64,000 nucleotides of DNA, taken from the NCBI GenBank assembly GCA_029879735.1, contig JAOUPS010000001.1, positions 18,831-82,830 of the forward strand. The letters run 5' to 3'. The notes under the pieces were generated by a model. It saw only the letters and a list, made by a program, of their open reading frames with translations. It searched no databases and was not told the DNA's origin. Made by a program: the position numbers and the translations under genes. Source of the stretch: Candidatus Bathyarchaeota archaeon. GTDB lineage: Archaea; Thermoproteota; Bathyarchaeia; Bathyarchaeales; Bathycorpusculaceae. Position 1 is the first letter of the stretch. Every line of letters starts with the position of its first letter. Positions 1 to 64,000 of this stretch are shown one piece after another.

Positions 1-5
1 TTTTT

Positions 6-1007
6 ATGAATGTAAACCGATTAAAATGTATGTACGCCCCTGGCTTAAAAACATATATCATTAAGAGGCTTTTGTCTGCCTTACCGACGATTTTGGTGGT
101 AATCGTTATAAATTTTGCCTTGATTCATGCTGCACCTTACGATCCAGCTTTAATGCTGGTCGGGGAGGCCGGGTACGTCTCAAAGGAGTATGTAGCAAGG
201 ATAAGAGCAGAATATGGCCTTGACAAGTCACTACCCGAACAATTGCTCGTGTATATTCTAAAGGTAGTCAATGCCGATTTTGGCTATTCATACTTTCATG
301 GAGAGCCTGTTTTGAGAATAATCGCCCAAGCAATCCCGGCCACGCTGCTACTGATGGCTACTGCTTTCACGATAGCAATATTGATCGGTATTGTTTTCGG
401 AATATTTTCAGCCAGAAAACCAAATTCCATGACGGATATTTTATTCGGCATCTTATCTACGGCTGGTTACTCCATGCCTCGGTTCTTACTGGCAACGCTT
501 GTTTTGTGGATGTTTTCGCTCAATTTAGGATGGTTTCCAAGTGGAGGGGTTCGAACAGTAGGTGGCTATTCAGGAAGTGATGTAGTTGACGTGTTGACTC
601 ACCTATGCCTTCCCGCATTGACACTGGCAACGTATGATCTAGCGTTAGTATATCGATTGACGAGAACCAGCATGTTAGATACCCTGGCGAAGGATTACAT
701 TATCACGGCAAGGTCTAAGGGATTAAGTGAAAAGACCGTTCTTTTCAAGCACGCCCTTAGGAATGCGATAGCACCAGTAGTTACTACGTCAGGGGTGAGG
801 TTTGGTTTACTTCTCGCGGGGGCTGTTACTACTGAAACTGTATTCAACTGGCCAGGCATGGGTAGACTTATATATGAGGCTACATTGCTGGGGGACTACC
901 CTTTACTCATGGGGACATTTGTCGTAATTTGCATGACAGTAATTATTTCCAATTTGCTTGTAGATATTATATACGGGATACTTGATCCACGAGTACGACT
1001 TAAATGA
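6..1007 (+). CDS. ABC peptide/nickel-type transporter permease (DppB/OppB-like)
   Basis: 333-aa ORF with multiple hydrophobic spans and the BPD-transporter loop region (ITARSKGLSEKTVLFKHALRNA). It is the first of four co-directional ABC genes. The true start is probably the internal Met near nt 30 (MYAPGLKTYIIKRLL). Confidence 0.85.
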   Translation: MNVNRLKCMYAPGLKTYIIKRLLSALPTILVVIVINFALIHAAPYDPALMLVGEAGYVSKEYVARIRAEYGLDKSLPEQLLVYILKVVNADFGYSYFHGEPVLRIIAQAIPATLLLMATAFTIAILIGIVFGIFSARKPNSMTDILFGILSTAGYSMPRFLLATLVLWMFSLNLGWFPSGGVRTVGGYSGSDVVDVLTHLCLPALTLATYDLALVYRLTRTSMLDTLAKDYIITARSKGLSEKTVLFKHALRNAIAPVVTTSGVRFGLLLAGAVTTETVFNWPGMGRLIYEATLLGDYPLLMGTFVVICMTVIISNLLVDIIYGILDPRVRLK

Positions 1008-1887
1008 GGTATACTCAAAGAGGTGTATGCAGATGCTATCAAAGAACCTGATTATCAGTTTCGTAGGTGACATGTCAAGGTTTTGGCGAAGATACAAGAA
1101 AAACAGAGGAGGGGTTGTCGGTTTATTATTTTTGGCTTTTGTAGTTATACTCGCGATCGCCGCGCCGGCAATTTCAACGTATGATCCTACGAAGACGGGA
1201 GTTGGAGGGATCTTTGCAGAGCCATCCTCGACGCATCTTCTAGGGACGGATCACCTAGGGAGGGATATATATAGCAGGCTTCTGGTAGGTGCACGGGTTG
1301 CTTTACTTGTAAGTTTCCTTGCAGCTGGAATATCAGCGGTTATTGGATCGGTAGTCGGCGCAATTGGGGGATATTTTGGGGGAATTGTGGATCATCTGTT
1401 GTCTAAAGTGACAGAGATATTCCAAGTGATACCCATGTTCTTCTTGGCGCTATTGCTTCTAACGATTTTTGGCGGTTCCCAATGGATTGTAATTTCCACG
1501 ATTGGTGTACTAGGTTGGCCCTCTATAGCTAGAGTGACGAGGGGAGAATTTATACGAGAAAGGGAGAAGGAGTACGTACAGGCGGCCTTTGCATTAGGAG
1601 CGAGCAATTTAGACATTGCACTCTTTGAAATCTTCCTTAATGTTCTACCTCCGATCATCATCAGCACGTGCTTTGTGATGTCTTCGGCTATGCTGACTGA
1701 AGCAGCTCTAAGCTTTCTGGGGATTAGTGACCCCTCTATTCCCAGCTGGGGAAGAATGATAGGCGATGCTCGTCTCTTCCTTTTCCGTGACGTGTGGTGG
1801 GTGTTGTTACCACCTGCATTAATGTTATGTATTACCACGATTGGAATAAACCTAATCGGAGATGCGTTAAATCGGATTATCCGATAG
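982..1887 (+). CDS. ABC peptide/nickel-type transporter permease (DppC/OppC-like)
   Basis: Membrane ORF with an N-terminal RRYKKNRGGVVGLLFL segment and GTDHLGRDIYSRLL typical of OppC/DppC. The true start is probably near nt 1072 (MSRFWRRY). Confidence 0.85.
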   Translation: MIHEYDLNEVYSKRCMQMLSKNLIISFVGDMSRFWRRYKKNRGGVVGLLFLAFVVILAIAAPAISTYDPTKTGVGGIFAEPSSTHLLGTDHLGRDIYSRLLVGARVALLVSFLAAGISAVIGSVVGAIGGYFGGIVDHLLSKVTEIFQVIPMFFLALLLLTIFGGSQWIVISTIGVLGWPSIARVTRGEFIREREKEYVQAAFALGASNLDIALFEIFLNVLPPIIISTCFVMSSAMLTEAALSFLGISDPSIPSWGRMIGDARLFLFRDVWWVLLPPALMLCITTIGINLIGDALNRIIR

Positions 1888-1894
1888 TTCGAAA

Positions 1895-1907
1895 GCGCGC
1901 GCGCTAG
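1895..1907. repeat. (GC)5-TAG motif locus
   Basis: gaaaGCGCGCGCGCTAGtagg, in the 35-nt gap between the permease and ATPase genes of the ABC operon. Confidence 0.9.
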
Positions 1908-1922
1908 TAGGTGATCTGACCA

Positions 1923-2888
1923 TTGAGCATGAGCGTAAAAACGTTGCTTATTAACAAAACAAAGACATATTATTTCACGAGATTCGGCACCGTAAGAGCG
2001 GTAGATGGTCTGAGCATGGAATTAGGTGAAAAAGAGGCAGTCGGGCTGATAGGTGAGTCTGGATGTGGGAAAACCACCTTGGCCTTATCAATAATAAGAT
2101 TGCTCCCGCCTCAATGCAAGATTTTAGAAGGAAGCATTCTATTTAAGGGAAGGAACTTGTTGGAACTTACAGAAAAAGAGATTAACCGCGTGAGGGGAAG
2201 AGAAATATCGATGATCTTTCAGAATCCTTCAAGTTATTTGAACCCGGTCATGAAGATTAGTGAGCAAATTATCGAATGCATTACCAACCATCATGCTATG
2301 AAGAAATCAGAAGCGGAGGAAAAAGCGCTTGAAATGTTAACGAAACTTCGCATTCCTGAGGCAAAACAGGTCATGCGGTGCTATCCATTTGAGCTTAGTG
2401 GGGGAATGCAACAACGTGTTGTGATTGCAATAGCACTCATACGTAATCCTGTACTACTCATAGCAGACGAACCAACAACATCTGTGGATGCCACCATAGA
2501 GAGACAGATCTTAAACTTATTGAATGAGCTAAAAGAGAACCTCTCACTATTATTGGTTACTCATAATCTAGGCGTCGTGGCTGAACTATGCGAGAAGATT
2601 TACTGCATGTATGCTGGAAAAATCGTGGAATATGGTGACATTTTTAAAATCTTTGAAAATCCGATGCACCCATATACATCAGGGCTATTGAAGTCGGCTC
2701 TCAGTATTGATGAATTGAAGAAGAAAATTATGGTTGTCAAAGGCGATGTACCCAGTTTAATTAACCCACCCCCGGGTTGTAGGTTTCACACTAGATGTGA
2801 ACACGTTAGACCAATTTGCAGTAAACAAGAACCGCCAACAGTCAAGGTTGGAAAAAATCATTGGGCATCGTGTTGGCTCCATTACTAG
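1923..2888 (+). CDS. ABC transporter ATP-binding protein (DppD/OppD-like)
   Basis: Walker A GESGCGKT, signature LSGGMQQR, Walker B LLIADEPTT, and a C-terminal oligopeptide-transporter extension with a Cys cluster (GCRFHTRC). Confidence 0.9.
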   Translation: MSMSVKTLLINKTKTYYFTRFGTVRAVDGLSMELGEKEAVGLIGESGCGKTTLALSIIRLLPPQCKILEGSILFKGRNLLELTEKEINRVRGREISMIFQNPSSYLNPVMKISEQIIECITNHHAMKKSEAEEKALEMLTKLRIPEAKQVMRCYPFELSGGMQQRVVIAIALIRNPVLLIADEPTTSVDATIERQILNLLNELKENLSLLLVTHNLGVVAELCEKIYCMYAGKIVEYGDIFKIFENPMHPYTSGLLKSALSIDELKKKIMVVKGDVPSLINPPPGCRFHTRCEHVRPICSKQEPPTVKVGKNHWASCWLHY

Positions 2889-2927
2889 GGGTGTATATCA
2901 ATATCAATACTTGTTAAAGCTGAAGGC

Positions 2928-3875
2928 TTGAAGAAATATTTTCCGTTGAGACAAATGCCATTCAGAAAAAAGTTATTCGTACATGCAGTTGATGGAGTTG
3001 ATCTCACAATCGAAAAAGGCGAGATATTAAGCTCAGTAGGTGAGAGCGGATGTGGGAAAACGACCCTTGGAAGATTAATTTTAGGGATATTAAAACCGAC
3101 TGCTGGAACAGTGAAGTTCATGGATCAAGATATCTACAAGTTGCACGAAAAGAATAAACGACGTGAAATTCGACGTCAAATGCAGGTGATATTTCAAAAT
3201 CCCTTCCAATCGCTTAATCCCCGGAAAACCATAAAGCAAATTCTAGCTAAGCCGTACAAGGTTCACAAGGTGATTATGAAAAATGAGATTACATATAAAG
3301 TGTTAGAGCTATTGGAACAAGTCAACCTCAAACCGGCGGAAACTTTCATCGGGAGGTATCCCCACGAGCTTAGCGGAGGACAAAAACAAAGAGTCGCTAT
3401 TGCCAGAGCCCTAGCCCTTAACCCTAAATTTGTCGTTTGCGACGAACCTGTATCGTCGTTAGACCTTTCAATTCAAGCCCAAATACTTAATCTAATAGCC
3501 GAATTGAGGGAGAAAACTAAAGTTAGTTTACTATTCATTACACATAATCTGGCTGTAGTTAGATCAATATCAGATAGGGTTGCAGTAATGTACCTAGGTA
3601 AGTTCGTAGAATTAGCTGACGGAGAAGAACTTTTTCAGACTCCTCTACACCCATACACTCAGGCCTTGCTCTCAGCAATTCCTATTCCAGATCCCAAAAG
3701 AACACGCCTCCGGAAAAGAATCGCCCTAAAGGGCGATGTTCCGTCTCACCTCAATCTTCCGTCAGGCTGTCGATTCCACACCAGGTGTCCATATAGTAGA
3801 AGCGAATGCTGTTCTGTAGAACCGAATCTCAACGAAGTTAGAAGAGGCCACTCTGTAGCCTGTCACATTGCATGA
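2928..3875 (+). CDS. ABC transporter ATP-binding protein (DppF/OppF-like)
   Basis: Walker A GESGCGKT, signature LSGGQKQR, Walker B FVVCDEPVS, and a C-terminal GCRFHTRCP motif. Confidence 0.9.
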   Translation: MKKYFPLRQMPFRKKLFVHAVDGVDLTIEKGEILSSVGESGCGKTTLGRLILGILKPTAGTVKFMDQDIYKLHEKNKRREIRRQMQVIFQNPFQSLNPRKTIKQILAKPYKVHKVIMKNEITYKVLELLEQVNLKPAETFIGRYPHELSGGQKQRVAIARALALNPKFVVCDEPVSSLDLSIQAQILNLIAELREKTKVSLLFITHNLAVVRSISDRVAVMYLGKFVELADGEELFQTPLHPYTQALLSAIPIPDPKRTRLRKRIALKGDVPSHLNLPSGCRFHTRCPYSRSECCSVEPNLNEVRRGHSVACHIA

Positions 3876-4042
3876 TAGAAGCGTTCCACAAAGCCTACAA
3901 ATACGAGGCTTGGATGTTCCCAAGCCATCCACAATTCGTGAACTATTGGAACTATGAAAGGCCACATCAAGGAATAAGTTATCTATACCCGGCGGATGTA
4001 TACTTTAGAGACCTAAAGAAAGGGACACATCATAGTGGATAG
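3875..4042 (+). pseudogene. C-terminal remnant of an rve-type (DDE integrase-core) transposase/integrase
   Basis: A 55-codon open frame with no start directly after the ABC operon stop. It reads IEAFHKAYKYEAWMFPSHPQFVNYWNYERPHQGISYLYPADVYF. The YN..RPH..L/I tail is typical of the C-terminus of rve-domain transposases. Confidence 0.4.
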
Positions 4043-4075
4043 AACAGATAGAACAGGTTTAACCAAAGGCCCTAC

Positions 4076-4867
4076 TCATAAAGTGCGCATTTCATTTATG
4101 AGATCCACAAAATAGTTTACGACAATTTCGAGGATTTTTTCTCCTTCTTGACGGGTTGCATAAATGGGAGGCTCAGTAGCTAGAGAACCGTTTTCACTGA
4201 TTTCACGCGTATTTATAGGGATTTCAACAGTGCAGGACTTAAATATCGACTTGGACTCGTTTTTTGGGATTATATTGTTTGACAAAGGCTTTATAGGCTG
4301 TAGTTTCTTTGCTTCATTGAGATCTACTAAATCAGATCGATCAGGTGTAAGAGCTAATAACAAAGAAACCCCGTGACTACCACCGTGTCCTTTGTGTTCT
4401 TTCCTTGCAAACTCTGTCATTACCGTCCACCAGTCGGAGATTACAAAAAATGCACCCGTTTCCTCCTTGAGTTGCCGTGCAGCAAGCGACAACGGACCCG
4501 TATTTCCACCATGCCCATTGATTATAAGTATCTTCTGGGTACCGTGACGAATCAAGCTGTGACACACATCTTTAACTAGATTAGCCAATACATTGTATCG
4601 TATTGAAATGTTTCCTGGAAAATCACTATTCCACGGACAATATCCAAATTGGATGTAAGGTGCAAGGATTACTCCAGCCTTTTCTGCAACTCTCCTTGCG
4701 ATCCCAGACGCATGTATATGATCAACTGCCAATGGAAGGTGAGGCCCGTGTTGCTCGATAGCACCAACCGCTAATATGGCAATGTCTGTTTCCTCAAACG
4801 CCTTCTCTGCTTCAGGCCATCTCATGTCAGGTAAGTATACCTTTTTCAAATTCGTCCACCTTAGCAT
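4076..4867 (-). CDS. creatininase-family amidohydrolase
   Basis: GAIEQHGPHLPLAVDHIHA and INGHGGN motifs characteristic of the creatinine amidohydrolase/ArfB/MftE family. Confidence 0.8.
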   Translation of the reverse strand: MLRWTNLKKVYLPDMRWPEAEKAFEETDIAILAVGAIEQHGPHLPLAVDHIHASGIARRVAEKAGVILAPYIQFGYCPWNSDFPGNISIRYNVLANLVKDVCHSLIRHGTQKILIINGHGGNTGPLSLAARQLKEETGAFFVISDWWTVMTEFARKEHKGHGGSHGVSLLLALTPDRSDLVDLNEAKKLQPIKPLSNNIIPKNESKSIFKSCTVEIPINTREISENGSLATEPPIYATRQEGEKILEIVVNYFVDLINEMRTL

Positions 4868-4953
4868 AAGAAGTCCACAAACTGTTATTTAACGGTTTTT
4901 TATCCGATACTTTTTTAAGGAAACCACCAAACATACTTTCAAAAGGTGTTGAG

Positions 4954-6177
4954 TTGGTGGTTAAACAGCGTGCTTCGAATAGAATCAGATTGCTCGAAGA
5001 TCCTATGAAACCTATCGAAACACGAGTTAAGAAGCTTCAGAACGAGGGTAAAAGAATCATCTCTCTAGTGAGTGGCGATCCAATAAACGCTGGAGGGTTT
5101 ACTCCACCAGAACATGTAGTTAGATCACTCGTTATGGCTGCGCAAGACAAAAAAAATTATGGGTACTCTGGATATCTTCCTTGGGGGCTTGAGCTTAAGC
5201 GGGCGATAGCAGATAGACAAAAGAAGGATCATGGAATCTTCTATCCTCCAGATCGCATCGTCTTGACTTATGGAGGTACCAATGCTATTGATCTTTTATA
5301 TTTTTCCTTATTTGACCCAAAAGATGAATTGTTAGTTCCTGAACCAACGTATCATTTATTTGTTTTCCTGACCCAATGTTATCGTACAAAATTCGTGACT
5401 TGTAGGAGTGATGAAACAAATGATTGGCTTCCAGACATAGACGATCTGCGAACAAAAATAAGTGAAAAGACTAAATGCATTATCTTAGTGAATCCTAATA
5501 ACCCAACTGGCGCAGTCTACAACGAAAAAATTCTGAGGGAATTCGTTAACATTGCTGGAGAGCATGATTTAGTTATTATTTCGGATGAAATATACGATAT
5601 GACTACATTTGATGGAGTTAAGGCTATATCTATAGCTTCAGTAGCTAAGGATGTCCCTTGCATCATTTTAAATGCGCTAACAAAAAGCTACTTGGTTCCA
5701 GCGTTTCGGCAAGGTTTTATTTGTTTTCACGACCCTGAAGAAAAAATAAATGAATTAGTAGAGAAAACTAATACCTTTGCAAGTAAAATGTTGCCGATGT
5801 CAGCGCTTATCCAGAAGGCTTCCATTGACGTCTTGAAAGGGCCCACCGAATTTAGAAAAGATCTATTAAAGAAGCTAGAAAAGCGCAGGGACTATGCTTG
5901 GAAGCGTTTGAACGAAATAGATGGCCTCACTTGTGTCAAACCTAAAGGTTCCTATTTCGCCTTTCCTAAGGTAGATGGAATAGGCAGAATCTGGAAAAGT
6001 GATAAGGATTTTCTGCTATCTCTGCTTGAGGAAGAAGGAATTGTCCTACGTCTCGGGTCGATGTTTGGTGAAAAGTACGGTGTTGAGCATTTTCGAGTAA
6101 GCTTTCTCTTTCCGATCAACACTATGCGAGAAGCCTATGACAAACTGGAATCCTTCATGAAGCGACATGTAAGTTAG
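4954..6177 (+). CDS. class I/II PLP-dependent aminotransferase (divergent, alanine-aminotransferase-like)
   Basis: NPNNPTG motif, SDEIYD, and a Lys-containing LTKSYLVPAFRQG segment in place of the usual SK....G.R.G. Confidence 0.8.
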   Translation: MVVKQRASNRIRLLEDPMKPIETRVKKLQNEGKRIISLVSGDPINAGGFTPPEHVVRSLVMAAQDKKNYGYSGYLPWGLELKRAIADRQKKDHGIFYPPDRIVLTYGGTNAIDLLYFSLFDPKDELLVPEPTYHLFVFLTQCYRTKFVTCRSDETNDWLPDIDDLRTKISEKTKCIILVNPNNPTGAVYNEKILREFVNIAGEHDLVIISDEIYDMTTFDGVKAISIASVAKDVPCIILNALTKSYLVPAFRQGFICFHDPEEKINELVEKTNTFASKMLPMSALIQKASIDVLKGPTEFRKDLLKKLEKRRDYAWKRLNEIDGLTCVKPKGSYFAFPKVDGIGRIWKSDKDFLLSLLEEEGIVLRLGSMFGEKYGVEHFRVSFLFPINTMREAYDKLESFMKRHVS

Positions 6178-6238
6178 CGGCAAATTTATGAGCAGAAAAA
6201 GAATAAGGGAGTTGTAAGTGGAGGTTCTGGGACAGTCT

Positions 6239-6973
6239 TCATAACATTCTGAGGAGGCTACCATAGCCTTTTGTGGGTTCTGAAACTTTCGCCTTCCTTA
6301 ATGCATCCCATAGCGTTGCTATGTTGCTAGTAATCACAGGTTTTCCCAAGTCTCGTTCCAATTTTTCAATAATGGGTGCCGCATGGAGGCCTGTGCAACT
6401 TTGGAAAATGCCTTCAGCTCCGGGTACATCAACACTCCGAATAAGTTTGTAATTCTCATGCGGGTTGTTGTCTTGAAATTCGTAAACATCTTTGTATTCT
6501 CCTTTACGCCGTTGCATGTTCACTACTTCAAAGCCGATTTTTTCTAGATAATCCTTCAGCACGTCATTTATTTTCTTAATGTAAGGTGTAATAACGGCAA
6601 CTTTCTTTATTTCCAATTCTTTGAGAGCTGCTACAGCCGCTGTAATTATTGTTGAAGCGGGGATATCTGGTGCAGCGTTGTTTATCTTCTTTATTAATCC
6701 CTCAGTCCATTCCGTTCCGCCTATGAAGCTACCACTCGTGCACCCAAACGTTATACTCGTAGGTTTAAGGGGAAGCAGAAGTTTTGTCGCTTCTTCGACT
6801 TTGTCAGCCATTGCCCATAAGTGTTTATCAGTTTGAGATGTGTTTCCAGGCAAGGTATGGAAGCGCGCCGAAAATATTGCCACACCCTCTGGAGCCATTC
6901 TCCAGAGCTCAGGTTCTAACGTAGAGTCGCCATCTGGAATAATTAATCCTATTCTTGCCCTCCAACCGTACAC
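6239..6973 (-). CDS. Asp/Glu/hydantoin racemase superfamily protein, maleate cis-trans isomerase-like
   Basis: N-terminal GWRARIGLIIP motif. Both conserved Cys boxes are present (ITFGCTSGSF and IFQSCTGLHA). Confidence 0.75.
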   Translation of the reverse strand: MYGWRARIGLIIPDGDSTLEPELWRMAPEGVAIFSARFHTLPGNTSQTDKHLWAMADKVEEATKLLLPLKPTSITFGCTSGSFIGGTEWTEGLIKKINNAAPDIPASTIITAAVAALKELEIKKVAVITPYIKKINDVLKDYLEKIGFEVVNMQRRKGEYKDVYEFQDNNPHENYKLIRSVDVPGAEGIFQSCTGLHAAPIIEKLERDLGKPVITSNIATLWDALRKAKVSEPTKGYGSLLRML

Positions 6974-6985
6974 TTCAGGACCAAC

Positions 6986-7762
6986 CTAAGGCTTTCTCGG
7001 CCTACCCGGAGGCAAAGATTCCAAGGCAGGTTTGCCGGAAGGAGCTAAAACTTCCATAGCGTATTTTTCCTTTTCCGCTTTCTTTTTTGCATATTCTAAC
7101 GTTTCCTTTGCGTAATCGGCAGGTATCACAATTACCCCATCACCATCTCCCATTATTAGGTCACCTGGTTTAACCTGAACACCGCCACATTGAATTGGGA
7201 CATTTAAGTCCACATCTTCTACAAATTCATATGCACCTGCTGGAGACGACCATTTCGCGAAAACTGGCAGTTTCATCTTCTCAATGCCGTAAGTATCTCT
7301 GACGCCACCATTGATAACTACTGTTTGAATTTCATTTCTCTTAGCAAAAGTACTGAAACATTCCCCCCAAGGACAAAGACCCTCTGGCAAAGCGGGTGCC
7401 CCCATGACTAGAATGTCTCCAGGTTTAGCATAGTCAATAGCAGTTAACCTAGCATCTTCCCTAGATCTTCCAGTTCTTTGAACTTCTTCTATTAACTTCC
7501 CCGGAGGTTCATCATTTGTAAGCCTCATATGCACTGTTATCGCGGGACCAACGTATACATTTCCTCGCATGAAATTAAACATCGGTTTTATGCCTCGCAG
7601 AAAAGTATGTATTCCAAATTGGTATCGCAGTCCATCGTACATCAAAGAAGCATCAAGCTTTTTAATTTCTTCGATCAGTTCTTTCGGAGGTCTCTTAATG
7701 TCTAACGCTTTTTTCTTAAGTTCATCCAACCATTCCATCTCAATCACATTAGTTACCATCAT
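6986..7762 (-). CDS. RraA-family protein (HMG/CHA aldolase-oxaloacetate decarboxylase-like) with N-terminal extension
   Basis: VINGGVRDTYGIEKMKLPVFAKW and GGVQVKPGDLIMGDGDGVIVIP match the RraA fold signature. At 258 aa it is longer than typical members. Confidence 0.7.
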   Translation of the reverse strand: MMVTNVIEMEWLDELKKKALDIKRPPKELIEEIKKLDASLMYDGLRYQFGIHTFLRGIKPMFNFMRGNVYVGPAITVHMRLTNDEPPGKLIEEVQRTGRSREDARLTAIDYAKPGDILVMGAPALPEGLCPWGECFSTFAKRNEIQTVVINGGVRDTYGIEKMKLPVFAKWSSPAGAYEFVEDVDLNVPIQCGGVQVKPGDLIMGDGDGVIVIPADYAKETLEYAKKKAEKEKYAMEVLAPSGKPALESLPPGRPRKP

Positions 7763-8205
7763 AACACTTCAGATATAAGGTTTTCGAACGTCTATAATCA
7801 CCAACTTCAGGCATTGAGAACATGTGTTGATTTGTTAAGGTTAGAATTGGCAACTTAAGAGAGCTTATAAATTAGGGAACTTAATCATAGCGAAATTGTA
7901 AATCTAGTAGATAGAAAAACATTAAGAAGTCATTACAAGAAGATATGACTATGGAAAATATAGCTATCCTAAGAAAGAATTTAGCGGATTTAATGCTCAG
8001 AAGGTTCAAAGTTAACTTAACGACAGGTCCATTGGAAAAATCGAGTCCGTACTGAGAAAAGAGGAACAGAGCTAAGTGGAACGTGGAAAAGGAAGGACTT
8101 TTGACATCGAGGTATCTTACGATGAGATCCAATAAAACTACCACTGATCATGGAGAAATATCAGACGCTATCGCAAAAGTGGGAGAGAATACAAAGAAAG
8201 AATCT

Positions 8206-8577
8206 TTAACGGGAGGCCAAAGCAATAAGTTCTATTTCAACTTTTGACCCTAGACCCAATCCAACCTGGACGCATGTGCGAGCTGGGTGATTTTTCGGAA
8301 AAAACCTTGCCCAAACTTCATTTAGTGCTCTTTCTCTATCATTTATGTCTGTCAAGTAAACAGTGGCTTTAATCACATTATCCATGGACGATCCAGCCTC
8401 TTCCAAGACTTCTTTTAGATTTTTTAAAGCTTGTTCGATTTGAGTCTTTGCGTTCTCAGATACGAGCTTTCCTGTTTTCGGAATCCTACCCTCTCTTCCA
8501 AAAGTAAATATGAATTGCCCCACCTTCACCGCACGCCCAGCAGGTATATCTATATATTCTTTATTCATATCAAACAT
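8206..8577 (-). CDS. ridA: RidA/YjgF/UK114-family enamine/imine deaminase
   Basis: 123 aa with VKATVYLTDINDRERALNEVWARFF and PARTCVQV motifs. Confidence 0.85.
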   Translation of the reverse strand: MFDMNKEYIDIPAGRAVKVGQFIFTFGREGRIPKTGKLVSENAKTQIEQALKNLKEVLEEAGSSMDNVIKATVYLTDINDRERALNEVWARFFPKNHPARTCVQVGLGLGSKVEIELIALASR

Positions 8578-8718
8578 ACCTCAATGGCGAATAGCACAGT
8601 GCCCTTCTTAAATATCTTTGGGTTTAATCAATCACGTCCTACAAAAAAGGAATTGCGGGAGCGTTGATTTATATTAACAGATATTTGGAAAAAATCGTGT
8701 TATATTTCGAATGATCTT

Positions 8719-9942
8719 CGCGCGCTAGCCTGTTTAGAAATTGTTGTTGATTTTGTGGTTGCTGTCTTTTCTTGGGTTTCTCTGCTTGTTTTTTCTGTGT
8801 TTGATTGCTGTTTCTATCTGGAATACATTGTTCCGAGCTGGCTTCTACCTTTTCCTAGGCGTTTCTTTGATGGCTAACCCTGTATTAACCCGTCTTTGAT
8901 GGGTCTTGTTTTGCCTCATTGGGTGGTGTAGTGTTTGATGCTGCGGATGAGGCTTGGCTTATGCTGTCGGACAGCTGTTAAAGCCACGACCAGCATGGCT
9001 GAGAAGCTCAGACAAGCATGGATAAAAGCCTGTTTTAAGCCTCTAACTCTCAAGTGGTCTAGGAGAAGCCATTCTTTGGCTCTGCTGAACACCCTTTCTA
9101 TGCATACTCGCTTCCGGAAGAGGTTGGCCAGACGCTTAACTCCGTGAACCACGAAGTCACGTCCAACTTTCAGGGCGTTCTTGATCCTTGAACTTTTCCT
9201 GTAAGGTATTACCGCTTCAGCACAATACTGCTTAACCGTTTCCCTAACCTTTGCCGAGTCGTATTGAGCGTCAGCCAGAACAGTTTTGAAGCTTATGCCT
9301 CGACACTTCAGCTTCTGCAGCAACGGCTTAAAGCACAGCTTCTCGTTCACGTTACAGGGCTCAACAGTGAATGCTAGTGGCAGTTCAGAGCTTGTGCAGC
9401 ATGCCGTGTGCACCTTATAGCCGAGTATGAATCCTCTTCTTCCCCTTCCAACGCGAGCGTCGTGGTCGCTTTTCCCTGATCTGTTGTCTAGGCTTCTCTG
9501 GCTGTAAGCTTTGATGGCTGTGCTATCCAAAGCAACCACTTCACTTTTTACCGCTCCGTCCTTCAACAGCTGTTTCAATAGTATAGAGAACACCTTCTCG
9601 TACCCATCCCTGCCAAGCCTATGCCTAAACTGGGTGAACAAGCCGTGACTAGGCGTCTCCCGTCTGAATCCACATGCTCTAGCAATCCGCCTGTTCCTCT
9701 TCAGCAGCAACGCAAGCCGCCGATCGCTTGGAACACGCCACAGCTGTTTCAGCAACTGAGCCTTCAACATAGAAACAGGAGGATAAGGCTTCCTGCCAGG
9801 CCCGTCTCCATGATAAAGAGACATCAAAAACCTGCGAATAGAACCTAAATTCAGTGAACCAAGCACTTGCTTAATGTTCAAAGCTTCTTCCTAACATAAG
9901 CTTACCTAAACAACAAATTAATTTCTAAACAGCCTAGCGCGC
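8719..9942 (-). mobile_element. IS5-family insertion sequence, copy 1
   Basis: A single DDE transposase ORF with terminal inverted repeats: cctgtttagaaatt at 8729-8742 and aatttctaaacagc at 9920-9933. The ends are flanked by cgcgcgCTAG (8719-8728) and CTAGcgcgc (9934-9942). CTAG is read as a 4-bp target duplication; alternatively the inverted repeat extends to 23 bp and includes GCGCGCTAG. Confidence 0.85.
8916..9881 (-). CDS. IS5-family DDE transposase
   Basis: InsH-type N-terminus (GRKPYPPVSMLKAQLLKQLWRVPSDRRL). DDE candidates are ALDSTAIKAY, LADAQYDS and CIERVFSRAKEW. Confidence 0.9.
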   Translation of the reverse strand: MNIKQVLGSLNLGSIRRFLMSLYHGDGPGRKPYPPVSMLKAQLLKQLWRVPSDRRLALLLKRNRRIARACGFRRETPSHGLFTQFRHRLGRDGYEKVFSILLKQLLKDGAVKSEVVALDSTAIKAYSQRSLDNRSGKSDHDARVGRGRRGFILGYKVHTACCTSSELPLAFTVEPCNVNEKLCFKPLLQKLKCRGISFKTVLADAQYDSAKVRETVKQYCAEAVIPYRKSSRIKNALKVGRDFVVHGVKRLANLFRKRVCIERVFSRAKEWLLLDHLRVRGLKQAFIHACLSFSAMLVVALTAVRQHKPSLIRSIKHYTTQ

Positions 9943-10062
9943 AATGCAGTCAATCCCAACACTATGATTTAATTAGCAAGTTTTTTTCTTCATCGTAATA
10001 TTCCTTTTTTGCGTTTGGAAAAGAAAGATAAAGATATACCAGAATACAATACTTTGGATATT

Positions 10063-10803
10063 TTATACACCCCTTTCAAGAAGCTTTCCGTATCCACTTA
10101 TTGGCTTTCTATACTTGGCACTTCTTAGTATGCTCCAAAAAGTAGCTGTGTTGGATGATATAACTGGTTTGCCAAGCTCGTCCTCTAGAGACTGCAATAT
10201 TTCCATCGTACGAAAGTTGGTGCAAGAAATCAGTATACCTTCTGCTTCAGGCGTATTCGCCTTTTTAGCAAGATCATAAGCGACTTTTGGAGGCAGCACA
10301 CCCTCTTCGTAGGCGTCCCACATGTTCGAATTCAAATTTTTACATACTGAAAATCCATATCCCTCAAGAAATGTTTTGAGTCTCTCATCTATTCCGTCTA
10401 CATAGGGAGTAGCAGTAGATACCTTAGTTACGCCTAGTTCTCTCAGGGCTTCGACGACAGCAGTGGCTGAGGTTATGGCTGGAATGCCCGCCTCTTTCTC
10501 TATATTCTGTGCTATGACCTTGTCGTGGCCGACACCCTTGTAAAAACTCACTGTTGTATCGGCAAAAACTATGATGTCCACTTTAGAAGCTGCAAGTAGT
10601 TTTGCTTCGTAAACCGCTGATCTCTCCATCAACTCTGCCCCCTTAAGCACAGCGTTAAAGTCTCTTGCTTCTTCGTCTTCTCTCTTTTTGGATTCCATCC
10701 TAGTTGTATGGATAGCAAAGTCATCAAATGGTAGAATTCTAATTATTTCTCGTTCAACCACAGTATTACGGTATGGACATAACAAACCTACCTTATAAAC
10801 CAA
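10063..10803 (-). CDS. Asp/Glu racemase superfamily paralog lacking the first catalytic Cys (arylmalonate-decarboxylase-like configuration)
   Basis: It aligns by eye to the 6239 and 12636 paralogs. The first Cys box reads IVFADTTVSF (GC replaced by AD) and the second box ILISCTNFRT is retained. Confidence 0.7.
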   Translation of the reverse strand: MVYKVGLLCPYRNTVVEREIIRILPFDDFAIHTTRMESKKREDEEARDFNAVLKGAELMERSAVYEAKLLAASKVDIIVFADTTVSFYKGVGHDKVIAQNIEKEAGIPAITSATAVVEALRELGVTKVSTATPYVDGIDERLKTFLEGYGFSVCKNLNSNMWDAYEEGVLPPKVAYDLAKKANTPEAEGILISCTNFRTMEILQSLEDELGKPVISSNTATFWSILRSAKYRKPISGYGKLLERGV

Positions 10804-11078
10804 CCATCATCACCTTCATAGCATAAGCGAGTGTTTTCTCGACGTTAATTATTTAAATCTTTCTATTGTGCACACTACAAGCACTAGGTTTTACTATGTA
10901 AAGTAGGCAGTGTGAAGTGGTGACCGGGATTTAAGAAGTGGGGTTGTGTAGATGCCACAGTGAATCAAGTATTGAGGGTATGGCAGAGCAAGTCGTACTA
11001 TCCCATAATTGTGGCTAACAAAAGTCAATATGAAGCCTGAAGAAATAAGTATCGATGTAGTAAGATCTCTCATGGTTC

Positions 11079-11318
11079 ATGAGGATGTTCTTGGATACGA
11101 TAGGAAAACTCCCGAAGGCACAACGTGGAGACATCATCGATGTTCTAGATGTGGAAGTGGAAGTCTATGCCGAAACTAACAACGCCAACTATTGTTGGAC
11201 TCCAAGTCCAGCATCGCTATTGGTATGCGGAAATAATGTGGACATGATTAGACAAACAGAGACAATTTACGATCTAATCGTTCTCGAAAGAATGCTCACT
11301 AGACTGCTATCACGTTAA
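11079..11318 (+). CDS. hypothetical small protein (weak)
   Basis: An ORF only, with no recognisable motifs, lying in a 680-bp intergenic gap. Confidence 0.2.
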   Translation: MRMFLDTIGKLPKAQRGDIIDVLDVEVEVYAETNNANYCWTPSPASLLVCGNNVDMIRQTETIYDLIVLERMLTRLLSR

Positions 11319-11479
11319 AGCTAAATTTGTGAGATACGTGTTGGAAAAGAACTGAATGGTTGATGAGGTTTATGAATTCATCCAATTTAGTCCATTAATC
11401 GCTCATAGAAATTCTTCAAATATCGGTTAGAAAACACTTATATGAAAAAGATCTGTTATATAACAGAAGGGTTTTCAAA

Positions 11480-12487
11480 ATGACGCTTCTCATAAGAGAA
11501 AAGGATGTGATGAGAGTTTTTTCGCCTAAGGATATGATCGAGGCTGTGGAAGACGGCTTTCGGCAACATGGACTTGGTCTGGCTCAGACTCGACCTCGAC
11601 GCGAGGTTCGTATACGAGGGAAAGAGCTACGACATGCTGATCCTCGGATAGTTAGGGTTGCGCAGGGTTTGGCTTTTTTAGAAGAGTCAGGGGTTGTAGT
11701 GATTGACCACATCTTTAGTTTTCCGGACCGCGGAACTCCGCCAATGAGGGTTGTAAAGCATCTCATCGACGCAGATGAGGGGGGTGTCATTGCCGTTATT
11801 GACTCATTAAATCTTCTGGGAATACGTACAGCAGCAGCCAGCGCCGTCGGCGCAAAATTTCTTTCAAAAAAAGATAGTAAAGTTGCGAGTATAATCGGAA
11901 CGGGGCGCCAAGGTAGGATTCAACTCAGGTTCCTATTGCAGGTTAGGCCTATCGAGAAAGCCTATGCTTACGACGTACGTGCATACGCGCGAGATAAATT
12001 CTGCGAAGAAATGAGCACAGAACTCGGAATTGATGTGCTATCATCAGAGAAAATTGAACACGTTGTCAGAAACGCTGACATCTTGGTTACTGCAACTCCT
12101 GCAATAAGTCCCATCGTCAAGGCGGAATGGCTCCTGCCAGGCGTGCATGTCAACATTATCGGTGCAGATGCCCCTCCTAAAATTGAACTTGAGGGAGCTG
12201 CCCTAAAGAGAGCGGACAAACTGGTGATCGCTGCAGAAGATTGTTTCACGGCAGGGCAAATGCGAATACCAATAGAGGAAGGCCTCATTGGCGAGAATGA
12301 CATCTATGGGACTATTGGAGAGATCGTCGCAGGAATCAAGGCAGGAAGAGAAAGGAAGAATGAGATTACGGTCTTTCATTCTCCCGGGTTGACCCTGCAA
12401 GACGCCGCAGCAGCGTATAGGGTCTACATCAGAGCGAAAGAACTTGGTCTTGGTGTTGATGTCCCGGATCCGTTTTTGTTAAGCTAG
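11480..12487 (+). CDS. ornithine cyclodeaminase/mu-crystallin family protein (archaeal alanine dehydrogenase-like)
   Basis: Rossmann motif IIGTGRQG. The overall pattern MRVVKHLID...LLGIRTAAASAV is typical of the OCD_Mu_crystallin family. Confidence 0.85.
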   Translation: MTLLIREKDVMRVFSPKDMIEAVEDGFRQHGLGLAQTRPRREVRIRGKELRHADPRIVRVAQGLAFLEESGVVVIDHIFSFPDRGTPPMRVVKHLIDADEGGVIAVIDSLNLLGIRTAAASAVGAKFLSKKDSKVASIIGTGRQGRIQLRFLLQVRPIEKAYAYDVRAYARDKFCEEMSTELGIDVLSSEKIEHVVRNADILVTATPAISPIVKAEWLLPGVHVNIIGADAPPKIELEGAALKRADKLVIAAEDCFTAGQMRIPIEEGLIGENDIYGTIGEIVAGIKAGRERKNEITVFHSPGLTLQDAAAAYRVYIRAKELGLGVDVPDPFLLS

Positions 12488-12635
12488 TCGTCAAAACGAC
12501 ATGAGAGATTGCAAAGCGAACGACGTACTCAAGACAAAAAAACCCTAACCTTTGCTAAGTTAGATTTACTTCTAACAAGTAAACATTAAATGATAGGTTG
12601 AAACTAGTTATGCGACTATTTATCAAATAAAATGT

Positions 12636-13355
12636 CTATAGCTGAGTGAGTAGCCGTCCATACCCCATGATCTTCTCTTTTACCTCAGCGATTCTGAGCA
12701 TCATCCAGATCGTAGCTTGATTGCTTGAAATCACTGGCTTATTAATATCACGCTCTAGAAACTGAAGTATTTCAATTGATCGGAGATCAGTGCAACTTAT
12801 GAAGATACCGTCAGCCTTTGGTCTATACACGTCTTTCGCAAGTCTGTACACGCGCTCTGATGGTACATCAGCTGTTTCCGGCCCGAGGCAACTAAGCCCC
12901 TTTATTGATAACACCTCGAATCCGTGGGCTTCTAGGAACTCCTTCTCCTTCTCATTTAGCCACTCTTTATATGGAGTCGCCACAGACAACCTGACAATTC
13001 CAAGTTCTTTTAGTGCTTCTAAGACGGCTGTCGATGTTGTAGTGGCCTTAATGTGGGCGGAGTCCTCGATTTTTCCTATGATCTCTTTATCGTAGCCGGG
13101 ACCCTTCACTAGGCTTCCCGTTGTACATCCGAAGGCTATCACATCGACTTCAGCGTCCGCCAGTTCGATGGCTACCTTGGGAACATCTTCAATCATCCTT
13201 GTCAATTGCTCTAGAGTATCTTCTACCTGCCTAATCCTAGAGAAGTGCAGAGATACTCCTTCAGGAGCCAACCTGTAGAGCTCAGGTTCCATTGTCTTAT
13301 TTACTGAAGGAACCATTATCCCCAACCTCGCTCTCCAACCAGCCATATCAGACAC
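12636..13355 (-). CDS. Asp/Glu racemase superfamily protein, maleate isomerase-like
   Basis: GWRARLGIMVP N-terminus. Both Cys boxes are present (IAFGCTTGSL and IFISCTDLRS). Confidence 0.75.
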   Translation of the reverse strand: MSDMAGWRARLGIMVPSVNKTMEPELYRLAPEGVSLHFSRIRQVEDTLEQLTRMIEDVPKVAIELADAEVDVIAFGCTTGSLVKGPGYDKEIIGKIEDSAHIKATTTSTAVLEALKELGIVRLSVATPYKEWLNEKEKEFLEAHGFEVLSIKGLSCLGPETADVPSERVYRLAKDVYRPKADGIFISCTDLRSIEILQFLERDINKPVISSNQATIWMMLRIAEVKEKIMGYGRLLTQL

Positions 13356-13426
13356 ATCTTAACTAGAGATCAGATTCTGATAAAATTTATATTATTTTCT
13401 ATCTTTGAAGTAGCAGGCGAACACAT

Positions 13427-14416
13427 ATGCCTAAAGCAATAAAAGTTGGAGATATTGTGGCTAACAGTTGTGAAAGAAAATTCGGATTCTTCAAAATGGG
13501 TGAAGACATAAACATCGTTGAAGTCCCCCTCGCAATAATCAATGGCTGCAAAGAAGGCCCAACGCTGTGTTTGACGGCTGGAACACACGGATGTGAATAT
13601 GCCGGAATCGCAGCTGTAGTAAGAGTTTGTAGTAACATTAGCCCAACGGAACTTAGTGGTAAAATAATCGCCGTTCCAGTAGTAAATACACCTGGCTTTC
13701 GACAGAGGACCTCCTACGTTAACCCGGTGGACAAACTAAACATAGCTGAGGTGTACCCCGGGAAACCAGAGGGTTCCCTGAGTCAAATAATTGCTCACAC
13801 CATACTTGAAGAGGTAATAACGAAAGCAGACTACTACATAGACTGCCACAGCGGTGATGTAGATGAAAGATTGATCGAGAACACATACTATTACAGGTGT
13901 GGTAATGAAAAAGTGGACAATGCTTCATACGCTCTATGCAGAGCTTTCGGCTTCAAGCACATTGTCTTGGTGAATGATGTACCAGCATATCCACATTTTA
14001 AAGAAGTTTGCCGAAAAGGAATTCCGATGATTCAGTCTGAGTGCGGAGGTCTTGGAATACTCAAGGAAAGTGATATCGCTAATTACGTTAAGGGGATAAC
14101 AAATGTCATGAAGTTTCTACATATGATAGATGGTGAACCAAGCATGCAAGTTGAGCAAAAAATCGTTACAAGGGAGTTCTACGTCAAAGTCGCCAACACT
14201 GGTATATTCTATCCAAGAGTTGATCTTGGAGAAAATGTAAGAAAAGGACAAGTTGTCGGTGAAGTTGGAAACCTGCAAGGTGAAACCGTTGAGAAGTTGC
14301 TAGCAACACAGGACGGCGTGATACGGAAAATGTATACTCGCCACGTGGTGAACCCAGGAGAAATCGTTATGGTTGGATATGTCTCACCAAAACATGCTCC
14401 ACAACTCGAAGGATAA
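13427..14416 (+). CDS. succinylglutamate desuccinylase/aspartoacylase (AstE/AspA) family zinc deacylase
   Basis: GPTLCLTAGTHGCEYAG (H..E zinc motif), VPVVNTPGF, EVYPGKPEGS and YYIDCHSGD motifs. Confidence 0.75.
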   Translation: MPKAIKVGDIVANSCERKFGFFKMGEDINIVEVPLAIINGCKEGPTLCLTAGTHGCEYAGIAAVVRVCSNISPTELSGKIIAVPVVNTPGFRQRTSYVNPVDKLNIAEVYPGKPEGSLSQIIAHTILEEVITKADYYIDCHSGDVDERLIENTYYYRCGNEKVDNASYALCRAFGFKHIVLVNDVPAYPHFKEVCRKGIPMIQSECGGLGILKESDIANYVKGITNVMKFLHMIDGEPSMQVEQKIVTREFYVKVANTGIFYPRVDLGENVRKGQVVGEVGNLQGETVEKLLATQDGVIRKMYTRHVVNPGEIVMVGYVSPKHAPQLEG

Positions 14417-14479
14417 AAACGCTAATAATCGGCGAAATTTTTATCTTTTCGGCTGATTCAATCTTTAGAGGTTGAATAA

Positions 14480-15637
14480 ATGAGAATGTTTGAGTTTCAA
14501 GCTAAAAGAGTTTTCAGGGAGGAAGGAATTCCAGTACCCAAAGGTGAACTTGCAACTAACGCGGTAGAAGTTGAGCAAATAGCAAGGGAGTTGGGAGGAC
14601 CTGTTGCGTTAAAAGCGCAGGTGCTTGTGGGTGGAAGAGGTTTAACCGGAGGAGTAAAATTTGCAGATAATGTCGAGGAAGCGAGGATGGCAGCTGAGAG
14701 AATCCTCAGCTCCAAGATGAAGGGTGAGAATGTTCGAAGAGTGCTGGTTGAGGAAAAGATGGAGATAAAGAATGAACTGTATGTGGGAGTAACGATTGAT
14801 CAGGAGGCGAGGGCTCCAATTGTCGTAGCAACCTCTGAGGGAGGTGTAGAAATTGAGCTGGTTTCTGAGAAGTCCCCTGAGAAGATAGTCAAGAGGAAAA
14901 TAGACGTTTTTAAGGGTCTGTCGGAGCATGAAGCGAGGAGTATAGCGAAAAATATCGGGCTTGATCATAGAAAAGCGCTCTCTTTTTCGTCAGTTCTTAG
15001 GAATCTATATGGCATATTTGAAAAGTATGATGCAGAGCTTGTCGAGATCAACCCCCTTGCACTGACCGTGAACGATAAGTTCGTTGCGGTCGACGCAAAG
15101 TTAAACTTGGATGATAGAGCTGCGTTTAGGCATAAAGACCTCATATGCTGTCTGGGAGAAGAGTCCATCAAGCCTACAGAGGGCCCTAATTTCCGTGAAT
15201 ATCTTGCAAAAGAGGCTGACATTTCATCTTATGTTGAGCTCGATGGCAACATTGGAATCATATCTGATGGTGCTGGCACTGGGATGCTTGCCCTAGACTT
15301 GGTTGAGCAGTATGGTGGAAGACCAGCAGATTTTTGCGAGCTTGGAGGATTTATGGACGCTGACATGATGAGGAGTGCACTTAACATTGTATCATCAAAT
15401 CCAAATGTCAAAGTAATACTGATAACTCTAATCGGAGGACTTACGAGAATGGATGAAATGGCCGAGGGAATAGCCAAGTTTATAGAAGAAAAGAAGACTA
15501 CGATTCCAATTGTAGTGAGGCTGACAGGCACATCAGAGGAAGAAGGAAGACGAATACTTAAGAATACTGGAATCAATTCTTTTGACGATATGTACGATTC
15601 GATTGGAAAGGCTGTGAAATTGGCAGGGGAAAACTGA
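14480..15637 (+). CDS. sucC: succinyl-CoA synthetase beta-subunit-like ATP-grasp protein, copy 1
   Basis: The N-terminus FEFQAKRVFREEGIPVPKG, VALKAQVLVGGRG and EINPL motifs match. It is immediately followed by an alpha-subunit gene. Confidence 0.8.
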   Translation: MRMFEFQAKRVFREEGIPVPKGELATNAVEVEQIARELGGPVALKAQVLVGGRGLTGGVKFADNVEEARMAAERILSSKMKGENVRRVLVEEKMEIKNELYVGVTIDQEARAPIVVATSEGGVEIELVSEKSPEKIVKRKIDVFKGLSEHEARSIAKNIGLDHRKALSFSSVLRNLYGIFEKYDAELVEINPLALTVNDKFVAVDAKLNLDDRAAFRHKDLICCLGEESIKPTEGPNFREYLAKEADISSYVELDGNIGIISDGAGTGMLALDLVEQYGGRPADFCELGGFMDADMMRSALNIVSSNPNVKVILITLIGGLTRMDEMAEGIAKFIEEKKTTIPIVVRLTGTSEEEGRRILKNTGINSFDDMYDSIGKAVKLAGEN

Positions 15638-15638
15638 G

Positions 15639-16505
15639 TTGGCAATTCTGGTCGACAAAGATACAAGAGTCCTTGTTCAAGGGATTACGGGTCAGGTAGG
15701 ATCCTTCCAGACGAAGATAATGCTGAATTATGGAACAAAGATAGTGGCAGGCGTCACCCCAGGCAAAGGAGGGCTATACGTGCATGAGATTCCCGTTTAC
15801 GATCTTATCGAAGAAGCAGTTGATGAACACGATGTCGACGTTGCCCTCAGTTTCGTTCCAGGCCGTTACGCTGCGGATGCAGCCTTTGAGGCTGTCGAGG
15901 CGCACGTAGATCTAGTAGTCATACTGGCTGCGGAAATACCGAACATAGACTTTATGAAGGTAATTAGGGTTGCAGATGAACAGAGAGTTCTAGTCCTTGG
16001 TCCGGATACTCCTGGGGCCATCTCGCCTGGAAAATCGAAAGTTGGTGTACATCCGAACAGGATGTTCACCGAGGGGAACATTGGTGTACTTTCCAAGAGT
16101 GGAGCACTCGCCTATGAGACGTGTAAGGTGCTTACGGAACACGGTATAGGTCAGTCTACGGTTGTAGGCATTGGAGGAGGACCAATTTGGGGTCTCACAC
16201 AGACCGATATCTTGGAGATGTTTGAAAAGGATGAAGAAACCGCTGCTGTGGTTCTTCTGGGTGAAATCGGTGGGACGATGGAGGAAACCGCTGCTGAGTA
16301 CATAGGAAAGAAAATGACGAAGCCCGTAGTTGCTTTAATCGTCGGTCGATCGGCACCAGAGGGAAAGAGAATGGGGCATGCAGGGGCAATCATAAAACGC
16401 GGTAAAGGCACCGCCGCTGACAAGATAAAGGCTCTGAAAGACGCTGGAGCGTTAATCGCAAAGTCACCTAAGGAGATACCTCAACTGATAAGTTCGGTCG
16501 TTTAG
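15639..16505 (+). CDS. sucD: succinyl-CoA synthetase alpha-subunit-like protein, copy 1
   Basis: VLVQGITGQVG CoA-binding motif and the phosphohistidine loop MGHAGAII. TTG start one nt after the sucC stop. Confidence 0.8.
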   Translation: MAILVDKDTRVLVQGITGQVGSFQTKIMLNYGTKIVAGVTPGKGGLYVHEIPVYDLIEEAVDEHDVDVALSFVPGRYAADAAFEAVEAHVDLVVILAAEIPNIDFMKVIRVADEQRVLVLGPDTPGAISPGKSKVGVHPNRMFTEGNIGVLSKSGALAYETCKVLTEHGIGQSTVVGIGGGPIWGLTQTDILEMFEKDEETAAVVLLGEIGGTMEETAAEYIGKKMTKPVVALIVGRSAPEGKRMGHAGAIIKRGKGTAADKIKALKDAGALIAKSPKEIPQLISSVV

Positions 16506-17211
16506 AAGAGGATACTGCCACGGCTGTTTCGGCTAAGATTTGTAAAGGATCAACTACAGGTACGGGTATGTCCTCGCTTTTGAGTACTAGGGATACTTCT
16601 GTGCATCCGCAAATAATTATCTCCGCCCCTTCCTCAATAAGGTGGGTAGCTACCTTGGCTATGATCTCCTTGCCTTCGAGAATTCGCCCAGCTTTTACGT
16701 TGCCGTATATAGCTTCCATGACGTTATCTTTAAGCTTCTCCGGTGGGTAAATCAACTCAACACCGCTCTTCTCCAGTGCTCGGTTGTATATTCCAGCCCT
16801 AACGGTTCCGGTTGTGCCGATAAGGCCAACCTTCTTCACGTGGGGAAATCTCCCCTTTATTGTTTGTGTGGTTAACTCCACCATATTCAGGATGGGAATC
16901 CCCACGCTTCTCTTCAGTTTCTCATAGTAATAATGGGCAGTGTTGCAAGGAATAATAATTAAATCTACTCCAGCCTTTTCTAAATTCTTTGCTGTCTTCG
17001 TCATCTCGGGGAGGGGGCTAGGTCCTCCACCTATTATCGCCGCTGTCCTGTCAGGTATTTTCGGGTTACTATCTATAATCACCCTTATGTGATCTTGATC
17101 CTTCTCAGCTGGGGTTGCTCTAACGATTCTTTTGAACAAATCTGCGGTAGCTTCGGGCCCCATTCCTCCAAGTATCCCGATAACTCTCTCTTCCAAATAT
17201 ATCACTTCCAC
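16468..17211 (-). CDS. aspartate racemase (PLP-independent two-Cys amino-acid racemase)
   Basis: GILGGMGPEATADLFKRIV, KDQDHIRVIIDSNPKIPDRT, and Cys boxes IIPCNTAHYY and IICGCTEV. Confidence 0.85.
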   Translation of the reverse strand: MEVIYLEERVIGILGGMGPEATADLFKRIVRATPAEKDQDHIRVIIDSNPKIPDRTAAIIGGGPSPLPEMTKTAKNLEKAGVDLIIIPCNTAHYYYEKLKRSVGIPILNMVELTTQTIKGRFPHVKKVGLIGTTGTVRAGIYNRALEKSGVELIYPPEKLKDNVMEAIYGNVKAGRILEGKEIIAKVATHLIEEGAEIIICGCTEVSLVLKSEDIPVPVVDPLQILAETAVAVSSSKRPNLSVEVSP

Positions 17212-17251
17212 TTTACTTAAAATAATAGATTACATATATTTTCTTTCACTT

Positions 17252-17263
17252 AAAGCGCGCTTT
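17252..17263. repeat. AAAGCGCGCTTT palindrome
   Basis: Perfect 12-bp palindrome between the divergent aspartate racemase and zinc-ribbon genes. Confidence 0.9.
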
Positions 17264-17371
17264 GGTAACTCTGTTCTCACAGAGAACCCAAACAAAGTTA
17301 TGGTTGACTACTTCAGATTTTTCGCGCCCTCAAAGTCTTCACAACATGAAGTTCCCTATCGAAACTGTTAA

Positions 17372-17602
17372 GTGAACGACCATAGAGTTGAAGTCATGAC
17401 TAAGCCGAAAATTGTTACGTGCCCGAACTGTGGAGCTGTTATGGTTAAAAGAAGTAGAGCTGGAAAAGGTTTTCGAGTAGGGATTATTTATGAATGCCCT
17501 AACAGCGATTGTCCTATTATAGATTTGAGGGTTCGCTACGGACGCGGAAAAAGTGGCAACCCAAAAAGCGTCAGGGTAATGAGAGATTCAACTTTTAAAT
17601 AA
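17372..17602 (+). CDS. small zinc-ribbon protein
   Basis: CPNCG...CPNSDCP four-Cys arrangement in 76 aa. Confidence 0.4.
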   Translation: MNDHRVEVMTKPKIVTCPNCGAVMVKRSRAGKGFRVGIIYECPNSDCPIIDLRVRYGRGKSGNPKSVRVMRDSTFK

Positions 17603-17609
17603 CTATTCT

Positions 17610-17885
17610 TCAAAACGAGTTTTGAAGGTTTTCACCTTGTTTCTCTTCGCGAAGAATTCCAGTAGGCTTTTCATCTGCTTCTATCGAGATGGCAAAGTCT
17701 GGACAGACCAGTTCACACAGTCTGCATGCAGTGCATTTGTCAGGATCTTTAACCACGGCAACGAAGTTACCTTTTGGGCAAAGTTTATTCGACATAACAA
17801 GAACCTTTGTGGGACAGAAGTGGACGCAGAATCCACACCCCTTACAAAACTCTTCATTTATGTAAATTTGCATTCTTTCCACCAC
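17610..17885 (-). CDS. 2-oxoacid:ferredoxin oxidoreductase delta subunit (2x[4Fe-4S]), operon 1
   Basis: CKGCGFCVHFCP and CTACRLCELVCP cluster motifs. It is the last gene of the alpha-beta-gamma-delta operon. Confidence 0.85.
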   Translation of the reverse strand: MVERMQIYINEEFCKGCGFCVHFCPTKVLVMSNKLCPKGNFVAVVKDPDKCTACRLCELVCPDFAISIEADEKPTGILREEKQGENLQNSF

Positions 17886-18435
17886 TTCGAAGCTTCATTA
17901 GTTTCCTACCCTCCTCCGCTGCTTTAATATTAATCTCCGCAACAGAAGGGAAGAGGTCTCTTATAGCTTTTTGAAGACTTTCCTCAGCGACTACTTCTGT
18001 TTTCTCTATTAAGGCTCCCAGCATAACCATATTTGCGACCAGCTTTTTCCCCATTCTCGCAGCCATACTCGTGGCCGGAATTTCCACTACCTGAATATCC
18101 TTACGCTTTGGTTTACTTACAACAATATCCGAATCAATTATCAGGCAACCGCCCAGTCTTAAGCCGTCAAGGTATCTTTCAAGGGCTGGTTTAGACATAA
18201 TAACCTGTACATCCGCTTTCTCCATCGTGTAATAGTTTATCATTGTGTCCGAAATGATGATCTCAGATTTGCACTCCCCGCCTCTCGCCTGTTGACCGAA
18301 AGACTGGGTTTGGACAGCATCTTTTCCCTCGCATACCACAGCTGCGTGCCCCAATACTATTGACGCTGTAATTATTCCCTGCCCTCCAAACCCGCCAAAC
18401 CTAATACAAGTTTTTCTTGACATATTTATCACCAA
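17854..18435 (-). CDS. 2-oxoacid:ferredoxin oxidoreductase gamma subunit, operon 1
   Basis: IRFGGFGGQGIITAS N-terminus and SFGQQARGGECKSEIIIS, typical of the POR/KOR gamma subunit. Confidence 0.85.
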   Translation of the reverse strand: MVINMSRKTCIRFGGFGGQGIITASIVLGHAAVVCEGKDAVQTQSFGQQARGGECKSEIIISDTMINYYTMEKADVQVIMSKPALERYLDGLRLGGCLIIDSDIVVSKPKRKDIQVVEIPATSMAARMGKKLVANMVMLGALIEKTEVVAEESLQKAIRDLFPSVAEINIKAAEEGRKLMKLRSGGKNANLHK

Positions 18436-18447
18436 GCAGTCCCTATC

Positions 18448-19272
18448 CTAAACCCTTACCTCTTTCTCCATCTTCTGATACCTCTCTATCAGGGTTTGAG
18501 CACGTTTTTCAAAGAAATCTCCAACAACGATTTTTTCTTTTAGCTCTTCATCGCTGAGTTGACTAGTTTTTTCCTTGGTGATCGAGTTGTTTCGAAGCCA
18601 CAGCAGGTACTCAAGCGGTTTCTCGATTGGTATCTTCAAAACGTATCTGCCGAAATAAGTTGGGCATTGAGACACCATTTCGATGAACGAGAAGCCCTTG
18701 TGTTCTATCCCTTTCTTTATGGAGCGTATAGCGGATCTAGGATGTGCAGTAGTCCACCTACTTACATAGGTAGCTCCAGCAGTCTCTGCAAGTTTGCACA
18801 GGTCAAACGCGTTCTCCATGCTTCCCATAGGTGATGTGGAGGTTCGAGAACCAAGCGGAGTTGTGGGGGCGGCCTGTCCACCGGTCATCCCGAAGATTCC
18901 ATTGTTGACTAGAATAACCGTAACGTCGAGATTCCGCCTTGCAGCTTGAACGAAATGGTTTGTCCCTATTGAGACGCAATCCCCATCGCCTGTTACTACA
19001 ATGACCTTCAATTCGGGATTGGCTAGCCTGATTCCAGTAGCCCACGCTAAAGTTCTGCCGTGTGTGCCATGAACCACCTCTGTATTCATATAAACGGGAA
19101 TCCGCGAGTTACAACCAACTCCACCTAGTAAAACCACCTTATCCATATCCAAGTTCAGTTCCTGCATCGCATAGATGAGATAGTTAAGGACCTGACCACA
19201 ACCACAACCTGGGCAGAACTGATGAGGTAGAACGCCTTTGCGTAGGAACTTTACATTTGGATGTGGTTTCAT
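18448..19272 (-). CDS. 2-oxoacid:ferredoxin oxidoreductase beta subunit (TPP-binding), operon 1
   Basis: FCPGCGCG, VVTGDGDCVSIGTNH and NNGIFGMTGGQ motifs. Confidence 0.9.
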   Translation of the reverse strand: MKPHPNVKFLRKGVLPHQFCPGCGCGQVLNYLIYAMQELNLDMDKVVLLGGVGCNSRIPVYMNTEVVHGTHGRTLAWATGIRLANPELKVIVVTGDGDCVSIGTNHFVQAARRNLDVTVILVNNGIFGMTGGQAAPTTPLGSRTSTSPMGSMENAFDLCKLAETAGATYVSRWTTAHPRSAIRSIKKGIEHKGFSFIEMVSQCPTYFGRYVLKIPIEKPLEYLLWLRNNSITKEKTSQLSDEELKEKIVVGDFFEKRAQTLIERYQKMEKEVRV

Positions 19273-20417
19273 CCTGATTCACCCCTCATCCTCTTAAGTA
19301 TCTCCTCTGGAGAATGTATTTCCCCATTATTCTTTGAAAGCGGAATCACATCAGCCTCTCCACAGGACACCCTTTTAACCTCATTGACGTATTTCCCCAT
19401 GTTCATTTCTGGGACGATTATTTTCTCCACCTTTTCCGCAACATCTCTCAGTAGCCTTTCAGGCACGGGCCACACGGTTGTCAACTTAACGTATCCAGCC
19501 TTGATGCTTTCACTTCTAGCCCTAATCACCGCCTCAAGTGCAGAACTCGATTCCGTTCCATACGAGACGACCGCCAGATCAGCATCATCCAGAAAACGTG
19601 TCTCAAATCTGGCGATCTCATCGGTGTCACGTGTGATCTTGCCACATATCTTATCATAAAGTTTCTCGTACCCATCTGGGTCGGCCTCTACATTCAGTAT
19701 GCGTCCCCTCTCATCGTGGGGGTTGTGTGTGTAGAGAACTCTGTATCCTTCACCGAAACTTGACATTGCAGGAACCCCATTTTCTCCAGCTCTGAAAGGC
19801 AAGTAGTCTTCTGGAGGCCCAGTGGCTGGCTTTCTATTCACCACTTTTATCCTATTTCGCTCAGGGATTTCCAACCTTCCTCTCATATGGCTTATGTTGG
19901 CTTCAGAGATCAGAACAACCGGGTTCCTATACTTTTCGGCGAAGTTGAAGGCCTCAACCGTTAGGTCGAACGCCTCCTGAATGGAGGAAGCAACAAGACA
20001 TATTGTCTCGTAGTCTCCGCTGGCTCCCCACTTCACCTGCATTATGTCGGACTCTGTAGGTTGTATGTCCTGCCTTGTTCTAGGCACATCGACTATCACA
20101 CATGGGACCTCGATTGTCGCGGCAAGTCCTATGCCCTCCTGCATATAGTTGAATCCGGCGCTCGCCGTTGCAGTCATCGCCTTAGCCCCAGCAAGTGAGG
20201 CGCCTATCACCGAAAAGATCGCTCCCATCTCGTCCTCCATCTGAATGAACCTCCCTCCAACCTCAGGCATCCTTCTGGACATTCTCTCCACAATTTCACT
20301 TGCTGGCGTAATAGGGTATCCAGCAAAATATCGGCATCCAGCAGCTATAGCCCCCTCCACAATGGCATGATTGCCCAGCATAAAGTGTGTACCAGAAATC
20401 TCCCCAGATTTATTCAT
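19269..20417 (-). CDS. 2-oxoacid:ferredoxin oxidoreductase alpha subunit, operon 1
   Basis: GNHAIVEGAIAAGCRYFAGYPITPASEI and TATASAGFNYMQEGIG motifs. The 382-aa length fits four-subunit KOR/POR-type enzymes. Confidence 0.9.
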   Translation of the reverse strand: MNKSGEISGTHFMLGNHAIVEGAIAAGCRYFAGYPITPASEIVERMSRRMPEVGGRFIQMEDEMGAIFSVIGASLAGAKAMTATASAGFNYMQEGIGLAATIEVPCVIVDVPRTRQDIQPTESDIMQVKWGASGDYETICLVASSIQEAFDLTVEAFNFAEKYRNPVVLISEANISHMRGRLEIPERNRIKVVNRKPATGPPEDYLPFRAGENGVPAMSSFGEGYRVLYTHNPHDERGRILNVEADPDGYEKLYDKICGKITRDTDEIARFETRFLDDADLAVVSYGTESSSALEAVIRARSESIKAGYVKLTTVWPVPERLLRDVAEKVEKIIVPEMNMGKYVNEVKRVSCGEADVIPLSKNNGEIHSPEEILKRMRGESG

Positions 20418-20453
20418 ACTTACCCCTTCGTGTTCTATTCAACAGAATAAATC

Positions 20454-21647
20454 TTAAAGCTTTTCTAGAACACTACGAATTCTTGGAATAGCTTCTTCGA
20501 GCTCATCCATCGGTCTCGAATAAACCATTCTCGCATATCCTCTGCCCAAGTCGCCGAAAGCTGTTCCGGGAACCGCAAGCACGTGAGCCTCCTTTAGCAG
20601 GTATTCTGCAAATTCCTCTGAAGAGAACTTTGTCTCAACTATTTTTGGAAACGCGTAAAAGGCTCCTTTAGGCATCCAACAGGAAAGTTTATCTGTTTTG
20701 TTCAGCTCGTTTACGAAATAATCCCTACATTCTTTGTATGCCTTAACCATCCACTTGACCTCTTCTTCACATTCCTTAAGGGCTACAATACCTGCCTTCT
20801 CAACAAAAGAGGTAGGATGAGTTACTGAATGTTGCTGAACCTTCAACATATTATCAATTATCTCTTTCTTTGCAGCAGCATACCCAAGTCTCCAACCCGT
20901 CATTGAATATGCCTTTGAAAACCCGTTAACGGTAATTGTTCTGTCTTTCATTTCTGGAAAAGAGGCGATGCTGTAGTGTTGAACCCCATCATAAACTATT
21001 TTCTCATATATTTCATCTGTTATTACAAGCAAATTACAGTCCTTAGCTATGTCGGCGATCATCTTTAGATCTTCCTTTGGAAACACTGCGCCTACCGGGT
21101 TATTTGGTGAGTTTAGTATTACCGCTTTTGTTTTCTCTGTGATTTTCTCCTTTATTTCCTCTTCATCTAATCTAAAATCCCTAGTTTCAAGTAGGTTTAC
21201 CGATACCTGTTTTCCCCCAGCCACAATAACCATCGCTTGATAGCTAACATAGCCAGGCTCTGGAATAAGTACTTCGTCACCCGGATTTAGAACTGTCAAA
21301 AAAGCTGTAAATAAAGCTTGTTTTGCCCCCACAGTTACAATTACTTCAGATTCTTGCACATCGATTTTGTTTTCAGTTCTCAATTTTTCAGCAACAGCCT
21401 GTCGTAGTTCCTTTAGGCCTGCACTTGAAACATAATGAACAAAACCTTCATCTAGAGCTTCCTTTGCTGCTAACTTAATTTTCTCCGGAGTGTCAAAGTA
21501 AGGCTCTCCCTCTGAGAGGTCAATAACATCTACACCTGCCTGCCTTAAAGCCCTAGCCTTGTCAGGTAACGCGACTGTCTCTGAAGGATTCAACATTTTA
21601 ACCCTATCTGCTATAACATTGCTAGTCGATATCATACTTAACCACAA
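20454..21647 (-). CDS. class I aspartate aminotransferase-like
   Basis: GEPYFDTP, NSPNNPVG and NGFSKAYSMTGWRLGY motifs. Confidence 0.85.
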   Translation of the reverse strand: MWLSMISTSNVIADRVKMLNPSETVALPDKARALRQAGVDVIDLSEGEPYFDTPEKIKLAAKEALDEGFVHYVSSAGLKELRQAVAEKLRTENKIDVQESEVIVTVGAKQALFTAFLTVLNPGDEVLIPEPGYVSYQAMVIVAGGKQVSVNLLETRDFRLDEEEIKEKITEKTKAVILNSPNNPVGAVFPKEDLKMIADIAKDCNLLVITDEIYEKIVYDGVQHYSIASFPEMKDRTITVNGFSKAYSMTGWRLGYAAAKKEIIDNMLKVQQHSVTHPTSFVEKAGIVALKECEEEVKWMVKAYKECRDYFVNELNKTDKLSCWMPKGAFYAFPKIVETKFSSEEFAEYLLKEAHVLAVPGTAFGDLGRGYARMVYSRPMDELEEAIPRIRSVLEKL

Positions 21648-21792
21648 ATTGACGATATAACTAGAAGATTTAAAACTTCTTGTCTGTTTTCTCTGGGGTT
21701 ATGATGAGTAAGCTTTCAAAGGGAATGCCAGTCTCATTCTCTTCTCTTGGTCTGGGACATTTCTCTCCTTCGAAGCATGCTCTTCAGCTCAG

Positions 21793-21933
21793 CTAGCGCA
21801 CGCTCCTTGTTATGCTTTCCAGTTTTTTCATTGCTAGGAGTAACATGTTGCTGATGATTATATCTGGTCTTGTATTCAGCTTTTCAGCTATTTTCTCAAC
21901 CTTCACGTAGAACCGCTTGACAAACGACTGGTT
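21793..21933 (-). pseudogene. C-terminal remnant of the ParB-like gene family (copy C)
   Basis: The minus-strand frame reads NQSFVKRFYVKVEKIAEKLNTRPDIIISNMLLLAMKKLESITRSVR-stop. This is clearly homologous to the last ~45 aa of ORFs 41203..41934 and 35372..35722. There is no start codon, and the stop lies within CTAGCGCAC. Confidence 0.7.
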
Positions 21934-21978
21934 TCATGGGCTGGTTTGGCTTCTGGCATTCGGCAGTCAGGTGACAAG

Positions 21979-21988
21979 GCGCGCGCGC
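21979..21988. repeat. (GC)5 motif locus
   Basis: aagGCGCGCGCGCtgg, between the ParB-like remnant and the nuclease-like fragment. Confidence 0.9.
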
Positions 21989-22022
21989 TGGAATAGATGT
22001 ATCTCCAACTGCATGCAAACTA

Positions 22023-22424
22023 ATGGTAAAGAGAATGCGAAAATTGAATGTGCAGATTACGGAAAACGACATTATCGGTCTTCCTAAAACAGTGGAAGAA
22101 CTGAAGGTCATGCAACCTTTCGAGTTTCAAAATTGGGTTGTACAAAAACTCTCCGCGAGGTCAACAAGAAGGAAGGGTGGTGATATGGGTATAAATGGTT
22201 GGTTACTGGATGGGAGACCATTACAGATCAAACAATCAGAAAATATTGGAAGAAACGTTATCGACAATTTTGAAACCGCTATGAGAAGACAAGGAAGAAC
22301 AAAAGGTATGATTATCGCTTTCAGTTTTGGGAAAGGTGCATACGAAGAGGTTGCAAGAGCAAAACAAGAGGAAGGTCTTGAAATACAGCTAAAAACGGTA
22401 GAACAACTTCTGAAAGAAATTTGA
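22023..22424 (+). CDS. restriction-endonuclease-like (Mrr_cat/PD-(D/E)xK) domain protein, probably the C-terminal fragment of a DNA methyltransferase fusion
   Basis: PFEFQNWVV...GGDMGINGW...LQIKQSENIGRNVIDNFETAM...KGMIIAFSFGKGAYEE resembles the C-terminal nuclease-like module of archaeal N4/N6 methylases. The open frame begins right at the (GC)5 tract 21979-21988. Confidence 0.5.
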   Translation: MVKRMRKLNVQITENDIIGLPKTVEELKVMQPFEFQNWVVQKLSARSTRRKGGDMGINGWLLDGRPLQIKQSENIGRNVIDNFETAMRRQGRTKGMIIAFSFGKGAYEEVARAKQEEGLEIQLKTVEQLLKEI

Positions 22425-22479
22425 TTTCTTCATCACATCAGACTTAACAGTATCCCTTAAAGCAAAAGTTTTTATGTAA

Positions 22480-23958
22480 ATGCACGCTGACGTAAGAAAG
22501 AAAACTGGAGGTATGCCTTTGAAAATGCAGAAACACAAATTTAAAATGTATGCAAGGCTCTTTAAAAAGAAATCTCAAATTTTGGAAGAGGCAAACGAAG
22601 CCGCTAAAGCTATCGGTATTCCCAAAGAACTTAAAGGTCAAATTGGGTTATACGGAGGAGATTCAAGTGTTCCAAAACCTTTAGTGAAAGAGATTAGAAG
22701 AAGCGTTGCAGAAGTACAAAAGAAAACCATAAAAAACAAGATCTTGTTAGACCAGTTAAGAGAGATAGTGAAAGACTTCTATGGTGATATGTATGACGCG
22801 GTTCCGGTGAGTACCTGTGAAGCAGGTTTATGGATAGCATTTGATGTTCTAGTCTCTCCCCCTTTCCAGGGAAGAGGTCAGAGCTATAGAGGAAGATATA
22901 TTGTACCCTACGAAAGAGTATTGCGGTATCATGGGGCTTTTGGCAGGCCTTTTCCACCGAAATATAAAGATTTATATACAGATAGAGGCGTTGAGAGCGG
23001 GCAATTTGGGTTTTCTGGCAAGATATTATGTGACCTGGACACAATTATAGTTCCTCTAATTGGAGCAAAATACGAACCTCATGGAATAAAATATTACACA
23101 GCTACCCTATTAAGCAAAGTAGACCCCAAGGCGTCAGCGAAAGAAATGGAAGAAGTGGCAAGAAGACATGCGCCTTTTCTTACAGCTTTCTGCTCTTTAG
23201 GCTATGATACTCCAGGATATGGTTATGGTATCAAGGATGAAAGAGGAACCCCCCTACTACAAAAACTGATTGGAAAATTAGCTGATGAATTTGATGTACC
23301 ATACATTACTGATAACGCGATGGGTGTACCAGTTTTTGGAACCGACCTACGCAAGACTGGAGCAGATTTGATACTGTATAGCATGGATAAGTCGCTTGCG
23401 CCGACTAGTGGGCTCATTATCGGCAAGGAAGATTTAATGGTTCAAATTCGAAGAGCGTTAGGAATGACATCACCCGGAAAAGCTGCCTATACATTCGCCG
23501 ATGCCGGAAAGGATGCCATTGCTGGACAAATTGCTATGCTAAAAATGCTCAGAGACAAACCAAAAGAGATACTGAAACCTATAGATGAGTTATACAAAAT
23601 TGTTATTGACGAATTTGATGGAATTGAGCCTCATCTTAAAGAAGGTATAATAATTTCAAAATCAATTAACACGAGAGGCGTTGAAATTGATTACGAAGGA
23701 ACATGGAAAGATGGAGAATTTGGAATTCCAATATTCTCTGCTGAGGACAGCGTTTTTGGAACCAATTTAATAGTGCTAGCCTTGAAAAGAATGGGAATTC
23801 TGCCATCAATTACTTACGATGGTAATCTTTGGATAGACCCAGGTCAAGGAACTACAGATGACGAAGGCCAACTAATCGAAAAAAGAATGAGAATGGCGGT
23901 AAGAGGCTTAGTTAAATCTTTAGAAATAGTTTCTAAGTGGGCAGGAATAATCAAATGA
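22480..23958 (+). CDS. SelA-like fold-type-I PLP-dependent protein (L-seryl-tRNA(Sec) selenium transferase-related/UPF0425-like)
   Basis: YSMDKSLAPTSGLIIGKEDLM resembles the SelA/DgaE Lys-loop FSGDKLLGGPQAGIIVGKK. The true start is probably an internal Met near nt 22513-22525, downstream of a TATA-like gtttttatgtaaa. Confidence 0.5.
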   Translation: MHADVRKKTGGMPLKMQKHKFKMYARLFKKKSQILEEANEAAKAIGIPKELKGQIGLYGGDSSVPKPLVKEIRRSVAEVQKKTIKNKILLDQLREIVKDFYGDMYDAVPVSTCEAGLWIAFDVLVSPPFQGRGQSYRGRYIVPYERVLRYHGAFGRPFPPKYKDLYTDRGVESGQFGFSGKILCDLDTIIVPLIGAKYEPHGIKYYTATLLSKVDPKASAKEMEEVARRHAPFLTAFCSLGYDTPGYGYGIKDERGTPLLQKLIGKLADEFDVPYITDNAMGVPVFGTDLRKTGADLILYSMDKSLAPTSGLIIGKEDLMVQIRRALGMTSPGKAAYTFADAGKDAIAGQIAMLKMLRDKPKEILKPIDELYKIVIDEFDGIEPHLKEGIIISKSINTRGVEIDYEGTWKDGEFGIPIFSAEDSVFGTNLIVLALKRMGILPSITYDGNLWIDPGQGTTDDEGQLIEKRMRMAVRGLVKSLEIVSKWAGIIK

Positions 23959-24057
23959 ATCTTGTGAAATCCAAGGTTTTTTAATCCTTTCTCTTTTCTA
24001 TAATGTGTTAGCGCTAACCTATTATATGCGTCCTAAAATAATTAAATACAGTATAGG

Positions 24058-24510
24058 TTGGGACTTAAAATACATAAAGTTGAGCCATATAAAAAAGGAA
24101 TGATCAAGAAGACTCCATTTGTACGAAGAGGTAACGTTGCAGGAAGGCTCGTAGCCATAATGGACTTGAAATTAGATAACAGGGAACTAGAATTAATAAG
24201 TCCTATTTCAAGAGTCATAAAAGTGGGTGAGATACATGAGATAGTTACGACGGAAGAGCAAAGCACCAAAGTATGCAACAAAGTGGGGTATATAGGGTTC
24301 TTTGAAGTTATGAGGGGTGGTGTCTTAGAAGTTGGAGACACTATTTTAATAAAGGAGAGGACTGTAGGTGAAATCTTAGGTTTCAATAACGCTCACATGC
24401 CCAACCATATGAACATTGTAATAAAGGTTAAGAAAAGAGCTACTGGTGTTAAACTAAACCTAAAATTAGACGATAGTGTGTTGATTAAAGGCAGGCGAAA
24501 AAGAAGCTAA
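24058..24510 (+). CDS. hypothetical small beta-rich protein
   Basis: 150-aa ORF co-directional with the SelA-like gene. TATA-like cctattatatgc lies upstream. No confident family assignment. Confidence 0.4.
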   Translation: MGLKIHKVEPYKKGMIKKTPFVRRGNVAGRLVAIMDLKLDNRELELISPISRVIKVGEIHEIVTTEEQSTKVCNKVGYIGFFEVMRGGVLEVGDTILIKERTVGEILGFNNAHMPNHMNIVIKVKKRATGVKLNLKLDDSVLIKGRRKRS

Positions 24511-24532
24511 ATTTCAGGACATCTGGTGCCCG

Positions 24533-25534
24533 CTATGACTTTGGTATAACCTTCGGATTAGCTATAAACAATGGTTTCTTTCCCTGAAAAACTCTTAAGA
24601 CTTCTTCAGCTGCAGTGAATGCTTCTCTTCTGAATGCTTCATACGTAAAGGAAGCCGAATGAGGTGAAAGTATAACATTATCCAACCATAGTAATGGACT
24701 ATCAGGTCTTATAGGCTCCTCTTTAAACACATCTAATCCCGCTCCTGTTATCCATCCTTTTTTCAGCGCTTTAATTAGAGCTTTTTCGTTTATTATCGCT
24801 CCTCTAGCAGTGTTGATAATGATGGCGCTTTTTTTCATAAGCTTAAGTTCCTCCTCTCCAATCAGATGATAGGTATCATCTCTTAAGCCTGTATGGACAG
24901 TTACAATATCTGATTTTGTTAATAGAGTGTTAAGATCCACCAGTGTTGCACCGACTCGTTTTGCATTTTCTTGCGCTTTTGTATAGGCTAACAATTCTAC
25001 TCCGAATCCTCTGAGTTTTTCGGCAACTTTACAACCGACACTTCCGAGTCCAACAATCCCTACAGTCTTCCCTAAGAGTTCGTATCCTAACAAATTCGTG
25101 TCTCTCCATTCTGCTCTCCTTAACCGAAAGTGATTTGTACAAAGATTTTTCAACAAGGCAAGAATAAGACCTATCGTGTGTTCCGCTACACTATCAGAGT
25201 TAGCGCCCGGAGTGTAACAAATTAATATTCCTTTTTCACTTGCTGCCTCGTAATCGACGTTATCTGTCCCGGGTTTTGACCCATACTTGACGACTACCTT
25301 CAGTTTTTCGCCTTTTTCTATTACTTTCCTTGTGATGTGATGTTGGGATGTGATAATTATGGCGTCAACGTCCCTTATTTCATCAATCAAAAGATTTTCA
25401 TCATAAACTTTATCGACCTCACCAACCTTCACTTCCGCTATTTCCTCAAGTATACTGTGTGATTCCTCCCATTCTGGTTCCGGAATCAATACTTTAAACT
25501 TCTTTCCCATAAAATTCACCCAGCATGCACGCAA
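24533..25534 (-). CDS. D-isomer-specific 2-hydroxyacid dehydrogenase (phosphoglycerate dehydrogenase/glyoxylate reductase-like)
   Basis: GKTVGIVGLGSVGCKVA NAD motif, INTARGAIINEKAL, AGLDVFKEEP and SPHSAS motifs. The true start is probably MGKKFKVL. Confidence 0.85.
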   Translation of the reverse strand: MRACWVNFMGKKFKVLIPEPEWEESHSILEEIAEVKVGEVDKVYDENLLIDEIRDVDAIIITSQHHITRKVIEKGEKLKVVVKYGSKPGTDNVDYEAASEKGILICYTPGANSDSVAEHTIGLILALLKNLCTNHFRLRRAEWRDTNLLGYELLGKTVGIVGLGSVGCKVAEKLRGFGVELLAYTKAQENAKRVGATLVDLNTLLTKSDIVTVHTGLRDDTYHLIGEEELKLMKKSAIIINTARGAIINEKALIKALKKGWITGAGLDVFKEEPIRPDSPLLWLDNVILSPHSASFTYEAFRREAFTAAEEVLRVFQGKKPLFIANPKVIPKS

Positions 25535-25790
25535 CTATCACATAAATCTTGTTTTGACTTTAAAACTTTTTGATATACAAGATTCGATTATTTAGAAGAA
25601 TTGCACCATGACTAACTAGAACTTTTTCTCCTATTTGTGCCGGATGATGTTCTGAAGCCTCAATTAATGCGTGATCTAAAACCGCTGAAGAACGATTTAA
25701 CAGAACAATCTGATAGAATCATTCTTCTTCTTGGATTATAGAATATGGCCAAACGCTAATTTTTCTTCTCGATAATGACTTTGCCAATCA

Positions 25791-25800
25791 CTAACGCGCG
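25791..25800. repeat. CTAA-(CG)3 motif locus
   Basis: CTAACGCGCGttt, about 25 nt downstream of the stop of the operon-2 gamma subunit gene. Confidence 0.85.
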
Positions 25801-25825
25801 TTTCACATTTAATCGTCTAACATGC

Positions 25826-26362
25826 TTATTCAGCTAGCTCAAGACCCTTCTTTAAGGCTTCTATGTTTATTTTCTTGGTTTCTTTAGGAACACTATCTTC
25901 AATAGACTTTATGAGGGATTTATTCGTGACGATTTTTGTAAGGGCTATCAACACACCCACCATTATCATGTTGGCTACTATAGGTTGCTTCAGTTCTTTT
26001 GAAGCTATTCTTGTAGCAGGGATCTTTAATATTTCAAATTCTTTACTTAGAGTATGTTTGGGTTTGACTATATCCTCATCGACTATTACTATGCCATTTG
26101 ACTTTACCTTGCTGATGTATCGGTCGAATGCCAGTTGCGACATTGCGATTAACACGTCAGCTTCAATCACCATCTGATAATCTATTTCTTCATCAGCCAC
26201 TATAATCTCAGATCTAGCCGCTCCACCCCTTGCTTCAGCTCCATAAGACCTAGTTTGAACCGCTTTTTTGCCATCATAAACTGCGGCTTTACCAAGTACG
26301 GCTCCAGCCAGTAACGTGCCTTGCCCGCCAAATCCTCCAATGATCATCTCTACCCTTGTCAA
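25826..26362 (-). CDS. 2-oxoacid:ferredoxin oxidoreductase gamma subunit, operon 2
   Basis: IGGFGGQGTLLAG and SYGAEARGGAARSEIIVA motifs. Confidence 0.85.
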   Translation of the reverse strand: MTRVEMIIGGFGGQGTLLAGAVLGKAAVYDGKKAVQTRSYGAEARGGAARSEIIVADEEIDYQMVIEADVLIAMSQLAFDRYISKVKSNGIVIVDEDIVKPKHTLSKEFEILKIPATRIASKELKQPIVANMIMVGVLIALTKIVTNKSLIKSIEDSVPKETKKINIEALKKGLELAE

Positions 26363-27189
26363 GCTTGCACCTCATTTAGTAATTTTTTGTAAGCCTTAGT
26401 GAGTCCAACTCTTTCTCTATCAACAAACTCTCCAACTACTATACGCCCTTCAAGTTCCTCTTCACTCATAGACTTCGCTTTACTTATCGGAAGTGAAGAA
26501 TCCCTTAACATCAATAACATTTTAGCAGGGTCTCTAATGCCTATGAATCTTCCGTATTGGACAGGACATTGAGACATAACTTCTATGAATGAGAAACCTT
26601 CCTTCAAAAGTCCCCTCTTCATAGATGAAACTAACTGTTTCACGTGAAAAGTTGTCCATCGGACTACATAGGAGGCGCCAGCAGCTTCAACAAGTTTGCA
26701 AAGATCGAAGGGATACTCTAGATTTCCATAAGGGGTGGTTCTCGTCTTCATACCATGAGGAGTTGTGGGTGCAACTTGTCCCCCGGTCATTCCGTAAATA
26801 CGGTTGTTGATTAGAATTGCCAAAATTTCGATGTTTTTCCTAGCAGCATGTATTAGATGATTGCCACCTATTGCAGCACCATCTCCATCTCCGGTAAACA
26901 CCACGACACGCAAATCAGGATTGCTTAGTTTAACGCCCGTTGCGAAAGCTAAGGGTCTTCCGTGTATTGTATGAAGGACATCCGTGTTAAAGAATGGGCT
27001 TGGAATCCAACTGCTACAACCGATACCAGACACAAACACCATTTTTCCAAAGTCTAGATCTAACTCCTCGATAGCCCTTAACATACACTGAGCTATTATG
27101 CCGTTTCCACATCCCGCACAGTGAGGTTGGCGCTGTGCACCTTTCCTAGCATACTTTGCTATTAATGGATGAAGCTGTGTCTCACTCAT
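26359..27189 (-). CDS. 2-oxoacid:ferredoxin oxidoreductase beta subunit, operon 2
   Basis: HCAGCGNG, VFTGDGDGAAIGGNH and NNRIYGMTGGQ motifs. Confidence 0.9.
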   Translation of the reverse strand: MSETQLHPLIAKYARKGAQRQPHCAGCGNGIIAQCMLRAIEELDLDFGKMVFVSGIGCSSWIPSPFFNTDVLHTIHGRPLAFATGVKLSNPDLRVVVFTGDGDGAAIGGNHLIHAARKNIEILAILINNRIYGMTGGQVAPTTPHGMKTRTTPYGNLEYPFDLCKLVEAAGASYVVRWTTFHVKQLVSSMKRGLLKEGFSFIEVMSQCPVQYGRFIGIRDPAKMLLMLRDSSLPISKAKSMSEEELEGRIVVGEFVDRERVGLTKAYKKLLNEVQA

Positions 27190-28351
27190 TTACAAATCTC
27201 CTTAAATTTTCCATAATATACGCAGGTTCATGAATAGTACCCAAAAGCCTTGGAGGTAGGAACTTAACCTCAGCCTCACAACCTACGACTCTCTTAACCT
27301 CATTAACAACTTGTCCCATGTTATTCTCTAAAACCATTATCTTATCTACTTTTCTTGCTAAGTTAAGTATTTCGTCGTCAGGAAAAGGCCATAACGTCAC
27401 CAATCTAACATATCCAATATTTAACCCCTCTTGTCTAGCCTGATTTATTACGTGTTTTGCAGACCTAGCTACACTGCCATACGAGAGGAGAACCACTTCT
27501 GCCTCGTCCAAGTTTTTTGTTTCAACTTTCACTATGTCTTTGTTATGTCTCTGGATCTTTAAGTAAAGCTTACGCACCAAATTGTCAACAAAATTTGGGT
27601 TCTCAACGTTTCTGAATCCCCTTTCATCGTGAGTTGAAGCTGTCACATGAGCTTTGTAGTTAGATCCGAATTTTGGCATAGGTGCGACATTCTCATTGAG
27701 GAAAAAGCTAAATTCATCCTCCACATGTTTTTCAGGTGTTTTTCTCTCAAAGATCTTTATACTAGACAGATCAGGAATTTCCACACTCTCAACCATATGT
27801 CCAACGAGAGCGTCGGACAATAAAATAACTGGTGTTCGATACTTCTCTGCCAAATTAAAAGCTTCAATTGTTAATAGAAACATATCTCCAACGGAAGAAG
27901 GAGCCAAAGCGATAATTGGATATTCTCCGTGGCTTCCATGCCTGGCTTGATAAACGTCGCCTTGCATTGGCAGTGGTGGCGTACCGGTGCTTGGTCCGCA
28001 CCTTTGAACGTCAACTATTACACATGGAGTCTCAGTCATTACAGCGTATCCTATGGTTTCTTGCATCAAACTAAATCCAGGACCAGATGTTGCCGTCATA
28101 GCTTTACTTCCAGCCCACGAAGACCCTACAACTGAAGCAATAGAGCTTATTTCGTCTTCCATTTGAATATAAATGCCTCCTACCTTTGGAAGAAGGGTGG
28201 ACATGTGCAAAGCTATCTCATTAGCTGGGGTTATTGGGTAAAAAGCAAAAAATCTGCATCCAGCAACTATTGCCCCTAACGCGCAAGCCTCGTTTCCCAT
28301 CATAAAATTAGTTCCAGACTCGATAATTTTTTCAGATAATAAAGTTTTCAA
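27182..28351 (-). CDS. 2-oxoacid:ferredoxin oxidoreductase alpha subunit, operon 2
   Basis: GNEACALGAIVAGCRFFAFYPITPANEI and TATSGPGFSLMQETIG motifs. Confidence 0.9.
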   Translation of the reverse strand: MKTLLSEKIIESGTNFMMGNEACALGAIVAGCRFFAFYPITPANEIALHMSTLLPKVGGIYIQMEDEISSIASVVGSSWAGSKAMTATSGPGFSLMQETIGYAVMTETPCVIVDVQRCGPSTGTPPLPMQGDVYQARHGSHGEYPIIALAPSSVGDMFLLTIEAFNLAEKYRTPVILLSDALVGHMVESVEIPDLSSIKIFERKTPEKHVEDEFSFFLNENVAPMPKFGSNYKAHVTASTHDERGFRNVENPNFVDNLVRKLYLKIQRHNKDIVKVETKNLDEAEVVLLSYGSVARSAKHVINQARQEGLNIGYVRLVTLWPFPDDEILNLARKVDKIMVLENNMGQVVNEVKRVVGCEAEVKFLPPRLLGTIHEPAYIMENLRRFVNE

Positions 28352-28584
28352 TCCTCTGCCTCCTTAACTACATGAATTGCCAAGTCAGGACAATAATATT
28401 CGCAAATACGGCAGCCCGTACATTTATTAATTCCGATGGGGATAGGCAGATAAATACCTTGGGAAGACAATTCATCACTCTTGCTGAAAACTTTTAGGGG
28501 GCATACGGATATACATATGTCACACCCTTTACATAATTCTTCATTTACCAGTATTTTTATTGATTTCTTTGCCTGAGCTTTCAA
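28348..28584 (-). CDS. 2-oxoacid:ferredoxin oxidoreductase delta subunit (2x[4Fe-4S]), operon 2
   Basis: CKGCDICISVCP and CTGCRICEYYCP motifs. It is the first gene of the delta-alpha-beta-gamma operon, with a TTG start. Confidence 0.85.
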   Translation of the reverse strand: MKAQAKKSIKILVNEELCKGCDICISVCPLKVFSKSDELSSQGIYLPIPIGINKCTGCRICEYYCPDLAIHVVKEAED

Positions 28585-29149
28585 CGATTTTTCACCCCTG
28601 CATGATATTTTTAGTTTTGTATTCTAGCATTCTGTTACCGCCAATCTTCATCGCTGTATACGCCTCACCAAGCTCCATTACACCTTTAACCATACGAATT
28701 TACTTTAAACTCAACACATACTCAGGTTGGACTTTTATACGATATTTTCGTTGTTAATGCAATAGGCAGAACCACTTTTGTGTTATATGTTATCGGATTT
28801 CGACTTTGAGGCTTACTTGCATTTTGCCCTGACGGCGAATGTTCAAGAATAGTTTGCTATCTCCTTGGTTTATATAAACATTACGTGCGTGAATAATGTT
28901 AATTTATTATGGTTTAGAAGAATTCAGAGCACCAACTCAGAATAGCGTTTATGTTTCAAAATGAGCGCTTTTGATATTTATTCTACGAGATCACAAATCT
29001 GAAAAGTTGAGTTGGTTATTATGGTTTTGAATTACCTGTATTATCAAAGTATAAGCAGTTGGTGTATCTTGTAAGAAGCCATGGCTATTTGTTACTTATC
29101 GCAGTGAGATGTTTAATAAGAGTTAAGGCTATTCTCATCTTATTAATAG

Positions 29150-30310
29150 TTGGGTGATAGAATGTCAAAAAGAGTTTCGTCTGTTCCTTTATCAGGCGTC
29201 AGAAAGATAATGGAATATGCCAAGGGATTACAGGACATAATACCTCTTAATATAGGTGAGCCGGATTTCGTAACTCCTAAACATATACGAGAGGCTGCAA
29301 AGAAATCAATAGATGAAGGGTTCACTCACTATACTACAATAAAAGGTATCCCGGAAATACGTAGAGCTATTGCCGAGAAATTAATGAATGAAAACAAGAT
29401 GGATGTGGATCCTGAAAATGAAATACTAGTAACAGCTGGCACACAGGCAGCCTTCTCTGCAGTTTGCCAAGCGTTACTTGATCCAGGCGATGAGGTGATC
29501 GTGCAAGACCCATTTTATTCAGGATATGAAGTTGCCCTTCGAATAGCAGGGGCTAAAATTGTTCCTGTATCCGTAAGGGAGCAAAAATATTTCGCCATAA
29601 ATCCAAACGAAATTAAAGAAAAGGTTACGGATAAAACAAAGATGGTGGTTTTGATTTCCCCAAACAATCCCACAGGGAATGTGTTAAACAAACATACGCT
29701 CAATGAGATTTCAGATATAGCTAATGATCATGACTTATTGGTTGTTTCAGATGAAATATACGAAAAAATAACATACGATGATGTAGTAAACTACAGTATA
29801 GGTTCCATTCCGGGCATGGAAGATAGAACTATAACTATAAACGGTTTCTCTAAGACTTATGCCATGACGGGGTGGCGAATTGGATTCGTAACAGCTTGTG
29901 AAAAGCTAATGGGGAATATAAGTAAAGTTCATCATTCCATGAACGTTTGTGCTTGCTCTATATCTCAGAGAGCTGCTCTCGTTGCGTTAACTGGTCCACA
30001 AGATTGTGTGACTAAAATGGTTAAAGAATATGATAAGAGAAGACGCGAGATAACGAACTTGTTGAATAAAACACCTGGTTTTGAATGTAAGATTCCGAAA
30101 GGTGCCTTTTATGTCTTCCCCAACGTTAAACAATTTAAGATGTCTTCAATGGAATTAGCCAAACTCCTTATTAAGAAAGCGAGAGTTGTAACTGTGCCTG
30201 GCTCAGCGTTCGGAAAGAATGGGGAAGGATATTTAAGGCTCTCATATGCTACATCTTTGGAGAAAATCAGAGAAGCGCTTGCAAGGATTAAAAAAGTATT
30301 AACAGGTTAG
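29150..30310 (+). CDS. class I aspartate aminotransferase-like
   Basis: GEPDFVTP, SPNNPTG and NGFSKTYAMTGWRIGF motifs. Confidence 0.85.
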   Translation: MGDRMSKRVSSVPLSGVRKIMEYAKGLQDIIPLNIGEPDFVTPKHIREAAKKSIDEGFTHYTTIKGIPEIRRAIAEKLMNENKMDVDPENEILVTAGTQAAFSAVCQALLDPGDEVIVQDPFYSGYEVALRIAGAKIVPVSVREQKYFAINPNEIKEKVTDKTKMVVLISPNNPTGNVLNKHTLNEISDIANDHDLLVVSDEIYEKITYDDVVNYSIGSIPGMEDRTITINGFSKTYAMTGWRIGFVTACEKLMGNISKVHHSMNVCACSISQRAALVALTGPQDCVTKMVKEYDKRRREITNLLNKTPGFECKIPKGAFYVFPNVKQFKMSSMELAKLLIKKARVVTVPGSAFGKNGEGYLRLSYATSLEKIREALARIKKVLTG

Positions 30311-30498
30311 GTATCTAGGAGAGTGTTTCTTTAAAAATGAACTTCCTTCCAAGCATAATAATTTTAATAGAGATAGTGGATAACCACTGTTTTGGATCAG
30401 TCCAAAAGGTGAGCAGGAACGTTATATTTGTACGTTGTACTAATTTCACCTTTTCACGAACTCGTGTAGATTTTTATCTCTAAACAGGAGATGAAATC

Positions 30499-31638
30499 AT
30501 GAGACTCTTTGAGTACGAGGCAAAAGAAATTTTCAAAAAGTTTGGCATTCCCGTACCTAAAGGCTTAGTTGTTAGATCGGCAAAGGAAGCTGCTTCAGCT
30601 GCAAAACAGATACGCTTGCCAGTCGCGGTTAAGGCGCAAATACTTGTTGGAGGTAGAGGAAATGCTGGTGGAATCAAATTTACAAGCGACTTAGACGAAG
30701 TTATAGCGGAAACAAAAAAGTTGATAAACAGAAGGATTAAGGGTCGTAAGGTGAAAATGGTTCTAATTGAAGAAAAACTGGACATCCAAAATGAGTACTA
30801 TATGGGAGTGACCATCGATCAACTTTCTGGGAAGCCTATTTTAATGTTTTCAACTGAAGGTGGAGTTGATGTTGAGACCATAGCCAAGAAGAAACCTGAA
30901 ATGCTTATCTCCAAAAAAATAAGTGTTTCCCGCGGTTTTTTCCAGTTCGAAGCTCGGGACATGTGCATGCAGCTAGGATTAAAAGGTTCAACCCTTCTAA
31001 AGGTAGGCAGTATTCTTCACAAGCTGTATGAAGTTTTTATTGGTTATGACGCAATGATAGCTGAGATAAACCCTCTCATCATAACGAGTAATGGTGAACC
31101 GTATGCTGTTGACGCAAAACTAGAGGTTGATGATAACGCCTTGTTTCGACAACCAAACCTTGAACTGAATTTAAGCACAAGATATGAGGACAAGATAAAG
31201 ATTGAAGCCATTAAACATGGGCTTTCATATGTAAGGCTTGACGGAGACATAGGAGTTATAGGATCCGGAGCCGGATTAACTATGGCCACTATCGACCTCA
31301 TTACGGACTTTGGAGGGAAACCAGCAAACTTCCTTGAAACTGGAGGTGGAATAACAGAAGAACTCATGACTAAAGCTGTTGAACTTGTGCTTAAGGATAG
31401 GCGACTCAAGGGACTTTTAATTAATCTCTATGGCGGCATAAACCCCATGCCTTCAGCCGCAAAAGGCATAGTTAAGGCTTATGAAAAGTTAAAACCGAAG
31501 ATACCTGTGTTGGTTAAACTTGTTGGCAACCAGCAAGAGGAGGCATGGAACATACTTGGAAATTATGCCATCCCTATCGCAAAAAAGATTCAAACTGAGA
31601 AGGCTGTTGAGAAGTTGATGAACTTGTTAGGTGGCTGA
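30499..31638 (+). CDS. sucC: succinyl-CoA synthetase beta-subunit-like ATP-grasp protein, copy 2
   Basis: MRLFEYEAKEIFKKFGIPVPKG, VAVKAQILVGGRG and EINPL motifs. Confidence 0.8.
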   Translation: MRLFEYEAKEIFKKFGIPVPKGLVVRSAKEAASAAKQIRLPVAVKAQILVGGRGNAGGIKFTSDLDEVIAETKKLINRRIKGRKVKMVLIEEKLDIQNEYYMGVTIDQLSGKPILMFSTEGGVDVETIAKKKPEMLISKKISVSRGFFQFEARDMCMQLGLKGSTLLKVGSILHKLYEVFIGYDAMIAEINPLIITSNGEPYAVDAKLEVDDNALFRQPNLELNLSTRYEDKIKIEAIKHGLSYVRLDGDIGVIGSGAGLTMATIDLITDFGGKPANFLETGGGITEELMTKAVELVLKDRRLKGLLINLYGGINPMPSAAKGIVKAYEKLKPKIPVLVKLVGNQQEEAWNILGNYAIPIAKKIQTEKAVEKLMNLLGG

Positions 31639-31643
31639 TGTAA

Positions 31644-32510
31644 ATGTGCATTTTTGTAGATGAGAATACCCGAACCGTTGTTCAAGGCATAACCGGCAAT
31701 GTGGGAGAAGTCCAAACAAAACTCATGCTGGAGTATGGATCTAAGATAGTTGCAGGGGTTACTCCTGGGAAGGGTGGTATGGCCGTCCACAGTGTGCCAG
31801 TATACGATAATGTCAAAGAGGCGGTTGCAGAACATGCTGCAGACGCTTCAATTTTATTTGTTCCTCCCTTATTTGCAAAAGATGCGGTTATCGAAGCTAT
31901 AGACTCCGATATTAAACTGTTAGTAGTAATAACTGAACACATTCCAATACATGATACAATGTATATGAGGGAGTATAGTAGATGTGCAGGAGCGAGAATG
32001 ATCGGTCCGACAACCCCGGGGATTATATGCCCTGGAAAAACAAAAATTGGAATAACGCCTGCAAATGTTTTTTTGGAAGGTAATGTGGGGATAATCTCTA
32101 GAAGTGGGACCTTGCTGTATGAGATTGCTGGCAATCTGTCCTTAGCTGAAATTGGACAAAGTTCTTGTTTGGGAATCGGCGCAGATCCGGTGATTGGTAC
32201 AGACATGAAGGAGATATTGGAACTTTTCGAAAAGGATGAACAAACGAAACTTGTAGTAATAGTTGGTGAAATAGGTGGGGTTCAAGAAGAAGAGGCCGCC
32301 AAATTTATTAAGCATGAAATGAGCAAGCCGGTTATTGCATACGTGGCTGGCAAGGTAGCACCTCGAGAGAAAAAAATGGGCCATGCAGGTGCAATAATAC
32401 TAGGAGAAAAAGGCACAGCTAAAAGCAAGATGGATGTTCTCATAAAGGCGGGAGTTGAAATTGCAAACAAGCCGTCGGAAATAGCAAAAATCGCCAGAAT
32501 TCACCTTTAG
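31644..32510 (+). CDS. sucD: succinyl-CoA synthetase alpha-subunit-like protein, copy 2
   Basis: VVQGITGNVG motif and the phosphohistidine loop MGHAGAII. Confidence 0.8.
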   Translation: MCIFVDENTRTVVQGITGNVGEVQTKLMLEYGSKIVAGVTPGKGGMAVHSVPVYDNVKEAVAEHAADASILFVPPLFAKDAVIEAIDSDIKLLVVITEHIPIHDTMYMREYSRCAGARMIGPTTPGIICPGKTKIGITPANVFLEGNVGIISRSGTLLYEIAGNLSLAEIGQSSCLGIGADPVIGTDMKEILELFEKDEQTKLVVIVGEIGGVQEEEAAKFIKHEMSKPVIAYVAGKVAPREKKMGHAGAIILGEKGTAKSKMDVLIKAGVEIANKPSEIAKIARIHL

Positions 32511-32698
32511 TATAGTAATGCTGGAATAATGTAAATATAAATAAATGGTTGTCTAAGCTTGGGATAGCGTGCGTTGCTGCTAGTTATCCTGCGTCCCCCG
32601 TTGTAAGAACTATTAAATACTGAATTTAACCCTTAATTAATTAGAGCAGGATTTTAGTTCATGGATAACTGAATGAGCGCATAAATCTTCGTTATGTC

Positions 32699-34036
32699 TC
32701 AATACGACCCTAAAACGCGCGCGCTTTCACTAAGGATTGATTTTTTAACTATTTGCCTGATTTTTTCTATGTCTTCGCTTAACACTCTGTCTTCGCTGAG
32801 CACTGGCACGGTCTTTCTTACAGTTAAGTAGGCCATCTTTGTTCCTTTTCCAAGCTTTTCTGAACCATGAAACTCTACTGCTTGAACTGCACAAAGCAGT
32901 TCTATAGCCACTATGTACTCCACACTCTTCAGTATTTGCGTGGCTTTTTGAGCTGCACTAACCCCCATGCTCACAAAGTCTTCAAAGTTCGCTGAAGTCG
33001 GAATCGAATCTACACATGCTGGATGCGCCAGAACCTTGTTTTCTGATGCCAGTGCAGCAGCTGTATACTGCACAGTCATCAAACCACTGTTTAATCCCTT
33101 TTTCGCTTCTGGCGGAATCAAGAATGCTGGCAATCCATTGTTTAGTTTCTCGTCGAGAAGTCTTGCTGTTCTCCTCTCCGAAATGTTACCAACAATTGTT
33201 AGGGCTAAGCCAAGCAGGTCCATCGCAAGAGATATTGGCTGACCGTGAAAGTTGCCTCCCGAAAGACAGATCTCATCCTCTGGAAAAACCAGAGGATTAT
33301 CAGTGGCCGAGTTAATCTCAACTTCCACTGCGCTTCTTGCGTATGCGATTGCGTCTCTTGCGGCACCCAAAACTTGGGGTACACATCTCAAGCTATAAGG
33401 GTCATGGGGACGATGCAGCTTCTCCATAGCTTCCTTTCCCGTTTGAACAAGCCTGCTTCCAGCAATCAGTTCCCTAATGTTCTTAGCAGTTATGGCTTGA
33501 CCTTCATGCGGTCTGACCATGTGGATTCTCTCGTCGAAGGCATCAGAAACTCCCAGCAAGGCTTCAAGGGTCAAAGCAGTTGCAACTTCCCACGTCTTAA
33601 TCAATTTTTCAGCGTCGTGGATCGTTAAAGCTGCAATTGCTGTCATCAATTGTGTGCCATTGTTTAGCGCTATTCCCTCCTTAAACTCCAGCTGAACCGG
33701 TCTTATTCCAGCTTTTTCCATAGCCTCTTTTCCCGTCATCACTCTGCCTTGATATTCAGCTTTTCCTTCGCCCATAAGCACCAGAATCATATGAGATAGA
33801 GGAGCCAGGTCTCCGCTTGCGCCAACGGAACCTTTAGCGGGAATTATAGGGTGCACTCTTTTATTCAGCATTTCTACAAGAGTTTCTAATCGTATGCCAC
33901 AATAGCCCTTAGCTAATGTATTTATGCGCAAAAGCATTAAAGCGCGAACGATTTCTGTACTTAAGGCTCCAAAACCAGTGTTCACGCCGTAGATTACTTG
34001 GTTTTCCTTTAAGAGTTGAATGTCTTTTGAAGTCTC
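32699..34036 (-). pseudogene. histidine/aromatic-amino-acid ammonia-lyase (MIO) family gene, N-terminally disrupted
   Basis: MIO motif GSVGASGDLAPLSH, and NGTQ, QDPYSLRC-like (HDPYSLRC) and SANFEDFVSM motifs are present. Homology (QVIYGVNTGFG) runs upstream of the GTG start into a TGA stop at 34037-34039. About 28 aa are missing between NTGFG and VRALMLLR relative to canonical HutH, as recalled from P. putida HutH. Confidence 0.65.
32716..32724. repeat. (CG)4C motif locus
   Basis: aaaaCGCGCGCGCtttc, within the last codons of the ammonia-lyase pseudogene. Confidence 0.9.
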
Positions 34037-34168
34037 TCAACTGTCTATTAAGCCACTTATCTTTCTTCAAAAACGCTCGAAAGTCCGTTGGCACAAGATT
34101 AGTGCATGTGTTAAATCTTATATGACTTTGCGTGTGATTATGCTTGCGAAGGTAAACTTCGCAGAATA

Positions 34169-35344
34169 GTGGTGGGAATATTGTTTGAAGGTTCTAACAG
34201 AGTCGGCTTGGTAAAGCCTTCGGCGATTCGGAGGATGCTTGAGCTTTCAAGTGGGATGAAGAATGTTGTTCACTTGGAGCAGGGTGAGCCAGACTTTACA
34301 ACGCCAAGGCACATCTTGAAGGCAGCTGTAGAGGCCACTGAGAAAGGTTTTACGCACTACACGGAAATTGATGGGACGCTGGAACTGCGCCAGGCTATAG
34401 CTGAAAAGCTTGAAAGGGAGAATGATATTGATGCTGACCCAAAAACCGAGGTCACAGTAACCTCTGGTTCGCAAGAAGCCATGTTGATTGCCGCGCTGGG
34501 ATTTCTAGATTCTGGAGACGAAGCCCTAATTCTTGATCCATACTATCCCGCGTGTTTTGAAGACACACTGTTGGCAGAAGCTGTGCCTATCCCAGTTCCA
34601 CTCGACGAAGGAAAGAACTACGAAATAGAGATGGAAGTCCTGGAGAACAAAATAACGAAAAGAACCAAAATGATCTGGCTGTGTAATCCATCCAATCCAA
34701 CAGGACATGTATTCTCAAAACAAGACCTAGAAATCATAGCTGAGGTAGCGCAGAAAAACAACCTGGTAGTCTTCAGTGACGAAATATATGAGAAAATCGT
34801 CTACGACGGTGCAAGGCACATCAGTATAGGTTCTTTACCTGGCATGAAAAAGCGAACAATCACAGTAATCGGTTTCTCAAAAGCATACGCAATGACCGGC
34901 TGGAGGATCGGATACACAGTTGCTGAAAAGAAGCTCTCCGCCATCTTGCGCAAACTACACTACTACGCAGTCCTATGTCCAAACGCGATCTCGCAGAAGG
35001 CAGCTCTCGCCGCGTTAACCGGACCGCAAGACTGCGTCAAAGAAATGGTAACAGAGTACAACCGAAGAAGAGAACTGGTGCTTGACAAACTTGACAAGAT
35101 CGAGTCTTTGCCCTATACAAAACCGAAAGGAACATTCTACGTTTTTCCAAACTTTTCAACCTACGAAAAATCGGATGAATCACTCGCGACGTACTTATTG
35201 AAAGAAGCCGGAGTAGTCACTGCACCTGGATCAGGCTTTGGAAGAGCCGGCGAAGGGCACCTGAGAATATCCTACTCCGTCTCCTATGAACAAGTTAATG
35301 AAGGAATGGAGCGGATCAGAAGGTGCCTGGAACACAAAGCATAG
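34169..35344 (+). CDS. class I aspartate aminotransferase-like
   Basis: GEPDFTTP, NPSNPTG and IGFSKAYAMTGWRIGY motifs. Confidence 0.85.
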   Translation: MVGILFEGSNRVGLVKPSAIRRMLELSSGMKNVVHLEQGEPDFTTPRHILKAAVEATEKGFTHYTEIDGTLELRQAIAEKLERENDIDADPKTEVTVTSGSQEAMLIAALGFLDSGDEALILDPYYPACFEDTLLAEAVPIPVPLDEGKNYEIEMEVLENKITKRTKMIWLCNPSNPTGHVFSKQDLEIIAEVAQKNNLVVFSDEIYEKIVYDGARHISIGSLPGMKKRTITVIGFSKAYAMTGWRIGYTVAEKKLSAILRKLHYYAVLCPNAISQKAALAALTGPQDCVKEMVTEYNRRRELVLDKLDKIESLPYTKPKGTFYVFPNFSTYEKSDESLATYLLKEAGVVTAPGSGFGRAGEGHLRISYSVSYEQVNEGMERIRRCLEHKA

Positions 35345-35371
35345 ACCTTAGCGCGTGCATTTCATAACGTG

Positions 35372-35722
35372 TCAGCTTCTTGTAGTCATGCTCGTACTCA
35401 GTGTCTGGTTCTGTTTTGCCATGTCTTCCAGCTTTTTCATTGTTAGAAGCAACATCTTGTTGATGATCATGTCTGGTTTTGTACCCAGCTTCTCAGCTAT
35501 CTTCTCAACCCTCATGTAGAACCGCTTCTCCAAGACAATATTAACAAACCCCGTGTTGGCGTAATTCCTTATTGTCAAGATTTTTTCTTGCGGATCTGAA
35601 AACAAAAGCTCGTCGTATCCAGTTGCAAGATGTGCAACTGAACCATCAGAATAAAACCTGTTTTGGAGCCGTTTAGGATTGGTGCCTACGCTACTATTTT
35701 TTGAAAGATTAACTGTGAGCAC
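35372..35722 (-). pseudogene. 5-prime-truncated ParB-like gene copy (copy B; C-terminal domain only)
   Basis: KILTIRNYANTGFVNIVLEKRFYMRVEKIAEKLGTKPDMIINKMLLLTMKKLEDMAK is near-identical to the C-terminus of ORF 41203..41934. The ParB/Srx N-terminal domain is absent. Confidence 0.7.
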
Positions 35723-35771
35723 GGGTGCTTTGTGAGTGGCTTGTTGGAAAGTGTAAGTATAAATGGAAGTT

Positions 35772-36332
35772 TTATTTTGGAATGTTTTTGGGTGATTTTG
35801 TTTTTCTTAGTTCCTTAATTATTGCACGGTATACAATTGAGTCTATTCTGAACTTGACTTTAATTAGGTTGTCAAGTATTTCTTGTGCTTCATTAATTGA
35901 GATTAAACCCTTTCTGTGAGCTTGGACTAGGATGCCGCAGGTTCCGATTGGTTTGATTTTTAGTATCCTCGAAACTCTTCTGGCTTCCTTGTCGTCTACA
36001 ATGAAGATGTCGGCGTTTAATTGTTTGCAGAGTTTCAATGCTTGTTTCTCTCCTAGACCGATTTTGTCGTTCTCATCCAAGAACGCGTATTTTAGATCGG
36101 TTTCAGCCTTTATTCTTTCTTTAAGAATCCATCTGCCAACTGCTTCTTCTATGATTGATGCGTCGGTGATTTTGAGGATTTTTCCTTGTGTGACGGCTTC
36201 GTTGAATACTGCTTCGGGTATCCAGACTTTTCCGTAAACATTCTTGACCAAGTTTAACCTGCTGATTTTGGCTAAGTAGATTAGAGGACTTGAGTTGGAA
36301 ACGACTTTTGGCTGGATTCTATCCACGTCCAA
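35772..36332 (-). CDS. DUF3368/COG2405 PIN-like toxin
   Basis: VVSNSSPLIYLAKISRLNLVKNVYGKVWIPEAVFNEAV N-terminus. It overlaps the upstream antitoxin gene by 14 nt. Confidence 0.75.
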   Translation of the reverse strand: MDVDRIQPKVVSNSSPLIYLAKISRLNLVKNVYGKVWIPEAVFNEAVTQGKILKITDASIIEEAVGRWILKERIKAETDLKYAFLDENDKIGLGEKQALKLCKQLNADIFIVDDKEARRVSRILKIKPIGTCGILVQAHRKGLISINEAQEILDNLIKVKFRIDSIVYRAIIKELRKTKSPKNIPK

Positions 36333-36642
36333 GCGTCTTCATGTCTTCTTCAAAGTCTTCAGCATCGTACTGAAGGACGATCTTTCTTTTTTCTAGTGCG
36401 TCGATTATCTCCCAGATTGAGAGTCCGGCTGTTTCTGCGGCTCTGGATAAGGTGATTGTTCCATTTCGGTAGAGTTCGAGGGCTTTTTTGAGGGCCCATT
36501 CTCTTGTGTACTGCTCTAGCGCTCTATCTAGAATGGTTGATTTGTCTACTTTCTCTTCATGAGCGATTTCTTCAATTAGTTTAACGCGGTCTTTTGGCAG
36601 TCTTGCTGATATGACTTGTGACGGTTTCTTCAATTTGACCAC
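36319..36642 (-). CDS. UPF0175/COG2886 antitoxin with RHH-like N-terminus
   Basis: ALELYRNGTITLSRAAETAGLSIWEIIDALEKRKI matches the UPF0175 signature. It is paired with the DUF3368 gene. Confidence 0.75.
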   Translation of the reverse strand: MVKLKKPSQVISARLPKDRVKLIEEIAHEEKVDKSTILDRALEQYTREWALKKALELYRNGTITLSRAAETAGLSIWEIIDALEKRKIVLQYDAEDFEEDMKTLGRG

Positions 36643-36871
36643 TTGTATACAATATAAGATGATGTCTACATATTTAAATCCTTCTGTGAAGGCTTCCTGA
36701 AAACCCAGTACAGCCTAACAACAAACAAGGTTAGAGGACTAAAAAAGTCACCGTCTACGCCCTCTACAGCACACTCAGCATAGTCCTAACAAGAGAAGCA
36801 GCAATAAACATCGGAAGACCAGACAAAGCAGCCTCACAACATACTTCAACACATAATTTCGGGACAAGCCA

Positions 36872-36877
36872 GCGCGC
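36872..36877. repeat. GCGCGC motif locus
   Basis: ccaGCGCGCtcg, 6 nt downstream of the AcnX small subunit stop. Confidence 0.8.
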
Positions 36878-36882
36878 TCGAT

Positions 36883-37338
36883 TCAAGAAGTTACGTCGCG
36901 ATTGTGCCAGACTTCCTGCCTTGTTATTGTGACTACACCCTTTTCAGCATCTACCTTAATGAAGTCGCCGGTGCGAATGACCTCAAACGGGTCCTTTTCC
37001 AATTTGTCTACCAGAGGAACCTTCGCTATGAACGCACTGACGACGAGCACTGTCTCCACATCCTTAACAATCATTGCTCTGGGAGCAACATTATTTGAGG
37101 CTAGCTTATAAAGGCCGTCAATCTGAACCACCGAACTGGCCTTTCCCGACGGAAACACAAGCACCTTATCTGCGAGGTTCTTTCCAGCCAATTCATGGGT
37201 TCTCTCTCTAACCATGCCCGTCTTGGGATCTGTTAGGTAGAAGCAGATGGGCTCATGAGAAACCAGAGCCTCACCTTCCCCGTAGCCGCCTATAATCCGG
37301 TGACATTTCAACGCGATCTCCAAACTTTTCATCCCCAT
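36883..37338 (-). CDS. aconitase X swivel-domain small subunit (DUF126)
   Basis: GYGEGEALVSHEPICFY...LAGKNLADKVLVFPSGKASSV...VAPRAMIV pattern. It overlaps the large subunit gene by 10 nt. Confidence 0.8.
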   Translation of the reverse strand: MGMKSLEIALKCHRIIGGYGEGEALVSHEPICFYLTDPKTGMVRERTHELAGKNLADKVLVFPSGKASSVVQIDGLYKLASNNVAPRAMIVKDVETVLVVSAFIAKVPLVDKLEKDPFEVIRTGDFIKVDAEKGVVTITRQEVWHNRDVTS

Positions 37339-38534
37339 CTCCCTTCGATTGCTGCTTCAACGCAGTCCTTCAGTCTCGCCACTATAGCTTCTTTGAATCT
37401 CCGATAATAAGCGCATTTAGGCGAGTCTGTCATACCCACTTTGTCCCTGTACGCAATCCAGCATGGCTCATCTATGCACGTGTCCACCACGACGTGTCCA
37501 CCAGCCCTGTCTATGACATCGACGATGCCGGTTCTCTCGGCCAAAATCCTAGTTGTAGCGGATGTACAAACCCAAAACGACACATCATCATGTATCTTTT
37601 TTCCACTCAAGAGTCTCGCAACTTCTCCAATCTGCTTCAGCGTGTAATGCGGGCATCCAAGCATGACGAAGTCTATTTTTCCACTTGTGGTCTGAAGCTC
37701 TTTGTAAGTCTGTTTAAGCTCTTGATCTGTCACAGTAATCTTGTCCCCTGGAGTGTCGCCCTGAAAGGCTTCTTCAACAGTTGAGGCCTCAACGGTGAAT
37801 CCAGGCATGTAGAACATGGATACGGCGCCAGAAGTATTTGACATCGCGCAGAAGTTTATCAGTTCCTCCGTATTCGGGCGTCTTGATATACCAGTAAACA
37901 CAGGGATTCCATAGTCTATCCGCTTGCCAACGTAGTACCCTAGAAGCGTATAATCAAATTCATCCTTTAGGGCTGCTTCCGCTTTGACTAGAACCGTGCC
38001 CTTCCGATTATCTTTAATGTGCAGTCCATATTCAGGGGTCTTGCCATTCACTCCTGCAGCTAGTGCACTCTGAGCCGCTTCACGATTGGTTCTGGCACCA
38101 ATAACAGAATTCACATAAGGTGTAGCGCTTGATTCAGAGAAGGCTACAGTTTCACCGTACAATGGAATATTCTCTGCCATGTATGGTGTGCAACTCCAGC
38201 TGAGTATAGCGCCTACTCGCTTGTAGGCTTCCATAACTCTCCGAGCCACTTCCCCCTCATCCTTCGGAACCTCAAACAGTCTATCGAAATACTCAATATC
38301 ATACACTGGGTTCGTGCTCGTGGGCACCTTACAACGGGCGCCCCCATTAGCCAAAAGCTCCACAAAGTACAAGTCTCCTTCCTGGCCACTTGAAGCCGCA
38401 TGCGCACGGCCTATGGGGATCATTTTTTCAGCGTCATATGCATCTCCAATTGCCACAAGCAACTCAATCGCCTTTCGTGTTCCCTCTCCAAATTCGCCAT
38501 TAAGTATTCGTTCTTCCTTTGTGGTTAAATACAT
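37329..38534 (-). CDS. aconitase X catalytic large subunit (DUF521)
   Basis: MYLTTKEERILNGEFGEGTRKAIELLVAIGDAY...IGRAHA N-terminus is typical of DUF521/AcnX. Confidence 0.8.
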   Translation of the reverse strand: MYLTTKEERILNGEFGEGTRKAIELLVAIGDAYDAEKMIPIGRAHAASSGQEGDLYFVELLANGGARCKVPTSTNPVYDIEYFDRLFEVPKDEGEVARRVMEAYKRVGAILSWSCTPYMAENIPLYGETVAFSESSATPYVNSVIGARTNREAAQSALAAGVNGKTPEYGLHIKDNRKGTVLVKAEAALKDEFDYTLLGYYVGKRIDYGIPVFTGISRRPNTEELINFCAMSNTSGAVSMFYMPGFTVEASTVEEAFQGDTPGDKITVTDQELKQTYKELQTTSGKIDFVMLGCPHYTLKQIGEVARLLSGKKIHDDVSFWVCTSATTRILAERTGIVDVIDRAGGHVVVDTCIDEPCWIAYRDKVGMTDSPKCAYYRRFKEAIVARLKDCVEAAIEGRWG

Positions 38535-38575
38535 CTCAAATCACCAACATTATGAAACATCAGCCCAAAGCAATG

Positions 38576-39514
38576 CTAACAAACGTTTTGCGGGCGTCCC
38601 TCCAAGAACTTCACAACATTATCGATGCAGATATCAGTGCACCTCTTTGCCGCCTCGACGGTATGGAACCCAACGTGAGGAGAAAGTATCGTATTCTCAA
38701 GTTTGAACAAGGGGTTATCTTTGGACGGAGGTTCTTCTTCGAAAACATCTAAGCCCGCAAAAGATATCTTGCCTGATTTCAATGCGTCGATTAAAGCCTT
38801 CTCGTTGATTACTCTGCCTTGGGATGTGTTGATTACAACAGCACCTTTTTTCATAGCTTTTATTTCTTTCTTCCCTATCAGTCTCTCCGTTTCGGATGTT
38901 AAAGCCACATGCAGAGTTATGAAGTCGCTTTCTTTCAACAGTGTATAAAGGTCGACGTACCTCATCCCGATCTCTTCAGCCTTCTTCACATTCGGATATT
39001 TGTCGTAAGCTAAGATTTGCATCTTAAAAACTTTGGCTATCTCAGCGACTCTGCAGCCAATCGATCCTGTGCCAATTATGCCAAGAGTTTTTCCGTGCAA
39101 TTCGACTCCTCCAAATGGTCTCCAATCAAAATCGCCTTTTCTAACACGCTTGTCAGCTAATGGCAATTTCCTAATACCCGCCAACAACAAGGCGAAAGTG
39201 TGCTCGGCAACGGCTTCCGTAGCGTAGCCCGGAACATGTGTAACCACGATTCCTTTTTCCTTTGCCGCACTGAGATCCGCGTAGTGACAAGTGGTAGCCC
39301 ATATTGAAATCATTTTGAGTTTCTTGACGGAATCAATCACGTCCTTAGTCAAATCACTCCAACCAACTATTACGATGTCAGCTGCCTTTATCCTTTCTTT
39401 CAATTCATCAGGCGTCTTAGGCGGATCATTAAAGACTTCTAGATCACCGATCGATCTTAACCTCTTAACGTGCTCTTTTTCCAGATAGACGTGATCGACG
39501 ACTACTATCTTCAT
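38576..39514 (-). CDS. D-isomer-specific 2-hydroxyacid dehydrogenase
   Basis: GKTLGIIGTGSIGCRVA, INTSQGRVINEKAL, AGLDVFEEEP and SPHVGF motifs. Confidence 0.85.
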   Translation of the reverse strand: MKIVVVDHVYLEKEHVKRLRSIGDLEVFNDPPKTPDELKERIKAADIVIVGWSDLTKDVIDSVKKLKMISIWATTCHYADLSAAKEKGIVVTHVPGYATEAVAEHTFALLLAGIRKLPLADKRVRKGDFDWRPFGGVELHGKTLGIIGTGSIGCRVAEIAKVFKMQILAYDKYPNVKKAEEIGMRYVDLYTLLKESDFITLHVALTSETERLIGKKEIKAMKKGAVVINTSQGRVINEKALIDALKSGKISFAGLDVFEEEPPSKDNPLFKLENTILSPHVGFHTVEAAKRCTDICIDNVVKFLEGRPQNVC

Positions 39515-39542
39515 TTTTCATCATTCTTGAGAATATAGGCGT

Positions 39543-39869
39543 TTACTTAAAATTTTTGTCAAAGAATTTTTTTTCAAGATTCTCAACATGGTCTTTTTCG
39601 TCTTCCCTGCGAAAAGCAAGTTCAATATCATTCAAAACATACGCATTAACCGCTCCGCCTATTCCAAGCATACCTTCACTAAGCTTTTCCAGTTTGGTAA
39701 AATCTATTCCCAATCTAACAGCATCTTTATCACAAATAGTTGTTCTCGAAGCCCCAGTATCAACCAAAAACTCAACTGTTTCATGTATACCTAACGGCTT
39801 AGAACCTAAAACAGCAACTACATAGGCTGCCTCAAGGGGACCAGGCTTAAAGAAGCATGGAATCCTCAA
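39543..39869 (-). CDS. retropepsin-like clan AA aspartic protease (AF_0612-like)
   Basis: FLVDTGASRTTI catalytic DTG motif and a GIGG flap-like motif, in 108 aa. Confidence 0.7.
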   Translation of the reverse strand: MRIPCFFKPGPLEAAYVVAVLGSKPLGIHETVEFLVDTGASRTTICDKDAVRLGIDFTKLEKLSEGMLGIGGAVNAYVLNDIELAFRREDEKDHVENLEKKFFDKNFK

Positions 39870-39885
39870 AAACTTCCCCTCTTAT

Positions 39886-40167
39886 CTAAAGAATTAGCTC
39901 TATCTCCTTAACTGTGACATAATCTACAGCGATCTCGTTGTAGACTTCAGAATACTTTCGTCTCAGTCTTTCAACAAGCCTAACCAATTCACGGTCATGA
40001 TCGATCACAGCTTTGCTTAAAACGGCAACCCACTCATCCTTGAACCTATTCTTCAACTCACCATAATGCTTGCTAATCCACCGCACGTTACCTTCATACC
40101 TAGAAAGCACAGCAACAACAGACTCCATTTTTTGAACCACCAAGCTCAAACATAACATACACAACAA
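39886..40167 (-). CDS. small DUF5678-like protein paired with the aspartic protease
   Basis: WISKHYGELKNRFKDEWVAVLSKAVIDHDRELVRLVERL pattern. The probable start is at MESVV (about nt 40128). It lies 17 nt upstream of the protease gene. Confidence 0.5.
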   Translation of the reverse strand: MLCMLCLSLVVQKMESVVAVLSRYEGNVRWISKHYGELKNRFKDEWVAVLSKAVIDHDRELVRLVERLRRKYSEVYNEIAVDYVTVKEIELIL

Positions 40168-40418
40168 ACCTTAAATCACTTTCGAAAAACTCGATTTCAG
40201 CAGAAAATTTCGAGCTCCCACCTGAAGGCTCCCACCTAAAACTAGCTAAAAAAGCTGAACTACTATTGAAACAAAAAACTGTTTTAATTACAATTAAACT
40301 ACCTATCGCGTGTGAAATAACAGATAGTTTGAAAAGCATGCTTCTTGTCCGTTTTCAACAGGGGTAGTTCGCATTTGTGGGAAAGATTTAATTATCCCAT
40401 TTTAGTTTTTATCCTATA

Positions 40419-40685
40419 GTGGTTGTAATGGGAGCTATCGTGAAGATTGATGAACGAGGAAGACTAGTCGTTCCATCCGAATTCAGAAACAAAGTGGAAA
40501 CCGACTACTTTGAGCTACACGAGGAGAATGGGCGGCTGGTGTTAACTCCTGTTCCAGACCCGTTAAAAACCTTGATTGGAAGGGTATCGAGAGTGAAACC
40601 TTTCAGGGATCTTGATGAAGCCGCTGAGGAAGAGGCTGAACGCACAGTAAGGGAGGAAAAGAAACACGCCAATTCTGGAGGCTGA
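40419..40685 (+). CDS. vapB: AbrB/SpoVT-family antitoxin (VapB-like)
   Basis: VKIDERGRLVVPSEFRNKV swapped-hairpin motif and an acidic C-terminal tail. Confidence 0.8.
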   Translation: MVVMGAIVKIDERGRLVVPSEFRNKVETDYFELHEENGRLVLTPVPDPLKTLIGRVSRVKPFRDLDEAAEEEAERTVREEKKHANSGG

Positions 40686-41109
40686 CCTTCTCTACGCTTC
40701 TCTAGATCCAAAAGATGATCATCATCAAGTCGCAAGGAAACTCCTAAGTCTAGCAAAGCGAAAACGGTTAGCAGACGTCAAGATTGACTCCCTTGCATTG
40801 CATGAGCTAGAGCTAAACTTGAAGACCGGTAACATCCTTATTGAGAAAAGAAAGGCCACCCTAGAAGACATAGCCAAATTCTTCACCGATTTAAGCCAGC
40901 TGCTATCTCTATACAAACTAAGCGTCTATCCACTAACGTGTCAACAAATAGCCAAAGCCGCCAACCTAAGGAAAAAGCACAACCTGACCTTCTACGATTC
41001 TCACCACGCAGCATCAGCAATGCTGTACGACTCAAAAATCATATCCACAGACAACACATACGACTCTGTCATAGGCCTAAAAAGATTAAACCCCTACTCT
41101 ATAAAGTAA
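40672..41109 (+). CDS. vapC: PIN-domain toxin (VapC-like), start codon unresolved
   Basis: PIN acidic residues lie in ADLLYASL, HELE, FYDSHHAASA and ISTDNTYD. The track ORF starts at TTG 40798. The frame and the homology run open back to 40651 with no ATG/GTG/TTG, overlapping the vapB stop. Confidence 0.6.
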   Translation: MLEADLLYASLDPKDDHHQVARKLLSLAKRKRLADVKIDSLALHELELNLKTGNILIEKRKATLEDIAKFFTDLSQLLSLYKLSVYPLTCQQIAKAANLRKKHNLTFYDSHHAASAMLYDSKIISTDNTYDSVIGLKRLNPYSIK

Positions 41110-41202
41110 GCCAAAAGATTTCCGGGAAAGACCCTCTAAAAACTGAAAAAGACTGTCAACGCATTTCTCCCTACGAATTTTTCTTCTCTGCAAAAAAAAG
41201 TG

Positions 41203-41211
41203 CTAGCGCGC
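41203..41211. repeat. CTAGCGCGC motif locus
   Basis: It forms the stop codon and last codons (HAR-stop) of the ParB-like gene. Confidence 0.85.
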
Positions 41212-41934
41212 ATGTTTTGCCATAGCTTCCAACTTTTTCAATGTTAGCAGCAACGTGTTATTGATGATTATGTCAGGTTTTGTACCCAGCTTTTCAGCTA
41301 TCTTCTCAACCTTTGTGTAGAACCGCTTTTCCAGAACAATGTTGACAAACTTTGTGTTCGCATAAATCTTTACGGTTAAGATTTTCTGCTGAGGATTTGA
41401 CAATGAAAGCTCGTCCTCGAAAGCTGCATAACGTGCAACTTTACTTTTGTGTGTTTGTTCTTTACGTTTGTCAAACTTTAGTGCTTTGGAAGGGCCTCCA
41501 AGACCAGGCCTTGCTTTAAGTTTGTCAGGCAGATACTTCATGACCCACCTGTAGCTCATCCCTGTCTCCTCAGCTACTTCGTAAGCTATCTTTCCAGGTT
41601 CCACTCCTTCGTTGAAGTATACCTCTCCGAGTCTTCCTAATATCTCACTTTTTTCTTCGGCTGATACATGCCGTCTGCACACGTTGCTTATCAGTCTGGC
41701 TATAAGCTTTTCTTTCACAGTTTCTATGTTTTCAAGCACTATCTTAGGCCAGTTCTCGTCTGCTTCAAAACGGTGAAGCCCATCTATTACATTTCCATGT
41801 TTGTCCAGAAGTATCGGGTAGAGTCTTCCAACACGCTTGCTGGAAGCCTTCAATTCTGAGATTGCGTCTTTTCGAATCATGTTTAGTTCGCCGTATTCAT
41901 TTTTTTGCAGATCAATGGAGATGCGACGTTCCAT
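41203..41934 (-). CDS. ParB/Srx-like N-terminal domain protein with HTH and conserved C-terminal domain (copy A, full length)
   Basis: LYPILLDKHGNVIDGLHRFEA (ParB-box DG.HR), and a MSYRWVMKYL HTH-like segment. The C-terminal 65 aa are repeated at 35372 and 21793. The stop codon is the TAG of CTAGCGCGC. Confidence 0.7.
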   Translation of the reverse strand: MERRISIDLQKNEYGELNMIRKDAISELKASSKRVGRLYPILLDKHGNVIDGLHRFEADENWPKIVLENIETVKEKLIARLISNVCRRHVSAEEKSEILGRLGEVYFNEGVEPGKIAYEVAEETGMSYRWVMKYLPDKLKARPGLGGPSKALKFDKRKEQTHKSKVARYAAFEDELSLSNPQQKILTVKIYANTKFVNIVLEKRFYTKVEKIAEKLGTKPDIIINNTLLLTLKKLEAMAKHAR

Positions 41935-42329
41935 TTATATAGATATGTGACGTTCTATTTACATAAGTATCCATCTATATCCTATACTTGTCATGTCAAG
42001 GAACAAGTCTATTTAACGTTTATTCTCATTTGAAACCCAAAAACATAAATGATTAATATAACGTGTCCAAAGTGTGAATCATCTGCAAACAAGACTAATC
42101 ACTAAATAATTAGTGGAACGCTTGCTTGTTTTCTATTATCTGCACGTAAGAAGAGGAAGCATCGAAGTACCCAAACTGTTGTTATACCTTAACATGACCA
42201 TAAAACTTCTATATGTAACAATGTTCTCGCACGAGTCTTTTGAGGTTGAGGCTGAAGCACGGACAGGCGAGAGAATATGCCACATATAGCGTAAACTAAA
42301 GCCGGTGCTTTGTTCTATATACCCTTATA

Positions 42330-42343
42330 TAGCGCGCGCGCTA
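42330..42343. repeat. TAGCGCGCGCGCTA perfect 14-bp palindrome
   Basis: Directly abuts the TATA-like cttatata (42324-42331), 20 nt upstream of the TIGR00266-family gene start. Confidence 0.9.
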
Positions 42344-42362
42344 ATAGAGTTGGGAATAAACT

Positions 42363-43058
42363 TTGGAGTATGAAATCAAGTACAAACCCTCGTATTCGAT
42401 GTTGGTTGTCAAGCTAGAGGCTAATGAGAAAGTAACTGCGGAAGCTGGCGCCATGACTTACATGGACCCAAACATTGACGTTAAAACAAGAATGCGTGAG
42501 AAGAGCATTCTCGGAACCATCGGCTTGAAACTGATGGGCGGCCAATCCTTCTTCGTGAACGATTACACAGCTCAACAAGACCCAAGCGAAGTTGCGTTCG
42601 TCTCAGCCCCAGTCGGAGACATCGAAACTCTAGCAGTTAAACCGAGTCAAGGCTACATAATACAGAGTTCATCGTACATCGCTTCGACGCAGGACGTGGA
42701 ACTAGACATTAAATGGCAAGGCTTCACAAAAGGACTCTTCGGACAGGGACTCTTCATGATAAAAGTCTTTGGCGACGGAACATTGTTTATAAACACTTTC
42801 GGAGCCATAGACAAACACACACTGAAACCAGGTCAAACGCTTATAGTTGACAACTTCCACCTAGTAGCCTTCAGCGATACTTGTGACTACAAAGTGAAAA
42901 AATTTGGAGGACTAAAATCAACACTGCTGGGCGGGGAAGGCCTAGTTACAGAGATCAGAGGTCCCGGTGACGTGTATATACAAACCAAGAACTTGAGAGA
43001 ATTCGTAGAATGGCTCTGGACCCTGCTAGGACCAAAGGTAAGATCAAGGGCAAGATAG
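42363..43058 (+). CDS. TIGR00266/AIM24 (DUF124) family protein
   Basis: EIKYKPSYSMLVVKLEANEKVTAEAGAMTYMD and GEGLVTEIRGPGDVYIQT are typical of the family. TTG start. Confidence 0.7.
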   Translation: MEYEIKYKPSYSMLVVKLEANEKVTAEAGAMTYMDPNIDVKTRMREKSILGTIGLKLMGGQSFFVNDYTAQQDPSEVAFVSAPVGDIETLAVKPSQGYIIQSSSYIASTQDVELDIKWQGFTKGLFGQGLFMIKVFGDGTLFINTFGAIDKHTLKPGQTLIVDNFHLVAFSDTCDYKVKKFGGLKSTLLGGEGLVTEIRGPGDVYIQTKNLREFVEWLWTLLGPKVRSRAR

Positions 43059-43145
43059 AAGCAAACAAAACTGACCGACAAAACCCTGTCTTTTTATCTC
43101 TTGTATTCTTTATTAGATTAATCCGTCTTGATCTTCATTTTAAGA

Positions 43146-44576
43146 CTAGGTAATGCTGCGGATGCTTTCTCTGATTTCTCCTATTCGGGTCAAGTTGTTG
43201 GCTAAAAGTTGCGTTCGGTACGTACTTTTTAATGTCCTGGCTAGTTGTTTTAGTATAAAGCTTGGTCGACGGACAAAATCATAAAAGGCTTGGTGAATCA
43301 TTCTTTTGATTTCGTTGAGTGGTACTGCGGTGGGACATATCTCAGAGACTGTGATGCCTGTCTCCCAATGTTCTTCTGTGTTTAGAAGCTCCTTCATCTT
43401 AAATTCATTCCATATGTCCGTTCCAGGGTAAATACCCAATACGTTAAACTGTGGAAAATCTATCGGAATTTTTTTTGCAAATTCGATTGTGTTCTGAATT
43501 TCTTCTTTCGTTTCATCTGGTGCCCCTACAATAAAAGATCCAACTATCACGTCTATTCCAGCTTTTCTGGCCGTTCTTACAGCATTTTCAGACTGCTTTG
43601 GTGTGGTTTGTTTGTTGTAGTAGTTCAGAATCCTTTGATTGGCGCTTTCGATGCCGAAGTAAAGGACCTTGCAGCCTGCCTTTGCAATTTCCCGCAGCAT
43701 TTCATAGGAACAGTTGTCAACTCTCCCTTCGCAAATCCATTCCATACTTATTTTTTCCTTTCTCATACTTCTGCAAAGCTTGATCACTCTCTTCTTGTTC
43801 AGCGTAAAACTGTCGTCAACAAAGATAAACTGTTTATATCCTTCACTAGCGAGAAAATGCAGTTCTTCCAGAGTGTTTTCGACGGATCTTGGCCTCCATC
43901 TGCTACGAGCAAACTGAGTGCAACTGCAAAAGCGACATCTGTAAACGCATCCACGTGAAGAGACAATGCTGGTGAACTTCTTTGGAGCGACATTTGCTCC
44001 AGCAATCACAGAATGATAATCTACGTCAATCAACTTGCGATCTGGGAAGGGGAGGCAATCCAGATCCTTTATCAAGGGGCGAGCGGGAGTTGAAATAATG
44101 CTTTTTTTGTTTCTGAAAGTGATTCCTTGAACTTTTTTCAGCTTGCCTTTGTTCCGCAGGCAACCGACAAGGTCGATCACTGTGCCTTCTCCTTCCCCTC
44201 GAACTGTGATGTCAACGGAAAAGTATTTTCTGAGAATTCGTTCAGAATTGAATGTTGCGTAATGGTTGCCTAAAACGATGACGATGTTTGGGTTCCTCTC
44301 CTTTACATTACTACTAATCAATGCGGCTGTGCAACCTGAGGTTGAAAATGTTGAGAACCCAAGAATGTCGGGGTTTTCTTTCTCTATCCAATCAACCGTA
44401 TCGTCTACTGTGAATCCTCTTGCCGGCTGGTCTAGAACAGAAACTTCCACACCTCTTTCCTCGAGCACAGAAGCCAAATATAAAATGCCCAAGGGTGGAA
44501 ATGAAGCAATAGATCTTCTTGCTTCACGCTCGTCCAAGCCTTCATAGGGCCCCGCATTGATGAAAGAAAACTTCAA
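43146..44576 (-). CDS. B12-binding-domain radical SAM protein (class B)
   Basis: N-terminal cobalamin-binding-like domain, and the CxxxCxxC motif RGCVYRCRFCSC. Confidence 0.8.
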   Translation of the reverse strand: MKFSFINAGPYEGLDEREARRSIASFPPLGILYLASVLEERGVEVSVLDQPARGFTVDDTVDWIEKENPDILGFSTFSTSGCTAALISSNVKERNPNIVIVLGNHYATFNSERILRKYFSVDITVRGEGEGTVIDLVGCLRNKGKLKKVQGITFRNKKSIISTPARPLIKDLDCLPFPDRKLIDVDYHSVIAGANVAPKKFTSIVSSRGCVYRCRFCSCTQFARSRWRPRSVENTLEELHFLASEGYKQFIFVDDSFTLNKKRVIKLCRSMRKEKISMEWICEGRVDNCSYEMLREIAKAGCKVLYFGIESANQRILNYYNKQTTPKQSENAVRTARKAGIDVIVGSFIVGAPDETKEEIQNTIEFAKKIPIDFPQFNVLGIYPGTDIWNEFKMKELLNTEEHWETGITVSEICPTAVPLNEIKRMIHQAFYDFVRRPSFILKQLARTLKSTYRTQLLANNLTRIGEIRESIRSIT

Positions 44577-44812
44577 AGTTAAACCTCAATCATTCTTAGC
44601 TGTTAGTTTCAATTACATATAACAGAAGTTTAATAACCCTTACTCTGTTTCTGAGTCTCTGGGTTCTGAAAGGTTTAAACGCGCTAAAAAAACCTTGTCT
44701 TGAACGTGCGCGTTAGGTGGTCAAATATGTCCGATCCAAATCCATCCTCGTTTTCTAAATTATGAGCTTCCATCTTTCTATAAGGCCTTGAAATTGCTTT
44801 ATTTTCTAGAAA

Positions 44813-46029
44813 GCGCGCTAGCCTGTTTAGAAATTAGTTTCTGGGTCTTGTGGTTGGTGTCTTTTTGTTTTCTCTGCTCGTTTTTCTTGGTTGAAGAGAT
44901 ATTTCTATCTGAAAACTAGAGTTCTGAACCATCTATTGCCTTTTTCCCGGTTTCTCGTTGATGATTAACCCTGTCTTATGCTTGTTTGACGTCTCTTCTT
45001 TCGCCTCATTGGGTTGTGTAGTGTTTTATGCTTCGGATGAGGCTGGGTTGACGTTGTCTAACAGCTGTTAAAGCCACGATTAGCATGGCTGAGAAGCTTA
45101 AGCAAGCGTGTATGAAAGCTTGTTCCAGTCCTCTGACTCTCAAGTGGTTTAGGAGTAGCCATTCTTTGGCTCTACTGAACACTCTTTCTATGCATACTCG
45201 TTTTCTGAAGAGCCTCACCAAACGCTTGACTCCGTGGACAATGAAATCACGTCCAACCTTCAGGGCGTTCTTAATCCTTGAACTCTTCCTGTAATGTATC
45301 ACCGCTTCAGCACCACACTCTCTCACGGTCTTCCTAACATTTGCCGAGTTGTATTGAGCGTCAGCCAAAACAGTCTTGAAGCTTACGCCTTGAGCCTTTA
45401 GCTTCTCCAACAACGGTTTAATGAAACATTTATCGTTCCGGTTGCACGGCTCAACCATGAATGTCATTGGCAGTTCACAGCTTGTGCAACATGCTGTATG
45501 CACTTTATAGCCAAGCATGAAACCTCTCCCACCTCGTCCAACTCTGGCTTCACAGTCACTTATCCCAGATTTGTTGTCAAGGCTTCTCTGACTATAAGCT
45601 TTGATGGCTGTACTGTCCACCACCACCTCACCTTTAACTACATTACTGTTCACAAGCTGCTTCAACAAAACATTGAAGACTCTCTGATACCCTTCCTTTC
45701 CTAATCGATGTCTGAACTGAGTGAACAAACCATGACTAGGTGTCTTCCTTTTAAACCCACATGCCCTAGCCATCCGCTTATTCCTCTCCAACAACAACGC
45801 AAGCCGTCGATCACTTGGAACCCGCAGCAGATGCTTCAACAATTGAGCCCTCAACATGCAAACAGGAGGATAAGGCTTACGTCCGCGCCCAACCTTATGA
45901 TAAAGAGACATCAAGAAACCGCGAATAGAACCCAAATCCAGTGAACCAAGCACCTGTTTAATACTCCAAGCTTCTTCCTAACAATAAATGGCTAAACCAA
46001 CAAATTAATTTCTAAACAGCCTAGCGCGC
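44813..46029 (-). mobile_element. IS5-family insertion sequence, copy 2 (diverged from copy 1)
   Basis: It has the same terminal repeats as copy 1: cctgtttagaaatt at 44822-44835 and aatttctaaacagc at 46007-46020. The ends are flanked by gcgcgCTAG (44813-44821) and CTAGcgcgc (46021-46029). Confidence 0.85.
45006..45953 (-). CDS. IS5-family DDE transposase
   Basis: 315 aa, roughly four-fifths identical by eye to ORF 8916..9881, with the same DDE boxes. Confidence 0.9.
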   Translation of the reverse strand: MLGSLDLGSIRGFLMSLYHKVGRGRKPYPPVCMLRAQLLKHLLRVPSDRRLALLLERNKRMARACGFKRKTPSHGLFTQFRHRLGKEGYQRVFNVLLKQLVNSNVVKGEVVVDSTAIKAYSQRSLDNKSGISDCEARVGRGGRGFMLGYKVHTACCTSCELPMTFMVEPCNRNDKCFIKPLLEKLKAQGVSFKTVLADAQYNSANVRKTVRECGAEAVIHYRKSSRIKNALKVGRDFIVHGVKRLVRLFRKRVCIERVFSRAKEWLLLNHLRVRGLEQAFIHACLSFSAMLIVALTAVRQRQPSLIRSIKHYTTQ

Positions 46030-46140
46030 ACTTTGTGTTTCATTGTATTAGCGAACGCTGGATACAATAGTTTTAAAAAGTTCAGGGATATTCTGTGTTT
46101 TATTCTTGTCTTAGGGTAGGACAGCTATATCTTATATAGA

Positions 46141-46148
46141 CGCGCGCG
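46141..46148. repeat. (CG)4 motif locus
   Basis: cttatatagaCGCGCGCGag, directly after a TATA-like box (46131-46138) upstream of the hydrolase gene. Confidence 0.9.
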
Positions 46149-46187
46149 AGAACGTGATTTGTAAGTGGGTCAAAAAGAGGGCAGAGT

Positions 46188-46787
46188 GTGCATATGCAAA
46201 TAAGTTTTAAGAGCAGGGGTGAGACGTTGGTTGCGACCCTTTATGGCACATCATCTGTTGGCGTTGTTCTTTGTCCACCACACCCTTTGTATGGTGGCAG
46301 CAGAAATGACACGAGAATTGTTAGAGTTGCCAAAGAACTAGCTTCGAATGACATCTCCGCTTTATGCATAGACTATGGAAGCTATGGTGAAGGTGTCAAA
46401 GAGGTTCAGAATGTTTTGGATGCAATTATGTTCATGCGGAGAAGAGTCAGTTCCTCGGGCTTGTTAGGATACTCTGTTGGTGCAGTGGTTGCCTCCAATG
46501 CAGCTGTTCAAGCCGAGATAGATGGTTTTGTTGCCATGTCAATTCTCCGGAAAGTGAATGGAATAGAGACGGACTTGAATTTTGACTGCCCAAAACTCTT
46601 CGTTCATGGGAAACGTGACAATGTAGCCCCATACTCAGAGTTCGAAAATCTTTACCTACAAGCAAGAGGAAGAAAAGAGAAGGTCGTTCTAGACACAGAC
46701 CATTTCTACATGGAAAACTATCCAACCATAATTGATCTGGCTTCCAAACATATACATAGATTCTTTGAAGAAGCATTCAGTAAATAG
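46188..46787 (+). CDS. alpha/beta-fold hydrolase (COG2945-like)
   Basis: Nucleophile elbow GYSVGA, HGKRD and DTDHF motifs in catalytic-triad order. Confidence 0.7.
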   Translation: MHMQISFKSRGETLVATLYGTSSVGVVLCPPHPLYGGSRNDTRIVRVAKELASNDISALCIDYGSYGEGVKEVQNVLDAIMFMRRRVSSSGLLGYSVGAVVASNAAVQAEIDGFVAMSILRKVNGIETDLNFDCPKLFVHGKRDNVAPYSEFENLYLQARGRKEKVVLDTDHFYMENYPTIIDLASKHIHRFFEEAFSK

Positions 46788-47182
46788 TCAGTTGTAAGTA
46801 ACTTAGAAGAACTCCAGTACACCATACCTTTGCGCGTGCGATCAAATCATGGAAACCATCAAAAGATATGGGCCTCTACGGAAAAAACAAATGAAATAGC
46901 TTGCGCGTCATTTCTAGGTACGCAAAATCAATAGAAGATTCTTCAACAAATCATAGAAACCTAATTAGCAAATTGTTTTGGTGGGTTAATTGAAAGAAGC
47001 TTATGGACTTGATAAAAATTCTGATTTGTTCTTGGGAGAGTTCAGGCAAGCGTAAATGAGACCTTGTTCATCGAGTTTTCAATTGAGACTTCTAGAGTGA
47101 GTGAATTAAGTCTTGCGAAGGGAAGGGGTTTGGGGAAGCCGTAGGTGTCCCTAGGAGAAGTGAAGTGAAGAAGAATAAAACT

Positions 47183-47190
47183 TTTATATG
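47183..47190 (+). promoter_or_regulatory. candidate TATA box for the Sm-like gene
   Basis: A purine-rich agaagaataaaa (BRE-like) is followed by ttttatat about 50 nt upstream of the ATG at 47240. Confidence 0.4.
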
Positions 47191-47239
47191 CAATGATAGT
47201 GTGGATATGGATAAATGAAGAGGAACTAAAGGTGCTTGG

Positions 47240-47476
47240 ATGGAACCTAGCAAAAAACCATTAAACGTGCTGGTTAAACAATTAAACGCCCATATTGCAG
47301 TCCTGCTGAAGAATGGCTGCGAATACAAGGGAAAAATGGTCAAATGTGACGGGCACATGAACATACTCTTAGAAGGAGCAACCGAATGCAGAAACGGCCA
47401 GCTGATCACCAATTATGGAAACGTCTTGTTGCGTGGAAACAACATACTCTGCATAATGTTGAATGTGCCTAGATAG
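47240..47476 (+). CDS. archaeal Sm-like (LSm) protein
   Basis: Sm1/Sm2 pattern VLLKNGCEYKGKMVKCDGHMNILLEGA ... VLLRGNNIL. An aggtg SD-like sequence lies 8 nt upstream of the ATG. Confidence 0.85.
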   Translation: MEPSKKPLNVLVKQLNAHIAVLLKNGCEYKGKMVKCDGHMNILLEGATECRNGQLITNYGNVLLRGNNILCIMLNVPR

Positions 47477-48407
47477 CTATTCTGCCCTTTCCTGTGACGT
47501 ACGCTAAGGCTTCCTTGAGTTCAGCCTTTAGCATATTCTTACGCTTAAAGAACAGCAGAATGTTTTTTACATCTCGTGTCAAAAGCTGTTGGGCGTTGGG
47601 ATGTTTCTTCGTTACGTATTGTGGCCAATCAATTATCAGGATGTGCCTATCAGGCTTCAAGATGACGTTGTATTCGCTTAAATCCGCGTGAATAACACCT
47701 GCTTTCAGATACGTCTTTCGGATGTTTCGTAATATTTCTTTTAGAACTTTTTTCGGCTCGGAGATTTCCTTGTATTCTGCAAGATCTGCTCCTTCAATCA
47801 TTCCCATCACTATGACGTGGCGGTTCTGGCTTATTGGTTTTGGAACGGCTACGCTATGTGGAAAGACAAGTTTTAAGGCTTGAAATTCTTTTTCTGCTGC
47901 AAGTCTGGACTGGAAAAGCCAGCTAGTATGCTCAGTTGTGTAGCCTCTTTTCCGTGTGGTTTGGCGAAAACTGATTCTGCCTAGTCTGTGAAATTTTACG
48001 GCTATTCTTTCCTCTTTTGGGTTTAATGCGTCATAAACGTCTGCTTCCTTACCCACTCCTAGGGATTTTCCAAAAGCCTCGAGTATTCCTGCCTTAACGA
48101 GTGCGTTTATTGCTAGGCAGTCGTATCCCGCATAGTTTAGTGTGTATCCTACGTAGGGGCCTCGCGTTTGGCGGATGAGGTGGAACTTGTTGAGGCGACT
48201 GAGCCTAAATGTTGCTTCTTCAGAGCTGAATTTGGTGAATCTTACAATCAATTCTTTTGGAACGAATTCATGTTTGCTCATGAGAGTCTCTATCACCTGC
48301 AATACTCTAAGGTCTTCGCTTTCCAGTTTACGAAACACTTGGACCGCAACTTCAGCCGATGACATAACATACATAAAATAGCTTATTTTGCTAATAAGAA
48401 GTTTCAT
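47469..48407 (-). CDS. rio2: RIO-type serine protein kinase Rio2 (N-terminal wHTH plus RIO domain)
   Basis: wHTH region LRVLQVIETLMSKHEFVP; GVGKEADVYDA, VKFHRLGRISFR, HADLSEYNVIL and IIDWPQ motifs. Confidence 0.85.
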   Translation of the reverse strand: MKLLISKISYFMYVMSSAEVAVQVFRKLESEDLRVLQVIETLMSKHEFVPKELIVRFTKFSSEEATFRLSRLNKFHLIRQTRGPYVGYTLNYAGYDCLAINALVKAGILEAFGKSLGVGKEADVYDALNPKEERIAVKFHRLGRISFRQTTRKRGYTTEHTSWLFQSRLAAEKEFQALKLVFPHSVAVPKPISQNRHVIVMGMIEGADLAEYKEISEPKKVLKEILRNIRKTYLKAGVIHADLSEYNVILKPDRHILIIDWPQYVTKKHPNAQQLLTRDVKNILLFFKRKNMLKAELKEALAYVTGKGRIAI

Positions 48408-48412
48408 TAAGC

Positions 48413-49618
48413 CTAAATTGTTACGGTTTTAGCTTCTCTAACCGATTCCTCAACCATTTCTTCTATGTCAAGCTGTTGCTCAGCCCTTTTCACAATTTCC
48501 AATCTTGCTTTAGTTGCAGGTTTTATAGGAGCTGCACTACATCCTTCAGTTTTTCTGGTTGAAATTTTAAAAGTACTGATTTTCTTTGCTAATTCTTCCG
48601 TTTCCAGTTTGTTGAAGCCTAAAAGTGGACGGTGCACCGGATATTTAGTGGCAATTTCGTTTAGAACTCTCAGGTTGTGCAGTGTTTGGCTTGCTTGTTC
48701 TCCGATGGCTTCGCCGGTTATTATGCCTTCAGCCCTCTCCGTTTCTGCGATTCGTTCAGCAACACGATACATCATGCGTTTACATAAGATACACGTTAGC
48801 TTTCTCGGGCTTTCCGTAACAAAGGTTTCAAGGTTTCTACAATGCGGCACAATGTACACTTTTCTTGAAAAGCCAATGGACCATTCGAAGAGTTTTCTGG
48901 CGACATCCAAGGCTTTGGCTGTTGCCGATTCATCCGTGAAGGGTGCAATATCAAAGTACATTGGAATGATGGGGCATCCGCGCTTCATTGCAAGCCAGCA
49001 AGCCACCGCCGAGTCTATCCCTCCACTCAACAAGCAGATAACTTTGGGTTGGGAACCAAGTGGAAAACCATCCACACCATGCAGAGTTTCAGCGAAGATA
49101 TAAGCATACTTGTCTCTAACCTCAACATTTACAGTGAACTGTGGATTTTTCAGATGTACCTGCAAATTTCGGTTCTTGAGCTGTTCCAAAATCTGTTTTC
49201 CAACCTCTTTGCAAACATCCATGCTTGAATATTGATGTTTTCCAACTCTGTGACAGCGAATCGCAAAACTGCTTCCATCTTTCAATATGGTGTCTGCTAA
49301 TTCAATAGCTCTCTGCACGATTTCATTCATGTCCGAAGTGGTTTCTATGGCTGGAGAAGCCGAAGAAACACCGAAAACTCGCGTTAGCTTTGAAGCGATT
49401 TCTTGAGCATTTTTTGTTTTTATGTAGATTCTGCCACGTTTGTGTATGAATTTCTCGTAAGGGATGCCGTGATGTTTTAAAGCTTTCTTGATATTCTTCA
49501 ACAATAGTTTCTCGTAAGCCCGTCTTGTCCATTCACCCTTAATGCCCATCTCTCCGCCAAAGCGAACGATAACTGAATCATATCTCACTTGATTTGACCA
49601 ACCTACAACAGATCTCAT
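48413..49618 (-). CDS. thiI: tRNA 4-thiouridine synthase ThiI (THUMP plus PP-loop)
   Basis: PP-loop LLSGGIDSAVA, N-terminal ferredoxin-like/THUMP region, and the GEAIGQ motif (GEAIGEQASQTL). Confidence 0.85.
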   Translation of the reverse strand: MRSVVGWSNQVRYDSVIVRFGGEMGIKGEWTRRAYEKLLLKNIKKALKHHGIPYEKFIHKRGRIYIKTKNAQEIASKLTRVFGVSSASPAIETTSDMNEIVQRAIELADTILKDGSSFAIRCHRVGKHQYSSMDVCKEVGKQILEQLKNRNLQVHLKNPQFTVNVEVRDKYAYIFAETLHGVDGFPLGSQPKVICLLSGGIDSAVACWLAMKRGCPIIPMYFDIAPFTDESATAKALDVARKLFEWSIGFSRKVYIVPHCRNLETFVTESPRKLTCILCKRMMYRVAERIAETERAEGIITGEAIGEQASQTLHNLRVLNEIATKYPVHRPLLGFNKLETEELAKKISTFKISTRKTEGCSAAPIKPATKARLEIVKRAEQQLDIEEMVEESVREAKTVTI

Positions 49619-49653
49619 AAAAGGCCCAATAAACTATTAAGATTATACTAAAA

Positions 49654-50553
49654 GTGTTTGCTCGTGAAAAACAAGCACAAAACAAAAATCATATGGTTAC
49701 TATAAAACTGCCTATGACCCCTCAAATTGAGATAACATTGCTTGGAACGGGCGGTGGGAGATTTGCAACAATCACTCAGAAGAGGCGTACTGCTGGAATC
49801 CACATAATCAGCGAAGATTTAAACTTTCATTTAGACCCTGGCCCTGGGGCACTGGTTTACTTGATTAGTGAAGGCTTAAACCCTCAGAAGCTTGACGCTG
49901 TTTTCGTTTCCCACTGTCACCCGGACCATTACACAGACGCTGAAGTTCTAATAGAAGCCATGACTAAAGGCACAACCAAGAAACGCGGAGTTTTAGTCGC
50001 TTCGAGGAGCGTCTTGCATGGTAATGAGATGAGATTTGGCGCTGCGGTTTCTAAGTATCATCAGCAAATGCCCGAACGCGTAATTGAGGCTTTACCAGAC
50101 ACGAATTTTCAAGTTGGCAACATCAACGTTTTGGTGACTGAAGCAAGACACACGGACCCTGACACTGTGGGCTTCAGATTTGAAACCTCAGAATTTGGAA
50201 GTTTTGCCTATACAAGCGATACAGAATATTTTGAAGGTGTAAGCAAATACTATGGAGGCGTAAGGCTTCTCATATTATGCGTGATGAGGCCATCTGGAAA
50301 ACCATGGAAAGGACACATGACAACAAACGACGCGATAAAAATCATCGAGCGAGCACACCCAGAACAAGCCGTTTTGACACATTTTGGAATGCAAATGATA
50401 TTTAAAGGACCAGCAAAAGAGGCAGGACTGATTGAAGAAGAAACAGGTGTTCCAACAATTGCCGCTAGGGATGGAATACGAATAAAATTCGGAGAAACGA
50501 TAAGCGTGCAAACCAGCAGGAAAGCCCAGCAAGGCTTGAACAGATTCTTCTAA
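49654..50553 (+). CDS. MBL-fold metallo-hydrolase
   Basis: SHCHPDH motif and TLLGTGGG N-terminus. The true start is probably the internal Met (MVTIKLPM). Confidence 0.8.
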   Translation: MFAREKQAQNKNHMVTIKLPMTPQIEITLLGTGGGRFATITQKRRTAGIHIISEDLNFHLDPGPGALVYLISEGLNPQKLDAVFVSHCHPDHYTDAEVLIEAMTKGTTKKRGVLVASRSVLHGNEMRFGAAVSKYHQQMPERVIEALPDTNFQVGNINVLVTEARHTDPDTVGFRFETSEFGSFAYTSDTEYFEGVSKYYGGVRLLILCVMRPSGKPWKGHMTTNDAIKIIERAHPEQAVLTHFGMQMIFKGPAKEAGLIEEETGVPTIAARDGIRIKFGETISVQTSRKAQQGLNRFF

Positions 50554-50603
50554 AGAATTTTAACTTGTAAGTTGTATAATATGCATGAAAGGGATGTAAT
50601 GGC

Positions 50604-51278
50604 ATGCGGCTTGTGTTGCGAATAGGCGGCTCTGTTATAGCTTCACCGGTTAATCCAGCCTTAATCAATAGGTACGCAGACTTATTGAAGGATTTGAAGG
50701 AGCAGGGACACGAAGTGGCTGTTGTTGTCGGAGGTGGCGCCCTAGCAAGAGAGTTCATCAGTGTTTCAAAGGATTTAGGACTTGACGAAAGAGCTCAGGA
50801 TGAAGTTGCAATTTCTGTTTCAAGGATTTTCGCTCAGCTTTTTCTCCAGAAACTCGGAGAGCTAGGCTGCAGGGCTGTTCCATTAAGGATTGAGGATGCT
50901 GTAAAATGTCTACGTGAAGGAAAAATCACAGTTATGGGCGGCTTAAAACCCGGCATGACCACAGACACGGTCGCGGCGTTGATTGTTGAACAAGTAAATG
51001 CTGAATTGCTCATAAAAGCCACAGATCAAGAAGGCATCTACGACAAAGACCCTAGAAAACACGTTGACGCCGTTAAACTTGAACATCTAAGTTTTGACGA
51101 TCTATCCCGTGTGTTCGCTGAAGACAAGCACAAGGCTGGAATACATCAGATCCTTGATCCGGAAGCAGTTAAGATTCTTAAAGAAGAACGGGTTAGAATC
51201 ATCGTTGTTAACGGGTTTAAGCCTGAGAATGTTTTGGCTGTTGCTAAGGGAGAAAAAGTTGGGACGTTAATCATGTAG
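50604..51278 (+). CDS. pyrH: UMP kinase, archaeal type
   Basis: VLRIGGSVIASP, VVVGGGALAREF and GMTTDTVAALIVE motifs. Confidence 0.9.
   Translation: MRLVLRIGGSVIASPVNPALINRYADLLKDLKEQGHEVAVVVGGGALAREFISVSKDLGLDERAQDEVAISVSRIFAQLFLQKLGELGCRAVPLRIEDAVKCLREGKITVMGGLKPGMTTDTVAALIVEQVNAELLIKATDQEGIYDKDPRKHVDAVKLEHLSFDDLSRVFAEDKHKAGIHQILDPEAVKILKEERVRIIVVNGFKPENVLAVAKGEKVGTLIM
51263..51277. repeat. direct repeat copy 1 (GACGTTAATCATGTA), last codons of pyrH
   Basis: Exact 15-mer repeated at 53583-53597. The similarity extends to about 24 nt with 3 mismatches. Confidence 0.85.
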
Positions 51279-51288
51279 CGTGTGCTGT

Positions 51289-51298
51289 GCGCGCGCTA
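51289..51298. repeat. (GC)4-TA motif locus
   Basis: gtGCGCGCGCTAac, 11 nt after the pyrH stop. Confidence 0.9.
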
Positions 51299-51307
51299 AC
51301 TTTTGCA

Positions 51308-51406
51308 TTGAAGCCGGAGGAGAAGGCAGATCTTGAAGCTATCGTTAGAAGGCTGGAACCAAAAATCGAGCCAGCAGTTGGGAAGGTTAAGGAGAGAAAA
51401 AATTGA
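51308..51406 (+). CDS. mini-ORF (32 aa), possible gene fragment
   Basis: TTG-KPEEKADLEAIVRRLEPKIEPAVGKVKERKN. It begins 10 nt after the GCGCGCGCTA tract and overlaps the next mini-ORF by 4 nt. Confidence 0.2.
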   Translation: MKPEEKADLEAIVRRLEPKIEPAVGKVKERKN

Positions 51407-51543
51407 GCAAGAAAGAGAAGATCGAGTTTGAAGAAGTTACACTTAAAATTCCTAAGCTCGTCATGGATTTTCTACGCAAACACGAGAAACGCCTGGAAGA
51501 AGGAACCGCGCGCGCGTGGCCGAGTAAGTTTAAACGTGTTTAA
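51403..51543 (+). CDS. mini-ORF (46 aa), possible 5-prime fragment of a larger gene
   Basis: TTG-SKKEKIEFEEVTLKIPKLVMDFLRKHEKRLEEGT, then the coding-like sequence runs into the (CG)5 tract at 51507-51516. Confidence 0.2.
   Translation: MSKKEKIEFEEVTLKIPKLVMDFLRKHEKRLEEGTARAWPSKFKRV
51507..51516. repeat. (CG)5 motif locus
   Basis: aacCGCGCGCGCGtgg, interrupting a coding-like mini-ORF. Confidence 0.9.
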
Positions 51544-51615
51544 ACAACGTGGTTTTTCTACCATGTAGCGCGGGCACATAGGTATGAAATAATTCCTTTT
51601 TTTATGTATCCATAT

Positions 51616-52080
51616 TTACCCAAAACTTATTGTGAAAGTTTGTTTTGGTCCATCAAATAACACAGAACAATGTTTTAGAGCGTCCATTCCTAAGAGTTCC
51701 CTTTTCCTGTTCCCGCACATAACCAATATTGCAGTTTTCCCTGGAGGTGGAAAGGTATATGTATCAATCTTATGTATGTATGCGGCACAGACATAAGCAG
51801 GGATTTTGCTGCCATCAGCCAGAGTTATGTTTGTAATACTGGGTTCAACGCCTATGGTTTGTGCATCTGATCTGTACCAATGCGGAACCAAAATCCCGCC
51901 ATCAAAGCCGGTGTCAATCCTACATTCAAAGTCCAAAGGAGTTCGGCGCATATTTTGTGGGTTTTGAATAGCACCTACTATTCTTACATTTGCTGATTTA
52001 TTCTTGTACCTTTTATTTATCGTAATTGTTCTTTCTGTCAAGTTCTCCAACCTGAAAAAGATTCTGAACCAGCTTCCCAA
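51616..52080 (-). CDS. retropepsin-like clan AA aspartic protease (AF_0612-like), second copy of the family
   Basis: CRIDTGFDGGILVP catalytic DTG motif in 154 aa. The TTG start overlaps the upstream ORF by 43 nt. Confidence 0.65.
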   Translation of the reverse strand: MGSWFRIFFRLENLTERTITINKRYKNKSANVRIVGAIQNPQNMRRTPLDFECRIDTGFDGGILVPHWYRSDAQTIGVEPSITNITLADGSKIPAYVCAAYIHKIDTYTFPPPGKTAILVMCGNRKRELLGMDALKHCSVLFDGPKQTFTISFG

Positions 52081-52562
52081 ACAATAACAGGCATATCAAA
52101 TCTTTTTCCTTGGATTCTTAGCAACAGATCAATTTCGGTATCCGCAGAGTCAACAATACGCCCATCAAACTTCATAGCAATGAATGCCCTTGGCTTTACC
52201 TGATAAAAATCAATAGATATCTTTGCTATCTGTTCGATCAGTTCAACCATCTCTTCTCTTTTCAGTTGCGTTCTCCTCATACTAGCAAGTTTCTGAAGCA
52301 ATCTTGGTGGTAACCATGGTTTAGGTGGCCTATTGAAACCAAGACGTATTCTTTGTTCAAATGAAAATGGAATGTCTTCCCTAGTGGGTTCAGTTTTTGA
52401 AATGTCCTCTTTACTAAGGTCAAATTTTGGTTTAGGTATCGTTCCAGATTGTGATCCAGGAGTTGAAGAGGGGTAAGATATAGTTTCTTCTTCCTCTTTG
52501 AATATCGTTTGTTGATAACTTTCAGATACTTCGGGAATAACTGTAAGTGCCACAAGGTTCAC
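52038..52562 (-). CDS. hypothetical protein with a low-complexity N-terminus and a DUF5678-like C-terminal segment
   Basis: The C-terminus AFIAMKFDGRIVDSADTEIDLLLRIQGK..PVIVWEAG resembles at pattern level the partner of the other aspartic protease (39886..40167). Its start overlaps the stop of the upstream ORF by 4 nt. Confidence 0.5.
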   Translation of the reverse strand: MNLVALTVIPEVSESYQQTIFKEEEETISYPSSTPGSQSGTIPKPKFDLSKEDISKTEPTREDIPFSFEQRIRLGFNRPPKPWLPPRLLQKLASMRRTQLKREEMVELIEQIAKISIDFYQVKPRAFIAMKFDGRIVDSADTEIDLLLRIQGKRFDMPVIVWEAGSESFSGWRT

Positions 52563-53206
52563 CTATCAATAAGACCAATAACCTTTGCCATCCTTTCCTC
52601 GAAAGATTCTACAAATTTCCTTGTTTTAACTCTATCGCTGTTTCTGAAAACAACACTTATAACATACGAATCATTCCTCTCAAAGTTCGGTCTGACCGTT
52701 ATATCAAACCAATTTTCTGAATTTACTCTTAAATCAGCGCCGCCAAATCTAAGTCCAAAAGGCCAAATTTTCTCGTCCATTATCTTTTCAAGGTCATCGA
52801 AGATTGAAAATCTAAGGGCTTTTGCAATCGTTTTGTAAGCTTGCTTTTTTGTTGGAAATTCATATGTCGCAACAAAACTATAAAATCGTGCAATGTCATT
52901 AACATCAACATCATGATCTTCTTTTAAGATATTAGCAATTTCATCGAAACAGGTTAGGGCAGATTTGATAGAAATATCTACGATTGTCAAAAACTGTGCG
53001 CTCGTATCAACCTGTATGACGGTTTTTCCTTTGCGAGCTATTTCGCCTGTACCCGTCATCCTTCCCGGGGGGCGTGGAAATGGAAGCGCAGGGCTGATTT
53101 CGTAACCTTTTTTTTCTAAACTCTCAACTATTTCTTCAAAAGTCAGCGGATACAGAATCGTATTGAAGCCTATGCCATAAGTGACTGACAGAGGTTTATA
53201 TCTCAT
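52559..53206 (-). CDS. hypothetical protein (215 aa), first gene of the three-gene operon
   Basis: A strong SD-like agaggggg sequence lies 5 nt upstream of the ATG, with A/T-rich TATA-like boxes further upstream. No recognisable family motif. Confidence 0.55.
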   Translation of the reverse strand: MRYKPLSVTYGIGFNTILYPLTFEEIVESLEKKGYEISPALPFPRPPGRMTGTGEIARKGKTVIQVDTSAQFLTIVDISIKSALTCFDEIANILKEDHDVDVNDIARFYSFVATYEFPTKKQAYKTIAKALRFSIFDDLEKIMDEKIWPFGLRFGGADLRVNSENWFDITVRPNFERNDSYVISVVFRNSDRVKTRKFVESFEERMAKVIGLIDR

Positions 53207-53244
53207 TTTTCCCCCTCTTCATTTATATATACTCTTTCGATTGC

Positions 53245-53257
53245 TTATATTTTAATA
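53245..53257 (-). promoter_or_regulatory. candidate TATA box for the 53206..51616 operon
   Basis: The minus strand reads ttaaaatataagc about 40-50 nt upstream of the ATG at 53206. Confidence 0.3.
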
Positions 53258-53310
53258 TGGCGTGTGGTAAGTACCGACCACCACCGCTAAATTGTTCTTT
53301 GAGGGCCTTC

Positions 53311-53319
53311 CGCGCGCGC
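53311..53319. repeat. (CG)4C motif locus
   Basis: ttcCGCGCGCGCtcta, upstream of the three-gene operon. Confidence 0.9.
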
Positions 53320-53582
53320 TCTATCGATGGCGTCATCTAATCTTACAATTCCCCTTCTTTTTTCTGTTTTCTTGTAATATCAAGCCACATAGAACTATCT
53401 TCTATAATAGAAATCCATATTTTATGGTTAAATCTGGTGATTTATGATATTGTAACGTATTACCGGACTGTCGCGCACGCACACAAAGGAGCCGAAGACA
53501 TCTGGATTCTTTCTATGGGGTTCATGGAAGTTTAAAAGCGAACCACGTATGGGCTATAGGTGATTAATGTCACGTAGGCATA

Positions 53583-53597
53583 GACGTTAATCATGTA
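53583..53597. repeat. direct repeat copy 2 (GACGTTAATCATGTA)
   Basis: Exact copy of 51263-51277, located just upstream of the PadR promoter. Confidence 0.85.
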
Positions 53598-53629
53598 ATG
53601 TGTTCTCGTTCAACACTTTCGAGGCAACG

Positions 53630-53663
53630 TTTATATATCATAGTTGATATCAAATGCGATATC
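53630..53663 (+). promoter_or_regulatory. candidate PadR promoter (TATA tttatata) plus tandem GATATC operator-like repeats
   Basis: tttatata lies at 53630-53637. GATATC lies at 53646-53651 and 53658-53663, spanning the expected transcription start. The ATG is at 53676. Confidence 0.4.
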
Positions 53664-53675
53664 ACTGGTGATAAC

Positions 53676-54236
53676 ATGTTTGCTCTTCCGCCACCACCCC
53701 CATTCCGGCATTGGATGAGACATACTGCAAGTGTTCCAAAGGGATTTCTAAGATACTATGTGCTTAAACTCTTGAAAGAGAAGCCCATGTCTGGATCTGA
53801 GATCATCGTTGAAATTGAAAGGGAAACGGATGGACGATGGAAACCAAGTCCAGGCTCAATCTATCCCCTTCTGGCATGGCTTCACGACAAGGACTACATA
53901 AAAGAGCTACCGAAGGAGGAGGGCGGGATAAAACGTTACATGCTTACGGAGCAAGGTAAAAAATTCTTTGAAGAACAGGTGAAACTCAAAGAAAAACTGC
54001 AGAAAAAGTTAGAGTTCTTAGCACCTCCATTCTTCGGCGGATTCTGGCTTAGCGCTCATCCTGAGAGACTGCGTGAACTTCGAGAACCTGTTAGACGATT
54101 TGCTAGAGCAATTTTCAGTCTTAGAACAGCTTTTCAGGAGAATTTTACAGAGCAAGCCTTAAAAGAGGTTAAGGAATTGTTGAACAGCACCACTGAAAAA
54201 ATTGAGGAAATAAGTAAAAGAATTAAAAGAGGATGA
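53676..54236 (+). CDS. PadR-family transcriptional regulator
   Basis: YYVLKLLKEKPMSGSEIIVEIERETDGRWKPSPGSIYPLLAWLHDKDYI wHTH signature. The track ORF starts at 53598, but the TATA box lies inside that extension, so Met-27 (53676) is preferred. Confidence 0.8.
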   Translation: MFALPPPPPFRHWMRHTASVPKGFLRYYVLKLLKEKPMSGSEIIVEIERETDGRWKPSPGSIYPLLAWLHDKDYIKELPKEEGGIKRYMLTEQGKKFFEEQVKLKEKLQKKLEFLAPPFFGGFWLSAHPERLRELREPVRRFARAIFSLRTAFQENFTEQALKEVKELLNSTTEKIEEISKRIKRG

Positions 54237-54913
54237 TAAGTGTGACGACACCTGTTGTTGAAAGAACGAACGTTAAGAAAACTTACATGCTTGGAAAGGT
54301 TCCAGTAAACGCTTTACAAGGCGTAAATTTGAAAGTTGAAAAGGGCGATTTCGTTGCGATCTCTGGTCCATCTGGCAGCGGTAAGTCCACGCTTCTAAAC
54401 ATGATTGGCGCATTAGACAAGCCGACAGAAGGAAAAGTCTTCATAGAAGGTGTTAACGTTTCCACGTTAAATGACAATGGACTGGCGGATTTAAGGCGGA
54501 GGATAGGATTTGTATTTCAATTCTTCAACCTTATTCCACGGCTCACTGCGAGAGGAAATGTTGAATTAACAATGTCTATAACCGGTTTAGGCAGAGATGA
54601 AAGAAGAAAACGCGCTGAAGGGCTTCTGGAAACAGTAGGCTTGAAGGAAAGAGTGAATCATAAGCCAGCTGAACTCAGCGGCGGTGAACGTCAACGTGTG
54701 GCAATTGCCAGAGCCTTAGCAAACAATCCAAAATTTCTCCTAATGGATGAACCCACAGGAAACATAGACTCAAAAACTGCAAAAGAAATAATAGAGCTGG
54801 TCATGCGGTTAAATGAGGAGAAAGGCGCAACCATAATAATTGTTACACACGACCAGCAAATAGCATCACAAGCGAAGAGAACGGTGCAGATGCTTGACGG
54901 CTTGATAGTCTAG
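54233..54913 (+). CDS. ABC transporter ATP-binding protein (MacB/LolD-type)
   Basis: Walker A GPSGSGKST, signature LSGGERQR, Walker B LLMDEPTGN. Confidence 0.9.
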   Translation: MISVTTPVVERTNVKKTYMLGKVPVNALQGVNLKVEKGDFVAISGPSGSGKSTLLNMIGALDKPTEGKVFIEGVNVSTLNDNGLADLRRRIGFVFQFFNLIPRLTARGNVELTMSITGLGRDERRKRAEGLLETVGLKERVNHKPAELSGGERQRVAIARALANNPKFLLMDEPTGNIDSKTAKEIIELVMRLNEEKGATIIIVTHDQQIASQAKRTVQMLDGLIV

Positions 54914-54929
54914 GAAAAGGTGAACTGAT

Positions 54930-56222
54930 ATGAAAGTAAGCGACGTTTTATCCTATGCCTTCGGCGCAATACGACTGAGGAAACTTCGTGCAGGCTTAAC
55001 AACTTTAGGCGTAGTTATTGGAATTGCAGCTATCGTTGCCTTGCTTTCAATTAGCCAAGGCCTCCAAGATACTATAACTGAGCAGCTTCAAACAGGATTC
55101 GCAACTGACACGTTAATTGTTTCTGCTGGGGGAGGCTTCGGTATGGGTCCTGGCGCAATGACCGCAACTGAATCTGATTTCAAACTGTTAATTAATTATA
55201 CACAAATAATCAATGAACTAGAAAATGTTAGAGTGGCAGTGGCGATAATTCAAAAGGCAAGCTATGTTAAATTCGGTGAAAGAGAATTTATACTCACCAT
55301 AGTAGGTGTGAATTTCACCAAATATACAAACATTTACAGCAGCACCTTTGTAGCTGAAACTGGAGAAATACCCCTAGATCCGGAAAACGAGACGGTTGTA
55401 GTTGGAAAAAGGGTTAGTGACCCTTGGAAGAATGGAACATCATTCTGTGACGTAGACGACACCGTTGAGATCATTTGGACTAACGCAAGCAGACTCCCGC
55501 CGAAAAATGAAACTTATGTTGGCCATGTTGCGGCTGTTCTTAAGGAGATTGGAGGCTTCAGCCTCACCGGACCTTCGGACTTTAGTGTTTACATTCCAAT
55601 TTCGCAAGCTCAAAGTTTCTTTGGAACTGATGAATGTGATATGATAATTGTGCAGTTAGAAAATGATGATGAGGCAACGATTGAGAGTGTTTCTGAAGCC
55701 ATAGACGAGGCTTTTAGCGGCCAAGTTTCAGTGACTTCTTCAACTGCTGTGCTTGACATCATTTCAAGCGTTTTCTCGACCGTAGAAATTTTCTTAGCTG
55801 GGATTGCCGCAATCTCACTTTTGGTGGCTGGCATAGGCATAATGAACATTATGATTGTTTCTTTGATGGAGCGTACGAGAGAGATAGGTATACTGAAAGC
55901 TTTGGGCATGAAAAGTCGAACGGTGCTTTTGATTTTCCTAAGCGAAGCGGTGATAGTTGGTTTGATGGGTGCAGCATTTGGCATAGCTTCAGGTTGGGGT
56001 TTAGCAAACGTAGTTGCAAGAGTCTTTAGTGGAGGCGGAGGGTTTATGGGAGCAGGAAATCACGCGGCAGCCGCAGGTAGAATGACCATAACTCCTGTCT
56101 TAACTCCAACGGTGTTCCTAGGTGCCCTAGCTTTCGGCTTAATAGTCAGCGTAATCTTTGCACTTTATCCAGCTTGGCGAGCTTCAAAACTCAAACCAGT
56201 AGAAGCTTTAAGATACGAGTGA
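54930..56222 (+). CDS. ABC transporter permease, FtsX/MacB-type with large extracytoplasmic domain
   Basis: N-terminal TM helix, a ~230-aa external domain, then three TM helices with the MERTREIGILKALGM motif. Confidence 0.85.
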   Translation: MKVSDVLSYAFGAIRLRKLRAGLTTLGVVIGIAAIVALLSISQGLQDTITEQLQTGFATDTLIVSAGGGFGMGPGAMTATESDFKLLINYTQIINELENVRVAVAIIQKASYVKFGEREFILTIVGVNFTKYTNIYSSTFVAETGEIPLDPENETVVVGKRVSDPWKNGTSFCDVDDTVEIIWTNASRLPPKNETYVGHVAAVLKEIGGFSLTGPSDFSVYIPISQAQSFFGTDECDMIIVQLENDDEATIESVSEAIDEAFSGQVSVTSSTAVLDIISSVFSTVEIFLAGIAAISLLVAGIGIMNIMIVSLMERTREIGILKALGMKSRTVLLIFLSEAVIVGLMGAAFGIASGWGLANVVARVFSGGGGFMGAGNHAAAAGRMTITPVLTPTVFLGALAFGLIVSVIFALYPAWRASKLKPVEALRYE

Positions 56223-56225
56223 AAA

Positions 56226-56825
56226 CTACCGTTTTTCCTGTTTTTCTTTCCAAAAGGAGATGAACCATGGTGCGCTTAGAACTAAGCCTATTGGAATTAC
56301 GATTTCTGCTGTCATGAGCATTTTCCTGCTTGGCGCAACTAGGTTGATCATTGATATCTGGCTTCTGTACGTAACCGTCGCGTTGCCATAATTAGCGAAG
56401 ACTAGTACTGCTTGTTCAACCATTGTTGGTATGTATTCAAATTCAACTTCTCCTGTAATGTTTCTGAGGTAAGAGATTATGTCAGAGTGGTTTCCGAAGA
56501 AAGCTTCCAGCATACTTGTTTTCCACATTCGAGAATAGTCTCCTGCTGGAGTGTTGTTGTAAAGCCAGTTTGATATATAGCTATAATTTGATTGTACCAA
56601 GTAAATCGTTAACTCGTCGCTGGAATTCACTGCCACACGTATGCCTCGTTGTGGATTAAGCATAAATGAAGGCCCAGAAAAGAAAAAACGTGAAGGCTGA
56701 AGCGTTGAACCGTATGCGGAATAAGTTTGTTCTCGTGCGGGTATAAGTGAGATGAGCAGTAGGGCTAAGCCCACAGACATTAAAACTGTTCCAATTCTTC
56801 CAACCAGCACGGTCCATCGGCTCAT
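56226..56825 (-). CDS. hypothetical membrane-anchored protein (N- and C-terminal TM helices)
   Basis: Last gene of the ABC-2 operon, overlapping the permease gene by 4 nt. No family motif recognised. Confidence 0.5.
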   Translation of the reverse strand: MSRWTVLVGRIGTVLMSVGLALLLISLIPAREQTYSAYGSTLQPSRFFFSGPSFMLNPQRGIRVAVNSSDELTIYLVQSNYSYISNWLYNNTPAGDYSRMWKTSMLEAFFGNHSDIISYLRNITGEVEFEYIPTMVEQAVLVFANYGNATVTYRSQISMINLVAPSRKMLMTAEIVIPIGLVLSAPWFISFWKEKQEKR

Positions 56826-57625
56826 AGGCTAAGCCTCCTGCAGAAGTATACATAACTAATCGAGAACATGACTGCCACCAGTGCAAACGCACCTCCCACA
56901 TACCATAACACTTCATTGAAGCTCGGAGTCCAAGAACCAGCTAAACCAGTTGAAAAATAATGTTGCTGAAGCGCGAGAGCTGGATTAATTACAGCGATTA
57001 TTTGAATAGGCCAAGCTGAACCAGTGACAAATGCGATTACGGTTAGTATTCCGTTGACAACTCCTATAGCGAAGTATAGGATTATTCCGAAAACTAATGC
57101 TAAACCGCCTCTTTTAACTTTCAGAGTCATCAGTAGTAAGACTGCTGCTAAGAAGAGTGAATAACCGATGTTTGCCGAATAAGTTAGAAGCACTGTGCCA
57201 ATGTAATTGGAGATTATGTCTGGTGCAAGTAGGTAGAGTGCTGAGATTTGTATTCCAAGAAATATCAAGAGAGCTACAACTATTGCTGAAAGAAGCTTAG
57301 CTGTAAGTATAGAACGCCTTTTAAGCGGATAAGAGAAGAATGTTTGGATCGTTCCTTTTTCCAGATCATTTCCAAGTCCATAAGCTATATTTTTGAAAAT
57401 CAAAATTATAAAGATAAATATCGGAAATCCCATTAACGACGTTACCATCGTATAAGCTACTTGCTCATTCGTGACACCTCCATACGTCTGAAAACTCACG
57501 AATATGAATGTTCCCAACGTGTATAGAAATGTGAAGAGTTCGAGGATTGGAAAACGGTAATCTTCTTGTAATGTTGAAGCAAAAATTTCTAGGAATGGTT
57601 TACCCTTATGCTCAGTTTTCTCCAT
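56822..57625 (-). CDS. ABC-2-type transporter permease
   Basis: Six predicted hydrophobic spans, immediately downstream of the ATPase gene. Confidence 0.7.
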   Translation of the reverse strand: MEKTEHKGKPFLEIFASTLQEDYRFPILELFTFLYTLGTFIFVSFQTYGGVTNEQVAYTMVTSLMGFPIFIFIILIFKNIAYGLGNDLEKGTIQTFFSYPLKRRSILTAKLLSAIVVALLIFLGIQISALYLLAPDIISNYIGTVLLTYSANIGYSLFLAAVLLLMTLKVKRGGLALVFGIILYFAIGVVNGILTVIAFVTGSAWPIQIIAVINPALALQQHYFSTGLAGSWTPSFNEVLWYVGGAFALVAVMFSISYVYFCRRLSL

Positions 57626-57628
57626 GGT

Positions 57629-58555
57629 TTACACCTTCTTGTTTTCGTTTGTAACAACAAGTCTGTACAGTTCCTCTAGTGATGCGCTTCCAGTTTCTAT
57701 TCCAAGAATCTTAGTTTTAGCTTTTTTAGCAAGTTTGGCAGCATCCTCATAGAGATTTTCTTCCTCACCTTTCGCAGTGCGAACAGAGATTCCGCGTGCA
57801 TCAGTTTTAATGTTTTCAATGTAAGAGAGTTTTTCAAGTTCAGCAGCCAACTTTTCAGGTTTTTCCACATTGATTCTTATTATTTCCGTAGCGTATTTTT
57901 CATAGAGTTCTGAAAGCTTTCCGGCAGCGTAAACCTTGCCCCGATTAATTATCGCAACAGAATCGCACACTCTGCTTAGTTCAGGAAGAATATGGGATGA
58001 AAGAAGAAACGTGGTTTTCTCTTTTTTGTTTATATTCACCACCAAGTCCAGCAGCAAGCTTCTTCCTTCCGGGTCAAGATTTGCAGTCATTTCGTCCGCC
58101 ACAATTAGCTTGGGCTCATGAATTATCGCGTGAGCAATAGCAAATCTCTGAAGCATACCAGCGGATAAGGCTTTGATCTGCCTATCATAAGCATCTTCTA
58201 AGCCGACTAGACCTAAAACTTCATGTGCTCTTGCTTCGGGTATGCCGAAAATTCTGCAAACTCTTCTAATATAATCCAGCACCTTCTGATAAGATGGAAA
58301 ATAAGCTTTTTCATGGACGACACCTACTAATTCTCTTAAATAAGGGTTGTCCCATGGTTCTTGACCGAAAACCTCAACGTGACCCCTGTCAGGTTTCAGT
58401 AAACCCAAAACAATTTTAATGGTGGTTGTTTTTCCTGCACCGTTGGGGCCAATTAAACCAGTGATGGCGCCCTCTTCGACATTGAGGTATAAACCGTCAA
58501 CCGCAACCACCCTACCGTATTTCTTCACCAAGTCCTCGGCAACGATCAAGCTCAT
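57629..58555 (-). CDS. ABC transporter ATP-binding protein (ABC-2/DrrA-like)
   Basis: Walker A GPNGAGKTT, signature LSAGMLQR, Walker B IVADEMTANLD. Confidence 0.9.
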   Translation of the reverse strand: MSLIVAEDLVKKYGRVVAVDGLYLNVEEGAITGLIGPNGAGKTTTIKIVLGLLKPDRGHVEVFGQEPWDNPYLRELVGVVHEKAYFPSYQKVLDYIRRVCRIFGIPEARAHEVLGLVGLEDAYDRQIKALSAGMLQRFAIAHAIIHEPKLIVADEMTANLDPEGRSLLLDLVVNINKKEKTTFLLSSHILPELSRVCDSVAIINRGKVYAAGKLSELYEKYATEIIRINVEKPEKLAAELEKLSYIENIKTDARGISVRTAKGEEENLYEDAAKLAKKAKTKILGIETGSASLEELYRLVVTNENKKV

Positions 58556-58698
58556 TATCTCTCAACCAATCTTCTTGCTTACTATAAAAGCGATATAAAA
58601 AAGCTTCTGAAAACAAAATCCGCTAAAATGCTCCCTCGCATGTGCCTGAACAAATTTAAACAAAACCTGTACATATCATATCAAAAGGTGCAACGCTG

Positions 58699-59145
58699 TT
58701 GAATCGACTGTATCCAGAACGGCCACTCGTAGGAATAGGCGCGGTCATAATCTGCAATGATAAAATTTTGCTTGAAAAAAGAAAGGGTGAGCCCGGAAGA
58801 GGCAAATGGACTATTCCTGGCGGCTTAGTGGAATTAGGCGAGGATACTGAGCAGACGGTGATAAGGGAAGTTAGGGAAGAAACCAACCTTAGAGTTGAAA
58901 AGCCCGAACTCGTTGATGTTGTCGACAGCAAAACTGTGGATGAGAATGGCAAGATAAAGTATCATTTTGTGATAGTTGACTATTTTGTGAAACTTAAAGG
59001 TGGGACGCTTAGGGCCGCGGATGACGCGGCAGAATTAAGATGGGTTCCATTTGACGAAGTGGAAAACTACGATTTAACAAAAAGTTTTAGAGAGTTCTTC
59101 CAGAGAAATAGGCAGGAACTAGAAAGGTTTAACTCATGTCCTTGA
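58699..59145 (+). CDS. NUDIX hydrolase
   Basis: Nudix box GGLVELGEDTEQTVIREVREETNL. Confidence 0.85.
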   Translation: MNRLYPERPLVGIGAVIICNDKILLEKRKGEPGRGKWTIPGGLVELGEDTEQTVIREVREETNLRVEKPELVDVVDSKTVDENGKIKYHFVIVDYFVKLKGGTLRAADDAAELRWVPFDEVENYDLTKSFREFFQRNRQELERFNSCP

Positions 59146-60589
59146 AGAATAACCTTGTTTCTCCCATGGTTTTAACGTCTAAAGCTTTGACTTTGGCAAC
59201 CATTGGAAAGTCTTTCACGATTTTTCCGAGCGCCAAACAGTAGTGTGGTGGCAAATCTCTAGCAATAGATCTGACTGTCTCTGCGTCTACCCTAGAGGCC
59301 CGCGAAATAACTTCTAAATCCTGTTCGTTTGTGAAGTTGAAGAGGAATATGTTGTCCGCTTGGCGGTATATGTTTTGGCGGATTGTGTCTGGCTGGTTGG
59401 TTATGAACGTTGTGAATATTCCGAAATGTCTCATTCTTGTTACAATGTCATCCCAATAGGTTTCACGCAGGTAAAGATGCGCTTCCTCGGCAAAGAGAAA
59501 GATAGCCTTAAGTTTCCAGCTTGTTAGCAGGTCAACAAGTTTTCCAAGCAGGTATTCAACAACTATCTGACGGTCGATAGAGGAAGTGTTTCGCAAGTTT
59601 ATTATGATGGCGCCGCCTTCGTTTTTAGCCCTGAATAGGCCTTCTTCCAGAAGAATGGCTTCGGCAACATTGTCTGTGAAAAAGCCGGAGTTGACTAAAG
59701 CATGATAGCGCGAGAAAAGGGCGTCGCGGACATGGTGGTTGCAACGGCAGTTGCGTATGGCTTCGCCTAGTTCATGTAAGGTAAGGTTGTCTCTTTCTTT
59801 TAAGGATCGCCATATACGCCTAAACTCGCGAGCGGATGTTCCGGGCAGATGGAGTGCGTGGATGAGGATGTTCAGTAAAACACGTAGGTGAAGCTGTTTT
59901 AGGGCAGCCTTGAAGTTTTGAGAAGGAGTCAGAACATGAATCTTGTTGTAGTAAGCGTTTCTTTTTCCGTCAGATGTCATACCTAGGCTTATGTATTCCC
60001 CGTTTAAATCGAAAACAACCACGGTAGCCCCATACCGTACTAGGTTGAGCATCAAAAGTTTGGATAGATGAGATTTACCGGTTTCTTTCTTCCCAGTTAT
60101 TATGTTTAGTCTCCCATCCAAGGATGAAGCATCTATGGTGAGAAGCATAGAATCCTTCGTGCCGCCTAAAACTATTGGAAGTTTCCCATCAATTTTTGCG
60201 AGTTTGAGCAGGGTGGGGATTTGTAACTTCTTTATTGTTGATTGGGAGCGGGAGGGAAGCCATGAACTGGTTGGGCTTAAGCTTTCGTTTTCTGCTGTTG
60301 CGCGGATCTTGCATGTGAGGAGCCTTGCATCCTGAATATATGTGATGTGGGGTGCAATTTCTAAGGGATCGAAGTCTTCGCCCTGCATGAGTTCTCCGCC
60401 GTCTGGAAGGCTGCGGAGTAATTCTTCCAAGATTCCTGGGATGTTTGCGAATTGCACGTCAATTACTTGTACGATTAATGCCTTTCCAGGGTCGCCATCT
60501 TCAATGAGTAGGTAGTCGCCTTTCTCTACGGTTTCATTTGGGAAACTTAGAATCTGGATGATGTTGCCCTCTTTCTTGTAGAGCTTCAT
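59129..60589 (-). CDS. herA: HerA-like (FtsK/HerA superfamily) ATPase with N-terminal HAS-barrel-like domain
   Basis: Walker A ITGKKETGKSH and Walker B-like IFLFAEEAH. The N-terminal barrel pattern is GNIIQILSFPNETVEKGDYLLIED...LIVQVIDV. It overlaps the NurA-like gene by 4 nt. Confidence 0.65.
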   Translation of the reverse strand: MKLYKKEGNIIQILSFPNETVEKGDYLLIEDGDPGKALIVQVIDVQFANIPGILEELLRSLPDGGELMQGEDFDPLEIAPHITYIQDARLLTCKIRATAENESLSPTSSWLPSRSQSTIKKLQIPTLLKLAKIDGKLPIVLGGTKDSMLLTIDASSLDGRLNIITGKKETGKSHLSKLLMLNLVRYGATVVVFDLNGEYISLGMTSDGKRNAYYNKIHVLTPSQNFKAALKQLHLRVLLNILIHALHLPGTSAREFRRIWRSLKERDNLTLHELGEAIRNCRCNHHVRDALFSRYHALVNSGFFTDNVAEAILLEEGLFRAKNEGGAIIINLRNTSSIDRQIVVEYLLGKLVDLLTSWKLKAIFLFAEEAHLYLRETYWDDIVTRMRHFGIFTTFITNQPDTIRQNIYRQADNIFLFNFTNEQDLEVISRASRVDAETVRSIARDLPPHYCLALGKIVKDFPMVAKVKALDVKTMGETRLFFKDMS

Positions 60590-61671
60590 GAACGGCTTTC
60601 ACCTTTACCGAAGGGTCCAAACAAAAGCCTGTGCATATCTGGTCTATTGATGATTTTGAGATTGTACTTGTGTGCGATGAAGTGTTGAATGGCTATGACC
60701 TCGTTCGCTGTGAAAGTGCAGAAGATATGAGCTAAACGTAGAGTTTCAGGGTAGCTTTGTGAAAATAGGTCGTTTCCTAAAAGCTTCTCAACGGGTTCTA
60801 TTTTCCGATCGAGGGAGACTTCCTTGTCGATGTCGAGTCTAAAGGCATAGTTTCCCTTGGTCAGTCTAGCTACGTAAACATCACCCAGCAATACAATTGG
60901 AGGCTTAGGCTTCAAACCAGCTATCTCAAACAGATAAGGCGGCTTATATCCAAGCAGCACATCCGTCACGAGATACCCGTTAAACCTTAGACTTGTCATT
61001 TTTGAGAAAGCCAAAACAACGTTGCCTTTTTTCCTCGCATTGTCCAAGATTTCCTTCATGCGTTGTGTTGGGGTGCCAGCAATTCCAGACGTTAAGGAGC
61101 CGTCAAAAAGAATTAGACCATTAGTTACCGTCCTTGAAAGCATTACTTGCAGCCACCTTTCGAGAAGGCTTGCTATCCGCATCGGCATCTGAAAAAGGCT
61201 GGGTGAGCTCTGGCGGTTGTGCTCGTGCGGAGAGTTGAAGTATGCCCTTTGCAATGCGTTGTATACCTCTTTTTTGTTTTCCTCTGTTATGTGGAAGATG
61301 AATGGTCCAAGCCTTAGGTATCTGTAGTTTCTTTTCTGTTTCCAGACGCTTGCTCCTCTAACTGCTATTACTATGCCTTTGCTTGTTTCACCGATTTTTA
61401 TGCTGGAGGTGTCGACAGCTGCAACAACTGTTTCTTCTGGTCTTGGCTTTAGTGATATGGGTTGCAGTTCAATTCGCGTGGTTGGTATTTGCTCTTCCAA
61501 GTTATTGTCTTGTTGAAAAATTTGTTGATTTAGTTGAGAGGATTGGTTTTGCACGTGCTTGAGTGAGTGTATGCTTAGCTCTATTAAGCGTTGGGGTAAT
61601 GATGCGTCTATGGTGGGTTGTGGAAAATTATATTTGGGTGTTGTTGTAATAGTTAGTTGTTCAATCAACAT
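60586..61671 (-). CDS. nurA: NurA-like nuclease
   Basis: VVAAVDTSSIKIG and LILFDGSLTSG acidic motifs are typical of the NurA domain. It is translationally coupled to the HerA-like gene. Confidence 0.55.
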   Translation of the reverse strand: MLIEQLTITTTPKYNFPQPTIDASLPQRLIELSIHSLKHVQNQSSQLNQQIFQQDNNLEEQIPTTRIELQPISLKPRPEETVVAAVDTSSIKIGETSKGIVIAVRGASVWKQKRNYRYLRLGPFIFHITEENKKEVYNALQRAYFNSPHEHNRQSSPSLFQMPMRIASLLERWLQVMLSRTVTNGLILFDGSLTSGIAGTPTQRMKEILDNARKKGNVVLAFSKMTSLRFNGYLVTDVLLGYKPPYLFEIAGLKPKPPIVLLGDVYVARLTKGNYAFRLDIDKEVSLDRKIEPVEKLLGNDLFSQSYPETLRLAHIFCTFTANEVIAIQHFIAHKYNLKIINRPDMHRLLFGPFGKGESRS

Positions 61672-61760
61672 GATTCACCAATAACCAGTTGTTGGGGTGG
61701 GAAATATTTAAATGTTGTGCATGTACAAGATGTACAATTCAATAAACAATAGGTGAAAAG

Positions 61761-62159
61761 TTGACAGAAAAAGAGGCAAAACCACCGATACGCGTGAAGA
61801 TGAAGATAGGAGAAATAGAGTTCGAAATAGAGTGCCAAGAAGAACAACTCCAAGCAACAGTTGACAAAATTCTCTCGACAGTAACTGAAAGACTGAAGGG
61901 GACATCATTCTTAACTGAAAGAGCCGCGCCACCACCAAGAGCAGAAACATGTAAAGGCTTAATCCAAAAACTTTGGGAAGAGAGATGGTTCGCAACATCT
62001 AGAAACCTAGGCGAAGTACACAGTGAAATGGCAAGGCGAGGTTTTCACTACGACCGTACAGCAGTAGCCCACGCACTAATCGACCTAGTCAAAGACGGAA
62101 TACTAACAAGAGAAGGAAAACCGAGAAGGTATCAATACGCCCAGAAAAGGCCGCCGTAA
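61761..62159 (+). CDS. winged-helix DNA-binding protein with small N-terminal domain
   Basis: The C-terminal wHTH pattern is NLGEVHSEMARRGFHYDRTAVAHALIDLVKDGILTREGKPRRYQY. It is divergent from the NurA/HerA pair. Confidence 0.5.
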   Translation: MTEKEAKPPIRVKMKIGEIEFEIECQEEQLQATVDKILSTVTERLKGTSFLTERAAPPPRAETCKGLIQKLWEERWFATSRNLGEVHSEMARRGFHYDRTAVAHALIDLVKDGILTREGKPRRYQYAQKRPP

Positions 62160-62200
62160 CCCGTTGAGTTTTAACGTTTTTTCTTCAGACTTTCAGAATT

Positions 62201-62211
62201 CTAGCGCGCGC
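62201..62211. repeat. CTAG-(CG)3GC motif locus
   Basis: ttCTAGCGCGCGCcgac, between the convergent wHTH and flavodoxin-like genes. Confidence 0.9.
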
Positions 62212-62216
62212 CGACT

Positions 62217-62759
62217 TTATCCCTTAACTAACCGTCTGCCCGCCTTTTCCAACATCTCAAGCTTATGGTCTTTCGAGAATCGAGTTACTGGAACCAGGTC
62301 GAAGATGTTGAATCCGAGCCTTCTGAGATAGTCTTCGAGATTGTAGAGGGCACGGACTACACCTCGGCCGCTTCCACCAGCCGAGGCTATTCCGATGGCC
62401 TTCTTACCCATAAAAGTCTTAAAATCTCTACCAGTTTCACATCGGCGGAGACGGTCTAGAAAGACCTTAGCGGACTCGCTGAGGTCATGCCAGTATACCG
62501 GGGTAGCGAAGATTAGAGCATCTGATTTGGCAATCTTTTTCGTCAAATTCTGGAAATCGTCTTCGAGGATGCATGCTCCTTTCTTCCTGCATTCTCCCCA
62601 TCCGTCTTCACAAGCGATACATGGCTTTATGTCTAGCCTGTTTAGGTGAACGAGCTCAGTTTCCCCACCTTCAGCCTCAACACCTTTAAGGACAGCTTGA
62701 GCAAGACTAGAAGTCAACCCATCTAAATTGGGACTTGACTGAATAGCAATAGCCTTCAT
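62217..62759 (-). CDS. flavodoxin-fold NAD(P)H-dependent FMN reductase/iron-sulfur flavoprotein-like
   Basis: MKAIAIQSSPNLDGLTS N-terminus, a Cys cluster CIACEDGWGECRKKGAC, and the ATPVYW motif. Confidence 0.75.
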   Translation of the reverse strand: MKAIAIQSSPNLDGLTSSLAQAVLKGVEAEGGETELVHLNRLDIKPCIACEDGWGECRKKGACILEDDFQNLTKKIAKSDALIFATPVYWHDLSESAKVFLDRLRRCETGRDFKTFMGKKAIGIASAGGSGRGVVRALYNLEDYLRRLGFNIFDLVPVTRFSKDHKLEMLEKAGRRLVKG

Positions 62760-62842
62760 ACTAGCGACCGGAAGCTAAGAGATGAAAGGCAATAAAAAAC
62801 GTTGCGCCATTTAAAGAACTACTTAATTATGGTAGCATAAAT

Positions 62843-62852
62843 CGCGCGCTAA
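62843..62852. repeat. (CG)3C-TAA motif locus
   Basis: atCGCGCGCTAAaag, upstream of the flavodoxin-like gene, in inverted orientation to the 62201 locus. Confidence 0.9.
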
Positions 62853-62921
62853 AAGTGTAAACTTTATAAACACATTTTGTGCTACCTTCGAATTAAAATA
62901 GCTTTTAGGAGTTAAAGAAAC

Positions 62922-63383
62922 GTGGGTGAAGGAAGCTGGAGTCCTCCCAAATGGATTTTTAGAGACAGACGACCTCCGAAAGATGACAACTATTTTGCAA
63001 ATATGACTAGAGTTGTCTTTCTGGCAGGTTTAAGTTGGAAATTGATTGAGAAAAAGTGGCCTAACTTCAAGAAAGCTTTCAAGAACTTTTCCATACCTGA
63101 TGTTGCTAGGTTCGACGAGAAGGACTTGGAGCGACTTGTTAGAGATGCGGGCATAGTGAGGAATCGAGCAAAGATAATTGCAACAATCAATAATGCAAAG
63201 CAATTTCAGGAGATCAGAAAAGAATACGGATCTTTTCAGTATTATCTAGACAACCTTGATAAATCTAACAATTATGCTTTAGTAATCAAGGAACTCGGCA
63301 AAAAATTCAATCGAATAGGGCCTTCTTCAGCACGCATCTTCCTCTACAGCGTCGGAGAAAACGTAAAGCGCCCAATGGAATAA
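62922..63383 (+). CDS. tag: DNA-3-methyladenine glycosylase I-like
   Basis: FLAGLSWKLIEKKWPNFKKAF, LVRDAGIVRNRAKIIATINNA match the Adenine_glyco family. The canonical zinc-ligand ends are not obvious. GTG start. Confidence 0.7.
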   Translation: MGEGSWSPPKWIFRDRRPPKDDNYFANMTRVVFLAGLSWKLIEKKWPNFKKAFKNFSIPDVARFDEKDLERLVRDAGIVRNRAKIIATINNAKQFQEIRKEYGSFQYYLDNLDKSNNYALVIKELGKKFNRIGPSSARIFLYSVGENVKRPME

Positions 63384-63497
63384 CTAGAAAACCTCACGCG
63401 CAAGTTTAGTCAAAGCCTCCAATTAGCGCCCGCGGAAAATCCGACTTCATACACCTTTTTGAGCGGTAAACGAACCGCTTCTGAAAAGAAAACCAGC

Positions 63498-63998
63498 CTA
63501 GCTGCCAATCTTTAACTTAATCCTCGGAAGAAAATCCTTCTGTATCTGAATGACCCCAAAAGTTGTAATTCTATATTCTCCATCAGCGGTTTTTGTTACC
63601 AATTCGCTTTTGGCGAGTTCGCCTAGGCGTGTGCTCGTGATTTTTGCAGTTTTTCCAAGTTTGGCTTGGAGTTCTTCCCTTGAAACAGCATCGCTCTCCA
63701 CTGTGCCTAATTTATAGCCTACGTAACCTGCTAAAAGCTGCAAAGCCAAAGTCTCGTTGTCCGTCAGCTTATCCCTTGAAACAAGCAGGTGGGGGCCTTC
63801 CTCTGTAAAAGCAATGATGTTTTCACATTCTTTGATGAGTTCTTGCAAATCCACTGTTAAGACTAGTTTCTTTGAAATCTCAAAGGCTGGAATGAATTCG
63901 CTGAAAAACTTGTTTACGCTTATCCAAACGTCATTGACGCAGCCAGAAAAGGTTTCCTCAAAATCTTTGTACTTGATTTGAACTGTGATCTCGTCCTC
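63498..63998 (-). CDS. winged-helix protein, paralog-like of 61761..62159; 5-prime partial (runs off the window)
   Basis: The frame stays open upstream of the track GTG start to the window end (EDEITVQIKYKDFEETFSGCVNDVWISVNKFF...). The C-terminal wHTH pattern is REELQAKLGKTAKITSTRLGELAKSELVTKTADGEYRIT. Confidence 0.5.
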   Translation of the reverse strand, partial: EDEITVQIKYKDFEETFSGCVNDVWISVNKFFSEFIPAFEISKKLVLTVDLQELIKECENIIAFTEEGPHLLVSRDKLTDNETLALQLLAGYVGYKLGTVESDAVSREELQAKLGKTAKITSTRLGELAKSELVTKTADGEYRITTFGVIQIQKDFLPRIKLKIGS

Positions 63999-64000
63999 TC

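Follow-up and report, generated by a model that had tools for sequence, protein, structure and literature searches.

A 2.3-kb insert at the 3' end of pyrH in a Bathyarchaeia genome carries a conserved three-gene cassette encoding a retropepsin-like protease

A useful point of comparison for the locus described here is provided by the iMGEs of Thaumarchaeota, whose att sites are direct repeats of 8–25 bp (median 17) and of which 14 out of 68 occupy the 3'-distal part of a protein-coding gene that is preserved, their boundaries having been checked against empty sites (Krupovic et al. 2019, PMC6563490). The insert found in the 64-kb stretch of Bathyarchaeia DNA analysed in this work (the window) resembles the Thermoproteota iMGEs in its short att repeat, its gene-preserving 3'-end target and its boundaries validated by empty sites. 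It differs from them in having neither an integrase nor a replication gene, in its length of only 2.3 kb and in its host, a member of the Bathyarchaeia; the term "aspartyl protease" is absent from the text of PMC6563490.

The evidence for insertion starts from the 15-mer GACGTTAATCATGTA, which occurs exactly twice in the whole window, at the two positions where a sequence-only reading of this DNA had placed it (Table 1), with no third exact copy in the 64 kb. Allowing up to two mismatches adds a single site, at 10841, when 0.11 matches are expected, and none of 100 shuffled sequences gave three matches at this tolerance. As also read earlier, the likeness carries on imperfectly beyond the core to 24 nt (88% identity, three mismatches). 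The left copy had been described as the last pyrH codons plus the stop: the last four codons are indeed included, but the stop only in part (TA), the insert contributing, as its first base, the G of the present TAG stop. An A follows the right copy and re-creates the TAA stop context of the ancestor, after which the native pyrH–PadR spacer resumes. The segment 51278–53597 amounts to 2,305 bp plus one repeat copy (2,320 bp), and GC content within the insert is 0.34–0.40, against 0.42–0.47 outside.

Examination of the pyrH–PadR junction in related genomes, as the sequence-only reading had advised, revealed empty sites. The three genes of the insert (g1, g2 and g3) are absent from all 80 species-level GTDB relatives within the Bathyarchaeia (pyrH identity 62–85%), and in none of them does the segment appear as ancestral synteny without repeats. 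Most of these relatives carry the PadR gene about 80–250 bp 3' of pyrH, or ABC/FtsX genes where PadR is absent, while a minority contain other, unrelated inserts in the spacer or are without those downstream genes. Judging from this synteny, the PadR gene is the ancestral downstream neighbour of pyrH, and both its TATA box and its GATATC..GATATC palindrome have been left intact. Without the 2,320 bp, the window can be aligned to its three nearest empty sites (L013, L014 and L015) at 83% mean column identity, with indels of 1 and 3 nt only. The 6–8 contigs examined from the same population showed neither an excised form nor an empty site. The exact repeat beyond chance, the 80 relatives without g1–g3, the aligned empty site and the drop in GC show a precise insertion at the 3' end of pyrH, as had been proposed.

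Table 1. Features of the pyrH locus and its insert (window positions).
Feature	Position	Strand	Basis or remark
pyrH, archaeal UMP kinase, 224 aa, integration target	50604..51278	+	TIGR02076 pyrH_arch, 214.8 bits
Left 15-bp direct repeat copy (attL core)	51263..51277	.	Exact match
Left unique flank	51278..51608	.	No relative in ~150 fetched loci (blastn, tblastx)
g3, clan AA DTGF aspartic protease, 141 aa	51616..52041	-	TIGR03698, PF13975
g2, 171 aa	52038..52553	-	Gene callers, homologues; 174 aa if GTG 52562 is the start
g1, 215 aa	52559..53206	-	ORF; without Pfam or NCBIfam family
Cassette promoter/leader	53207..53260	-	Sequence; blastn homology
Right unique flank, (CG)4 tract at 53311	53261..53582	.	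No relative in fetched loci
Right 15-bp direct repeat copy (attR core)	53583..53597	.	Exact match, empty-site comparison
PadR-family regulator, 186 aa as called	53676..54236	+	PF03551, 55.1 bits; synteny in relatives

The whole 2.3-kb insert had been taken as the unit, but only 51609–53259 is common to other loci, and the conserved mobile unit is instead a 1.65-kb cassette. Its genes lie on the minus strand in the order g1-g2-g3 and are translationally coupled, with stop/start overlaps GTGA and TTGA and SD-like motifs. The leader contains two TATA-like boxes (TTAAAATATAAG and GTATATATAAAT) and a GAGGGGG motif 6 nt 5' of the g1 ATG, in agreement with the TATA and SD-like signals noted earlier, and its blastn homology to the cassettes at L100, L102 and L103 reaches 53254–53259. 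The three minus-strand ORFs first reported are present, although two starts need correcting: that of g2 is most likely GTG 52553, the start chosen by gene callers and seen in homologues, with AGGTGA 7 nt upstream, and that of g3 is most likely TTG 52041, overlapping the g2 stop as TTGA (the longest g3 ORF reaches 52080). With dN/dS values of 0.19–0.40 against L100 and L102, the cassette is, by this estimate, under purifying selection.

All (CG)n tracts of the insert fall outside the cassette. Of five (CG)n loci claimed before, three are (CG)≥3 tracts (51289-96, 51507-16 and 53311-18) and the other two are shorter and imperfect. The left flank comprises the (CG)4–5 tracts at 51289 and 51507, a T7 run (51594–51600) and two K/E-rich, frameshifted mini-ORFs (51308–51406 and 51403–51543); as RNA, it has no Rfam match and its fold is not unusual (z = -0.28).

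The assignment of g3 as a retropepsin-like protease with DTG, made from the sequence, is supported by matches to TIGR03698 (E 5.7e-5, profile positions 6–105 of 107, 23.4 bits against a cut-off of 57.35) and to PF13975 (11 of 29 family members). The catalytic D-T-G motif is kept, residues D56, G58, F59, G61 and G62 do not vary and the LLGMD motif is likewise conserved. The protein also matches, with E 0.012, PADLOC PEPT_D, the aspartyl protease of Sulfolobales type III CRISPR operons (PMC3973734). It shares with TIGR03698 and PEPT_D a single-domain retropepsin-like organisation, a family size of about 100–140 aa, the DTGF motif and a link to conflict loci, but it falls far under the family cut-off and has no cas genes nearby. 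In g2, about 60 disordered, acidic N-terminal residues (AF2 pLDDT below 50 at residues 1–61, about 90 at 80–165) precede a conserved PFS..LGFN.PPKPWLPP segment and then a folded C-terminal domain of DUF5678 type, as suspected earlier. Weak PF18929 matches in 7 of 26 family members point to this domain, and a Pfam-annotated DUF5678 protein is tied to the family by phmmer and an iterated HMM. Both g2 and g3 score under curated family thresholds.

For g1, said to have no recognisable family, the lack of a Pfam family was confirmed (none of 30 members tested has a match, in a family of 555 representatives at 50% clustering), whereas its fold could be predicted with confidence (AF2 pLDDT 91.4, pTM 0.86): a TBP-like saddle made of two alpha/beta lobes. 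In the PDB, each of the top 12 Foldseek matches is either a TBP chain or a complex that includes TBP (prob 0.98–1.00, best E 1.3e-4, TM 0.33–0.43), and TM-scores stay low overall, at 0.33–0.55. Matches in BFVD are mostly uncharacterised giant-virus proteins, with VETF-like large subunits and one annotated TBP lower down. No sequence similarity to TBP (PF00352) and no internal sequence repeat were detected, and the predicted likeness is confined to the fold. A TBP lobe has five strands, while each g1 lobe has four, and the g1 gene, unlike that of TBP, shares an operon on mobile DNA with a protease gene. Characterised non-TBP members of the TBP-domain superfamily have a single TBP domain (Brindefalk et al. 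2013, PMC3597702).

A search for the three genes elsewhere, another of the checks proposed, recovered the g1-g2-g3 trio, ordered as here, from some 40 independent metagenome loci, with g1 identity as low as about 23–31%. The closest cassettes, L100 and L102, share 81–84% nucleotide identity with that of the window. As for the defence islands or mobile elements in which the trio had been expected, it repeatedly lies beside tyrosine integrases, Rep and PrimPol, but PADLOC gave no convincing match and no system, and no consistent defence genes were found near the cassettes. It adjoins a tyrosine integrase and PrimPol/D5_N in L097/L098, a Rep-like gene and an integrase in L100, and an integrase in L102, and Phage_integrase is the commonest Pfam family in 114 neighbouring ORFs. 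L155 is a complete 5.86-kb element (Rep-g1-g2-g3-orf-orf-Int) bounded by an 11-bp repeat, and the L097, L100 and L155 integrases form a related set. The cassette is therefore a conserved, horizontally moving unit, and these integrase, Rep and PrimPol neighbours, the complete element and the related integrases argue for a mobile origin of the insert. The related elements showed no copy of the 15-bp core, and no attachment repeats were seen around the other integrase-less copies, in L096, L157 and L093.

A tyrosine recombinase, whose participation we infer, would have carried out a site-specific exchange between a 15-bp core of the element and the identical last pyrH codons, duplicating the core as attL and attR and leaving pyrH and the PadR promoter intact. 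The insert contains no integrase homologue, as stated before, and none came up anywhere in the 64 kb when four cassette-linked integrases were used as tblastn queries (E ≤ 1). Integrase and replication genes might have been deleted later, or the insert may have been a mini-element from the outset, mobilised in trans; since neither an integrase nor a Rep gene, nor any recognisable trace of them, lies in the two unique flanks, the decay route would need two clean deletions.

As regards the cargo, bona fide DUF5678 (PF18929) and retropepsin pairs occur beside AbrB/MazE–PIN pairs within window positions 39543–41109 (39886–40167 and 39543–39869) and at L157 (1683–2292). The cassette resembles them in having a DUF5678-domain gene in front and a D-T/S-G protease gene behind it, with an overlap or near-overlap between the two, in its small genes and in its situation on or near mobile or toxin–antitoxin (TA)-rich DNA. 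It differs in the extra ~90 N-terminal residues of g2 (the disordered part plus the PPKPWLPP segment), in g3 being a diverged DTGF branch under Pfam thresholds and in the TBP-fold gene always ahead of g2-g3. With type II TA systems it shares small, translationally coupled genes, plasmid-like carriers, exchange among backbones and simpler relatives beside PIN–AbrB/MazE pairs, but it has three genes instead of two and no known toxin or antitoxin family. Because of the pairs near AbrB/MazE–PIN, the link between g2 and DUF5678 and the retained D-T-G motif, the cargo is probably a TA-like protease module. More specifically, and only tentatively, context suggests an addiction or conflict module built on a pair of genes widespread in archaea, the first for a DUF5678 protein and the second for a retropepsin-like protease. 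In such a module, g3 would be the effector, a homodimeric aspartic protease; the DUF5678 domain of g2 would bind and restrain it, with the disordered extension and proline-rich segment as pseudo-substrate or degradable tail; and g1 would be an added third component, either a nucleic-acid- or peptide-binding sensor/regulator or the protease target.

The same insertion and mobile origin could accommodate a cassette that serves the element's own gene expression or replication control, g1 being a TBP-like DNA-binding factor (a decoy or an element-specific initiation factor) and g3 controlling g1 or g2 by proteolysis. Besides the two-lobed fold, this agrees with the location of the cassette directly after the Rep gene on the same strand in L155, L156 and L100, with its ~30% share of the 5.86-kb L155 element, which suggests a core function, and with distant g1-like proteins partnered by an HTH protein in place of g2/g3. 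We nevertheless consider it unlikely: the cassette is found on unrelated backbones (RCR Rep, PrimPol) and alone in chromosomes (the window, L096 and L157), which is typical of accessory cargo, the near-neutral g1 (pI 6.6) has no TBP sequence similarity, and relatives of the g2-g3 pair stand alone in TA-rich islands.

Casposons generate target duplications of 14–15 bp, and the insert's 15-bp duplication at a protein gene 3' end recalls them. Like this insert, they target protein genes at the 3' end, ef-2 being one example (PMC6563490), and the window holds two IS copies, so that a target-site duplication left by cut-and-paste or casposase-like transposition, with no tyrosine recombinase involved, must be weighed. 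It is very unlikely, given that no terminal inverted repeats adjoin the duplications (the sole inverted match is imperfect and sits 97 nt inward of the right end), that the insert has no Cas1, PolB or transposase, that the window IS ends differ (GCGCGCTAGSCTG...) and that cassette relatives bear tyrosine integrases; the likeness past the core and the replacement stop codon supplied by the insert fit attP/attB mimicry.

Very unlikely, too, is a provirus remnant of a small unrecognised Bathyarchaeia virus, with g3 as maturation protease and g1 and g2 as structural or scaffold proteins. The adjacency of a retropepsin-type protease and a protein whose long N-terminus is disordered, the inovirus/plectrovirus-type Rep (PF23343) and integrase linked to the cassette in 5–6-kb elements, an HK97-gp10-like gene near it in L096 and a terminase match in two neighbours speak for such a virus. 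Against it, 2.9 million IMG/VR viral contigs gave 0 matches and PHROG none, no capsid-like fold was seen (g1 resembles TBP), the elements have no further morphogenesis gene, and stand-alone DUF5678 and protease pairs are chromosomal and TA-associated. Finally, an ancestral segment with a coincidental repeat, lost in relatives, agrees with its presence in all sampled contigs of the population but is effectively refuted by the 80 relatives, most of which keep pyrH–PadR or pyrH–ABC synteny, by the excision-precise alignment, by the rarity of the repeat and by the finding of the cassette elsewhere in elements with integrases and at sites unrelated to this one.

This mode of integration is already known, while the three-gene cassette appears to be undescribed. 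On balance, the insert is rather likely to be foreign DNA, an integrase-less derivative of small integrative plasmid-like elements of Bathyarchaeia that would carry a TA-like protease cargo.

The 15-bp sequence GACGTTAATCATGTA occurs twice without mismatch, as the sequence-only reading had claimed, and its left copy spans the final four codons of pyrH plus the TA of the stop codon (coordinates are collected in the table). The similarity between both copies runs on imperfectly to 24 nt (88%), the length also claimed in that reading. When up to two mismatches were allowed, a single further, unrelated site was found for the 15-mer, against 0.11 expected, and none of 100 shuffles reached three. 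The segment is thereby bounded by direct repeats (attL and attR, the left and right copies), which is the hallmark of a site-specifically integrated element. It is carried by all 6-8 contigs of the population to which the window belongs (estuarine sediment, JGI 3300022221), and its GC content is 0.34-0.40, compared with 0.42-0.47 outside. No tRNA gene was found in the whole window.

Positions of the features discussed, in the window and in related loci (L-numbers)
Feature	Locus	Position	Strand	Remark
pyrH	window	50604-51278	plus	
Left repeat copy, attL	window	51263-51277		
Right repeat copy, attR	window	53583-53597		
24-nt attB				GACGTTAATCATGTAATGTGTTCT
attP-like arm				GACGTTAATCATGTAGCGTGTGCT
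Insert	window	51278-53597		
g1, TBP-like-fold protein	window	52559-53206	minus	
g2, DUF5678-type protein	window	52038-52553	minus	171 aa
g3, retropepsin-like protease	window	51616-52041	minus	141 aa
Nucleotide similarity to other loci	window	51609-53259		
Partial third copy of repeat end	window	51272-51285, 51562-51575		CATGTAGCGCGGGC, CATGTAGCGTGTGC
13-nt inverted repeat	window	51286-51298, 51566-51578		
Box and palindrome	window	53630-53675		
PadR gene	window	53676-54236	plus	
IS copies	window	~8719-9942, ~44813-46029		DDE_Tnp_1 + DUF772 transposase, 315-321 aa
(CG)n tracts	window	1895, 21979, 32716, 42332, 46141, 51289, 51507, 53311, 62204		11 shorter tracts in addition
TA-like island	window	39543-41109		
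DTGA retropepsin-like protease	window	39543-39869	minus	PF13650, 29.8 bits
Canonical DUF5678 protein	window	39886-40167	minus	PF18929, 23.3 bits, at threshold
AbrB/MazE-like gene	window	40419-40685		
103-aa ORF	window	40798-41109		putative PIN-type partner
Complete integrated element	L155	7773-13628		CAZRVS010000005.1, 165-kb MAG contig
206-aa protein	L100	3806-4426	minus	no Pfam match
Distant g1-like gene and HTH protein	L136	9174-10666		
pyrH to trio	L114	436-2860		
Insert in pyrH-PadR spacer	L034	8676-10870		648-aa secreted repeat protein
Pfam-annotated DUF5678 protein	L157	1683-1928		

The relatives of this region were collected by scanning a single genome from each GTDB species with pyrH, which yielded 80 Bathyarchaeia loci with 62-85% pyrH identity, and none of these 80 encodes a relative of g1, g2 or g3. 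In most of them PadR lies ~80-250 bp after pyrH, or ABC and FtsX genes do so where PadR is absent, while the remaining loci show other arrangements. The comparison with empty sites that had been proposed as a check was carried out: after removal of 2,320 bp, the window can be aligned with L013, L014 and L015, which have the closest empty sites, at a mean column identity of 83%, with one 1-nt and one 3-nt indel only, and the removal restores in register the ancestral TAA stop, the PadR TATA box and a GATATC...GATATC palindrome. The insertion was thus precise, with an identical 15-bp core and preservation of the target 3' end. Indeed, pyrH now ends in ...ATC ATG TAG, and the gene was kept intact because the G of its stop codon comes from the insert. 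Just upstream of PadR, the window and its equivalents in L013-L026 share, in all relatives, a conserved TTTATATA box and a TTGATATC-N4-GCGATATC palindrome, probably the operator for PadR autoregulation; both were left undisturbed by the insertion.

The spacer between pyrH and PadR has also received unrelated inserts in some relatives, such as that of L034, and those of L016, L024, L055 and L078 contain 0.3-0.7 kb of extra sequence. In one locus (L114), a PIN-like gene and two others, of 329 and 121 aa, separate pyrH (63% identity) from the g1-g2-g3 trio 2.4 kb downstream; its contig stops before the right junction and has no close empty-site relative. The variable spacer and the arrangement in L114 suggest, short of proof, that the pyrH-PadR site may be a recurrent target. 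A downstream copy of the pyrH 3'-end repeat was found in no relative.

The sequence-only reading had also stated that no integrase is present, and no integrase homologue was indeed detected, whether in the insert or in the rest of the window. Integrases do accompany the trio elsewhere (L097, L100, L102 and L155), and we infer that the insert entered by tyrosine-recombinase integration. In other Thermoproteota, att sites range from 8 to 25 bp, with a median of 17, and the 3'-distal part of a protein gene is the insertion site of 14 out of 68 elements (PMC6563490); the insert agrees with them both in its short att core and in its location at the 3' end of a protein gene. The element may have lost a Rep gene upstream of g1 and an Int gene downstream of g3, which would need two deletions, or a minimal unit may have moved in trans. 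An origin by transposase or casposase, which would also leave a duplication at the target, is unlikely, since terminal inverted repeats were not found beside the duplication, and neither Cas1 nor a transposase is encoded in the insert. Mobilization by the insertion sequence present twice in the window was considered and rejected, as its ends, GCGCGCTAGSCTGTTTAGAAATT, differ from those of the insert; these terminal inverted repeats begin with GCGCGC, and one copy lies 5 kb upstream of pyrH. The 15-bp core has no match at a meaningful position, with up to two mismatches, in any related element or relative. Around the integrase-less copies of the trio in L096, L157 and L093, no convincing attachment repeats could be recognized, the 17-nt repeat of L096 lying inside the moeA coding sequence.

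Nucleotide similarity between the insert and other loci is limited to the three genes and ~50 bp of promoter. The flanks (330 bp on the left, 320 bp on the right) are unique, with no match in ~150 fetched loci or in the rest of the window, and blastn and tblastx detected no remnants of integrase, Rep or other genes in 51279-51620 and 53200-53600 past the promoter-proximal 50 bp. They hold (CG)n tracts and K/E-rich mini-ORFs resembling a frameshifted fragment. Rfam yielded no family in the insert, with one sub-threshold snoRNA match (E 0.62), and the RNA fold of the left flank is not unusual (z = -0.28). In the left flank, the mini-ORFs are enclosed by a partial third copy of the repeat end and by a 13-nt inverted repeat, both of which may be due to chance in GC-alternating sequence. 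A nested insertion of ~290 bp (51279-51570) was considered because of the partial copy, CATGTAGCG at 51562, and of this inverted repeat, and no terminal features of such an element were found. As for the (CG)n tracts, they are ~50-fold over-represented in the window as a whole (eight CGCGCGCG versus 0.17 expected); 16 of the 20 tracts with (CG)>=3 are intergenic, at gene boundaries, with ~83% of the window coding, and those at 42332 and 46141 immediately follow CTTATATA boxes on the 3' side, with a gene start 22-40 bp further downstream. Such tracts could act as a signal close to promoters or terminators, or as a motif that binds protein or is prone to form Z-DNA.

The three minus-strand ORFs are present where the sequence-only reading had placed them, and form a tightly coupled unit. 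Two TATA-like boxes and GAGGGGG precede the ATG of g1, whose stop codon overlaps a GTG as GTGA. The start of g2 is most likely the next GTG, at 52553, which is the one used by homologues and gene callers and has AGGTGA 7 nt upstream; the g2 stop and the TTG start of g3 overlap as TTGA. Computed against the two closest cassettes, dN/dS was 0.27-0.34 for g1, 0.39-0.40 for g2 and 0.19-0.25 for g3.

A metagenome scan with the g1 profile retrieved 55 loci. The proposed check of whether the three genes co-occur gave a positive answer, in that g2 and g3 follow g1 in order wherever g1 identity is at least ~30% and the contig extends far enough (~40 loci); in L140 and L149, the trio can still be recognized at 23-31% g1 identity. 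Phage_integrase is the commonest Pfam family among 114 non-redundant neighboring ORFs. In L097/L098, the trio comes after a tyrosine integrase and a PrimPol/D5_N helicase, and in L102 it adjoins a 419-aa HTH-integrase. The closest cassette, with 84% nucleotide identity (L100), is preceded by a Rep-like gene (PF23343) and a membrane protein and followed by an integrase related to that of L155. The latter locus contains a complete integrated element of 5.86 kb, in the order Rep(PF23343)-g1-g2-g3-orf-orf-Int (570 aa), flanked by genes for an LMW phosphatase and an amino-acid permease and bounded by the 11-bp TCCCGGGCTAC, the only repeat of at least 10 bp common to both junction zones; it is a candidate type specimen of the element family. 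Finally, in L096 and L157 the trio stands alone amid host genes. The proposed check of whether the set sits in mobile elements or defence islands thus gave integrases, Rep and PrimPol beside the trio in several loci, and PADLOC identified no consistent defence system among the neighbors. Between cassette and integrase, L100 also encodes a 206-aa protein whose HLSCHGG and FISACS motifs recall a Cys-His protease of the caspase/CHAT type.

The product of g1 had been described as belonging to no recognizable family. This stands at the sequence level, where g1 and 30 homologues lack any Pfam, NCBIfam, PADLOC or PDB-sequence match (the TBP repeat, PF00352, included), but not for the predicted fold, which is TBP-like. 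When 1.84 billion cluster representatives were searched with the profile, 555 relatives were recovered, almost all of 210-235 aa, and 389 had E <= 1e-10; the few named ones are all hypothetical proteins from Bathyarchaeia, and none was found in IMG/VR or PHROGs. The alignment-based AlphaFold2 model (pLDDT 91.4, pTM 0.86) presents two lobes, each beta-alpha-beta3-alpha. Each of the best 12 Foldseek matches in PDB is a TBP chain or a complex that contains TBP, with probability 0.98-1.00 and a best E of 1.3e-4, although TM-scores are only 0.33-0.43 and rmsd 8-10 A. In a library of viral structures, the matches are mostly uncharacterized giant-virus proteins (best TM-score 0.53-0.55), with VETF-like early transcription factor large subunits from rank 11 and an annotated TBP at rank 28. 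Because these structural matches are accompanied neither by a sequence match nor by an internal sequence repeat detectable by hhalign, the model points to a TBP-like fold for g1 and not to membership of the TBP family. A distant g1-like subfamily (27-29% identity, 224-248 aa) occurs in L135, L136, L138, L139, L142, L143, L145, L146 and L147, with no g2 or g3 after it and with a conserved ~260-aa N-terminal-HTH protein (weak PF12728) overlapping upstream, as in L136; this is a second partnership of the TBP-fold protein, apparently a chromosomal one.

The g2 protein begins with an acidic, disordered region (residues 1-61), followed by a strongly conserved PFS..LGFN.PPKPWLPP segment and a well-predicted C-terminal domain, alpha-alpha-beta-beta-alpha-beta. 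The window protein does not match PF18929 at E <= 1, and seven of 26 homologues do so weakly (best E 0.013). When the Pfam-annotated DUF5678 protein of L157 was used as a phmmer query, g2-type ORFs of L144 (2e-5) and L149 (8e-3) were retrieved, and all g2 proteins were recovered after one HMM iteration. Moreover, g2 sits immediately upstream of a retropepsin-like protease gene, as in canonical DUF5678 pairs, an order that is an association seen in these loci and not a Pfam definition. For g2, PDB gave no match by sequence and Foldseek was uninformative. As to g3, it aligns with nearly the full TIGR03698 profile ('clan_AA_DTGF') at E 5.7e-5, scoring 23.4 bits versus a curated cut-off of 57.35; Pfam gave no match for the window protein, PF13975 is matched by 11 of 29 homologues (best E 0.0025), and PDB gave no match by sequence. 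In the family, D56, G58, F59, G61 and G62 are invariant and T57 is conserved in at least 90% (D-T-G-F-x-G-G), LLGMD is conserved and G131 invariant, so that g3 presents the motif of clan AA, D-T/S-G plus a C-terminal hydrophobic-hydrophobic-Gly. In PADLOC-DB 2.0, g1 and g2 have no match, and g3 matches only PEPT_D (E 0.012). Comparisons of g2 and g3, profile against single sequence, with the canonical DUF5678/protease pair of the window gave signals too weak to inform.

This canonical pair, 11 kb away, is adjoined by an AbrB/MazE-like gene and then by a 103-aa ORF that is taken to be the PIN-type partner of the latter, the whole being a small TA-like island; in L157, a pair of the same type lies beside two MazE-PIN modules. 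Toxin-antitoxin modules typically have such a layout, in which a small gene comes first, a slightly larger one overlaps it and the neighborhood is rich in TA genes. Because the pair layout is typical of such modules, g2-g3 can be read as an elaborated DUF5678/protease pair and the cassette, tentatively, as addiction or conflict cargo, a reading that we consider plausible while rating it somewhat below an even chance. The g3 protease would then be the effector and g2 its restraint, with the N-terminal extension of g2 as a candidate pseudo-substrate or degradable tail, and g1 might be an additional component that serves as sensor, regulator or target. The cassette is found on both Rep-type and PrimPol-type backbones and also alone in chromosomes, and this exchange of backbones and survival alone fit such accessory cargo. 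Likewise, coupled genes and carriage on mobile DNA recall type II toxin-antitoxin systems, and the simpler pairs lie beside PIN-AbrB/MazE genes. The main rival explanation is that g1 is a DNA-binding factor controlling the expression or replication of the element itself. The TBP-like predicted fold, the location of the cassette immediately following Rep and the pairing of the distant g1 subfamily with the ~260-aa HTH protein instead of g2/g3 speak in its favor, and the presence of the cassette on exchanged backbones and alone in chromosomes fits addiction or conflict cargo; we regard this explanation as rather improbable. In a bolder version of the cargo reading, equally doubtful in our estimation, the trio would be an undescribed three-component system of archaeal mobile elements, made of a bipartite TBP-fold protein without sequence homology to TBP, a retropepsin-like protease and a DUF5678 partner, in which a protease-gated TBP mimic might halt or redirect transcription in the host, as a means of plasmid addiction or of abortive infection.

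The integration event itself is of a known kind, and the cassette is not described in the literature found: no paper was retrieved on it, on the function of DUF5678 or on retropepsin-like partners in archaea, toxin-antitoxin roles included, the sole related mention being an accessory aspartic protease of type III CRISPR loci in Sulfolobales (PMC3973734). The characterized TBP-domain proteins other than TBP have a single domain (Brindefalk et al., PMC3597702), whereas g1 is predicted to be bipartite, and a bipartite TBP-like protein on mobile DNA would be notable if the fold prediction reflects homology. The g1 family comprises 555 clusters at 50% identity, yet it has no Pfam model or annotation.

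Bathyarchaeia are an abundant and uncultured sediment lineage, and to our knowledge their plasmid-like elements have barely been described. With its 80 empty sites, the insertion is a textbook-quality case in this group of short-att integration at the 3' end of a housekeeping gene, and L097, L100, L102 and L155 define a family of 5-6-kb integrative elements that could seed genetic tools for Bathyarchaeia. A function for the cassette, if assigned, would explain the widespread, unstudied archaeal pairs of DUF5678 protein and aspartic protease and add a data point on the reuse of the TBP fold; were the three-component system to prove true, it would be the first case of a functional, bipartite TBP-like protein that does not belong to the TBP family, and would give archaeal DUF5678/retropepsin pairs their first assigned role.
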